Below, one piece after another: positions 1 to 44,086 of a DNA stretch of 44,086 nt. The position numbers and the translations under genes are program-made. Source of the stretch: Candidatus Sigynarchaeum calidifontis (GTDB taxonomy: Archaea > Asgardarchaeota > Lokiarchaeia > Sigyniarchaeales > Sigyniarchaeaceae). Location of the stretch: contig JAUQYZ020000024.1 of NCBI GenBank assembly GCA_030587475.2, positions 1 to 44,086 on the forward strand, in the 5' to 3' direction. How positions within the stretch are numbered: position 1 is the first letter of the stretch; each line of letters opens with the position of its first letter. The notes beneath the pieces are model-generated. The model was not told the origin of the DNA. It ran no database searches and was given only the letters and a program-made list of their open reading frames with translations.

Positions 1-1113
1 TCCCACGTCATTTTTGGCCAGACCATCGCCGCGTATGTTTTTTGCTTCATTCTTGATGTGGTCGTCATCGGCATAGCCTCGAATGCATACTACGCCGCGC
101 AACGGGTTCAAGTACCTGATCTCGTCGAACAGAGATACAGGGGAAGGGTCAACTCGATCGTGAATCTCATGTCTTTGTTGGGCATGCTAATGCCAGCCAT
201 CCTCACGCTGCTCGCGAACCAATTTCTATCGATCCCTGACCCGCTCGATGCGGGATGCATCGACGGCAATCCAGCAACATCCTGCTCACGAATTCTCACG
301 GCCGAAGGGCACGTGCTCTTGCTATCTGTCGGCGGGCTCGCGATCATGATCGCCGCGATACTTGGCTTCGTGTTCTTGAAAGAAAAAACAGGGCCTGATG
401 CCCTCCCCCCGAAGCTATCATTGACGACCGAGCTTCGTCGGACGTTCAACTTCAAGGAATTGAATAGGCAGAAAGAATTCTTCAAGCTCATCCTTGCGAT
501 GCTGATTTTCATGTCAGGCGTGTCGGCGATACTGTCTTATCTCTTGAACATCATCTTTAATCTCGGTATTCAGACATTTGGCTTGGTCATCATCTTAGGC
601 ATTGCCCTGCCGTCTGTGCTCGTCCTCATTTTTTTGCTGGGGAAATACACGGACAAGCACGGCCGGAAAAAGGTCACGATCCCGACGATATGCATGTCAT
701 GCGCCGGGTTTGCCATGATGCCCTTCATCATCGAGTCCGGCATGATTGCTGACACGGGTAGCGTGGAGCAACTCCCGTCGATCTTGCTCGTTGCCCTCGC
801 CTTCACGTTGATCGTTCTGGGGATGGTCGGCGTGACGGTGCCGGCGTCCACGTGGTCACAGGATTTGTTGCCCGAGGGGAAAAAGGGGCAGTTCAACGGC
901 ATCTACAACATCATCAATACCGTGTCTCAAGTTATAGGCGCGATGACCGCGGGCATCTTCACGACGTATCTGGGCAGCGTCTTTACGAGTAAATTCACGT
1001 GGATCTTCATCATCGTGCCGGTTTTTTTCCTGGCGAGCATCCCCCTCTTCATGAAGGTGAAGGAAACGCTCGTCATTGGAGGCAAGAACGATGCAACGCT
1101 ACCCCCCACGTGA
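1..1113 (+). CDS. MFS transporter (5'-truncated by window edge)
   Basis: Frame is open from base 1; many TM segments; MFS loop motif GKYTDKHGRKK. Confidence 0.9.
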   Translation, partial: SHVIFGQTIAAYVFCFILDVVVIGIASNAYYAAQRVQVPDLVEQRYRGRVNSIVNLMSLLGMLMPAILTLLANQFLSIPDPLDAGCIDGNPATSCSRILTAEGHVLLLSVGGLAIMIAAILGFVFLKEKTGPDALPPKLSLTTELRRTFNFKELNRQKEFFKLILAMLIFMSGVSAILSYLLNIIFNLGIQTFGLVIILGIALPSVLVLIFLLGKYTDKHGRKKVTIPTICMSCAGFAMMPFIIESGMIADTGSVEQLPSILLVALAFTLIVLGMVGVTVPASTWSQDLLPEGKKGQFNGIYNIINTVSQVIGAMTAGIFTTYLGSVFTSKFTWIFIIVPVFFLASIPLFMKVKETLVIGGKNDATLPPT

Positions 1114-1167
1114 TTTCCCGCGCGGGACATCGCGGTAGGAAAGTGACATTGAAGACAAAAAGCATGT

Positions 1168-1683
1168 TCAATCGAGCGTGATGGATTCCTCGCCCCGGTA
1201 CAACGCGAGCACGCCGGAGCGCGCGATCTCCTTGATATTCGCGATCTCGGAGATGAGCTCGATGAACGAGTTGACTTTCCGCTGCGTGCCGACGATCTCG
1301 AGCGTCATGGTCTTGGACGTGACATCGATGACCTTGCCGTTGTAGATGTCGACGAGGGTCATGATCTCTTGCCTCATGTTATTGTCCTTGACCACGACCT
1401 TCACGAGGGCGGATTCGCGCATCGTGGTTTTCGACGGTTCGAGGTGCTGAACCTTCACGATGTCGATGAGCTTGTGCAATTGCTTGATGATCTGCTCGAT
1501 GGTCGCCTCGTCGCCCTCGGCCATGATCGTGATGCGGGAGAAGCCCGGGCGCTCGCTGTGCCCGACCGAAATGCTACTGATGTTGAAGCCCCGGCGAGCA
1601 AACATCCCCGTGATCTTCATCATGACGCCCGGATGATCGTAGACGAGCATCCCGATGCATACTTGCTGGTTTTCGTTTGTCAT
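1168..1683 (-). CDS. ilvN: Acetolactate synthase small (regulatory, ACT) subunit
   Basis: DHPGVMMKITGMFARRGFNISSISVG and EIARSG motifs; SD GAGGTGA precedes the ATG at 1683; follows ilvB. Confidence 0.95.
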   Translation of the reverse strand: MTNENQQVCIGMLVYDHPGVMMKITGMFARRGFNISSISVGHSERPGFSRITIMAEGDEATIEQIIKQLHKLIDIVKVQHLEPSKTTMRESALVKVVVKDNNMRQEIMTLVDIYNGKVIDVTSKTMTLEIVGTQRKVNSFIELISEIANIKEIARSGVLALYRGEESITLD

Positions 1684-1704
1684 GCGTTCGTTCACCTCTT
1701 TATC

Positions 1705-3576
1705 TCATAACTCGTCCTCGAAGAACACGGCAACGTCGTCCTCTTCCTTTTTAATTCGTTCCACCTTGTATCCTTGCTGTTCCGATTCGGTCCGGGGGAG
1801 CCGGCAATACCAGTCATAGATCGACTTCTTTTCCTTCCGCCTGCTGTAGAACACGTTCAGTGCACCGCCGGGATGGAGCATGGGCAGGATGTTCGACTCG
1901 GGCTCGATCATCATCTCGATGATGCACGTCTGATCCGCCTTTTTGGCCTGCTCGAGCGCGCCGGCAACCTGCTCCGGCTTCTCCACGCGGATGCCGGGAA
2001 GCCCGTAGGCATCGGCAAGTTTCACGAAGTCGGGGTAATACTTGCCGTCTTTACAGCCGAGGCACGTGTATGCGTACCGCTTCTCGTAGAGGATTTCTTG
2101 CCACTGGCGGACCATGCCAAGATACTGGTTGTTCATGACGATGATGTTTACCTTGATGTCGTTGTTCTTCACCGTCGCGAGCTCGTGAAGGTTCATTTGG
2201 AAGGATCCATCCCCCGCGACGATCCAGACTTCTGAGCCCGGCTTGGCGACCTTGGCACCGATTCCTGCAGGGAACCCGAAGCCCATGGTACCTAGCCCGC
2301 CGGACGAGATCCAGGTCCGCGGTTTCCTGATGTTGAGATAGTGCGCCGCGAACATCTGTGCCTGGCCGACCTCGGTCACGACGATGTCGTCGGTGGCGAG
2401 GATCTTGTTGAGCTCGAACATGACCTTCTCGGGAATGACCCGGCCTGTCTTGCCGGGTTTTATCGCGTCTGGGATACCGCTGGATTCCTTTAGTTCCTTG
2501 ATGTACTTGTACCACCACGAACGGGTCGTCCCGTTTTTCTGATCGGCGATGCGCCGCTTGACTTGGTCGAGGAACTCTTGCAGCGCTAGCTTGAGATCCG
2601 CCACGATCGGCACGTCGACTGGTACATTCTTGCCGATCTCGGCGGTGTCGATATCGACGTGGATGATCTTCGCAGATGGCTGCCCGGGGAAATGTGCCAG
2701 GTCCCCGGTGATCCGGTCGGAGAACCGCGTGCCCAACGCGAGGATCGCGTCTGCCTCGGAGACCGCGAAGTTCGACCGCTTGCGGCCGTGCATGCCGAGC
2801 ATGCCGAGCACGTACGGGTGGTCATCGCTGATCACCCCCTTGCCCATGAGCGTGTACACGACGGGGATGCGGAGCAGGTTGACCAGATCCTCCAGTTCCT
2901 TGCTAGCATTGGCAAGCGCGACACCGCCCCCCGCGATGATGACCGGATATTGCGCGTTGAAGAGGATGTCGAGGGCTCGCTTGATCTGGAGCGATGCACC
3001 CTTGGAAAAGACTCGAGGATTGTAGGACACGAGCTCGATCTTGTCGGGAATGGGCTCGGCCAAGGTGGTCTCGGCAACCTGCACGTCGCGCGGGAGATCT
3101 ATGAACACAGGGCCTGGACGTCCGGTCGTGGCGATGTACGCCGCCTCCTTGAAGACCCGCCCGAGCATGTTCACGTCCTTGACCTGGTAGTTTTGCTTGG
3201 TGACAGCCATGGTACAGCCAACGACATCCGCCTCCTGGAACGCGTCGTTCCCCACGAGCCACGTGGAAACCTGGCCCGAGAAGGCAAGCACGGGGCTGCT
3301 ATCATAATATGCATTTGCCAGGGCAGTCACGAGGTTCGTCGCCCCCGGCCCGCTGGTCGTCACGCACACGCCGAGCTTGCCCGATGCCCTTGCAAAACCA
3401 TCGGCCGCGTGGCCAGCGGATTGCTCGTGCCGGACAAGGATCATGCGAATGTCATTTTCGGCATAAATGCGGTCAAAGAACGGCATGATCTGGCCGCCAG
3501 GATAGCCAAAGAGCGTGGTATTTTTCGTGTCTTTGAGAAACTTGACGATGATGTCCGTTCCGATAATGGTTATCAC
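1705..3576 (-). CDS. ilvB: Acetolactate synthase large subunit
   Basis: FGYPGG, RHEQSAGHAADG, TSGPGATN, SGGLGTMGFG, ThDP motif GDGSFQMN...NNQYLGMVRQWQ. Confidence 0.97.
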   Translation of the reverse strand: MITIIGTDIIVKFLKDTKNTTLFGYPGGQIMPFFDRIYAENDIRMILVRHEQSAGHAADGFARASGKLGVCVTTSGPGATNLVTALANAYYDSSPVLAFSGQVSTWLVGNDAFQEADVVGCTMAVTKQNYQVKDVNMLGRVFKEAAYIATTGRPGPVFIDLPRDVQVAETTLAEPIPDKIELVSYNPRVFSKGASLQIKRALDILFNAQYPVIIAGGGVALANASKELEDLVNLLRIPVVYTLMGKGVISDDHPYVLGMLGMHGRKRSNFAVSEADAILALGTRFSDRITGDLAHFPGQPSAKIIHVDIDTAEIGKNVPVDVPIVADLKLALQEFLDQVKRRIADQKNGTTRSWWYKYIKELKESSGIPDAIKPGKTGRVIPEKVMFELNKILATDDIVVTEVGQAQMFAAHYLNIRKPRTWISSGGLGTMGFGFPAGIGAKVAKPGSEVWIVAGDGSFQMNLHELATVKNNDIKVNIIVMNNQYLGMVRQWQEILYEKRYAYTCLGCKDGKYYPDFVKLADAYGLPGIRVEKPEQVAGALEQAKKADQTCIIEMMIEPESNILPMLHPGGALNVFYSRRKEKKSIYDWYCRLPRTESEQQGYKVERIKKEEDDVAVFFEDEL

Positions 3577-3612
3577 GTCCCGTGGTTCATGATGCTCGAT
3601 GCAGCATAAATA

Positions 3613-3663
3613 GCATGGTGGTCGCGCAAGAGGAAGGAGGAGGATTGCGCGAGCCGATCATGC
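3613..3663 (-). promoter_or_regulatory. Putative attenuator hairpin between leader peptide and ilvB
   Basis: Minus strand reads GCAUG-AUC-GG-C-UCGCGCAA [loop UCCUCCUCCUUCCUC] UUGCGCGA-CC-AC-CAUGC then UAUUUAU; the stem overlaps the leader stop codon. Confidence 0.65.
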
Positions 3664-3738
3664 GATGACCAGGATACCGATAATTACGAGCACGACAAGT
3701 ACATGCACGGTTACCAGGGATATCGGTATTCTCATCAT
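3658..3738 (-). CDS. Putative ilv leader peptide MMRIPISLVTVHVLVVLVIIGILVIA (26 aa)
   Basis: Manually translated; 6 Ile + 4 Leu + 7 Val; SD AGGAAGGAG at 3753-3745; ends 81 nt before the ilvB GTG. Confidence 0.8.
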   Translation of the reverse strand: MMRIPISLVTVHVLVVLVIIGILVIA

Positions 3739-3779
3739 TGCAGTCTCCTTCCTTAGACCAAGCTAATAAGGACATGCGG

Positions 3780-3786
3780 TTTTAAA
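3780..3786 (-). promoter_or_regulatory. TATA-like box of leader-ilvBN transcript
   Basis: TTTAAAA about 42 nt upstream of the leader ATG, placing the inferred TSS near 3755. Confidence 0.55.
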
Positions 3787-4050
3787 TGCTTGCGGTTATT
3801 CGGACTTGAAGCCGAGGACGTTCATGGACGCATCGAGGGCGATGGCCCCGGCATGTTTTTTCGTGGAAAAGGCTTCGTTTTCGGGGCATTGCAAGAACTC
3901 GGTTTCCGTACACGTTTCGATGGTAAACGGCACCTCGATCGCGGCTTGATTGCCGACCCTGGCATCACGGGGCTTTCCAACATCGAACCGGGCCATGCTG
4001 GTGAAGCCCAAGTGCCCCGACCCGCCCGCCACGGAAATCAGCCATCATCG

Positions 4051-4851
4051 TTACTTGGCCAAGACTTTGAACGCCCAATAATGCAAGCGCATCGGGCCTG
4101 TCGATTTTTCCTGCTCGCCTCTTTGGTATATCGTCGTGAACCCCGTGTACAAATTGTTGCTGACCACGGCGTGAATCGAGGGGTCGTGGAAGAGAACATT
4201 CATCTCCGCGGTGGACAACGGCTCGTCATGGTCGATGTTCACGAGGCCAGGGCCTTGGAAGGCGCTCCTGGCGAAGGGAAAACTGACGCGGCGGAAGTCG
4301 CCCAGGTACTTCTGGCATGCCTGTCCCGCAGCCCCGCCAATGGTCTCATCGCCGGGAAGGAGTAAAATACTATGAGGCGACGCGAAGATGACCGTCGCAG
4401 CGGGCCCTCCTTGATTCTCGTCGGGGGCAATCCGTGCGCGTGCAGGACCCGCTGCGAACGCGAGCAAGTAGTAACCTTCGCCGATGCGAACCGTGCATTG
4501 CGGCGCGATACCCGTTTCCCAGAACGAATCGCGGCGGATGGTGGACAGCGAGTCCACGCGGAACTGGATCCCGGCCTTGCCGAACGGCAAGGAGACTCTC
4601 TCCATGTCCTCGAAGAATTGTCGCTGGCGCTCGATTTCGGCTCGGATCCCTGGTTCGATGGAAGAGGCAGGCAGATCGATGGCACCCTTGAGGGAAGAGA
4701 ACATCTCATCGTAAGCCTCCTTGGCGGCACCGAGATAAAAAGCTTCATCGATGGGCTCCCGCCGGTAAACGTCGATGGCGATTGCTTTGGAAATCTCGGC
4801 GATCGCTCGCACGAACCCGAGGCGTGCGGTAGCGTCGGCATCATCCGCCAT
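4051..4851 (-). CDS. Hypothetical protein (266 aa)
   Basis: ATG-started ORF with protein-like composition; no family recognised. Confidence 0.7.
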   Translation of the reverse strand: MADDADATARLGFVRAIAEISKAIAIDVYRREPIDEAFYLGAAKEAYDEMFSSLKGAIDLPASSIEPGIRAEIERQRQFFEDMERVSLPFGKAGIQFRVDSLSTIRRDSFWETGIAPQCTVRIGEGYYLLAFAAGPARARIAPDENQGGPAATVIFASPHSILLLPGDETIGGAAGQACQKYLGDFRRVSFPFARSAFQGPGLVNIDHDEPLSTAEMNVLFHDPSIHAVVSNNLYTGFTTIYQRGEQEKSTGPMRLHYWAFKVLAK

Positions 4852-5013
4852 GGTAGATCAGAAGTTCTATTGCACCTTTTCGATATGAATCTATCGTTGA
4901 AGGTAACATTTCATTCGGAATTGCCATGGCAGAGACATGACACGACGATTAGATGGGTTGAATTTGCATGAATACCTAGATAATATCATTGCTTACGAAC
5001 CGACATTCATCAG

Positions 5014-5709
5014 ATGGAACACATGGAACCGGTAATCCGGGAAGTAGCACCGGGCATCATCGTCGCCATGGCGGAAGACCAGATATGCGGCACGTGGGTT
5101 CTATACCACGGGGTTTCTTGCTTCATCGTCGAAATGCCACCGAAGGCCATCGATGGCGACACGATTCCCGCGCTATTAATTTCCAAGTGTATTGAAGAAA
5201 AAGGGCTCATACCTGTAGGATTGACGTTTACGCACGCGCACTTCGACCACATAGATGGAATCTCGATTTACTGGGACGTGCTTGCCGATTACCCCGATAT
5301 GAAATTTATATGTCACGAATCGGCAATCAAATTTGCCCCGAAGCTCAAAACTTATTTCGACACCGTATTTAGCGAGGATATCTACGAGACCAACATCGAG
5401 GGCGAGCCGCTGTACTTGATCCACGCGCCCAAGCATTCAGCTTCAGACGTGATGATCATATTCAGGGGCACGATGATTACCGGGGATTGGTGGCTTGGAT
5501 GGGGCGATCCGAACTGGAACAAGATCCCAGCAGCCACTTCCATCAAATCGATTGACCGGCTTCTTGAATTCTTGAAGAATCACAGGTATGTCGTCACCCG
5601 GCTGTTCTCCGCGCACGCGAATGACTTCCGGTATGGCGTGAACGTCGAGTCGGTCTTGCTGGAGACCCGCCGGTACCACGAGATGAAACTCGAAAAGGAA
5701 CGACAGTAA
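5014..5709 (+). CDS. MBL-fold metallo-hydrolase
   Basis: THAHFDHIDG (HxHxDH), followed by H, TGD and terminal SAH motifs. Confidence 0.9.
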   Translation: MEHMEPVIREVAPGIIVAMAEDQICGTWVLYHGVSCFIVEMPPKAIDGDTIPALLISKCIEEKGLIPVGLTFTHAHFDHIDGISIYWDVLADYPDMKFICHESAIKFAPKLKTYFDTVFSEDIYETNIEGEPLYLIHAPKHSASDVMIIFRGTMITGDWWLGWGDPNWNKIPAATSIKSIDRLLEFLKNHRYVVTRLFSAHANDFRYGVNVESVLLETRRYHEMKLEKERQ

Positions 5710-5729
5710 AGGAATAAAAACAAGTCGGG

Positions 5730-7193
5730 CTATATCTTTCCTTCCTTGCGAAGTTTTTCTATGAATTCGCGCTCTTTTTGCTCGTGGATCGCCTTCAACT
5801 TCTCTTTATTGGCCTTCCATTCCGGGGTGTCGAGCGGGTAAAATTTAATGATGGCTGCGGCGACAAACAAGAATATCGCGGGGACGATGCATATCGCGAT
5901 CATTATCCCAACCCGCAGCATGAACGGCCCCGGCACGCTTATCGTCGCATTCGGATCGTAGCCGTACGCCCCGATTATGAGGAGGAACAGCCAGTTGGCT
6001 ATCGAAACAGCGGGTTTCGTGATCAATGCCTCGACTCCCGCGTAGGTCGTCTCGCGCCTCTTCCCCGTGCGAAGCTCGTCGTTGTCGACCGTGTCGGAAA
6101 ACAGAATCCCCGGCGAGATCAATGTTGCGGAATAGGTAACCCCGATGATACAAAAACCGACCAATGCCGTGGCGAATTCCATGCCAATGAAAAACGTGAT
6201 GATGAAAGCTATACCACCAAAGACAAGGCCGAAAAGCAAGATCTTCTTTGCCCCGTATTTGGCCATCAACTTGTTATAGATGAGCACGAATACGATGGCC
6301 ACGAGCAAGACGGCGATGATCGGTATCATGCTCAAGATGCCACCTTGAAGACCGAGAACGTATTTCACGTAATACGTGATGCTGCTCACGAGGGTCGTCG
6401 TCATGATGACGATGCAGAACTTGGCACCCTCGAATATGAGGAAAGGCTTGTTTTTAGCGGTCTCCACGAGGCTTTGCTTGAAACCGAGCGATTCTTCCAC
6501 GATGGCATATCTATTCTCTTTGATGTAATAGCTCGATGCAAAGATGATGGCCCCGCATGCGATGCCGATGCTGACCATCACCGGCCGAACAACAAAATTC
6601 AGTTCATAATTCGTGATCGTCTTCGTGAGCATAAAAATAGGCAAGACATTCGAGACAACTATGCCAATGACGCCGATCAAGGTTGACCAGGTAATCAAGT
6701 TTGATCGGGCCTTCTGCGTGAACGTCATCTCTGCCGGAAGGGCATACGTGATGAGCCCTATCATGGTGAACATCGTGTCGAGCGCGAAGAGCACGAAGAG
6801 CATGTTGAAGAACAAGCCGATCTGGTTCGAGTTGTCGGTGAAGGGATACCAGCAGAGCACGAAGGCGAGCACGTAAAAAGGCGCCCCGTACCGCAAGTAA
6901 GGCACCCGGCGCCCGAGGCCCGATTTCGTGCGATCTTCGATGATGCCAAACAAGGGATCGTTTATAGCGTTCCAGATACCGAAGATCAACCAGACAAGCC
7001 CGGCCAGGTCGGGACGGATCTTCAAGATGTCCGTGTAAAAGAAGGTGATGGCGCTGAAGCCCATCCCGGACAGGATCCCGTTCGCCATGCTCGCCATCGA
7101 GAAGCCGAACTTGTATTTTTTCGGCAAGACCTCCTCGAACGGCTCCCTGTCGGGCGTCCCAGTCGTGTATCGATTTTTTTTATCCGAGGCCAT
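5730..7193 (-). CDS. MFS transporter, GPH (MelB-like glycoside:cation symporter) family
   Basis: WNAINDPLFG...GRRVPY, DNDELRTGKRRE, YPL motifs; about 12 TM. Confidence 0.92.
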   Translation of the reverse strand: MASDKKNRYTTGTPDREPFEEVLPKKYKFGFSMASMANGILSGMGFSAITFFYTDILKIRPDLAGLVWLIFGIWNAINDPLFGIIEDRTKSGLGRRVPYLRYGAPFYVLAFVLCWYPFTDNSNQIGLFFNMLFVLFALDTMFTMIGLITYALPAEMTFTQKARSNLITWSTLIGVIGIVVSNVLPIFMLTKTITNYELNFVVRPVMVSIGIACGAIIFASSYYIKENRYAIVEESLGFKQSLVETAKNKPFLIFEGAKFCIVIMTTTLVSSITYYVKYVLGLQGGILSMIPIIAVLLVAIVFVLIYNKLMAKYGAKKILLFGLVFGGIAFIITFFIGMEFATALVGFCIIGVTYSATLISPGILFSDTVDNDELRTGKRRETTYAGVEALITKPAVSIANWLFLLIIGAYGYDPNATISVPGPFMLRVGIMIAICIVPAIFLFVAAAIIKFYPLDTPEWKANKEKLKAIHEQKEREFIEKLRKEGKI

Positions 7194-7382
7194 TGTTATC
7201 GATGGATCGTAGCCGCGCGTCCTTTTGTAAGTACCATCTCCCGCTTGTCATGTAGTTTTTTTTTTGAGCTGGGGCCGCATTGTCAACGAACGATCAGCAT
7301 GATGAACTTGAACACACCAAGAAACGTGCCACGCGGGGAACATGTCCAACCCCGACTTGCCAAAGGAACGGGGATTTAAATC

Positions 7383-8678
7383 ATGAACGACCGGATCGAG
7401 ACTGACATCGTGATTTCTGGCGGAGGACTTGCCGGCTGCCTGGCAGCGATCGCTGCCAAGCGCGTGAACCCAAAAGCGAGCGTTTACTTGATCGAGCGGT
7501 ACGGGTTCCTCGGCGGGATGGCGACCGCTGGCTTTGTCTTTCCATACATGCGATACAGCACGATGGTGTCGGGCAAAGCCAAGCGACTATGCGGGGGCTT
7601 GTTCAAGGAACTAAATGACCGCATGGTCGAAGCCGGGTACATGCACGACGCGAGGAGCGAGTTCCCCACCAGGTTCGACCCCGCGATGTTGCGTTGCATC
7701 CTCGACGAGATGGTTCTGGAAGCCGGGGTGTCCCTCTTGTTTCACGGGCTCGTGAATCGCGTGGTGACCAGCGATGCACCCGGTGGCATCAAGCGGGTCG
7801 AGTCGGCCGACGTCCAGACCAAGGCCGGCACGATAAAGGCCAGTGCCCGGTATTTCATCGATGCCACGGGCGACGCGGATATCGTGTTTCACGCGGGCGG
7901 CGAGGTGCAAGTGGGCCGCGAAAGCGACGGGCTCGTCCAGCCAGCCACGCTGAACTTCCGCATGGGTCACCTGGGCATCATGCGACCGGCGCGCATCCAG
8001 ATCGCCATGAAAATACGACAAGAGAAGTCGAGGGGTAACCCGCTCACGCCGCGGGACGACTGCCTCGCCTTCGATGCCGGGAACGGGCGGCTGCATTTTA
8101 ACCAGACGCGCGTGGCCGGGTTCGACTTCACCGATCCTGCCGCCATGACCGCGGCAGAGATCGAGGGCCGCAAGCAAGCCCGCCGGTTCATCGACTTCTT
8201 GCGGGGGAAGGTGCCCGGCTTCAAGCATGCCGTGGTCGAGGGGCTCGGCACGCAACTCGGCGTGCGCGAGACGAGGCGCATCGTCGGCGAGCACGTACTA
8301 ACGGAGCACGAATTGCGCGGTTGCGAGCAATTCCCCGATCGCATCGCGCTGGGCAATTACCCTGTCGACATCCACGACCCCAAGGGTTCCGCCAGCACGG
8401 ACATCCGGCGCATCCCGGCAGGCAAATGGTATAGCATCCCCTACCGGTGCCTCGTGCCAAGGGGTATATCGAACGTGCTCGTCGCGGGCCGCCCTGTCTC
8501 GGCAACGCACGTGGCACACTCGGCCATCCGGGTCATGCCCATCTGCGCGGTCATCGGCCACGCTGCCGGCGTCGCGGTAGGCCTGGCATCGAAGCATGAT
8601 GCAAACATCGCGCTGAAAGACGTGCCGATCGGCGAGATCCAGGACATCCTTAGGCAGCAAGGCGCCGTCCTCGAGTGA
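7383..8678 (+). CDS. FAD-dependent oxidoreductase (FAD_oxidored-type)
   Basis: GGGLAG, ERYGFLGGMAT, IDATGDAD, GVRETRRIVG, YSIPYRCLVP. Confidence 0.9.
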   Translation: MNDRIETDIVISGGGLAGCLAAIAAKRVNPKASVYLIERYGFLGGMATAGFVFPYMRYSTMVSGKAKRLCGGLFKELNDRMVEAGYMHDARSEFPTRFDPAMLRCILDEMVLEAGVSLLFHGLVNRVVTSDAPGGIKRVESADVQTKAGTIKASARYFIDATGDADIVFHAGGEVQVGRESDGLVQPATLNFRMGHLGIMRPARIQIAMKIRQEKSRGNPLTPRDDCLAFDAGNGRLHFNQTRVAGFDFTDPAAMTAAEIEGRKQARRFIDFLRGKVPGFKHAVVEGLGTQLGVRETRRIVGEHVLTEHELRGCEQFPDRIALGNYPVDIHDPKGSASTDIRRIPAGKWYSIPYRCLVPRGISNVLVAGRPVSATHVAHSAIRVMPICAVIGHAAGVAVGLASKHDANIALKDVPIGEIQDILRQQGAVLE

Positions 8679-8713
8679 GTTGCCTTTATTTTCCCACCCG
8701 CCAACCTCGTACC

Positions 8714-11347
8714 ATGAGATATCTTGTCATCAGCGGGCTAGCGCCGGTGGACGCGCTGGTGGATCCAGAGAGCCGGGTGTATTTGTGCCCTGCGCCACGG
8801 AGCATCAAGTTCCTTGCAGGTGCTGTTGAGATCACGAACACGGCCACGCTCGAGACGAGCGAGATCGAGGACGCGTACTTGCTCGGGCAGATAAACGAGG
8901 AATTATCCAGATATAACGGCAATGCCTTTTTGCATGGCATGGTCGCGGGCAAAACGCGCGATTTCGCGGCCACGCTCGGCAAGAACGTGACGGTGCAAGG
9001 GGCAGAGGGGTACTACCTCGAGGTACTCAACGACACCATCGTGATCGCGGCCAACGGGCCCGCGGGCTTGTTCTACGGCATCCAATTGCTGTACCAGCTG
9101 CTCGTCGAGGACGGCAAAAGATTGCTCGTCCCGAGGGTTCAAGTGGTTGACTACCCGAAAATGGCGATCCGAGGGCTCTCGCAAGATGTTAGCCGGGGGC
9201 AGTCTCCCAGCGTCGAGGCCGTGAAGCGGCACATCAAGATCATGAGCCGGTTTAGACTGAACATGTACATGTTCTACCTCGAAGACATGTTCGCCTTCAC
9301 GAAATACCCGCAAATCGGCAAGGAGCGGGGGGCGCTCACGGCGAGCGACGTGAAGGAGATCGAGGCGTTCGCCAGGCAGTACCACGTCGAGATCGTCCCC
9401 ATCTTCCAGAACTTGTCGCACATGGAAAACATACTGCTCGATCCGGAGATCAAGAAGCTCGGGGAGTTCCCCGGTGCGGGCTGCCTGGACCTGAGCAATC
9501 CCAAGATATACGACTTCTTGCGCGACCTCCTCGCCGAGATTGCCCCCGCATTTTCCTCGACGAGATTCCACATCGGGTGCGACGAGTCGTGGGACGTGGG
9601 CACCTACAAGGCACGTGAGTTCATCGAAAAAAAGGGCATGGGAAGGGCCTTGCTCGATCATTACTTGTGGGTCATGGACGAGCTCAAGAAACACGGGAAA
9701 AAGACCTTTTTCCTCTACCACGACATTGCATTCAAGTATGACGAGGTGCTCACAGGATTACCGAAAGAGGACGTGATAATGGTCTTCTGGGAATACAGCG
9801 TCAAGGAAGACTGGCCGGACATCGACCGCATTGCCAGCTTCAAGGTACCATTCGTCGTGAGCTCCTCGGCATTGTGCTGGATGGCGCCGTTTCCCGACTT
9901 GACGAGGTCGTTCTTGTCGAACAAGAAGCTCATCGAAAACGGTCTTCGAAAGGGAGCCGTCGGCCAGATCAACTCGGCATGGGGCGATTGTGGCCAGGAG
10001 AACTTCCACGAGAACAACCTGCCGTGCTTTTGCTATTCGAGCGCCTACTCGTGGAACAATGACAATTTCGACGACGGTAAATTCATCGACGCGTATTGCA
10101 AGGCGATGTACGGCGTGACAAGTGCGCGCTTCCGGGACTTGTTCGCAGCCGCGAGCAGCATCTTCAAGGAGTTTCCGTCGCGTTACCTGCAGCACTGGCT
10201 CGGTTTCTTCTGGCGGCACCCGTACCACAGCATCGCCCTGGACAACGTCCACCCGACCATCAGCGAGGATGATCACATGGAGATTCACGAGAGCCTGGTC
10301 TACCACGAGGACGACATGGAAGCGCAAAAGCCGCTTTGCGAGAAAATCATCGCTTTAGCGACCCAGCTCAAGGCCGAAGTGAGGCGCAATGGGAAGAACC
10401 TGGAATACTACGAGTTCGCCGGAAGGTTGCTGCGCTATTTCATCCACAAGATCCAGACTACTGCCATCGTCACGAACATTTGCAAGGACGGGATCGACGC
10501 TACCAAGGTTGCAAAGGTTGAAGCGCTTATCCAGCCCATCATCGCCGAGATCAAGGACTTGCGCAGGCGCTTCGAGGATCTTTGGCTTAACTGCGCAAGC
10601 CGGCCGATGCTGGATCGTATCCTCCGGTTCTACGACTGGCAAATCTTCTGGCAGCAACAAAAAATCGAGCAAGTCAAGGCAGGCATCGCGTGGGTCAACC
10701 CGTACATCGAGAGCGCGTGGATCGCGTTCGATGAGATCGACCAGCACCAGGAACCCCGGTATTTCCGCAAGGTGTTCGACCTATCACCGTCGGAATTCGA
10801 GGGCCTCGTGCGAGCGCACGTAGAGGTGATCCCGGGCAACTATGCCGTGCTTTATCTCAACGGGAAGGAGGTGGGATTCGCCCAATGTAGTTACCAGAAC
10901 GCCGCCCCGGTCATTGACCACAACCTGGAGGCATGGGACATCAAGCAATTTCTGAAGCCAGGCAAGAACGTGATCGCCGTGGAAGCCACCAACTTCTTGT
11001 TCGGCCAGCCCATTCTCAACGTGTATGTGGAACTCGCGGGGAAGGATGGCACGGTTCGCAAGGTGCTCACAGACACGAGCTGGCGTGCATCGGCTAGCGC
11101 TGCCAGGGGCTGGAACGTGAACCCCTCGTTCGACGATTCCTCATGGAAAGCCGCGATCAGCATCGGCAAGCCGCCCAAGGTCATGGGCGAGATATGCCTC
11201 CCGCGATTCGATCTCGGCGTGGCATGGAAGTCCAAGCACGGCCACCATGGCTTTTGTCGCATCCTCAGGCACAAGAAAGCTCCGAAACTGGAACAACCGC
11301 TCGATATCTTGTCGGACTTTAATTTTTTCAGCGGTAACGTTCTATGA
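8714..11347 (+). CDS. GH20 beta-N-acetylhexosaminidase-like protein with C-terminal beta-sandwich domain
   Basis: DYPKMAIRGLSQDVSRG, catalytic HIGCDES; C-terminal YFRKVF...LKPGKNVIAVEATN resembles rhamnosidase N-terminal domains; start taken at ATG 8714. Confidence 0.88.
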   Translation: MRYLVISGLAPVDALVDPESRVYLCPAPRSIKFLAGAVEITNTATLETSEIEDAYLLGQINEELSRYNGNAFLHGMVAGKTRDFAATLGKNVTVQGAEGYYLEVLNDTIVIAANGPAGLFYGIQLLYQLLVEDGKRLLVPRVQVVDYPKMAIRGLSQDVSRGQSPSVEAVKRHIKIMSRFRLNMYMFYLEDMFAFTKYPQIGKERGALTASDVKEIEAFARQYHVEIVPIFQNLSHMENILLDPEIKKLGEFPGAGCLDLSNPKIYDFLRDLLAEIAPAFSSTRFHIGCDESWDVGTYKAREFIEKKGMGRALLDHYLWVMDELKKHGKKTFFLYHDIAFKYDEVLTGLPKEDVIMVFWEYSVKEDWPDIDRIASFKVPFVVSSSALCWMAPFPDLTRSFLSNKKLIENGLRKGAVGQINSAWGDCGQENFHENNLPCFCYSSAYSWNNDNFDDGKFIDAYCKAMYGVTSARFRDLFAAASSIFKEFPSRYLQHWLGFFWRHPYHSIALDNVHPTISEDDHMEIHESLVYHEDDMEAQKPLCEKIIALATQLKAEVRRNGKNLEYYEFAGRLLRYFIHKIQTTAIVTNICKDGIDATKVAKVEALIQPIIAEIKDLRRRFEDLWLNCASRPMLDRILRFYDWQIFWQQQKIEQVKAGIAWVNPYIESAWIAFDEIDQHQEPRYFRKVFDLSPSEFEGLVRAHVEVIPGNYAVLYLNGKEVGFAQCSYQNAAPVIDHNLEAWDIKQFLKPGKNVIAVEATNFLFGQPILNVYVELAGKDGTVRKVLTDTSWRASASAARGWNVNPSFDDSSWKAAISIGKPPKVMGEICLPRFDLGVAWKSKHGHHGFCRILRHKKAPKLEQPLDILSDFNFFSGNVL

Positions 11348-11519
11348 CGTGATTGCTGTCTAGCCTTTTTTTCCCGATGTAATTCGCGGCTGTGCGGCCA
11401 CCCGTGTCGCTCTGGAGTTGGAAACCGAACAATTTGATAAAAATTAGCAATTATAAAATGGTGATTAACGCGCAAGATGACTCGAACCGCTTGATCTCAA
11501 AAACGTGACATGGGAGAGT

Positions 11520-12491
11520 TTATGCATTCGTGACCATGAATACCGACATGGAATACGCGATCTGGTCGAGGGCGGACTTGAGCGCATCGTCATCGGACGT
11601 TTCCCGCGCGATTGCGAGGTAATATGCCTTCCCGTTCGCATCGAATTCGCGGATACGCACGACGCGGTTTCCTACCTTTGCAGTAACGAGGTTCGTCTCC
11701 CCGAGGGATGCACCCATTCTTGTCCGCTTGAACTCTGCTAAGGCTTTTATGGCCGCCGTGGCCAGGTCGATCAGCTTGTCGGCGGCGACCTGCATGTCCT
11801 TGGCGAAGTGTTTTCCGAGCAAGTTGCCATTTTCATCGAGCAACAAGGAAAGCAAGACGCCCGGTACTACTTCGGAGATGTGCTCGAGATAAGACTGGAT
11901 GCTGTCGAGACGGGTTATGAACGATGACCAGATATCGAAGAAAGCAGCATAGCAAGACCATTCATCGAAGATCGATGTCTTGTAGAATTCATAGACGGAG
12001 AACGAGCTGAGCCTGGCTGCATTGATGAATTTATCTCGCAGCTGGTTGTATTCCTCGCGAACCGGCTTGGCCGGGTCGTTGTATTCTGCCTTGTAGGTGT
12101 CGTCAAACTTGTGGAAAAACACGTAGACGCGGGGAGAGAGGCGCAATCCCTTGAAAAGCTTGAGGATCGACTCGAAATACCCGAGTGCAACTTTGTATCG
12201 CACCCGGTCTTGTAGATCGACGACGAAGACACAAGCTCCCGTTTCTAGAAAATACTTGTTAGCCTGGCTAAGATATATATGCCTGTATTGTTCCTGCCCG
12301 CCAAGATCATGCAAGATAAATGACTGGCCGAGTATCTCCGCCTCGCGTCGCGAGACCCCTTTCGTCGGATTCATGGAGAGGGTATTGACCATCTTGTTTT
12401 GAACCAGGTCAATGATGCTGGTCTTCCCGGCGTTGTCTAGCCCGGCAATGAGAATTTTTTTCTTGTCAGCCGTTATCGCGTAATCTTTCAT
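11520..12491 (-). CDS. Small GTPase (Rag/Gtr- or Arf-like) with C-terminal roadblock/longin-like domain
   Basis: G1 GLDNAGKTS, G2 PT, G3 DLGGQ, G4 HKFD, G5 KTSI; C-terminal LLLDENGNLLG alpha/beta domain. Confidence 0.88.
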   Translation of the reverse strand: MKDYAITADKKKILIAGLDNAGKTSIIDLVQNKMVNTLSMNPTKGVSRREAEILGQSFILHDLGGQEQYRHIYLSQANKYFLETGACVFVVDLQDRVRYKVALGYFESILKLFKGLRLSPRVYVFFHKFDDTYKAEYNDPAKPVREEYNQLRDKFINAARLSSFSVYEFYKTSIFDEWSCYAAFFDIWSSFITRLDSIQSYLEHISEVVPGVLLSLLLDENGNLLGKHFAKDMQVAADKLIDLATAAIKALAEFKRTRMGASLGETNLVTAKVGNRVVRIREFDANGKAYYLAIARETSDDDALKSALDQIAYSMSVFMVTNA

Positions 12492-12671
12492 GATTATCTA
12501 CCTTTGCGAATACATTTCCAGACCTGGAGGGACGGCAAACCCTTTTTGGGATCTTGTTGTCTCGCCATGTCGCTTCTTTAAGTCTTGCGATTTCGTTTGA
12601 TATGTTCTTGATAAGCACCACGTGCACGCGGACGAGAAGAGTTTAAACTCACGTTTGCGAACTCTCGGATC

Positions 12672-13529
12672 ATGGTGCTTATAGAGGTGATCAAAGCTCG
12701 CCCGGGCCAGTTGGAAGCGGCTATCAAGGAATTTCCCGCCGCGTACGTGGCGCTCGGGTCGATCGAGTGGCACGGCCCGCACTTGCCGCTGGGCTTTGAC
12801 GGGCTGAAGGCTGAGGCGCTGGTGAGGCGCGTCGCCGATCGGATAGGCAAGGGGGTTTTATTCCCGACGATGTACTGGCGGGATTACCAGACGATGAATT
12901 TCCCATTCACGTTGCACACGCCGTCGTTCTCCGCCAAGGACATCGCCCGCCAGCTGTATGACATGGGATTCAGGGTTATCGTGCTTGTAACGGGACACTA
13001 CCCGCTGGCACAGGTCCGGAACGTGCGGGGCGCGGCCACGTGGCTCATGAGAAAACACGATGATGCGTATGCAATTGGCATTCCCGAGCAGTTCTTGCTA
13101 CAAGATCTTGGCTATATCGGCGACCACGCGGCGAAGGACGAGACATCGATGGCGCTTGCACTGCTTCCCGGGCTCGTGGATGTCTCTTTATTGCCCAAGG
13201 ATTACAACTACATAGAACGCTGCACCCGGCTGGGTGTCATGGGCCACGATCCAGTGATCACTGCCAATGCCGAGTTCGGGGACAAGGTCGCGAGTGCATT
13301 CACCGACAGGCTTGTGTCCATCATCGAGGCCGCATGGAACGGCAAGACCCAAAAGCCTGTATGGGACATGTATCGCGAGGCAGACCAGCTCGCCAAGAAA
13401 CACCAGAACATCTTTAAAATAGCCGCATTCATCGAGGCACAAGGTATGGACTCGAAAAGGGACTTGCTCTCGCTGGCAAAATGGTATCTCACGTCCCACG
13501 CGAGACGGAAGAATGCAAGAAGCTCTTAA
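12672..13529 (+). CDS. Creatininase/creatinine amidohydrolase family protein
   Basis: GSIEWHGPHLPLGFD, TGHY, DHAAKDETS. Confidence 0.88.
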   Translation: MVLIEVIKARPGQLEAAIKEFPAAYVALGSIEWHGPHLPLGFDGLKAEALVRRVADRIGKGVLFPTMYWRDYQTMNFPFTLHTPSFSAKDIARQLYDMGFRVIVLVTGHYPLAQVRNVRGAATWLMRKHDDAYAIGIPEQFLLQDLGYIGDHAAKDETSMALALLPGLVDVSLLPKDYNYIERCTRLGVMGHDPVITANAEFGDKVASAFTDRLVSIIEAAWNGKTQKPVWDMYREADQLAKKHQNIFKIAAFIEAQGMDSKRDLLSLAKWYLTSHARRKNARSS

Positions 13530-13606
13530 CGTGTACCTTTATTAAACGGTATTGCTGTGGCTCGCGTATCAAGTTAAAAAAACCGGCCGATGGATTGGAG
13601 ATCATC

Positions 13607-14689
13607 ATGACTGAAATCGTGTATCATTGTCCTGAGAAGGTCAAGCACATGGAAGCAAACAACACGCTGCCCAAAAAAATGGAAAGGATGCTTGACCAAG
13701 CCGGGCTCGAAAACATCGTGAAAGGCAAGAAGGTATGCATCAAGATGCACCTTGGGGGCGGCATCGGGTACACGACCATCCACCCCGTGTTCGTCCGGAC
13801 GCTGGTCGACGCGATCAAGAAAGCAAAGGCCAAGTCCGTGTTTATATGCGATGGATCCGCAAAGGATGCAGAAAACAGAGGCTATACAAAGCGTTCCGTT
13901 CACGCACCGCTTGTATCGCTATTTGGATTCGGTGGTAAAACAATGCGCGTGCCTATCAACTTCAAGACGTTCGACACCGCTGACATCTCGAAAAAAGTTC
14001 TCGATGCAGACGTGCTCATCGTTTTAAGCCATTTGAAAGCCCATGGCGATTGCGGGTTCGGCGGCGCGGGCAAGAACATCGCGATGGGCGTGGTGCCCCC
14101 GACTACGCGAGCGAAGATGCACGCGCTGGAAGGTAGCATCAAGTGGGATGGGACAAAATGCAAGCATTGCAAGAAATGCATCGAAGAATGCCCGAACAAA
14201 GCCAACAAGTTCAATGACAAGGGCGAGTTCGAAGTTTTCTGGCACGCGTGCAAGTATTGCCGGCATTGCATCCTCGCTTGCCCAGAAAAAGCTCTCACGA
14301 CAGATGGAAATAACTTTGGCGATTTTCAAGAAGCCATGGCACGCGTGATCAAGCACGTGCTTGATCATTTCGGCAAAAACAACGTTTTTTTCATTAATGT
14401 CTTGAAAAACATCACGGTATTTTGCGATTGCTGGGGCATGTCATCTGCAAGTCTCGTTCCTGATCTCGGCATCCTCGGTTCACGGGACATCGTCGCGATC
14501 GACAAGGCATCGCTCGACATGGTCAAGGAGGAGAACTTGATACAAGACGGGCTTCCCGAGGATTATACCCTCGGCGAGGGGGCTCATCTCTTCGAGAAGA
14601 TCCACGCCAAGAACCCCTATCTTCTCGGCGAGATCTTGCAGCGGCTGGGAAACGGCTCGACCGAATACGAGATCAAGCGGGTGGATTGA
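13607..14689 (+). CDS. DUF362 family protein with 2x[4Fe-4S] ferredoxin insert
   Basis: IKMHLG, SHLKAHG..GFGGAGKNIAMG, two CxxCxxCxxxCP, CDC, SRDIVAID; SD GGAG before ATG 13607. Confidence 0.9.
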   Translation: MTEIVYHCPEKVKHMEANNTLPKKMERMLDQAGLENIVKGKKVCIKMHLGGGIGYTTIHPVFVRTLVDAIKKAKAKSVFICDGSAKDAENRGYTKRSVHAPLVSLFGFGGKTMRVPINFKTFDTADISKKVLDADVLIVLSHLKAHGDCGFGGAGKNIAMGVVPPTTRAKMHALEGSIKWDGTKCKHCKKCIEECPNKANKFNDKGEFEVFWHACKYCRHCILACPEKALTTDGNNFGDFQEAMARVIKHVLDHFGKNNVFFINVLKNITVFCDCWGMSSASLVPDLGILGSRDIVAIDKASLDMVKEENLIQDGLPEDYTLGEGAHLFEKIHAKNPYLLGEILQRLGNGSTEYEIKRVD

Positions 14690-14725
14690 CTATTTTGCGC
14701 CTTCGCTGAAAGCTTTATCTTCAGA

Positions 14726-15493
14726 ATGTCCAAAATTGATACCATGACATACCAGCCATTCGAAGCACGCGTGCTACCCCTCATTTTCTATTACATTGGC
14801 CTTGCCATTGCCAGCATGATCTTGGCAGTGAAGATGGTGATGAAGTGGAAGCAGCGGAAGGTGCAACCCCCGTTGTTAATGGCAACCATCTTTGCCATCT
14901 TTGTTGTCGCCTTGTCAATGCTGGCCGCGGGATTGGCGGATTCTGCGATGAACGGGGCATACAAGGACCTTTACCGGTTCTCGTTACCGTTCGGGTACAC
15001 CATGATCATTCTCGCCGACATCGTGCTCTACAAGTTCGGCATCGTGATGACCAATCGTGGCAAGAATGCGTTCATGACGATCGTCGTCATTGGTATCGTA
15101 CTTGCAGCCGTGCTTTTCTTGCCGTGGAACTGGTGGGGCTACCCAGATGCGGACATCGTGGATCAAGTGAGCATCCGGTTGTATTCCACGCTCGCGCTCA
15201 TCGTGTATTCTTACATCATTTACATCACGATCGCTAGCGTGTGTCACAAAGCCTTGGCGGACGCGAAGGATCCTGTCGCGCGCGCGGGCTTGAAGCTCAT
15301 GTCCTGGGCAATGATTTGCATGATCTTGTTCTTTCTCATGTTCGTGTTCGACACGCTCCTCATCGTTATATTAAAGCATCCGGGCTATTCCGAGTTCGTG
15401 TACGCCGCGTGGGTGTTCGCGGTGGCGTTCTACGTGCTCATGTACTTGTCCGTGGTCATGCCCGAGTGGTTCGTGAAACGACTCCGCAAGTAA
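14726..15493 (+). CDS. 7-TM membrane protein of unknown function
   Basis: About seven hydrophobic helices, terminal MPEW motif. Confidence 0.8.
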   Translation: MSKIDTMTYQPFEARVLPLIFYYIGLAIASMILAVKMVMKWKQRKVQPPLLMATIFAIFVVALSMLAAGLADSAMNGAYKDLYRFSLPFGYTMIILADIVLYKFGIVMTNRGKNAFMTIVVIGIVLAAVLFLPWNWWGYPDADIVDQVSIRLYSTLALIVYSYIIYITIASVCHKALADAKDPVARAGLKLMSWAMICMILFFLMFVFDTLLIVILKHPGYSEFVYAAWVFAVAFYVLMYLSVVMPEWFVKRLRK

Positions 15494-15530
15494 CCTTATC
15501 TCATCACTTCATTTTCCGGGATTGCTCGCC

Positions 15531-16325
15531 ATGCATCTACCCAAGAATGTCTTCATCATCACCGATCTCGAAGGTGCTGCCGGCGTTCATCGATTCGACC
15601 AAGCGTGCGCGAAGAGCCAGGAGATCCGCGCAGCAAGGCGGGAACTTACCAGGGAACTGAACGCGGTCGTCCGGGGCATAAATGATCTCGACAAGGGGAT
15701 CCGCGTCCACGTGTGGGACGGCCACGGTGCGGGCGGACTAGTGAAAGAGGAGCTGCTCCCCGTCACGAAATACCTCCCGCCCTCCCGCGTCGACGTGCCC
15801 GGGTACTTTCGTGCCGAACGCATCGACGCGCTGGCCTTCGTCGGGCAGCATGCCATGAGCGGCACGCCCGGGGCGAATTTGTGCCACACGATGTCCCACG
15901 AAGCCATCAAGCACTACAAGCTCAACGGCACGGAGGTCGGGGAATTCGGCGTGTGGGCTGCGGTGGCGGGCGAGCTGGGCGTGCCAACGGTTTACCTGTC
16001 GGGTGACGACAAGGCTTGTGCCGAGGCAACACGACACGTGCCGGGCATCATCACGACGGCTGTCAAGGAAAGCAAGGAACTGGAGCAAGCCATCGACTTG
16101 CCCGATATCGAGGCCCGCCTTCATAACGATATCCAGGTAGCTCTACGTGGCGCCGATAGCGTACGGCCGTTCGACATCGGCAAGCCCGTGGCGCTGGAGA
16201 TCGCTGTGTATCGGATGCGGCACGTGGGAAGGATGATCAAGAGAGGAGCAAAGCTCCGCGGCTGGAAGGAGGCCGTTTTCCACGCGCCGTCGATGCAGGA
16301 CCTCCTGGCCCGGGGCATCATCTGA
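15531..16325 (+). CDS. M55 family (DppA-like) D-aminopeptidase
   Basis: TDLEGAAGV, DGHG, VGQHA, HTMS, LSGDD, AVKE. Confidence 0.88.
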   Translation: MHLPKNVFIITDLEGAAGVHRFDQACAKSQEIRAARRELTRELNAVVRGINDLDKGIRVHVWDGHGAGGLVKEELLPVTKYLPPSRVDVPGYFRAERIDALAFVGQHAMSGTPGANLCHTMSHEAIKHYKLNGTEVGEFGVWAAVAGELGVPTVYLSGDDKACAEATRHVPGIITTAVKESKELEQAIDLPDIEARLHNDIQVALRGADSVRPFDIGKPVALEIAVYRMRHVGRMIKRGAKLRGWKEAVFHAPSMQDLLARGII

Positions 16326-16363
16326 TGCCGTGCTCGCTCTCGCCACCGCTTCTTCAAAGAAAA

Positions 16364-17152
16364 TCATTGATTGGACTTCGACAAGTGGGTAACTACCGTT
16401 GACGGCCTTGTACTCGTTCCGATGGAAATCCTTCCCGAGATTTTCGAGAATCTCGTGGCGAACGCGGAAACCCCGTACGCGAACATGACGAGCCCGGCGA
16501 TTTTCAAGATTAATGAACTGAAATAGACGACGATCCTGGGGAGTGACGCCAGGATGGCTTCGGTTGTGATGGTGGCCCCGATCGCGTATGCGATGATGCC
16601 GAAGGCGATGAGTAGGCTCGGGATCTGGTATGGGGAACGCTGCCGGCCCATGTAAATGAAAAAAAACGGCAAGATTATCGTGACGCAATTGGCACTCAAG
16701 AGAAACATCGAAACGAAGTCAAACTCGGCTTTTGAATTCACGGGAAAGAAATACAAGCACGTTGCAAACGCCGCGATCATGTATGCGAAGATTCCCTTGA
16801 ACTTGAACTTGAAAATGCGGTAATCGGTCACAAACATAAACACGGCGTAGCCCATGCTGGCGATCAACGTCGCTGTTTTCCAATACCAGATAGCGGGGGA
16901 CAAATGATAAACACCCGGATCGAACCGGGTCCAGACGAAATCAAATTGCATGTAGATGAGACGTGAAACGATGAGACATACCACGAGGATGATCACGCTG
17001 AAAGCAAATCCGAATGAGAATTTTCCCACGGCTTTTGTATGGTCATATTCTTCCTTTGAAAGGAATGCTAGCAAGCCGGCCTTTGCCGTGACAAGGAATA
17101 CCGACAATATCAAGAAAATGTTTAGCTCCCGGTCCGGGATCATCATGATCAT
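16364..17152 (-). CDS. 7-TM membrane protein of unknown function
   Basis: About seven hydrophobic helices; start uncertain (17143-17215). Confidence 0.78.
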   Translation of the reverse strand: MIMMIPDRELNIFLILSVFLVTAKAGLLAFLSKEEYDHTKAVGKFSFGFAFSVIILVVCLIVSRLIYMQFDFVWTRFDPGVYHLSPAIWYWKTATLIASMGYAVFMFVTDYRIFKFKFKGIFAYMIAAFATCLYFFPVNSKAEFDFVSMFLLSANCVTIILPFFFIYMGRQRSPYQIPSLLIAFGIIAYAIGATITTEAILASLPRIVVYFSSLILKIAGLVMFAYGVSAFATRFSKISGRISIGTSTRPSTVVTHLSKSNQ

Positions 17153-17612
17153 GATGGTTTCCTCGCTGAGGTCGAAACGTGGTGGTATCGAGTAACATGC
17201 TTGCGAAAAAAACAAAAAAGAATTTGTAGGCCAATTCTTGGCCGGATAAAAAAATGCTGGTACTGGCCTTCTTTCAACAATCCGGTCGATATTGGCCTGG
17301 AAAATTCGACCTCGACGCCTAAATCAACCAGCTGCATTTTTTAAGAATAACGTGGTTCTCACAAGGACCGGGCCCATATCGAAGGGGTTGTTGCATCGTA
17401 GATCTCTTCCCTTGAGAAGCTGAAGGTCGAGCTGCTGTGTGGTAAGGCCGAGTATCAAGGCATCCATCTCGATTTCGCAAGGCTGTTACCGGCGCTGAAA
17501 CAAGCGTGAAAAGGCCGGATCGAAATCGTGCAATGTCCGTTTTTGACCCCTATCGTTTTATATATTCCTCCTCGGTTGTGATACTCGGAACAATTGCGGA
17601 GCAGCATGCAAC

Positions 17613-19402
17613 TTGAAGGTGGGCTTAACGTTGAGACAGACCAGAGACAAGAACGTGGCATTGATAGGTTTTTTCGCCATCATCATTATCGCAGTATCTC
17701 TCACGATGATGCAAAGCGAAAATGGGAGCAATCGAACGGGATTACAAGGTGTAAAGACAATGGCATCATCTTGTGCCTTGAACATCACCAGCATCGTGGA
17801 CATCACCGGAAGGGGGACATACATTAGCGGTGAAACGTTCACGGTGCGCGTGCACTATGCTAACACGGGGGACACCGCCGCATCGTGGGTTGATGGCGTG
17901 CTCGTCTTTAATGGATACATGTATTTGTCATCGAATAACCCGGCGGCCGTCGCCATTCCCGCGAATTCAACGGCATATCAAGACTTCGTGGTCACGGTCT
18001 CGGCAAACGCGACGAACGCGGTGGTAAGGATCGATTGCATCGCGACCGGCGTTGAAAATGGAACCGGCCAGCCGCTCATCGTGGAATCACTTGATAATGA
18101 CCTGGAGGTGGTGATTCAAAAGCAAGCAATCGTCTCCATCACGAGTCTCGTCGATCTCACGGGCCAGTCAGGCTACAATGCCGGGGAATCCTTCCAGCTG
18201 CTCGTCACGTATTCGAACACGGGTGGCACGGACGCCACCGTCGACGCGATGCTCGATGACGGCGCGTACACGCTGCTCACATTCAGCAACCCCGATGCCG
18301 TCATCGTTCCCGCGAGCGGTACCGCCAACCAGACCTTCCGGGTCGACGTGTCCGCGGGCGCCGCGACGGCGGTCGTGACCATCGTGGCGACGTGGACGGG
18401 CATCGAGGCCTTGAGTGGCCGGTCAATCAGCGGCGACGTGCCGCCGGACACGAAGACCATCCAGATCGGGTATCCCCCCGAGATCACCATATCGGGCCTA
18501 TCCGTGTCGGGTGGCGGCGTGTACGTGGGCGGTATGAGTTTTAGCTTGACCGTTGCCTTCTCGAATACAGGCACGCTAGCTGCCAGCGTCGACGCCGCGA
18601 TCGATGATGGCCCTTATACAGGACTTACCTGGAACAACCCCGCGCCCGTCATCGTCCCCGCGAACGGCTCGCAAACACAAATGTTCACCGTGACATGCTT
18701 GTTATGGAAGGCTTTCAAGGCACGCGTGGCAATGCATCACGATCCTTCAGCAAGCTCGGTGCCAAGGTTTATAACATCGCCCAGCAAATGATGGACAAGC
18801 ATTATTGCATCAACATGTCGGATCTGGTCATCGCTTGCACGAGGTTTATAAAAAACGCGACCAAGCAGGAGGTCATCGAGGAGATCGACCGACTAGAGCG
18901 GGAAAAAATCTTCTTCGATGGCAAAGCCCTCACGGTCGATGCCGTGCTGGAAAACCCGACGCGGAAGGAAATTTTCGAGATCGTGTCCACCAGCCCCGGC
19001 ATCAACTTTACTCGCTTGCGGAACACGACCGGCAAGGGAAACCATTTGCTCGCGTGGCACTTGGCCGTCCTGGAGAAGTTCGGGTTCATCAGGTCTGCCC
19101 CGATCGACGGCTCGCTGGCCTATTTTCCGAAAGCAGCGCCTCCAGAGCATGACGTGCTTAATGCGTTCTTGAACAAGCCTGGCCTGAGGGACTTGCTTTT
19201 CTTGTTCGCATGACGGGGAAAGATGAGGGGCAAGGATGTTGAAATCGAGCTCAACCTGCCGCATGCAACCGCGTTCAGGCGGCTACAAAAGCTCATTGAA
19301 CGGGGGCTCGTCCAAGAATTGTCCGATGCGGAAACCGAAGTAACATGGTATGAGTTAAAACCCGAATGGATCGAACCGATACGTGGCTCGCGAGACTCTT
19401 AA
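17613..19402 (+). pseudogene. Disrupted surface-repeat + winged-HTH regulator gene
   Basis: N-terminal TM and about 3 Ig/CARDB-like repeats (xxNTG motif); frame switch near 18693 into an ArsR-like wHTH (LENPTRKEIFEIV..PGI); in-frame TGA 19211-19213; second wHTH continues to TAA 19400-19402. Confidence 0.75.
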
Positions 19403-19616
19403 ATTCTTTTCATTCGCATTTTTAATGCTTCATTCGGCGTTTTAATAAAGCGCACCCTTGCTCGAGTTGAACGCTTTATTCCAGGAATTCATGCTGAATG
19501 GTCGCCCACCTTGGGATCTTAGCGATAATCAGAAACTACACTATCTGCTTTTATTAGCACGATACAACCGTTCCTTACGATAGGTTACTAGTTTGATGTA
19601 GATAGAGGCAATTTTC

Positions 19617-20720
19617 ATGGTAAAATCGGTCGTCATCATAGGCATGGGTAGCCACGCGAACAGCTGGCTGCAGACGGTCAAGAAAAACCCGGACTTCAAG
19701 TTAACCGGCATCGTGGACATCGACACGGAGCTCATGGAGCACATGGGGCAGTTTGGACTCACGGAGAACGATTTTTTCGTCAGCATCGACGATTATGTTG
19801 AAGACAAAGGAAAACCAGATCTGGCAATCATCGTGACACCGATCAACACGCACCACGTGCTCGTGAAAGAGACCATGGACCACGGCATACACGTGATCTG
19901 TGAGAAGAACATGGCATCGACGATCTATCAAGGCAGGCAGATGGTACAGTGCGCGCTCGACCATCACGTACTGGCGACGGCTTTGGGACACCAGTATCGC
20001 TTTTTTTGGCATAACTGGCTCGCAAAGTGCTATATCCAAGAGCACAACGAGCTGGGTGAACTGGCCATGATCCGCTGGGCGGGTGCAGGCAACTGGGGCG
20101 AGAAACGCAAGGGTTGGCGCCGGTTCCTTCCTGAAGTCTATCTCGAGGACATGATGCCTCATTATTTCGATCTATTGCGTTACATTACTGGCCTTGACAT
20201 TGTTCAGGTCAAGTGCGACACGTTCATCCCCCGTTTCTCGCCATGGCAGGGCAGCTCCACCGCTTTCGCCAACCTTGCCCTCGCGCACCCGGATGATTAC
20301 AACCACCGGCACAACTGGGTCTGGGCGCAAGTATATGGCGATTGGCAATCCCGCGGCCCTAATACACCGGACAAGAATTACCAGCGATTCCTCTTTGCCA
20401 AGGGCGAGTTCAAGCTCGGCGGCGCTTGGCTCGAGATCACGAAGTACAAGGACGAGCAAGGCAGGGAATTCGAAAATGAGGGCTTTCTCGTCACCGACGC
20501 GGGTAACGATGGCATCGAGCACATGGGCACGCCCTATGAAGGCCAGGGCATCATTCTCGAGCAAGTCAGGCGTTGCATGGAATCAAAAGGCAAGAACCAG
20601 CCGCTCAACAGCTTTCCCCAGATCTTCAAGTCCTTCGCGGTCTCCATGGCTGCCATCGAATCGTCCCGCACGGGTAAATCAGTCTGGGTGCCCGACTACT
20701 GGAAGGACATGGGCATCTGA
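19617..20720 (+). CDS. Gfo/Idh/MocA family oxidoreductase
   Basis: IIGMG Rossmann start, VTP..TH, HVICEKN, DMMPHYFD. Confidence 0.92.
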   Translation: MVKSVVIIGMGSHANSWLQTVKKNPDFKLTGIVDIDTELMEHMGQFGLTENDFFVSIDDYVEDKGKPDLAIIVTPINTHHVLVKETMDHGIHVICEKNMASTIYQGRQMVQCALDHHVLATALGHQYRFFWHNWLAKCYIQEHNELGELAMIRWAGAGNWGEKRKGWRRFLPEVYLEDMMPHYFDLLRYITGLDIVQVKCDTFIPRFSPWQGSSTAFANLALAHPDDYNHRHNWVWAQVYGDWQSRGPNTPDKNYQRFLFAKGEFKLGGAWLEITKYKDEQGREFENEGFLVTDAGNDGIEHMGTPYEGQGIILEQVRRCMESKGKNQPLNSFPQIFKSFAVSMAAIESSRTGKSVWVPDYWKDMGI

Positions 20721-20820
20721 TTACTTGTCGTTCACTTTTCTTTTCTCCCATCTCGCGTGTCATGCTCGATCCAGCAGTCGCGCAAGCACCAAGAGCGTCG
20801 TACTGAAAAAAAGCATAGCG

Positions 20821-21093
20821 TCATTCCGGCGTGAAGAATAGCAAGAGCAAGAAGATGGTCATGCCGATGCAGCAAAGCATCGATATCACCTGCTGGCGGT
20901 TCTGCACCTTCTTGAACGAGCTGGCCATCTTCTGGACCGGGTCGATCTCGTCATCGGGAACAACCTTGAGGTCGGATAACGGTGACTCTGGGTCTAACGT
21001 GCCCGGTGGCAAGTTTTTCTTGTAAATGTTCTCTTGACCGCCGATTTCGCCGAGAACACGGCCTATCTTCGAAAACAGCTTCGATCCCGCCAT
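20821..21093 (-). CDS. Small tail-anchored membrane protein
   Basis: 90-aa ORF with C-terminal TM helix. Confidence 0.65.
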   Translation of the reverse strand: MAGSKLFSKIGRVLGEIGGQENIYKKNLPPGTLDPESPLSDLKVVPDDEIDPVQKMASSFKKVQNRQQVISMLCCIGMTIFLLLLFFTPE

Positions 21094-21224
21094 CGTGGAT
21101 ACCTTAACAATGAGAGGAGATTCGTTCTAATATATGTTTTTTCCCCTTGGTTTAACACGATCACGAGCACTTTCTTGCCAAGGATGACGCGCATTTGGAC
21201 TCACGCTCTTTCTACCTTAGATGA

Positions 21225-21250
21225 TCGAAAAGAAAGGAATAATGAAAAGA
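21225..21250 (-). terminator. Oligo-T terminator-like tract
   Basis: CTCTTTTCATTATTCCTTTCTTTT on the minus strand after the His-rich ORF. Confidence 0.45.
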
Positions 21251-21264
21251 GATCGAGCGAACGG

Positions 21265-21468
21265 TCACCCGGTCGTGTGATAATGCAAGCGCGTGTGGTG
21301 GATGTGGTGATGATAATAGCGGGGATATGCGACGTACGACAGCGGCCTCGACCGGATATACGACTCGATCCGTGGCTCCAGCCCGCCGATCACGACGGCC
21401 TGGATGGCCGGGATGGCGATGTATTTCCAATCGGCAAGCTTAATCCTTCTCTTTGATTGAGTCGTCAT
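21265..21468 (-). CDS. Small His/Tyr-rich protein (67 aa)
   Basis: GC-rich third codon positions, GGAAGG upstream, TTTAAA near 21545-21550, T-rich tract downstream; tail YYHHHIHHTRLHYHTTG. Confidence 0.6.
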   Translation of the reverse strand: MTTQSKRRIKLADWKYIAIPAIQAVVIGGLEPRIESYIRSRPLSYVAYPRYYHHHIHHTRLHYHTTG

Positions 21469-21789
21469 ATATTAATTCTTCCTTCCGATTGCCTTGCACG
21501 CCATCTATTCTTGCGATCACCTTGCCCGGTTGTTTTTCAATACATTTAAAGCCCGCTTAACCGCCGGAGCATACGATCGCGCGGGACGAAATGTTCTTTT
21601 TTGCTCGTGGATGGGCATAGCACCTGTATCCACGCGAGCGTTAGCGCGTGCTTGAATGATTACATCGCACATATTTAAAGTTGATATTGCGGGAGCATGA
21701 CATAATATTGACACAGTTATCGATGATGTTCGGAGCTTGGAGGGAAAGGATGGAAAGAACGAGTGAGAACGAATCATGCTTTGTCGGGA

Positions 21790-22551
21790 TCACGGCATGC
21801 CGAGGCCGCCATCCACGACGATTGTTTGCCCATCGATGTAACTCGAGTCCGGCGACGCGAGGAACAACGCCACGTGGGCGACTTCCTCGGCGGTGCCGGG
21901 CCGCTTCAAGACCGCATCTTGCGACCGTTTCTGGACATTCTCCATGGAACCGCCAGCTTTCACGTGAAAGTCCGTGGCGATGACACCCGGCGCGATTGCA
22001 TTCACGCGGATATCTGGACCGAAAGCATTCGCCATGGTCCGTGTCATCGCGACGATACCTTGCTTCGCCGCGTTGTAGTGCAAGGAGGGAGCCATCGAGG
22101 TCTCGCCGACCATACCCGCAACGCTTGCCATATTTATGATCACGCCTGCCTTCCGCGCGAGCATGTGCTTCGCGACGGCTTGCGTGACGAGGTAAGTGCC
22201 CTTCATTGATGTGTCCACGACCTCGTCCCATGTCGCCTCGTCAAGGTCGAGGATGGGCATGGTCCTGTTCAAGCCCGCGTTGTTGACGAGGACGTCGATG
22301 TGGCCAAAGTGCTCGATTGCTTTCTGTACCATCGTGTCGACCTCGCGCTTTTTCGTCACGTCTGCCTTGATCGCTATCGCTTTTCGGCCGAATCCCTCTA
22401 TCCGTTCAACGATAGCCTTGGCAGCCGCCTCGGACGAGTGGTAATGAACCACGATATCTGCCCCGCCTTCCTCGGCGAAGAGCAAGGCGATCGCCCGCCC
22501 GATGCCACCCGTTGCCCCCGTGATCAAGGCGGTTTTCCCGAGCAAGTCCAT
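21790..22551 (-). CDS. SDR family (FabG-like) oxidoreductase
   Basis: TGATGGIG, NNAG, YNAAK, VNAIAPG, VDGG. Confidence 0.95.
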   Translation of the reverse strand: MDLLGKTALITGATGGIGRAIALLFAEEGGADIVVHYHSSEAAAKAIVERIEGFGRKAIAIKADVTKKREVDTMVQKAIEHFGHIDVLVNNAGLNRTMPILDLDEATWDEVVDTSMKGTYLVTQAVAKHMLARKAGVIINMASVAGMVGETSMAPSLHYNAAKQGIVAMTRTMANAFGPDIRVNAIAPGVIATDFHVKAGGSMENVQKRSQDAVLKRPGTAEEVAHVALFLASPDSSYIDGQTIVVDGGLGMP

Positions 22552-22666
22552 CTCGCACATGTTCCTTACCATCTCTGATATCAACTGACATGCCCGTTCT
22601 ATTATCAAGGGGTTTTAACCATTTCGCAAAAAGATAATATGCGTTTTTAAGTACTGCCGCCGACAC

Positions 22667-23716
22667 ATGGAACACGCCATGAAACAAGGTCATGATTACT
22701 TCGGTTTCTCGCTCTGGCACGAACTGCTTGCGGGCAACGCGGATTGGATGAAAACAATGGAACTTGGCGACCCGCGCGAGTTCGATCCAGAGGTGGACGG
22801 GTGGAATGACATATTTTCAAGGCTGGCGAGCGTGCACGCGGAATCAGGACTCTCTGACGCGCTCGGTGCTTGCTTCCACGTCTCGAGCGATTTCGCCGCG
22901 ATGATGGTGGATCCTGGGTTTAACTTGCTCAAGACATTCATTTCGGCAAGAAAAAAATTCTCGGAGAAGATACCGTTCGAGCTCGGCATGCATTGCACGT
23001 TTGGCAAGGCGGATTTGCCCCTCGGAGGCAAGTACCCTGCGGTCTTGAAACGCGACCTCGAGCTGGCAGATACCGTCGGCGCTTGCTGCATCGTATGCCA
23101 CCCGCCGAAAGGTATCGAGAACCGCATGGAGCAATTTGCCGGCGAGCTAGCTTCCGAGCCGGTTATCGAGGTGATGACCCAGTCAAGCCCGAAAATCTTG
23201 CTCGCATGGGAGAACGCGGGCCCGGACTCGTTCTTCGGGTCGCTGGAACATTACCTCGAGTTCCGGAACTTGCTAGCAGACAAGCTAGCCGCGGCCGGGC
23301 AATCTACACTGCTGGAGCGCCACGTGTTCTGCCTCGACACGGGACATCTCCTCGTCTGGAAATACAAGGGCAAGAAGGGGAAGCGTGACGCACAAAAGGA
23401 GATAGAAGCAACACTTCCCTCCTTCGCGAAGCTGGTGAAAGTGTTCCATATCCATGCAAACGATGGAAAAAGCGACCAGCATCTCACGCCTGGTTCCTTT
23501 TATGATTTCGACCATCCGACGAGGAAATCAGTAAATAAAAAGAGATTCATCGCGTGCTCAAACGAGGTATTCGGCTTCATCGAGACGTGCGAGCTCAACA
23601 AGGGGATCGCGGGGCGCCACGTGCACGTAGAAGCCTTGAGACTGCCTTTCACCTTGAGGGCAATCAGCGAGTTTGGCCGGTCCTACTCAATATTATTATC
23701 CAGATTGGGACAATAA
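22667..23716 (+). CDS. TIM-barrel sugar-phosphate isomerase/AP-endonuclease-2-like protein
   Basis: VCHP, AWEN, CLDTGH, HIHANDGKSDQH metal ligands. Confidence 0.8.
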   Translation: MEHAMKQGHDYFGFSLWHELLAGNADWMKTMELGDPREFDPEVDGWNDIFSRLASVHAESGLSDALGACFHVSSDFAAMMVDPGFNLLKTFISARKKFSEKIPFELGMHCTFGKADLPLGGKYPAVLKRDLELADTVGACCIVCHPPKGIENRMEQFAGELASEPVIEVMTQSSPKILLAWENAGPDSFFGSLEHYLEFRNLLADKLAAAGQSTLLERHVFCLDTGHLLVWKYKGKKGKRDAQKEIEATLPSFAKLVKVFHIHANDGKSDQHLTPGSFYDFDHPTRKSVNKKRFIACSNEVFGFIETCELNKGIAGRHVHVEALRLPFTLRAISEFGRSYSILLSRLGQ

Positions 23717-23733
23717 TGACGCAGTGAGGGAAA

Positions 23734-24030
23734 ATGGATCTTTCCACGCAAGTCGACAAGATCGTGACAGTGACGGGCAAGATCTCGGACGTTCCTTGGC
23801 AGCATATCATTGCATCAATAAAAGAACACCCTTTTAGTTATTATTTCGACCTGGACGACAAGTACCAGATCGTCATCTACGCCAAGAAAAAAATCGAAGA
23901 GATTCGCCGCATCGCCGTCACTGGAAAGGTGATCCGTGTTGAAGGGGGCTCCAAGCGCCCAGGCGAAGCGAAAAGCGAACCCTATACTGAACACCACATC
24001 GTGGTGGACTCGTGGAAGCCGGTCTCGTGA
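23734..24030 (+). CDS. Hypothetical protein (possible OB-fold)
   Basis: SD GAGGG; beta-rich VTVTGKI...AVTGKV; co-oriented with neighbours. Confidence 0.7.
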   Translation: MDLSTQVDKIVTVTGKISDVPWQHIIASIKEHPFSYYFDLDDKYQIVIYAKKKIEEIRRIAVTGKVIRVEGGSKRPGEAKSEPYTEHHIVVDSWKPVS

Positions 24031-24045
24031 AAAGGTGAATGATAG

Positions 24046-25686
24046 ATGGGCATCCCGTTTAGATTCGAGGAATTCTTCAAGTGCGAGTCCCGGCGCTCGC
24101 CGGTGCTCGCGACGCGGGGCATCGTGGCATCGAGCCACCCGCTCGCCACACAAGCTGGCCTGGAGGTCATGCAAATGGGCGGGAATGCCGCCGACGCCGC
24201 GGTCGCGTGCGCCGCCGCGCTTAACGTCGTGGAACCCATGTCCACGGGCATCGGTGGCGACTGCTTTGCCTTGTTCTACGATGCAAAGCTGAAGAAAGTG
24301 CTCGGGATGAATGGCAGCGGTCGTGCCCCGAAAGGACTCACGATCGATGACGTGCGAAAAGCTGGTATCAAGGGATCCTCGATTCCCAGCTCCAGCCCGC
24401 ATTCGGTGACCGTGCCAGGCTGCGTCGCGGGCTGGGTCGATACCGTGGAACAGTTCGGTCGTCTCCCTCTCAAGGACGTGCTCGGTCCCGCCATCAAGCT
24501 CGCATATCGCGGCCACCCGGTTGCGCCACTCGTCGCCCTCGCCTGGAGCACGGGCTCGGGCAAGTTAAAACGCAGCCCGCACGGGGGGGAGATGCTCATC
24601 AACGGCGACGCGCCAGAGCCTGGGCAGATATTCAGGAACCGCTTTCTTTTCAAGGTATTGAACGCCATTGCCGAACATGGGAAAGCCGGTTTTTACGAGG
24701 GCTGGGTCGCAAAGGCCATCGTCGATACGCACCAGGCCGCGGGCGGAAAACTCACGCTCGATGACTTGAAAGAACACAAGAGCACGATGGAGACCCCAAT
24801 CACGGTCAAGTATCGCGGCATCGACGTGCATGAAATCCCCCCGAACGGCCAAGGCATCACCGCTCTCATCGCGTTGAACATTCTCGAAGGATTCGATCTC
24901 GCAAGCATGGATCCCGGCTCGCCAGAATACTATCACTTGCTCATCGAGAGCTTGCGCCTCGCTTTCGCTGACTCCCGGTGGTTCGTCGCTGACCCGGCCT
25001 TTACCAAGGTGCCGGTCGATGGCTTGATCTCCAAATCATACGCGGCCGAGCGCCGGAAGTTGATCGATCGCACGAAGGCCAAGATAGACGCGGTTCATGG
25101 TGCCCCCATGGCATCGTCGGACACGGTCTACCTCGCGACCGCCGACGGCGACGGCAACGCGTGCAGTTTCATCAATAGCAATTACGAGGCTTTCGGTTCT
25201 GGCATCGTGCCCGCCGGCACAGGTTTTGTCTTGCACAACCGGGGTTCGAATTTCATGCTTGACCCGGAACACCCCAACCGGCTCGAGCCAGGGAAGCGCC
25301 CCTATCACACGATCATCCCAGCCATGGCGACCAAGAACGGCGATCTGTGGGCCACGTTCGGCGTGATGGGAGGGTGGATGCAGCCGCAAGGTCACGTGCA
25401 GGTTTTGTTGCGGATGGTGGAACACGAGTACGATCCACAAGCAGCCCTCGATGCGCCACGATTCTGCATCGAGGGCGGGAACGCGGGTGGCGCGGTCCTG
25501 CTCGAGGAGAGCATCGCGGCCGCGACGCGGGAGCAGCTCGCGAAGATGGGGCATACAATAAAGATCGTCTCGGGATTCGGTCGCGCTGTCTTTGGACGCG
25601 GCCAGATCATCAGGCGCGACCCCGACTCGGGCGTGCTCTGGGCAGGATCCGACCCGCGCTCAGATGGCTGCGCGTTCGGGTACTGA
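24046..25686 (+). CDS. ggt: Gamma-glutamyltransferase family (Ntn hydrolase)
   Basis: GGNAADAA, GIGGDCF, PPNGQG, nucleophile D-T-VY, PGKRPYHT, GVMGG, SDPRSDG. Confidence 0.93.
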   Translation: MGIPFRFEEFFKCESRRSPVLATRGIVASSHPLATQAGLEVMQMGGNAADAAVACAAALNVVEPMSTGIGGDCFALFYDAKLKKVLGMNGSGRAPKGLTIDDVRKAGIKGSSIPSSSPHSVTVPGCVAGWVDTVEQFGRLPLKDVLGPAIKLAYRGHPVAPLVALAWSTGSGKLKRSPHGGEMLINGDAPEPGQIFRNRFLFKVLNAIAEHGKAGFYEGWVAKAIVDTHQAAGGKLTLDDLKEHKSTMETPITVKYRGIDVHEIPPNGQGITALIALNILEGFDLASMDPGSPEYYHLLIESLRLAFADSRWFVADPAFTKVPVDGLISKSYAAERRKLIDRTKAKIDAVHGAPMASSDTVYLATADGDGNACSFINSNYEAFGSGIVPAGTGFVLHNRGSNFMLDPEHPNRLEPGKRPYHTIIPAMATKNGDLWATFGVMGGWMQPQGHVQVLLRMVEHEYDPQAALDAPRFCIEGGNAGGAVLLEESIAAATREQLAKMGHTIKIVSGFGRAVFGRGQIIRRDPDSGVLWAGSDPRSDGCAFGY

Positions 25687-25701
25687 AAGCGGGCTTCGAT
25701 C

Positions 25702-27258
25702 ATGGATGTAGAGATCCCGGACTTGAATCTCGTGCCAACGGCGGCAGGGCGATCGGCGAATTACTGGTGCACCTGGGGCATCCAGAACGTGGCGTGGATG
25801 GAAAATCTCGACCGTGTGGAACCGCGGGAGATCGAGGGTGCAGCGGGGGCGGAAAAAGCACGGGCGAGCTTGAACGAGGCCCTCTTGCTTGGCGAGCAAG
25901 GCTGGGCACGGCGTTTCTTCCAGCACGCCAGGGGGGATCTATACCTCGTGCTCGATGATGGCTGGGACGCGCCGCCATCTGGCAGAATGATCGATCATCT
26001 CTCGTCCATGGTCTTGCACCCGGCCCGCTTCCCGTCCTACCAGCACGCTACACCCGCGCAGCGATTGCGGTCGTTGAACGACGCAGTCAAGGCAGCGGGC
26101 TGGCGTGGCATCGGTGTTTGGCTGCCCGCCAACGAGTCCGGGCCGTACATAGACGCGCACCCGGGCATGGAGCCCGAGGACTACTGGCGAGAGCGCTTGG
26201 AATGGTCCAAGGAAGCGGGCATCGAATACTGGAAGATAGATTGGGGATTCTTTTCGAAAAACCACGATTTTCGCCGCATGCTCACCAGGCTTGGTAGAGA
26301 GATCCACCCGGCCTTGATCATCGAGCATTCCGTCGGTTCAAGCATGTTCAACAACCCGGGCGGCCGCGTCGACCCGAAATGGCTCAAGGAAGTCGCGGAA
26401 CAAGCAACCTATTCAAGCGTCGTCAGGCTGTACGACGTTTCGACACAACTCGCCATCCCCACGATGCTCGACCGGGTGCAAGCTGTCTTGAACGCCACCC
26501 GGCGAGTGCCAGGCCATGATTGTTGGCTGAATGTAGAGGACGAGGCATACATCGGCGCCACCTTGGGCTGCACGTTCGGTATCATGCGTTATCCTCTGCT
26601 CGGCAAGCCGCGTTTTCCGCTGCCGGACATTGCACACGATGCCAACCGCCGCATCGTCGAGATCGAAAGGGCGATCAACTGGCAGCGCATCGCGCCCGCT
26701 TTCCCCGCTGGATTAGGCCGTGTCGTGACGAGCGACGACGTGTTGGTCGATTCTTACACCTTCAAGGAGGGAGAAACGTGGGACAAGAACGTGATCGGGA
26801 AAAAAGTGGAACAAGCAGCGCCAGCCGTCATCGCGAGAAACATAAGCTTGCCTCGCGTGAAAAAAACACGGGAGGGGGATGCGCCGTTCGTGGTGGCGGC
26901 AATAAATCCGAACGGAGCGATTTCCGTCGCGGCACTCGGACGGATGTCGGCGGAACGCGGGTTCCGATGCCCGCTTGCCGGGGTAGAGGTCGATCTCGAA
27001 GACATTTCGGGACCGATAGGTATCTTCGGAAGGTTCAAGGAGGTCGCGTTTTGTTGCAGTGCCCCGACCCGTGATCTTCGCTCGTGCACCTTCTGGGTGC
27101 AAGATCTTGCCGACACGGATGCCATGAACGCTACCTCGATGATCCTCGTGGAAAAAAACTTGATATGCATCACTGGCGGTCTGATCAACGAGGCCGGCTC
27201 CGTCGCGGCATTGCCCGGCGACGAGTCAGATCCCGCGCTCATCGTGTTCGTGGAATGA
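25702..27258 (+). CDS. Putative clan GH-D (GH27/GH36-like) glycoside hydrolase
   Basis: YWCTW, LVLDDGWD, YWKIDWG (KxD nucleophile), RLYD. Confidence 0.65.
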   Translation: MDVEIPDLNLVPTAAGRSANYWCTWGIQNVAWMENLDRVEPREIEGAAGAEKARASLNEALLLGEQGWARRFFQHARGDLYLVLDDGWDAPPSGRMIDHLSSMVLHPARFPSYQHATPAQRLRSLNDAVKAAGWRGIGVWLPANESGPYIDAHPGMEPEDYWRERLEWSKEAGIEYWKIDWGFFSKNHDFRRMLTRLGREIHPALIIEHSVGSSMFNNPGGRVDPKWLKEVAEQATYSSVVRLYDVSTQLAIPTMLDRVQAVLNATRRVPGHDCWLNVEDEAYIGATLGCTFGIMRYPLLGKPRFPLPDIAHDANRRIVEIERAINWQRIAPAFPAGLGRVVTSDDVLVDSYTFKEGETWDKNVIGKKVEQAAPAVIARNISLPRVKKTREGDAPFVVAAINPNGAISVAALGRMSAERGFRCPLAGVEVDLEDISGPIGIFGRFKEVAFCCSAPTRDLRSCTFWVQDLADTDAMNATSMILVEKNLICITGGLINEAGSVAALPGDESDPALIVFVE

Positions 27259-27267
27259 TCGATCCAT

Positions 27268-30200
27268 CTATTCTGCTCGAACAGGGATGGAAAACGAGAA
27301 TTTGCTGCCCCGGTTCCGGCCAGCAGATTCCGCCCATATCTTCCCGTGGTGCATGTCCACGATTTCCTTGGAGATGAACAAGCCGAGGCCGGTTCCTTGG
27401 ATGTCAATGTCTGCTTCCAGGCCCTTGCGCTCGATCTTGCCGAATTTCTTGAATATACGTGACATCTCCTCAGGCGTGAGACCGACACCCGTGTCCGTGA
27501 CGGAAAAATGAACTTGATCACCTTTTTGCGCGAGTTCTATCCGGATCGTGCCCCTGGGCGGCGTGTTCTTCACCGCGTTCGAGATCAAGTTCACGATCAC
27601 CTGCTCGATCCGGAACTTGTCCACCATCGCGTGGATATTTCTCGGAATGTCGAGCATGATCTCGTGCTGGCGCCGGTTGATCAAGTATGCGAGGTTCTGG
27701 ATGGATGCATGCACCATCTCGCCGATGTCAGCATCCTCGAGCTGCTGGAGCTGGAGACGGCCGGATTCGAGGCGGGAATAGTCGAGCAAGGTCTCGATGA
27801 GCTGCTTGAGCCGCGTGGAACCCTTCCGGATGCTGCCCAAGAACTCGATGCGCTTCGCGTCGGGAATGTCGCTGTAATACCTCGAGAGAAAATCGGTCGC
27901 GCCGATGATGATGGATAGCGGCGTTTTCAGCTCGTGCGTCGCGTTGAGCACGAATTCCTTGCGCATCTTGTCGATTTCCTTCAAGAGCAGGTTCTCGTTT
28001 TCCAGCAATCCCTCGATTTTCTTACGTTCGGAAATATCTCGCGAGATGGTGAGCAGCTTGAGGTTGCCGTCCTTGTCCTTGAACGTGTTCCCGATCGTCT
28101 CGTACCATCTCACCTCGCCAGAGGGCTGGTCGATTGCCCGATGCATGGTCACTGCATGTCCCTTCTGGAAGCACTCGGCTATGAATCGCTTCACTTTCTC
28201 GGCATCGTCTTGATGGACCAAAAAGCCTGCATCGCTGCCAAGGATCGAGGACGTGGACACCGCCGCGTGCTGCCGCATCCGGTTGATGTATTCGACCTTC
28301 CCTTGCTGGTTGATGATGGCTATGTTATCTTGGACGTTCTCCGTGATAAGATTCAACCGCTCGATGGACTCGATGAGCTTGGATTCGTTTTCTTTCTTGT
28401 CCTGGATGTCCCTGCCCACGAACAGCAAGCGGTTTTGAGCTTGCTCATCAGTGTAGGACGTTGCATCGATATCGAACCATATATATTTCCCGTCCTTGGT
28501 ACTGATGCGAATCTCATGCTTTTCATGGACACCGGGCTGTTTACGCAAGCGTTGGACGAATTCCAATATAACCGGAAGGTCATCTGGATGGATCAATGAA
28601 GGTTGGGCCCCGGCCGGCTTGGTGAACTTGTTGAATTCGGAGGCCAGAAAGCCCAGTTTCTTGAATAATGCACGTTCATTACAATACAGCAGGTTGAGTT
28701 CCGTGTCTAGCAAAATGATGATGTCGTTCACGTTTTCCGAGATGAGGCGGTACCGTTCTTCGGATTGCTTGAGTTTAAGGGATTGGAGTTTCCTCTCGTG
28801 GATGTCTCGGAAAATGCCGATGATTCTAATTTGTCCCACGAGGTCCGTGCTCGACGAGAACTCCGCGTTGAACCAGCGGTGGTGACCGTTCCGGTGCGCT
28901 ATTCTCAATTCTCGCTGCTGCGTGGACAATGGACGTGTCTTGACGTAATTGATCGCCGATAACAGCGCGATCACGTCCTCGGGATGAACGATATCGCTAA
29001 TGCGGTTTTTCGAAAACGCATCGACCCCAAGCTCGAGTTTTTTGAAAATCACTTGCTCGTTTGCATAGAGGATGTTGAGATTCTTGTCATAAAGGAACAC
29101 GAGATCGCTCGTGTTTTCGAGGAGCAATCGATATCGCTCCTCCGATTCCTTGAGCTTCAATTCTTGTTCTTTTCGTCCCTGGATATCCCGGCCAACGAGT
29201 AAAAGGCGCCTCGCTCCCCCTTCCTCGTTGAAACCAAGGCACTCGAAATCAAACCAGATGAAATTGTTCCCGGACTTGTGCTTTATACGGACTTCATTGT
29301 GGAGCATATTTCCTGGTTTCTCGATTGCAGCTCGCATCACATCACGGGTCATTGCTACGTCATCCGGATGTAACAGCGCATCAACCGTGATCGATTTAAT
29401 GTCTTGCGTCGTGTAACCGAGTATCTTGAGCAAGGATCCCTCGTTTACGTAATGTGTTGTTGCCTTTTCATCGAGAACAAAGATGAGATCGTTGGAATTC
29501 TCGCTGATGAGCCGGTATTTTTTCTCAGACTCGGCAAGCTTTAATTCTTGCTCTTTCTTCTCGTTGATATCCCTGGCCGTTAAAAGACCGCGCAAGTTGC
29601 CATTTGCATCGAAATAAGACGATGCCTCTATCCAGAACCACAAGGGTCGCCCGTCCTTGTGTAAAAACCGTATCTCGCCCTTGGCGTAGCCGGATCGCTT
29701 GCTCGTGACGTGTGCGATGATCTCCCGCATCCGTTCTTGATCATCACGATAAACAAGAGTGCTAATTGATTTCTGGGAAAGTTCCTTGTTAGTAATACCG
29801 AGTTTTTCTATGAGGGATTTTTCATTGCAAAACAAGAGATGCATCCTTTCGTCCAAAAGCGCCACTATGTCGCCAACGTGTTCGCTTATCAAACGGAATT
29901 TCTCTTCGGATTCGCGCAGCTCGCGCTCGGCTTTTTTTCGCTCCGTGATGTCGCGGACGATTGTAAGCACGGCGGGCACCCCATTATAAGTGATTATCGT
30001 GCCCGAAAACTCCAGGTCGATCTGACGGCCGCTCTTGTGTATGCCGACGGTTTCTATACGTCGCTGCGCGGGTTTCCCGGCCATCGCATCTTTCAGGTTC
30101 TGCAAAAGTCTGGGAATCTCGGAAGGATGGAGGATTAACTCGAGATCCTTGCCGATCAATTCCTCAGGGGAATATCCGCAAATCGCGCAATAAGCCTCGT

Positions 30201-31146
30201 TCACCCAGACAATCTTGTTCTCGACAGTGATGCTAACTCCTTCCGTCATCTGTTCGGAGATGTTTCTAAATTTCTCCTCGCTTGCATGCAGAGCGGATTC
30301 AGCGCGTGCACGAGCGATGGCACTGCCCATTTGTGCCGCGATGGTCTCGAGTGATCTTCGGGTCTCGGTAGGTACGGTCATTGATCGCTGCGAGAGCAAG
30401 ACAATCACGCCAAGGAAGGCGCCTTTATGGAGGAGGGGAAGCATGGAAGCACAGCCGATAGGAAAATCGGGCCCTTTGGAGCGCAAGTTTTCCCTGTAAA
30501 TCGGTGTTCCTTTCATAAACTGGGAAAAGCCTTCACGCTGGTTAAACCGTTGGCCGACATACCAGTCGACCATTTCCTCGGGAATATTTATCTTGAACAC
30601 GGGGCGGAATTTCCCAGGTTCATCAGTCTCGAATACAACCCCGGTATCGAACGAGCCGACTTCCAGCATCACATCGAGACACGCCTTGTATATCGTGGCC
30701 AGATCGGAGGTCGCGCCGACTTTTACCGCCAAGTCCCTTTGGATCCTGATGATGGAGTCCGCGCGGAATAGATCCGTGATGTCCGCGATGATGATGTACC
30801 GGTAAAGCGCGGGATCTTCACGGGGGTAGTGAAAGTGGCAATGCACGTAGGCGCGGGTTCCATCCTTGCGCATCACCCAAAACGAAAGCTCACGGATATC
30901 TCGCCGGTGGTGCAAGACGCTGTCGAGATATTGCTGTATCGCGGAACGGTCTCCGTCGGACGCAGCAAAGTCTACGAACCCCTTTTCAGCGATCTCTTCT
31001 TTCGGATAACCGAGGATCTGGCTTGCTTGATCGTTTACATATTTGACCTTGCCATTGTCGATGATGATGAATCCCTCGTCGATGCTAGCGAAGATCTCAG
31101 AAAGGAACTTCTCGTCCTTGTCAAGGTGTGCTTCCACGTATGTCAA
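27268..31146 (-). CDS. Cytoplasmic sensor histidine kinase (PAS-GAF-6xPAS-HisKA-HATPase)
   Basis: Repeated SEE(K/R)(F/Y)RLI..DI PAS/PAC units; H-box THELKTPL; NLISNAVK, DTGVG, GTGLGL. Confidence 0.95.
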   Translation of the reverse strand: MTYVEAHLDKDEKFLSEIFASIDEGFIIIDNGKVKYVNDQASQILGYPKEEIAEKGFVDFAASDGDRSAIQQYLDSVLHHRRDIRELSFWVMRKDGTRAYVHCHFHYPREDPALYRYIIIADITDLFRADSIIRIQRDLAVKVGATSDLATIYKACLDVMLEVGSFDTGVVFETDEPGKFRPVFKINIPEEMVDWYVGQRFNQREGFSQFMKGTPIYRENLRSKGPDFPIGCASMLPLLHKGAFLGVIVLLSQRSMTVPTETRRSLETIAAQMGSAIARARAESALHASEEKFRNISEQMTEGVSITVENKIVWVNEAYCAICGYSPEELIGKDLELILHPSEIPRLLQNLKDAMAGKPAQRRIETVGIHKSGRQIDLEFSGTIITYNGVPAVLTIVRDITERKKAERELRESEEKFRLISEHVGDIVALLDERMHLLFCNEKSLIEKLGITNKELSQKSISTLVYRDDQERMREIIAHVTSKRSGYAKGEIRFLHKDGRPLWFWIEASSYFDANGNLRGLLTARDINEKKEQELKLAESEKKYRLISENSNDLIFVLDEKATTHYVNEGSLLKILGYTTQDIKSITVDALLHPDDVAMTRDVMRAAIEKPGNMLHNEVRIKHKSGNNFIWFDFECLGFNEEGGARRLLLVGRDIQGRKEQELKLKESEERYRLLLENTSDLVFLYDKNLNILYANEQVIFKKLELGVDAFSKNRISDIVHPEDVIALLSAINYVKTRPLSTQQRELRIAHRNGHHRWFNAEFSSSTDLVGQIRIIGIFRDIHERKLQSLKLKQSEERYRLISENVNDIIILLDTELNLLYCNERALFKKLGFLASEFNKFTKPAGAQPSLIHPDDLPVILEFVQRLRKQPGVHEKHEIRISTKDGKYIWFDIDATSYTDEQAQNRLLFVGRDIQDKKENESKLIESIERLNLITENVQDNIAIINQQGKVEYINRMRQHAAVSTSSILGSDAGFLVHQDDAEKVKRFIAECFQKGHAVTMHRAIDQPSGEVRWYETIGNTFKDKDGNLKLLTISRDISERKKIEGLLENENLLLKEIDKMRKEFVLNATHELKTPLSIIIGATDFLSRYYSDIPDAKRIEFLGSIRKGSTRLKQLIETLLDYSRLESGRLQLQQLEDADIGEMVHASIQNLAYLINRRQHEIMLDIPRNIHAMVDKFRIEQVIVNLISNAVKNTPPRGTIRIELAQKGDQVHFSVTDTGVGLTPEEMSRIFKKFGKIERKGLEADIDIQGTGLGLFISKEIVDMHHGKIWAESAGRNRGSKFSFSIPVRAE

Positions 31147-31216
31147 TCCTTAATGGCATGATAAAGGGTTTGGAATAATACATGCGAGGCGTTTTTAAAC
31201 TCTGTCTGTCATCCCG

Positions 31217-32746
31217 TTATTTTTTGACCTGGAAGGTTATCTTGTAAGCTTTTGGTTTCCCGGTGGTCTCGTCGATCTTGTCGAGGTCGCCGATCCCCTC
31301 GATTTCCACCAACGCGCCCATGTACCCGCTGACCAGATCCTTGATAGTGGTGGCTTCGGCAAGCGTTCCGGGTTGGTTTGGTCGGGTTTCCACGACAAGC
31401 TCGCCGCCCGGTTGTAGCACGAGCATGCCCGACAGCAATTGCGGCTGTTTTCCCCCGACCAATTCCACCTCGGCCGGCTTGTTCAGGAACTCCTCGAGCA
31501 GGTCAGCAATAGGTATTTGATACAAGTTGGGATTATCGCGGTAAATTTTCATCTCGATGCAAGGAAAGCCACCCTCGTCGATGCATAACTTGCCCGACAC
31601 GTTGATATATCCACCAAGGTCCTTTGCTTTCCAGCGTCGCTTCGACTTTTTCATCTCGTCGGTAAGTGGAATCTCCCGGCTCGTGATTTGATTTTTTGGA
31701 TCGAAGACCCACTTGCCATCGACCTTGAGCACGGGCATGCGCTTCTCGACGGGTGGCGGCTCCTTCACGGGGGTAGGCACTTCCGCGTACCAGTAGGCAA
31801 CGCTCGAGACCTCGTTGCGCAAGTGGTTGGCGTGGCCGTGCTCGATCGTGACCTTGATCTCCTTCGTGAAGCGGACGGGGTTCTCGACGTGGAAGATATA
31901 ACTCGTCTGGTACCCCTTGGTATGTGACTCGTAGATCGAGCTGCCATTGCGCAGGAAAGCATTCGGTTGCATCCCCCACGCCTGGTTCAAGCAATCTTCG
32001 CTACCGGTACCATGGAGGTCTGGTGGCCACTTGTACCCGTCGACCCAAATCATGTCATCGCCTTCCCCCCACCAGGTTCCTTGGAAGTTCGTGATCGACA
32101 TGTTGAAGCCAATGTAATGTCCTTTTCCTTTCGTTTCGAGGATAACATAATTATTTTCCCATGCGAGCCGCTCCTTATTCGGGATGTTCGATTCCAGGGT
32201 GTTCACGGTGATCTCATGACCCCATCCACCAAATGGATTTTCCCGATGAAACTCGGCGTGGAAATAACCCATGCCATCGATGCTCGATGAGTCGGCATAT
32301 GTTTCATAATCGATGTAGAAGTATTGATTGTGTTCCTCGTTGCTCTGGTTGATCAGCTCGATGACGGCCCGTTTCTTGAACGGCATCTGCGCGTAGCAGT
32401 TCAGCGCGCAGCCCGCGTTGAACATATTGTTCGCGTTGGTCGAAGCCGAGAAGAGCAACGACTGGAAGGAGTTGACGATGCCGTGACCGAGACAGAAAAA
32501 ATCGCCGAGTGGAACGAGGATGCTGGGAAACGGCGCGTCATCCCACGTGAACTTCAAGAGCACTTCCCTGTAATGATTCGATTGCGTCATCCAGATGTGC
32601 GTTATGCAACCTGGCCCCTTGATGTCCGCTAGCACGCGGGTTTCGCCGGCCTTGATGCGCCAGGAATCGGCATTCCCGCCCGTCACGTCGTATGACGAGA
32701 ACCGCTTGGTCTTGCCGGTTTTTAGCTTTGCTAGGTCGTGGAGCAT
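31217..32746 (-). CDS. DUF2961 / GH172 family protein with C-terminal extension
   Basis: SSYDVTGGNAD, GPGCITHIWMT, VPLGDFF, WWGEGDD, GTGSED, SSVAYWY. Confidence 0.9.
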   Translation of the reverse strand: MLHDLAKLKTGKTKRFSSYDVTGGNADSWRIKAGETRVLADIKGPGCITHIWMTQSNHYREVLLKFTWDDAPFPSILVPLGDFFCLGHGIVNSFQSLLFSASTNANNMFNAGCALNCYAQMPFKKRAVIELINQSNEEHNQYFYIDYETYADSSSIDGMGYFHAEFHRENPFGGWGHEITVNTLESNIPNKERLAWENNYVILETKGKGHYIGFNMSITNFQGTWWGEGDDMIWVDGYKWPPDLHGTGSEDCLNQAWGMQPNAFLRNGSSIYESHTKGYQTSYIFHVENPVRFTKEIKVTIEHGHANHLRNEVSSVAYWYAEVPTPVKEPPPVEKRMPVLKVDGKWVFDPKNQITSREIPLTDEMKKSKRRWKAKDLGGYINVSGKLCIDEGGFPCIEMKIYRDNPNLYQIPIADLLEEFLNKPAEVELVGGKQPQLLSGMLVLQPGGELVVETRPNQPGTLAEATTIKDLVSGYMGALVEIEGIGDLDKIDETTGKPKAYKITFQVKK

Positions 32747-32828
32747 GTTTTTTCACCAATGGATCATTGGCGTATCGATTGTTTTTATCGGTTTAAGACG
32801 AGAGTGTTATCGAGGTGCAGCGAGCAAG

Positions 32829-33158
32829 ATGCCGGATAACGAATGGAACGAGCCGCCCCCGAGCCCGCGAGACGACGCGACCCGCACCCGCATCGAGCAC
32901 GACATTTACTTGAAGGCAGTGAACCATCCAACTCGACGGCGGTTGCTCGAACTCGTGGCGAAAGCCCCACTTGCGCCAGAAACTGCGGCCTTGAAGCTTG
33001 TTGAAGAAGGGCTGCTCCAAAACGATGGCCAGCTGAAATACCACCTGGACATGCTGGTCAAGGCAAGGTGCATTGAGATCGAGCGAGATCCGCAAGGGAA
33101 CATCAAGACATTGAAAATCACTCAAGCTGGCCAGGTGGTCGACTACATGGAAAAATAG
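32829..33158 (+). CDS. ArsR-type winged-helix regulator
   Basis: KAVNHPTRRRLLEL, LKYHLDML; divergent from the GH172 gene. Confidence 0.82.
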   Translation: MPDNEWNEPPPSPRDDATRTRIEHDIYLKAVNHPTRRRLLELVAKAPLAPETAALKLVEEGLLQNDGQLKYHLDMLVKARCIEIERDPQGNIKTLKITQAGQVVDYMEK

Positions 33159-33170
33159 AAGATTTTTATC

Positions 33171-34481
33171 CTATTTCTTCAGCCGCGCAATCATGTCCAC
33201 GATGATCGTGGACATCCCGATGCCCTCCTCGCCGAGCCCTTCCCCGGTGAGTGGATTATAGTATTCCCAGATACCGTTCTTGAGATAAAGTTCGACCCAC
33301 CGATCGAGGAGCAATTTGGCGACATCTTCCCGGCCGTTTTTGATCAACCCCTCCATCACGAACCACGCGAGGACGGGCCACGTGGTACCCCGCCAGAGCA
33401 GGCGGTTCCGGTTCGGGTTGAAAGTCGACTCGGCCTTCGAGACCGACGGGATGGGGTACGGCAGCCAGAACTTCTCGGGATCCTGGAGCGTGGCGATCAC
33501 TTTGTCGAGCATCTCTTGCGGGATGGTCTCGAACATGATCGGAAACAGCGATTGTGCAGTTTCCGCGTATGACACGTGCTCCTCTCCGTCCTGGTGATAG
33601 AATGAAACGAACCGCCCGAGGCGCGGGTTCCAACACTTGTAGAGGATGGCCTTTTCGAATAGAAGCTGCTTTTCCTTGCACCGGGTCGAGAGGTTCTGGT
33701 CGTATTCGGAGGCGAGCTCGGACAAGACGCCCCAGCCTGCCGCGTAGACGCTGCACACGCCGACGTCCTCGACGTTGAACAATTCCATTTCGAGGATCTT
33801 CTCGATGTCCCACTTCGCTTTCTGGCGGTAATCTTTTTGCAAGAGCAAGAATTTAGGGTAGGTCTTCCAGAATTTGCCCCGATCCTTTTCCTTGATTCGT
33901 AGCGCTGGATCGTAGATCGGAGAAGCGTCGATGCCCGATTCCCACGGGTGTATGATGCTGACAAGGCCATCGCCATCTGGATCGCGCCAGTTCTCCCACC
34001 AATCGTAATAAGCGACGAGCGGGGGCAAGAATTCCTTCAATAAAGTGACATCTTTCGTCGCGTTCCAGATGGCGCGGAGGGCGAAGGGAAGCATAGGCAT
34101 CTGCGTGATGTCCGTGAATTCGTCCCGGGAATAACCGAAGATCTTCCCGAAGAGTTTTGCAAGTATTTTCTTTGCACCACTTGTTTCTTCTCCCCAAAAG
34201 ATGATCTCGGGAATGAACCCGTTCGGTTGCTGGTACTGGAGCATCGTGCGCAAGTCGGCTATCGAGTTCTGAACATTTTTATGACTCCAGGAAATCATGT
34301 GGAATCCCGAATCCCAGAGCCACTGGTGATGGCCATATTTCGTGTTCGCGGGATAATAGAAGTGAAATTTCTTCCCCCATTTCTCCCCCTTGCATTCATG
34401 CGATTGCAAGTACGCGAAGCACGCGTTCTGCATGGCCTCGATGCTAGGATAGCTACGCACCCCGGATCTTGCTTCTACCAT
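33171..34481 (-). CDS. GH63/MGH1-like (alpha/alpha)6 glycoside hydrolase
   Basis: QWLWDSGF, HPWESGIDASP, WRGTTW, WEYYNP. Confidence 0.85.
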   Translation of the reverse strand: MVEARSGVRSYPSIEAMQNACFAYLQSHECKGEKWGKKFHFYYPANTKYGHHQWLWDSGFHMISWSHKNVQNSIADLRTMLQYQQPNGFIPEIIFWGEETSGAKKILAKLFGKIFGYSRDEFTDITQMPMLPFALRAIWNATKDVTLLKEFLPPLVAYYDWWENWRDPDGDGLVSIIHPWESGIDASPIYDPALRIKEKDRGKFWKTYPKFLLLQKDYRQKAKWDIEKILEMELFNVEDVGVCSVYAAGWGVLSELASEYDQNLSTRCKEKQLLFEKAILYKCWNPRLGRFVSFYHQDGEEHVSYAETAQSLFPIMFETIPQEMLDKVIATLQDPEKFWLPYPIPSVSKAESTFNPNRNRLLWRGTTWPVLAWFVMEGLIKNGREDVAKLLLDRWVELYLKNGIWEYYNPLTGEGLGEEGIGMSTIIVDMIARLKK

Positions 34482-34555
34482 GGTGATCGTGCTTGATCGA
34501 ACCACGGAGGGATAAATGGTTAATTGTTAATACGATCGAGAAACAACCATGATCA

Positions 34556-35278
34556 ATGAAGATCCTTCTGCTTTCGGATGTCGGTGGAAAGCCTCCGGAA
34601 ATTCCACGTGCAGTCAGCGAGAGCGTCGCCTTCGTGCTGCTGGCGGGGGATGTCACCCTCGGTGCCCGACACGAGAACGTGATCCGGCGGAATTTCGAGG
34701 CCGTCGCCGATCTCATCCCGCCGGAGAAGCAGGTCGTGTACATCCCGGGCAACCACGACCAGCCCTCCGTCGCCACGGCACAACCGTGGATGCCCCCAAA
34801 CTTCATCTTGCTGCATGACAAGCACGTCGTGCTGCACGTCGACGGGTTTCCCAGGCCGGTGCTCGTGCTCGGTTTCGGGGGTGCCAAGTTTGGCCTTTAC
34901 AACAACTTCGCGTTCAGCGAGGATGATATATCCACGCATCTATCGCGATTGTTCGACAGCACGGCGGCGGAGCGGAAAGAATCGAATGCTTTCACGATAT
35001 TGCTCGTCCACGACCCGCCATTCAACACGAGGCTCGATTTCACGTTCATGAAGACGCACGTGGGTTCCGAGGCCGTGCGGAAAGCGATAGAAACATACCA
35101 GCCCGATCTCGCGGTCGCGGGGCACATCCACGAGTCGCCCGGCGTGGACAAGATCGGCGCAACGACGTGCGTGAACGCGGGGGAGGCACGCCAGGGCCGG
35201 TATGCGATCATCCGTATCGAGCCTGAAAGTATCGAGGTGGATTTTTTCACCTCGGACCAGGAACGATCTAATCCCTAG
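34556..35278 (+). CDS. Calcineurin-like metallophosphoesterase
   Basis: SD, AGD, PGNHD, HDPP, GHIHE. Confidence 0.9.
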   Translation: MKILLLSDVGGKPPEIPRAVSESVAFVLLAGDVTLGARHENVIRRNFEAVADLIPPEKQVVYIPGNHDQPSVATAQPWMPPNFILLHDKHVVLHVDGFPRPVLVLGFGGAKFGLYNNFAFSEDDISTHLSRLFDSTAAERKESNAFTILLVHDPPFNTRLDFTFMKTHVGSEAVRKAIETYQPDLAVAGHIHESPGVDKIGATTCVNAGEARQGRYAIIRIEPESIEVDFFTSDQERSNP

Positions 35279-35297
35279 GAAAGAGATGCCGGCAAGA

Positions 35298-36254
35298 TCA
35301 GGCCACGCGCCGCCTCGCGAGCAAAGCAATACCGAAACCGATGGCGAATGGAATGAGTAATACCAGCTTCATGCCATAATAAATGTACAAGCCAAAGGAG
35401 GCGATCGGCGTGAATGGCGACAAGACATTGAAGACGCGCACGATGATTTCGAAGCCGATCAGAGAAAAAAACAAGAAAACCAGCTCATTTCGTATTTTTG
35501 CGGATTGCTTGATCGGCATCTTGTCAAAATCGAGTGATGCACGCTGGTCCCTCGGCATCAATCTGGAACCCATCGTGGCGAGTGAAAACACGAACAAGAA
35601 GAGGGTCAAGGCATAGTCTAGCAAGGTCGCATCGATACCGAACACGAGTGTTCCTTCGGGCGGCACGGGCCCGCTTGCAACGGCCGACCCCAACGCGAAT
35701 GCAAGATACACGCCATAAACGATCATGATGAGTGAAAAAATTAGAAAACGGGTCCCCTTTCTTGCTTTTTCCCCGGGCAGCTCCGTCGCGAACTTGCACA
35801 TGAACACGGTTTCCATCACGCACCAGGCGATGAATGATATCCCCAGGAGGAAAACGTTGAACAGGAATAGCAAGTAAAAGAAAAAGATGGTGGCGAACAC
35901 GACGAGTATGAGGGTGATGATGCGCACCCCCCACAATGCTTGTCGCTTCTTGCGAGCATCCCGTTTGTCACGAAACGCGCCGAAGAGCCGCCACAGGTTA
36001 AACAAGAGGAGGAACAAGAAAAGATATTGGAATTCCACGTATGCGCACATGATGATTGCGAACACGATGTTATCGGAGACGTGGCCATAGAGATATTCGC
36101 TACTCACGAGCAACAAGGCAAGCATGAAGGTGATGATGGCACTGCCGCGGATTTCCTTGTCAGTGAACAAGAATTTGAACCCGGCTAGCTTTTCTTTGAG
36201 AATTATCGTGCCACCTCGAGAGATGAGATGATGATCAGGATCTTCGATAGACAA
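35298..36254 (-). CDS. Polytopic membrane protein of unknown function
   Basis: About 8 TM segments. Confidence 0.78.
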   Translation of the reverse strand: MSIEDPDHHLISRGGTIILKEKLAGFKFLFTDKEIRGSAIITFMLALLLVSSEYLYGHVSDNIVFAIIMCAYVEFQYLFLFLLLFNLWRLFGAFRDKRDARKKRQALWGVRIITLILVVFATIFFFYLLFLFNVFLLGISFIAWCVMETVFMCKFATELPGEKARKGTRFLIFSLIMIVYGVYLAFALGSAVASGPVPPEGTLVFGIDATLLDYALTLFLFVFSLATMGSRLMPRDQRASLDFDKMPIKQSAKIRNELVFLFFSLIGFEIIVRVFNVLSPFTPIASFGLYIYYGMKLVLLIPFAIGFGIALLARRRVA

Positions 36255-36269
36255 ACAAGGTCGGAAAAA

Positions 36270-36920
36270 TCAGATTTTTCCAGACTTGGTTTTCTCCTTG
36301 GTTTCCCACTCGCCGAACTGCTTGTCAAGCTCGGAGATTAACAAGTCAGTTTGTCCTTTTTCGATAATGACGACATCCTCGTTTATTTGGAAATTTACAC
36401 TCTTCGACAGCAAGAGCAATTTATCGATCGTGTCTTTCCTGCTGGTTCCTAGCACGCTCGCGATGTCGTCGATCTTGATTCGCTCGGAGACTTTCAAGAG
36501 CGCCTTGAGCTTGTTAAGTTGCTCTTGTTGAAGGCTACTCCTCGCTCGGGGAATCCGCTGCGCGACCCTGCGCCCGGCTATCTGTTCCCGGGCCGAAATC
36601 AGGCCTGGATTGAGGCGCTTGAGCTCCGTGATCTTGATATAAAAGACAATGGTGAAGATAAAGCCGATGATGAGTAGGGGGATGCCCATACCGAATATCA
36701 TGGCTCTTAATAGGATAAACGGGAGAAATAAGGGAACGATTACAAGAGAGATGCCAATTATCAAGAAAAAGATGCCGACATTCTGCATGATCTTCCATTT
36801 TGCGAGCTTTGCTTCTGGACGGTGCTTGGCAGCACGCCGCTGCAACCACTCGCCAACGATCGAGCGACGCATGAACCACATAAAGGGAATGCTGATATTA
36901 ATCATTACTCGGCACATCAA
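36270..36920 (-). CDS. 2-TM protein with C-terminal winged-helix/PCI-like domain
   Basis: Two TM helices, then KLKALLKVSERIKIDDIASVLG...FQINEDVVII; start uncertain. Confidence 0.7.
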   Translation of the reverse strand: MMCRVMINISIPFMWFMRRSIVGEWLQRRAAKHRPEAKLAKWKIMQNVGIFFLIIGISLVIVPLFLPFILLRAMIFGMGIPLLIIGFIFTIVFYIKITELKRLNPGLISAREQIAGRRVAQRIPRARSSLQQEQLNKLKALLKVSERIKIDDIASVLGTSRKDTIDKLLLLSKSVNFQINEDVVIIEKGQTDLLISELDKQFGEWETKEKTKSGKI

Positions 36921-37005
36921 GAATGCTTAAATAACGCAAAAGATCACGATCCGGGGGGACGGTATCGTAGAAGTAGTTATAAACCAATACTAACATTACA
37001 CATCC

Positions 37006-37290
37006 ATGCCGAAGAGAACCGCGTGCACCAAGGAGGAACTCGTCAACGAGATCATCGCGCGACAAAAAGCCGTCATCGATCAGAACATTCTAGAACCGGT
37101 GCTGATCGATTTGCTCGTGCCGCTCGCTGGTGCCGAGGGAAAGATAAAGTCTATCGACGAGGAGGGAAACGTGACGATCGAATTCCAAAGCCCGATCCAA
37201 TCGCATCTCAATTACTTGACCAAGAAAAAGCTGTCGGCTCTCCTCGATATGATGGAAGAACTCTCTCCATCGAAACAAAAAACCAAGTAA
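37006..37290 (+). CDS. Hypothetical protein (94 aa)
   Basis: TTATAAA about 25 nt upstream (leaderless-type arrangement); protein-like ORF. Confidence 0.7.
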   Translation: MPKRTACTKEELVNEIIARQKAVIDQNILEPVLIDLLVPLAGAEGKIKSIDEEGNVTIEFQSPIQSHLNYLTKKKLSALLDMMEELSPSKQKTK

Positions 37291-37305
37291 CACGGGAGCC
37301 GTCCA

Positions 37306-37782
37306 TCATTCCTTCTTGATAGAAGGCAATTGGCCTTTGCTAGTCTTTTTCAAGAACACGTCGTATTCGCAAGTGGGATCGACGAGGCCGTTCTTGATAT
37401 AAACACGTGGCACCCAGAAAATGAAGTCCATTCCCATCTTCGCGGGCTTGCGAGCGAATTTGATGATACCTTGTTCGATTCCGGGCATCACGGCAGTACT
37501 TGCGGTCGTGATCGAATGGTCACCATTGCTGCTTGCCCGTGCTTCCGATTCCTTGTTCGATGTCTGTCTATCCCGATTTTCTGAAACGGGCTGATCTGGA
37601 GGCGTTTCCTTTATGATCGCGTCCCACTCATCCACGGTCTTGGACATTGCCGATTCGATGATGCCCTCGCTCACTTGGTACTTCCGGCGCAATTCAAGAT
37701 GGTCGATGTCGGGTCGAGCATCGATTTCCGCCCGGATGGTGCGTCGGGTTTCCATTCCCGCGCGCGTCATTTTCTTTCCCAT
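37306..37782 (-). CDS. HTH-like + AbrB-like two-domain protein
   Basis: N-domain aligns with ORF 43168-43572, C-domain with ORF 39237-39428; polar linker between them. Confidence 0.8.
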   Translation of the reverse strand: MGKKMTRAGMETRRTIRAEIDARPDIDHLELRRKYQVSEGIIESAMSKTVDEWDAIIKETPPDQPVSENRDRQTSNKESEARASSNGDHSITTASTAVMPGIEQGIIKFARKPAKMGMDFIFWVPRVYIKNGLVDPTCEYDVFLKKTSKGQLPSIKKE

Positions 37783-38026
37783 ACAGAATCAGAGTTCATA
37801 GTCCTACAGTGGATTTATAGAATCCGATTTTGTGAAAAGGAAAATCGCAAAAAATCGAGATATCATGCGTTTGTATCATCCAGTTATGTCATAATCCCAC
37901 TTTGAAGGCATGTAAAGGATGCTATGGATGATCCGATCGTTCAACTCGGCTTTCTGGTCCTTAAATAGGTTTTTTTTCCAACATGCCAACTGAAAAATTA
38001 AAGTGCCGTGCATGGATGAAAGTGCC

Positions 38027-39013
38027 ATGAACTTATGGATCCTCGTCTTTTGCCTCCTGGGACTAGTGGGATACACGCTTGCATCCTATGTTTTTTGTAT
38101 TCTCCTCAACTTCAAGTATCACGACAGCTATTTGGACGTGGACATCATCTACCCGCGGCGGCGCCCCGCTGGAGTGGCACCGGATACATTTCTCGTCGAT
38201 TTCCACACGCACACGACTGCATCGGACGGGCTACTCAGCCCCTCGCAGCTGGTTGCCTGGTCAATATCGAACGGGTACGACGGGCTCGTGGTTTCCGATC
38301 ACAACACGATGGACGCTGTCGAGGCAGTCAAGGAGGCCGCGGCGCGGATGAACCCGGCATTCGTCGTGATCCCCGGCGTCGAGTTCACGTCGCTGCGCGC
38401 GCACATGAACTTGATCGGCGTGAGAACGCCCATGAAACGGCCGAATCTCCTCTGGCCGAGCAAGAAAACCATCAAGAAGGCGATTGAACACGCGCACGCC
38501 GAGGGTGGCGTCGTTCAATTCAACCATCCGGCGTGGTACCCATACAAGGTCTTGAAGCACTTGCCGCGCGCGTGGTGGCTTGCCCAAGGGATCGACGGGT
38601 GGGAGGTGTACAACGGTTTCGGCTTCATCGACGAGGGTGCGCTCGATTTTATCAAGCAACACAAGGGCGATCGCGTGATGTTCGCCAGCGCCGGGACGGA
38701 CGTGCATGATCCAGCAAAACACCACCGCGTGTACACGGAGGTGCTCACGGAGGATCGATCAGTGGAAGGGGTCATCGCAGCATTGAAGGCTGGAAGGACG
38801 CGTGTTTTTCACGTGATGGGCACGGAACAAGACAATGAACGACCGGAGCGCGGGAAACTCGTCCGTGACCCTGCGCGACAACATTATATCCGTAAGTGGA
38901 TCCTTCTTGACTGGATCGGCATCGGGCTCCTGGAAGGAAAGTACCGGCGAGCGTTGCGGCTGTTTCCGGTCTTGATCATCGCACTGGGTCTCGTCATCTC
39001 GCTTCTAGCATGA
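38027..39013 (+). CDS. Membrane-anchored PHP-domain phosphoesterase
   Basis: DFHTHTTASDG, SDHN, PGVE, NHP, GTDVH; N- and C-terminal TM. Confidence 0.88.
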   Translation: MNLWILVFCLLGLVGYTLASYVFCILLNFKYHDSYLDVDIIYPRRRPAGVAPDTFLVDFHTHTTASDGLLSPSQLVAWSISNGYDGLVVSDHNTMDAVEAVKEAAARMNPAFVVIPGVEFTSLRAHMNLIGVRTPMKRPNLLWPSKKTIKKAIEHAHAEGGVVQFNHPAWYPYKVLKHLPRAWWLAQGIDGWEVYNGFGFIDEGALDFIKQHKGDRVMFASAGTDVHDPAKHHRVYTEVLTEDRSVEGVIAALKAGRTRVFHVMGTEQDNERPERGKLVRDPARQHYIRKWILLDWIGIGLLEGKYRRALRLFPVLIIALGLVISLLA

Positions 39014-39236
39014 TTTGCGAACCGTGGTAAAAAGAAAAGTTCAACATGATAACACCCGATAATCCGGGGGATTCGTTTCTTCATACCGAGATCTGGAAAT
39101 GATACATCAGAAAACACCCGTTTCATGCACTCATTCCAACTTCTAGTCCTAGATGATGTCCTTTTATTTACCCGTGGTGAAACTGGAACTTACCGTGCCG
39201 TCCGGGAAAAACGGCACGTGGTCGTGGGAAGCATCG

Positions 39237-39428
39237 ATGGGAACCGAGCAGCAGCCAGGCGGCGAGCTGGATCGAGACAAGAGTATCGTGGCGTTCCGGC
39301 GCAAACCTGCCAAGACAGGCGTAAATTATATCATCTGGATACCGCGAGAGATCGTGCGAAAGGGTCTCATTGACCCCGACGCCGAGTACGAGGTCTTTTT
39401 ACGGAAGGCCGAGAAGAAAAAGGATTGA
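39237..39428 (+). CDS. Small AbrB/MazE-like protein (63 aa)
   Basis: RKPAKTG..YIIWIPR....GLIDPD.EYEVFL; 22/41 identical to C-domain of 37306-37782. Confidence 0.75.
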   Translation: MGTEQQPGGELDRDKSIVAFRRKPAKTGVNYIIWIPREIVRKGLIDPDAEYEVFLRKAEKKKD

Positions 39429-39446
39429 CATACCGTTGGCAAGGGA

Positions 39447-39581
39447 TGGGCGAGCCCGGCAGCCCGGCACGTGCTACCTTCAACAATGAAGGGAGAGGGA
39501 GGGAGTATGGGAAGCCGCGACAGGTCGTTGCGGGAAAACGAAGGGACACTCGCCGGGCATTCCTTGGCCGGGGCTCGCCCG
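39447..39581. repeat. Long inverted repeat / stem-loop between convergent small genes
   Basis: GGGCGAGCCC (39448-57)/GGGCTCGCCC (39571-80) plus GCCCGGC (39462-68)/GCCGGGC (39552-58). Confidence 0.7.
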
Positions 39582-39588
39582 TGGTTTT

Positions 39589-39729
39589 TTACCTTTGCAT
39601 CGGCTTTCCCGTCTTCAAATCCTTCTTGCACGACATGCAATACTCGCCTTTCCCATCTTGAAACGTCATGGTCGCCCCGGCTTTGCACCATGGGCAATCT
39701 ATCTGTTTCTCGTGCTTCACGACGCGCAT
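39589..39729 (-). CDS. Small zinc-ribbon protein (46 aa) MRVVKHEKQIDCPWCKAGATMTFQDGKGEYCMSCKKDLKTGKPMQR
   Basis: Manually translated; CPWC-x15-CMSC; GAGGA SD upstream; below ORF-track cut-off. Confidence 0.78.
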   Translation of the reverse strand: MRVVKHEKQIDCPWCKAGATMTFQDGKGEYCMSCKKDLKTGKPMQR

Positions 39730-39796
39730 GGTCGTCCTCGGCTGTCTCGTGTGTGCCGTCCGGCGGGAATTTCCTGGGGGAGCCGTCCTTTTATGA

Positions 39797-39919
39797 CGTA
39801 TTCTATGGTCATCGCCGTCCTATATATTTGTACCTCCTTCATAGCTTCAACAAGGATGACACGCATTCGATGACGATGGCTTAGAATACGCTAGATATTC
39901 TACCTGGTTGGTAGAATAC
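39797..39919. promoter_or_regulatory. Cluster of TAGAATA half-sites incl. palindrome TATTCTACC-N5-GGTAGAATA
   Basis: Copies at 39797-805, 39882-890, 39896-904 and 39910-918 around a TATATA box near 39821. Confidence 0.5.
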
Positions 39920-39983
39920 ATGAAAACGATCAAGCTGCGATCATGGGGTTTTTGAAAAAACTTGAAACATGGATGAACAAAGG

Positions 39984-40097
39984 TCATGCTTTGATCAATG
40001 CCCTTTTTTCGCGTTGTTCAATAATCATGCGCCATTTGAATAGTTTCCTATCGACGACATTTTCGGCAAGCAGCTTGTCCAGCAAAATATCAGTCAT
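39984..40097 (-). pseudogene. Internally deleted paralog (37 aa) of antitoxin-like gene 41182-41421
   Basis: MTDILLDKLLAENVVDRKL vs MTEISLDKALAENLVDTKL; IIEQREK vs LLDQREK; central ~42 aa missing. Confidence 0.72.
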
Positions 40098-40203
40098 GAT
40101 GATTTATCACGCGGGCGTATTCCAAAAACGGGGCAAAATCATTTTCAAAGCTTGAAAAAAAGGTATCATTGTTTGGGTCGACCATGAAGGTCCAGGATCG
40201 AGC

Positions 40204-40461
40204 CTAGGTGGACTTATGCATCGCTTGCGGTAGAACCTCGGTCATGCCGAAGTACAGCGCGAAGCCGATCCAGAGCATCACGGCAACGGGCATGGTCTGG
40301 GACATGGTATATGACGCGATAAAGGTCATGAGTGTAAAATAGCACGCGCCGAGCAAGAGACCGACCATGATGAGCACGTGACTCACGAGCACACCAACCG
40401 ACATCTTTTTTTTATTATTCGTTTTTTCCGATTTGTTGCTTGTAACGGTAGCCATGTTCAT
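40204..40461 (-). CDS. Small 2-TM membrane protein
   Basis: Basic N-terminus followed by two hydrophobic helices; GAGGA SD. Confidence 0.7.
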   Translation of the reverse strand: MNMATVTSNKSEKTNNKKKMSVGVLVSHVLIMVGLLLGACYFTLMTFIASYTMSQTMPVAVMLWIGFALYFGMTEVLPQAMHKST

Positions 40462-40677
40462 TCATCCTCTTCTGACCCTGCAGAAATGGGCTACCATCAT
40501 GATAATTGTCTGGGTATTTAACAATGACGGGTGTACAAAAGCGGATGCATAAAAGCTATGGAGATAATGGAAGCTATTGGAAGGCGTGTTTGCATAGATT
40601 TCGTCGATATTCTCGGAGGGATTGTCACCGAAGAGAGATTACTTGTCTTGTCCAAGCATATCGAGAAAAATTCGAAT

Positions 40678-40741
40678 GGAAAATAAGAAGGAATGGCAGT
40701 GAACGTGCTGTTGGGGCACGCTTCCGCCGTCATTCGTGCAT
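40678..40741. repeat. 64-bp direct repeat, copy 1
   Basis: GGAAAATAAGAAGGAATGGCAGTGAACGTGCTGTTGGGGCACGCTTCCGCCGTCATTCGTGCAT, identical to 43684-43747. Confidence 0.97.
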
Positions 40742-40776
40742 TACCCGACTGGGTTCATACCGTCGATGGATATCGC

Positions 40777-41160
40777 TCAGAATCGACATCTTGGATCGAG
40801 TAATATGTTCTTCTTCACCAGATCGCACAAACGAGGGATGTCCTGTTCTGGTATGCCGAGCATCGGGCTCGCATATCCCTCTTGCGTTTTCCGTGGATGA
40901 AAATGATGAGGCGTCGTGCTGACCTTCCACGTGTCGTCAAAGTTATCGAACCTACAGCGATCGAGTTCGTTTGACGAGAAGATAAACGAATACGAGTATT
41001 GATCATGATCGTTGAAATAAACGATGATAATCGTACTGTCTTGCAGTACCACGCGCAAACGAACCAAAATATCGTTGAAAAACAAGCTTGAAACACAGTG
41101 ACCGAGATCTCGCTCGATCAGCGTTTTCGCGATCTCCAGCTTATCGATCCCGTCCATCAT
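40777..41160 (-). CDS. DUF6516 (TumE-like) putative toxin
   Basis: YSY...RFDN...STTPHHFH motif; directly downstream of a small helical partner gene. Confidence 0.72.
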   Translation of the reverse strand: MMDGIDKLEIAKTLIERDLGHCVSSLFFNDILVRLRVVLQDSTIIIVYFNDHDQYSYSFIFSSNELDRCRFDNFDDTWKVSTTPHHFHPRKTQEGYASPMLGIPEQDIPRLCDLVKKNILLDPRCRF

Positions 41161-41181
41161 ACGACCTCGATCGGTAAACGA

Positions 41182-41421
41182 TTACGAATTCCAGCGTTTC
41201 TTGAGCTGGAGAAGCTTTTCCCGCTGGTCGAGCAAGTTGGTCATGCCGATCGCGTCTTCCTCCGCTTCTCGTATCACGCCTTTTTTCGCGTCATTCAAGA
41301 AGCGTGCGGCGTCTGTATAGTTCCATGCTTGGAGGATCTTCCCGATCTCATCTTGAAGTACCCGCAGTTTCGTATCGACAAGGTTTTCGGCAAGCGCCTT
41401 GTCCAGCGAAATCTCGGTCAT
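41182..41421 (-). CDS. Putative antitoxin (small helical protein)
   Basis: 79-aa helical ORF with GGTGA SD, directly upstream of the DUF6516-like gene. Confidence 0.68.
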   Translation of the reverse strand: MTEISLDKALAENLVDTKLRVLQDEIGKILQAWNYTDAARFLNDAKKGVIREAEEDAIGMTNLLDQREKLLQLKKRWNS

Positions 41422-41761
41422 AATGGTTCACCACGTGATTAATCCAAATAGATGTCTAAATCTTTTTCCTTAATCGGCAAGTAGGTACGGGTTCATTTAA
41501 CTTAGGACTTCTCTCGTCATGGAAAGGAACTGCTTCTGGTAGATCCCCTGGCACTATCGTTTGGACAATCTTAACGATTCTATTATTTATACGTGAGAGC
41601 ATTGCGCATGTAACTGGTTTTTAATGCCTTTCTAAAGGCTACATACAGCCTCCTTTTAATCAACTTTTCGGCCTCTTCCACCCAGCGTGACGCATATCTC
41701 AAACGACAAAAATGGAGGTAGGAGGGGGTGGTATTAAAAACGATGGCAGATTGACCACCGC

Positions 41762-43075
41762 ATGACCGTATTCTACCGAATCCGTCCACCGGTTGCCGCC
41801 GGTCTTGGACAGATCAACCCCCAGTGGATAAATCTCCAACTGCGTTTAGATGTTGCGGATCTCGTCAAGCCGCTGATCGCGGGCCTGCTGCCCGAAAAGC
41901 GCAGCGGGTACGCCTCTGACGTGTTCGTGCTGTTTCAAGCGTGTGTCGAGCTCGGACAGCAGTCCCCAGAACACATGGCCGAGTGGTTGAACAACGCGTG
42001 CAAGGATGAGGGATATTCGTTCCAAGCGTTTCAAACCGAGATCTTCTCGAACGGAAGAGAACGCCGATATTTTCCAGACCAGCCAGCGCTATCCCGATAC
42101 TTGAAAGAGGTAGCCGCGGCTGGAAAAATCGAAGAGTTCTGGAACATCGTCCATTTCGCGCACTTTCTCTTGCTCCAAAAGTTAGAGCTTGTCAAGAAGA
42201 ACTTGAAAATGATCGCCGACGTGCACGACGAGCCTTGCAAGAAGGACAAGAACGACCCGTATTGCTTCGGGCAGAAGGAAGGAAAGACCGTGTACAAGAC
42301 GCTCGTGTTCTCCGTGATATCTGGTAAACTGCACCAGGTCATCGCCGTGTACAAGCTCAAGAAAGGCATGAAACGGTTGCCGCTGTTCGAGGCCGTGATG
42401 GACCGGCTACGGGCGAATGGATTTACGGTCACGTATGCTCTGGTCGACCGGGAATTCTACCGCAAGGACTTGTTCCTGGCCTTCATTCGCTGGAAGGTCA
42501 CCGTCATCACGCCGGGACGGAAATGCAGGCAAACCGAGCAATTGATGGAGAACTATTTGCTTGGTAAAAGCGAGCGTTTCGGCCGAGGCTCCATGTTGTT
42601 GCCATACGTCCGCGGGAAGGGACAATCCTTGCTGGAGTTTGATCTCCTCCTCGCGGCAAAGCGAAAATACCATCTGGATCAAGTGAAGCGTGAATTCGAT
42701 GCCAAGAAGTTGTCCATCACCGATGCAAAGAAACGCATTTTCCCGCTGGTCGTCTTGCGCGCTGGAAGTCGTGGCATCACGAAGATCCGTGGCAACGAGG
42801 ATTACATCCGGCAGTTGTATCGTCAACGATGGTTCATCGAGATCGCCTTCCGAGAGATGAACCGGCTCGGCATCTCGTCCCATCTCCGTGGCCGGGATAG
42901 CCGGCTCGGCATCCTCGGCGCAAAAGCCTTGATCTACAACATCTGGCAGGTGCAGCGATTGCTTGCCGCGAGGGCAGATCCCGCGGCCGGGCCGCTCGAA
43001 CTGGACGAGTTCCTCGGGAAGACCTTTTCTCGCCGTTTCTACCAGTATTTGGCTCCCGTTGGCATGAATCCTTAA
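41762..43075 (+). mobile_element. DDE transposase (IS4 superfamily; ISH3/IS701-like)
   Basis: IAD, ALVDREFY, LYRQRWFIEIAFREMN (Y-2-R-3-E signature); element ends not identified. Confidence 0.85.
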
Positions 43076-43167
43076 AATTAGACACGATGGAGGTGGTCAG
43101 CTTGATGGAAACCTATAAATCGGGGTGAATTACATACTTTATGATTTAAATACTATAAGCGATACTC

Positions 43168-43572
43168 ATGCCCCGGCGACTCACCCGGCCCGAGGTGGTC
43201 CGTAGGATCGCTATTCGCGCGATACTCGATGCACGAGGCGACCTAACGTATGCCGACCTAGCAAGCTTGTTTGTCGCGAGCCGGCGAACCATACACGACG
43301 CGAAGCGGCACCCGGTGGCTGATTGGCTGAGGATCCTCGCCGCCGCGCCGTTGCCGAGCGGGCGAGGGATAGGGGTTGCTGGCGGGACAGCGCCTCGTCC
43401 GGGCCAGGCACAGGTGGCGCGCCCGAGGGCGTCGAGGAGCAATGCCAAGCTCGTGCCGCCCCGCTCGCCCTTGCCGCTGCACGAACTGTATCACGCTCGC
43501 CGTCGCCTCGTAGAACACGCGGTGGCAGCGAATCCAGAGGAGAAAGCATTTAAGGATAATTTAAAAGGTTGA
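43168..43572 (+). CDS. HTH-like protein downstream of transposase
   Basis: 19/61 ungapped identity to N-domain of 37306-37782; TTTAAATA about 20 nt upstream. Confidence 0.7.
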   Translation: MPRRLTRPEVVRRIAIRAILDARGDLTYADLASLFVASRRTIHDAKRHPVADWLRILAAAPLPSGRGIGVAGGTAPRPGQAQVARPRASRSNAKLVPPRSPLPLHELYHARRRLVEHAVAANPEEKAFKDNLKG

Positions 43573-43677
43573 TATTGATTGCTCCTGTAACGTGCTCCCC
43601 CGATGATATGAAAGACGAAAACGACTGAGAATTTGCGAGATCTGGCTGCCGCTAGAACTTGTAGACAAGTTTTGGAT

Positions 43678-44086
43678 AAAAAGGGAAAATAAGAAGGAAT
43701 GGCAGTGAACGTGCTGTTGGGGCACGCTTCCGCCGTCATTCGTGCATCTCCGGGGACGCTTCCGCCGCGGAAAGGGATCGCCTGCGCGGCCGTTGTTACC
43801 GAAGCACGTGGCCACGCGAGCGCTGCCGTCGAGGCCATGTCGGGCAGCCTGCTCGCCCCGTCAGGCGAGCGGATGGAGAACACCAGCGACCGCCGGATGC
43901 CTTGGCTCTGGCGATGCCGGCAGCCGGTTCAGTTCCCCGTGCGGCGACACTTTCGTGGCCGCCGCACCCTTTCCATATCAGAAGGTGAATCGAAGCCACT
44001 TCCATCGGGGCAGGATCATCGTCGCGGTGTTGCCATGTTGCTGCGGCGATGCCGCTTGCGCGGCCGAGCTTGTCGTTTCCCGTGCC
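43678..44086 (-). ncRNA. Candidate large structured RNA (5' end beyond window)
   Basis: Contiguous hairpins with GAAA, GCAA and cUUCGg tetraloops and G-U pairs on the minus strand; long-range helix 43967-74/43769-76; no credible ORF; ends in hairpin + pyrimidine tract. Confidence 0.6.
43684..43747. repeat. 64-bp direct repeat, copy 2
   Basis: Identical to 40678-40741; contains an imperfect hairpin at 43697-43741. Confidence 0.97.

Follow-up and report, generated by a model that had tools for sequence, protein, structure and literature searches.

Leader-peptide control is the textbook form of transcription-translation-coupled regulation and is treated as a bacterial invention. In the enterobacterial systems ivbL-ilvBN, ilvL-ilvGMEDA and leuL-leuABCD, a short ORF rich in codons for the pathway products lies just upstream of the structural genes, an RNA structure starts at the end of this ORF, and the composition of the leader is matched to the product operon by operon. 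In translational attenuation of the ermC/cat type, a leader ORF and ribosome stalling act through alternative pairings involving Shine-Dalgarno (SD) sequences, and the drug is sensed through the nascent peptide. Two actinobacterial systems are closer still. The ilvBNC operon of Corynebacterium glutamicum has an Ile/Val/Leu-rich uORF before ilvB that was recognised by its conservation across the taxon, and three hairpins including a terminator were proposed and mutated there (PMC11857589, PMC10272879). In mycobacterial polycysteine leaderless sORFs, stalled ribosomes are reported to block an mRNA duplex that otherwise sequesters the ribosome-binding site (RBS) of the next gene (10.1101/834739). 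Our full-text search across a corpus of about 8.4 million articles and preprints returned no archaeal leader-peptide attenuator and no occurrence of the phrases "archaeal attenuator" or "attenuation in archaea".

Here we describe a candidate system of this kind in a window of 44,086 nucleotides (the whole stretch of DNA analysed, contig JAUQYZ020000024.1) from Candidatus Sigynarchaeum calidifontis. A preliminary description of this DNA, made from its letters, had assigned it to an Asgard-type archaeon, and a eukaryote-type actin (PF00022, 436 bits) bears this out. It had also named the genes ilvB and ilvN. The acetolactate synthase large subunit gene, ilvB (1705-3576, minus strand; GTG start, 623 aa), matches TIGR00118 with 708 bits against a cut-off of 538, and the small subunit gene, ilvN (1168-1695, minus strand), contains the Pfam domains ALS_ss_C and ACT_AHAS_ss. 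The latter is the last gene of the unit and is followed by a convergent gene.

Upstream of ilvB, on the same strand, we found the ORF reported earlier at 3738-3658, with the peptide as first given: 26 codons plus TGA (3660-3658), 17 of the 26 specifying Ile, Leu or Val (ILV). It is absent from the gene calls. Codons 8-25 (3717-3664) form an ILV run in which 15 of 18 positions are ILV and which ends one codon before the stop, and the stop is separated from ilvB by 81 nt. As in the enterobacterial systems, a short, product-codon-rich and here putatively translated ORF thus lies just upstream of the operon, and an RNA structure starts at its end. The Asgard leader differs from them in that its ILV run reaches the last or second-to-last codon, and in that it has an archaeal TATA promoter. 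The TATA-like box for the leader-ilvBN transcript, ATTTAAAA, is present at 3787-3780 (minus strand), as had been described, and is kept in a second genome of the same genus (G001; the present genome is G000) and in L162, one of six metagenome relatives (L162-L167). TATA-like boxes in relatives were read by eye 24-27 nt 5' of the leader 5' region. The predicted transcription start site is at about 3760-3755, which would place the SD at the extreme 5' end of the leader RNA. This SD, AGGAAGGAG (3753-3745, minus strand; element E1), lies 6 nt 5' of the ATG, is invariant in G001 and L162, and is complementary to the genome's own 16S 3' end (...GGATCACCTCC). Sequence-level evidence for leader translation consists of the SD and the ATG, both downstream of the TATA-like box.

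The next upstream gene on the minus strand ends at 3798-3796. This gene (3796-4851) is without a Pfam match; a frame of 266 aa ends at a TAA (4053-4051) that is followed by one codon, a TGA (4047-4045) and a further frame of 78 aa, whose product resembles the C-terminal part of a G001 protein. Disruption of one gene, a pair of separate genes and an error in assembly would each fit this arrangement.

Short ORFs are abundant in any genome, and an ILV-rich one could arise by chance in a stretch rich in T at second codon positions. All 66,858 ORFs of 12-60 aa in the 4.99-Mb assembly were therefore scored by ILV content per 12-residue window. Only two reached 11 of 12, and the leader is one of these; the other is situated within long ORFs. 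The next-best intergenic ILV-rich ORFs precede genes for a peptidase S15, an Hsp20, an RHH protein, an ATPase and a lactamase-fold protein, all of them unrelated. Since the other top-ranking ORFs are either internal or before unrelated genes, the genome's single best ILV candidate is the one directly preceding the matching operon. A chance ORF that ranks first or second genome-wide, falls within 150 nt before the sole matching operon (a rough expectation of at most 1e-4 from the small-ORF counts) and recurs at every orthologous locus is barely credible. No ILV-run leader was found before the other branched-chain amino acid genes of this genome (three leuA/cimA-like, ilvC and three ilvD-like genes). 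A conserved ORF of 63-70 aa does precede a cimA/leuA-like gene in G000 (contig C129, about 64 nt upstream) and at the G001 locus L156; its hydrophobic tail includes F, A, M, S and T and so differs from an ILV run. When the whole genome was searched for leaders rich in another single amino acid, 171 matches were obtained, mainly R-, S- and F-rich frames, none of which was recognisable by eye as a leader.

Orthologous ilvB genes (67-88% identity) occur in nine other species genomes of the order, representing, with the present one, two families and seven genera. The uORF expected before ilvB in relatives is present in all ten orthologous operons of these seven genera, a count that comes from related genomes and hence not from independent samples. 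Wherever the region upstream of ilvB is free (8 of 8 cases, 7 besides the present genome), it holds an ORF with 9-12 ILV per 12 residues that ends 42-97 nt before ilvB. In genomes G025 and G017, ilvB follows cimA (TIGR00977, 559 bits), and the leader precedes cimA instead (L144:1300-1410 and L145:1060-1170). Five of the six metagenome relatives (L162, L164, L165, L166 and L167) also have an ILV leader. The exception is L163, whose ilvB is 86% identical: its leader frame at about 1100-1200 is short, F-rich or interrupted by TAG, and a hairpin with an anti-SD loop and a T5 run are kept there, while a complementary SD is not evident. This state might reflect decay, a T7 run misread in sequencing, or a variant leader. 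Between genera, neither the nucleotide nor the peptide sequences of the leaders can be aligned; what is kept is position, the C-terminal ILV run and the translation signals. By comparison, among 20 paralogue loci of the same order that served as a control set, two reach at least 9 ILV per 12 residues, both about 300 nt from the gene.

Contigs were also scanned with a profile from the ilvB alignment; the matches listed, all with at most 50% identity, were used as controls and outgroup. Among them, the same leader scan recovered classical bacterial attenuators with terminators (L081 and L073). No ILV-run leader was detected in other Asgard orders with ilvB (L111-L128). Among the matches listed, ILV-rich short ORFs were found in two Archaeoglobaceae loci, L062 (about 1380-1464) and L047 (about 1400-1464), ending 30 and 24 nt before ilvB, respectively; ILV leaders are therefore not confined to Asgard archaea. 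A recent import of ilvB and leader from bacteria was considered and rejected on the basis of the ilvB tree (FastTree, local supports only), which places the ilvB clade of the order (support 100) inside a group of other ilvB genes from Asgard archaea and Bathyarchaeota (support 99). Among 400 genomes sampled from the phylum, only 25 have the canonical gene (E at most 1e-120), indicating that branched-chain synthesis by this enzyme is patchy there; in the order's largest family (135 genomes) no canonical ilvB is present, and all copies there are paralogues of about 34% identity.

Small proteins with a single helix are widespread and frequently go unannotated, and the tail of the peptide is strongly hydrophobic (mean Kyte-Doolittle value of 3.3 over 16 residues), so that the ORF might instead encode a small membrane peptide with a function of its own that is merely co-transcribed with ilvBN. 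Composition of the peptide was compared with the 993 most hydrophobic 16-residue windows in long ORFs of the genome. These transmembrane (TM)-like windows contain 58% ILV, about 25% F+A+M+W and at most 1% charged or polar residues. The last 16 residues of the first ten leaders contain 79% ILV, 2.5% F+A+M+W and about 6% D/E/R/H/K/N; at least 13 of 16 residues are ILV in 6 of the 10 leaders versus 12 of the 993 TM-like windows. The leader tails thus lack the composition of a membrane helix, in which F, A, M, G and W are tolerated and core charges are absent. Within the genus, changes between G000 and G001 in the middle of the peptide are non-conservative, including changes to D, E and S, and the two genomes are identical in the SD, in the codons at either end of the ORF, in the hairpin arm and in the pyrimidine loop.

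Composition also tracks the product of the enzyme encoded downstream. In genome G031, the leader before leuA (L147, ending at 1323) has nine Leu, one Val and no Ile in its last 12 residues, and the leader before cimA (L160, ending at 1363; cimA by TIGR00977) has seven Ile, two Leu and no Val. Both lie in the same gene row as a mixed leader before ilvB, with six Ile, four Leu and three Val in its last 16 residues. In the two leaders that precede cimA-ilvB, Ile occurs 9 times and Val is absent. The operon-by-operon matching seen in enterobacteria is therefore repeated here, and such product-matched composition is what a codon-reading sensor, and not a membrane peptide, would predict. A generic TM micropeptide was the outcome that would have counted against the original proposal. 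Near exclusion of F, A, M and W, charged residues inside the run in relatives, the lack of any residue position conserved between genera, the match to the product, and the occurrence of the ORF only beside ilv/leu genes all speak against it, and we regard a membrane peptide as very improbable.

The RNA downstream of and around the ORF is structured. Hairpin H (3655-3620, minus strand; 5' arm 3655-3645, loop 3644-3630, 3' arm 3629-3620) consists of a GC-rich 10-bp stem that carries a 15-nt loop of pyrimidines, and begins 3 nt past the stop; four outer pairs (CATG/CATG) reach into the stop codon, in agreement with the GC-rich hairpin overlapping the stop that had been noted before. Its energy of -15.2 kcal/mol (z -3.9) was equalled by a single one of 200 shuffled sequences. 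In G001 and L162, a hairpin with an anti-SD in its loop occupies the corresponding position; its counterparts in L163 and L164 also have the anti-SD loop, on a different stem (GCGGTA/TACCGC). The minimum-energy fold of 3760-3615 has -47.7 kcal/mol (z -3.1 versus shuffles). It contains a predicted inner leader helix (3730-3673, minus strand) in which codons 3-6 (3730-3720) pair with codons 19-22 (3684-3673); both arms are conserved in G001, and in L162 the helix, as read by eye, is kept with G-U pairs.

Within the loop of H lies a second element that the preliminary description had missed, E2 (3639-3631, minus strand; +19 to +27 past the stop), whose sequence, CTCCTTCCT, is an anti-SD and the exact 9-nt complement of E1. 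In minimum-energy folds E1 and E2 pair, closing the whole leader into a rod, and in these folds the local hairpin and the long-range rod are competing structures. The E1:E2 helix extends to 11 bp in both G001 and L162. Helices of the same type, 7-11 bp long and joining the 5' UTR or SD to sequence at or just past the stop, are present in relatives with genus-specific sequences (GGAGCCAATCT in L007, GGAGTCAATT in L005, AGGAGTCTA in L164 and ACTACGAGT in L009). Because leaders of different genera are not alignable, duplex energies were used in place of alignment covariation, each leader being compared with windows of its own locus. The p values for single leaders were 0.004-0.07, with the exception of the leaderless L006, and the combined value (Fisher) was 7e-7 with one leader per genus and 3e-10 with the first ten leaders, for genomes that are related and not independent. 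For the present genome alone, p was 0.07, marginal against local windows, so that the case for E1:E2 here rests on the comparison. Position of E2 differs among lineages. In the AT-rich ones it is found between -18 and +17 relative to the stop, a zone that a terminating ribosome would reach or nearly reach, and in the present genus its position is about +18 to +32, just past this zone and in the H loop.

Such stable RNA (z -3.9 for H and -3.1 for the whole leader), together with the better conservation of RNA elements than of the mid-peptide within the genus, could also point to a structured non-coding leader with a protein, tRNA or metabolite site, in which the ORF is incidental. Rfam gave no gathering-score match in the whole window and none even at E at most 1 in 3480-3860. 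Moreover, genera with unrelated leader RNA retain an open frame containing an ILV run, which a non-coding element would not require. We consider this explanation very improbable. The conserved Asgard helix, which joins the leader's own SD to the post-stop region, is unlike the 1:2/2:3/3:4 set of enterobacterial attenuators. The putative self-pairing SD/anti-SD architecture is the distinctive part of this system. With ermC/cat-type attenuators it shares a leader ORF, ribosome stalling (inferred here) and alternative pairings involving SDs, and it differs from them in that conservation concerns the codon composition and does not extend to the sequence of the peptide.

The preliminary description had gone further and likened the layout to bacterial ilv attenuators. 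On that account H or a later structure would be an intrinsic terminator and a stalled ribosome would favour an antiterminator, as in E. coli ivbL-ilvBN. The leader-and-hairpin anatomy such a mechanism calls for is present. However, as far as is known, intrinsic termination in archaea needs a U-tract rather than a hairpin, and no run of at least four T occurs between leader and ilvB (3657-3577) in the present genome or in the corresponding regions of G001 and L162; a terminator scan of 3657-3577 gave no terminator-like site. The bacterial terminator model therefore lacks its defining feature at this locus, and the layout departs from the bacterial one in having no hairpin plus U-tract terminator and a hairpin loop that is an anti-SD to the leader's SD. 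With neither a T run nor a terminator-like site, the 3' end predicted near 3605-3612 finds no support in the sequence. The C. glutamicum leader shares with the Asgard one the ILV-rich uORF before ilvB; the Asgard leader is without a terminator and is described from its sequence.

Elsewhere the picture is more mixed. Of 14 leaders, 8, each belonging to an AT-richer genome, have a T5-T6 run +21 to +37 past the stop; the run directly follows the analogous hairpin in L164 and lies within 4-6 nt of a hairpin in L009 and L165. In the Archaeoglobus locus L062, the leader stop is followed by a small hairpin, a T6 run and then the ilvB SD. Termination may thus be part of the mechanism in other lineages, although T5 runs are common by chance in AT-rich spacers. 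For the present genome, we consider attenuation of the bacterial type unlikely.

The mycobacterial polycysteine sORFs are reported to share with the Asgard leader an amino-acid-sensing sORF that acts without a terminator (10.1101/834739). They are the best analogue for the SD/anti-SD/SD layout of L007, L010, L164 and L165. In these four leaders and in L009 the post-stop element pairs with the ilvB SD (p 0.004-0.045), and a duplex sequestering the ilvB RBS is found there in outline. No such duplex was found in the present genome, and the post-stop region showed no complementarity to the ilvB start region in the present genus (p about 0.8; 0.86 in the present genome). Compared with the polycysteine sORFs, the anti-SD of the present genome pairs with the leader's own SD and not with the ilvB start region. 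When a ribosome mask was placed at each of the last 16 codons in equilibrium folding, accessibility of the ilvB start stayed flat at 0.33-0.39. Because these masks had no consistent effect, an RBS-unmasking mechanism is not claimed for this genome. An 11-bp pairing between stop-proximal sequence and the ilvB start, read in G001 and L162, was dropped since it is not kept in the present genome. Read-through of the leader TGA into ilvB was also set aside: the frame is open here and in L162 (81-nt spacer), but the spacer of G001 is 88 nt, and we take the open frame as coincidence.

Two blocks in the spacer are conserved. One of 16 nt around the ilvB start (3588-3573, minus strand) is identical in G000, G001 and L162; the GTG at 3576 lies in it, as does an imperfect extended SD. 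The other, ACCATGCT (3619-3612), is identical in the same three and holds an ATG opening a short second frame whose length differs among them; sequence between the two blocks varies freely. In L004, L007, L008 and L010, the stretch from the in-frame stop to the conserved ilvB N-terminus contains no ATG, GTG or TTG, so that these genes must start at ATT (or ATC), situated 6-7 nt 3' of a strong SD (e.g., L007:1498 and L010:902). In the window, an ATT at 3567-3565, situated 9 nt downstream of the GTG (3576), is the aligned counterpart of the ATT start in these relatives. A weak AUU start of a regulated ilvB may be part of the control, and AUU starts in several relatives are ones that standard gene callers would mis-annotate. 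The earlier statement that no second TATA lies before ilvB holds in part: a TATTTAT at 3612-3606 (minus strand), about 30 nt before the ilvB GTG, is a possible second TATA-like box and could serve as a separate ilvB promoter in the present genome, and it is not found at the aligned position in G001 or L162.

We consider it likely that the ORF at 3738-3658 encodes a leader peptide acting in cis, through which ribosome speed reports the supply of Ile, Leu and Val. What stands of the initial proposal of a translated ILV leader sensing supply for ilvBN is its presence in relatives and its unlikeness to a TM peptide; what does not stand is the bacterial-attenuator layout. We infer that the leader is translated, that ribosomes stall in it and that ilvBN expression rises on starvation. 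In the mechanism we propose, the leader transcript would begin a few bases before the SD, and a ribosome would load and translate the ILV run ending one codon before the stop. E2, presented in the loop of H, would then pair with E1, the leader's own SD. Once E2 has been transcribed and E1 is free, the leader would close on itself and further loading would be blocked, and this SD/anti-SD closure would restrict the leader to essentially one co-transcriptionally loaded ribosome. The position of this sensing ribosome, either stalled in the run or finished and released, would decide the pairings around E2 and H, and these in turn would set the amount of ilvBN made. Candidate readers of the state of H and E2 are a termination factor, an RNase and an initiating ribosome at ilvB; output in the present genome may be by factor-dependent termination, mRNA stability or translation by another route. 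In sister lineages E2 can in addition pair with the ilvB SD, and the resulting three-part SD/anti-SD/SD switch would act on translation. In the present genus, judged by complementarity, the pairing of E2 with the ilvB SD cannot form, and hence such a switch cannot operate.

The full form of this reading is put forward tentatively, as possible rather than probable: that Asgard archaea of this order use a terminator-less, amino-acid-sensing uORF, independent of that of bacteria, in which SD/anti-SD self-closure lets one pioneer ribosome set ilvBN expression through exposure of the anti-SD, with the ilvB SD joining the switch in relatives and a weak AUU start perhaps sharpening it.

If true, this would give archaea their first documented case of metabolite control mediated by the ribosome, and it would be found in the closest prokaryotic kin of eukaryotes. 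As a conserved, product-matched element, the Asgard ILV leader offers a concrete and mutable object for testing whether archaeal ribosomes sense amino acid supply in cis. It bears on whether such control needs coupling to RNA polymerase and on what may substitute for the bacterial terminator, and it also bears on the origin of eukaryotic uORF control.

Follow-up and report, generated by a model that had tools for sequence, protein, structure and literature searches.

Large structured non-coding RNAs (ncRNAs) outside the ribosome are, to our knowledge, rare, and the unexplained ones among them (GOLLD, ROOL and OLE) come from bacteria and do not exceed about 800-900 nt. GOLLD and ROOL are ornate RNAs of bacteria and phages that form RNA-only cages. 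These cages are built by kissing loops (PMC12990946), and both RNAs pack into a compact or multimeric particle (PMC12990946; 10.1101/2024.12.08.627333).

The window analysed here, i.e., the whole stretch of 44,086 nucleotides, ends where its contig (C250 of the source genome, G000) ends, and positions 43678-44086 on its minus strand contain only the 3′ third of a giant RNA that is cut by the contig end. The giant RNA is a stand-alone, single-copy, chromosomal ncRNA of a class outside Rfam. It resembles GOLLD and ROOL in its large, protein-free locus, its many covarying multibranch junctions, its GNRA loops and its candidate kissing loops, the last proposed from loop complementarity. In contrast to both, it is archaeal, it measures 1.3-1.45 kb as compared to 550-830 nt (PMC12990946), and it is located neither beside tRNA arrays nor in viral contigs. 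Moreover, it consists of tandem modules repeated internally, a terminal helix closes it, and it is possibly circular in part. Like OLE, it is a large structured RNA found in anaerobes and transcribed on its own, but it is twice the size of OLE and has no conserved adjacent partner gene. Membership of GOLLD, ROOL or OLE was rejected, as none of their covariance (Rfam) models matches and the phage or tRNA-array context of the first two is absent. An archaeal, chromosomal RNA of about 1.4 kb with one module repeated, from a lineage related to eukaryotes, is a ready target for cryo-EM and may show how a large RNA grows through duplication of a module.

Extent, copies and expression of the giant RNA

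The sequence-only reading had described a 409-nt element. The RNA runs on, however, for about 970 nt on a second contig of the source genome, C262, of which positions 1-966 (minus strand) carry the 5′ ~960-970 nt with the promoter and modules A-C. The DNA past the window end holds the rest of this RNA with its own promoter, and not the protein of an RNA-guided or mobile system that had been proposed there. The C262 part was found by searching the source genome with a 1.3-kb gap without credible gene in G001, a Promethearchaeota MAG of the same genus, in which an 81%-identical copy is located. A metagenome pattern scan yielded four further independent copies (L034/L037, L022, L028 and L027). 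L034 and L037 represent one strain, whose copy is 89% identical, uninterrupted and 1,374 nt long; as it spans both parts, the join between C262 and C250 is confirmed. L022 and L028 are contigs of 1,295 and 1,300 nt made up of the giant RNA alone, and the L027 copy has 68-70% identity. A distant copy of about 1,450 nt was recovered in G003, from another genus of the same family, with a covariance model of one internal domain (E 9e-17). This brings the total to seven copies, six of them closely related to one another; three are from genomes of a single Promethearchaeota (Lokiarchaeia) family and four from metagenome loci. The size is about 1,300-1,450 bases across copies (1.26-1.45 kb), and about 1,370 nt in the source genome.

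Within the family, the RNA is present in three of the four genomes G000-G003, each time as a single copy; none was found in G002, which is 78% complete. BLAST, pattern and module-B covariance searches gave no copy in other families of the order or in 100 genomes of the phylum, but these searches score limited numbers of candidates and at first missed G003, and distant copies may escape them. Viral contigs gave 45 chance word matches, none homologous to the giant RNA. Rfam scans of the window fragment and of five fuller copies returned nothing significant, and no published account was found in the literature searched, which did not extend to subscription journals.

A protein-coding region is ruled out, as most indels among the copies are not multiples of three and the variable columns have no codon period. 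In three copies the TATA box TTTAAATA is positioned 30 nt ahead of the first paired base of helix P1. The 5′ and 3′ ends of the RNA pair as two long-range helices, P1 and P2, with compensatory change, after which a U-rich tract follows.

Evidence for expression comes from public sequencing runs, in which the best holders of the giant RNA are RNA libraries. Contigs of four metatranscriptomes from four studies, which show neither strand nor expression level, cover only ~470-1830 on L037, which is the predicted gene, with zero cover on both flanks including the adjacent toxin genes. The earlier proposal of a novel Asgard ncRNA is upheld by the copy in G001, the lack of an Rfam match, the non-coding character and this confined cover, and we hold it highly probable that the RNA is real, expressed and of a class absent from Rfam. 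In one metatranscriptome run, position 1830 is joined to position 470 of L037 with one A between them, at the base of P1. This joint could represent a circular form, or, as it is seen in one contig of one run, a reverse-transcription artefact. Archaeal RNAs whose ends pair are known to be closed by direct ligation of those ends (PMC4238349). A circle spliced at a bulge-helix-bulge (BHB) was rejected: in the canonical form, the joint falls on both strands 2 nt 3′ of a central helix of 4 bp, and here no more than a 3-bp helix fits, and that only in G000 and G001.

Fold and modular anatomy

The features of the 3′ third, all on the minus strand, are the following.

43690..44086, minus: 3′ third of the giant RNA; L034/L037 span the join to C262
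43988..44086, minus: module D, 3′ part, with a GNRA hairpin (44064-44051), an arm (44051-44017) and closing strands (44013-43988) whose partners are on C262
43757..43985, minus: module E, with outer stem 43985-79/43763-57, a conserved GAUA/GCGRC internal loop, inner stem 43974-67/43776-69 and a five-arm junction
43875..43938, minus: arm 2 of module E, with a 5x5 internal loop of UGAAC (43931-27) and CUGGU (43886-82), the latter UCGGY in other copies
43795..43802, minus: invariant UCGGUAAC loop, a candidate for kissing contacts with the complementary CCGA loops in other modules
43738..43747, minus: 3′ strand of P2, pairing with the 5′ end on C262; a U-A to C-G change in G001
43701..43734, minus: terminal hairpin between P2 and P1, from the fold; an equivalent hairpin in G003
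43690..43699, minus: 3′ strand of P1, ending in the final A (43690) on the 3′ side of the putative circular joint
43678..43689, minus: U-rich tract, probable terminator, kept in G001, L037 and G003

The helices of the sequence-only reading are correct in sequence and coordinates and are contained in the minimum free energy fold of 43678-44086 on the minus strand. The fold of this fragment alone is only modestly better than those of shuffled sequences (z -2.3, compared to -1.35 for the plus strand); for the whole RNA, z reaches -13. In module E, 96% of the cells pair across six homologs and compensatory changes occur in 16 of 71 pairs, a level reached by none of 500 shuffles, with slid controls giving 2-5. 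Module B has such changes in 44 of 78 pairs with G003 included, in an alignment that was fitted to the structure. The proposed strand has 5-8 GNRA and UNCG tetraloops, the opposite one 0-1. Together with the covariation, this bears out the earlier assignment of a structured ncRNA to the minus strand, for which homolog covariation and an Rfam check had been named as tests. Regarding the individual hairpins, the GCAA hairpin (44064-44051) keeps its GNRA loop in six of six copies and the 8-bp helix closing module E is near-invariant, but the reported cUUCGg tetraloop is not kept among the copies; what is conserved there is UCGGUAAC, within a larger loop. Likewise, the reported tandem motif is a chance likeness between the closing strand of module E and the 5′ strand of the terminal hairpin, which is not kept in L022 and L027, and the Arg-rich end of one reading frame is not conserved.

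P1 and P2 close a hub, in which five multibranch domains, A-E, of 210-280 columns each are accompanied by a few small hairpins. At the level of motifs, modules B-E follow one plan, with an outer stem, a RAUA/GCGAC internal loop, an inner stem and a junction from which four or five arms branch, and the hub has 4-5 such modules in tandem. A module-B covariance model scores 11-15 bits on modules A, C and the last one of G003 and on module E of G001, in the expected places but near noise, as a match on the opposite strand reached 15.8 bits. The G003 RNA has four such modules and an insert of five 44-nt hairpin repeats, which indicates that the module content is plastic. Each of these repeats (L165:9679-9934) is a short hairpin with an identical A-rich loop, and this loop also caps the terminal hairpins in G001 and L022.

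The second arm of the modules contains an internal loop with a GAA strand opposite a UCGG-type strand, and the element in arm 2 of module E recurs in modules B, C and D. By its sequence pattern this loop appears double-T-loop-like, with a good fit in module D and a partial one elsewhere: the U1-A5 closure of a T-loop fits module D and two arms of G003, but not all arms. Compared to the CR-II/CR-III double T-loop, the GAA strand fits, whereas the partner strand is of the UCGGA type instead of UGAAA. Double T-loops clamp the tRNA elbow in RNase P, T-boxes and the L1 stalk (PMC4810234).

In both genera, each molecule has CCGA in 4-5 of its hairpin loops and UCGG in 2, which exceeds what shuffling of the loops gives (p about 0.001, in a test chosen post hoc). 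These complementary loops may form kissing contacts; their words are nearly invariant, so that the pairs have no covariation support.

Surroundings of the gene

The 3′ 67 bases of the RNA are repeated 3,006 bp downstream, and the two copies flank an islet.

43681..43747, minus: left att-like copy, the 3′ 67 bases of the RNA itself
40675..40741, minus: right att-like copy, 66/67 identical, the displaced 3′ end of the RNA gene
40777..41421, minus: islet cargo, a gene for a 79-aa partner and a TumE-family toxin gene (PF20126), also between two copies in L037
41762..43572, plus: DDE transposase (PF01609) and a small HTH ORF, in this genome only and absent from L037

When islands integrate into tRNA or tmRNA genes, they restore the 3′ end of the gene. 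The duplicated 3′ end of the giant RNA matches this pattern, which identifies the RNA as an integration target; as the elements restore its 3′ end, that end, and by implication the intact RNA, is probably under selection. The likeness covers the direct repeats around the islets and the restored gene. Unlike tRNA and tmRNA sites, the RNA has no tRNA-like fold or tag frame, and in the islets found, toxin-antitoxin pairs occur but no integrase. In G001, other toxin-antitoxin pairs adjoin copies of the RNA's 3′ end. By comparison of the loci, the DDE transposase and the HTH ORF are a later insertion into the islet, outside the RNA system. The upstream genes differ in every genome (a 795-aa ORF, a B12 radical SAM gene and a 129-aa hypothetical), and no conserved neighbour or partner protein was found across the compared loci.

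At a further locus of G001 (L014, C178, 3747-4535), a ParE toxin-antitoxin pair is flanked by two more copies of the RNA's 3′ end, an arrangement that suggests tandem cassettes at this site. Just past the right att-like repeat, at positions 40002-40146 of the window, the antitoxin-like gene occurs a second time together with its upstream region, in decayed form (75-81%). In L037, an IS110-family transposase in two ORFs is located downstream of the islet (3240-4652).

Possible functions and rival identities

The best explanation, which is tentative, is a new class of large self-assembling scaffold RNA, a compact particle with multivalent tRNA-like docking. The RNA would have grown by internal duplication of one module and would act as a structure and not as a guide or template. 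Its GNRA loops and the complementary CCGA and UCGG loops would lock modules together, in one molecule or across several, to give a compact particle comparable to the GOLLD and ROOL cages. The repeated double-T-loop-like arms would offer several flat docking sites, most plausibly for the elbows of tRNAs or for tRNA-like RNAs, which would be stored or buffered in this way. Part of the RNA pool would be stabilised by joining of the two ends at the base of P1.

The repeated internal loop could also be read as a protein-binding site. As an RNP scaffold or protein sponge, comparable to CsrB-CsrA or OLE, the RNA would bind one protein copy per module and titrate or organise that protein. The fourfold occurrence of RAUA/GCGAC per RNA and its survival between genera agree with this, as do the seven extra near-identical hairpin loops of G003, which are typical of multivalent binding sites. 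However, no conserved neighbouring gene points to a partner, the internal loop by inspection misfits the k-turn consensus, and the ornate conserved structure goes beyond what sponges need. Such a scaffold or sponge appears unlikely.

The rival to be taken seriously is RNase P RNA: the family retains RNase P proteins without a detectable RNase P RNA, a gap that can be tested. Pop5 and Rpp21 are encoded in all four family genomes (G000-G003) and HARP in none. An RNase P RNA is found in none of the four, neither by Rfam nor by a P4 scan nor by a lineage-specific model that recovers it in four of five sister-family genomes that Rfam had missed. The giant RNA occurs in three of those four family genomes and was found nowhere outside the family in the searches made. 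Archaeal RNase P RNA (RF00373; about 290-330 nt in the Lokiarchaeia type) shares with it the P1/P2 frame closing the molecule (P1-P2-...-P2′-hairpin-P1′), the hairpin before P1′, the own promoter and the single copy; its double T-loop, J11/12-J12/11, is resembled in part by the arms, and a circular form of RNase P RNA also occurs in archaea (PMC4238349). In this reading, the giant RNA would serve the family as RNase P RNA or stand in for it, in a hugely expanded form that has S-domain-like arms multiplied and a catalytic core unlike P4 and works with Pop5, Rpp21 and partners. Nevertheless, the GAGGAA (CR-I)/P4/CR-V signature is found in none of the seven copies with up to two mismatches allowed, whereas the same scan detects 24 of 27 control RNase P RNAs, and neither RF00373 nor the lineage-specific model matches. 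At the site of CR-V, only one base separates the terminal hairpin from P1, with ACARAA and the 3′ strand of P4 absent; CR-IV is lacking too, and the hub has no conserved 7-8 bp pseudoknot. The RNA is also four times longer and has several T-loop-like arms instead of one. Judged by the missing CR-I, P4 and CR-V, it is not a member of the RNase P RNAs. As to the gap itself, the family genomes are only 63-89% complete, and G002 and G005 lack both RNAs. Altogether, an RNase P RNA or replacement is quite unlikely. Decidedly doubtful is the full scenario, in which the canonical RNase P RNA was lost in this Asgard family and the giant RNA took over with tRNA-elbow clamps, the retained proteins and a core unlike P4, as a third kind of RNase P.

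G005 itself encodes Pop5 and Rpp21 but not HARP, and has no RNase P RNA by Rfam, the lineage-specific model or the P4 scan. A CR-I-like word in this genome proved to be coding sequence.

A guide or template RNA of a mobile element has already been largely refuted and is very improbable. Points in its favour are the DDE transposase 600 bp away in the window, the IS110 gene pair 1.4 kb downstream in L037 and the direct repeats around the islet. Those repeats are the RNA's own 3′ end, which makes the RNA the target of integration and not its cargo. Moreover, the RNA is single-copy in each genome and absent from viral contigs, no reverse transcriptase, TnpB or IscB is nearby, and neither transposase is common to different copies, the DDE transposase being missing from the 89%-identical L037.

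A grossly expanded 5S rRNA, suggested by the lack of a 5S match in G000, G001 and G003, the paired ends and a loop-C-like word near the 5′ end of the G000 RNA, is scarcely credible, as this word is altered in four other copies, loops B and E are absent or misordered, RF00001 does not match, a weak 5S match exists in G002 and G000 has a better candidate on contig C207.

Other identities were rejected as well. For archaeal SRP RNA, the helix 8 motif and a match to RF01857 are absent, and the SRP RNA is located on another contig (C173). For group I and II introns, tmRNA and rRNA there is no Rfam match, host gene or catalytic motif, the gene being free-standing with its promoter.

Some observations concern other RNA genes. 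An array of about 20 tRNA genes is located on contig C212 of the source genome (11601-17652). The candidate for the missing 5S rRNA on C207 (about 16610-16920, minus strand) is an RNA of ~310 nt with paired ends and a 5S loop-C-like word. The 5S rRNA genes of several relatives (L071, i.e., G005:C63, about 7400-7680, minus strand; L084; L086-L089) appear to be circularly permuted, with the 3′ strand of helix I placed ahead of the 5′ strand and a four-base loop between them, and the gene of G005 has extra hairpins.
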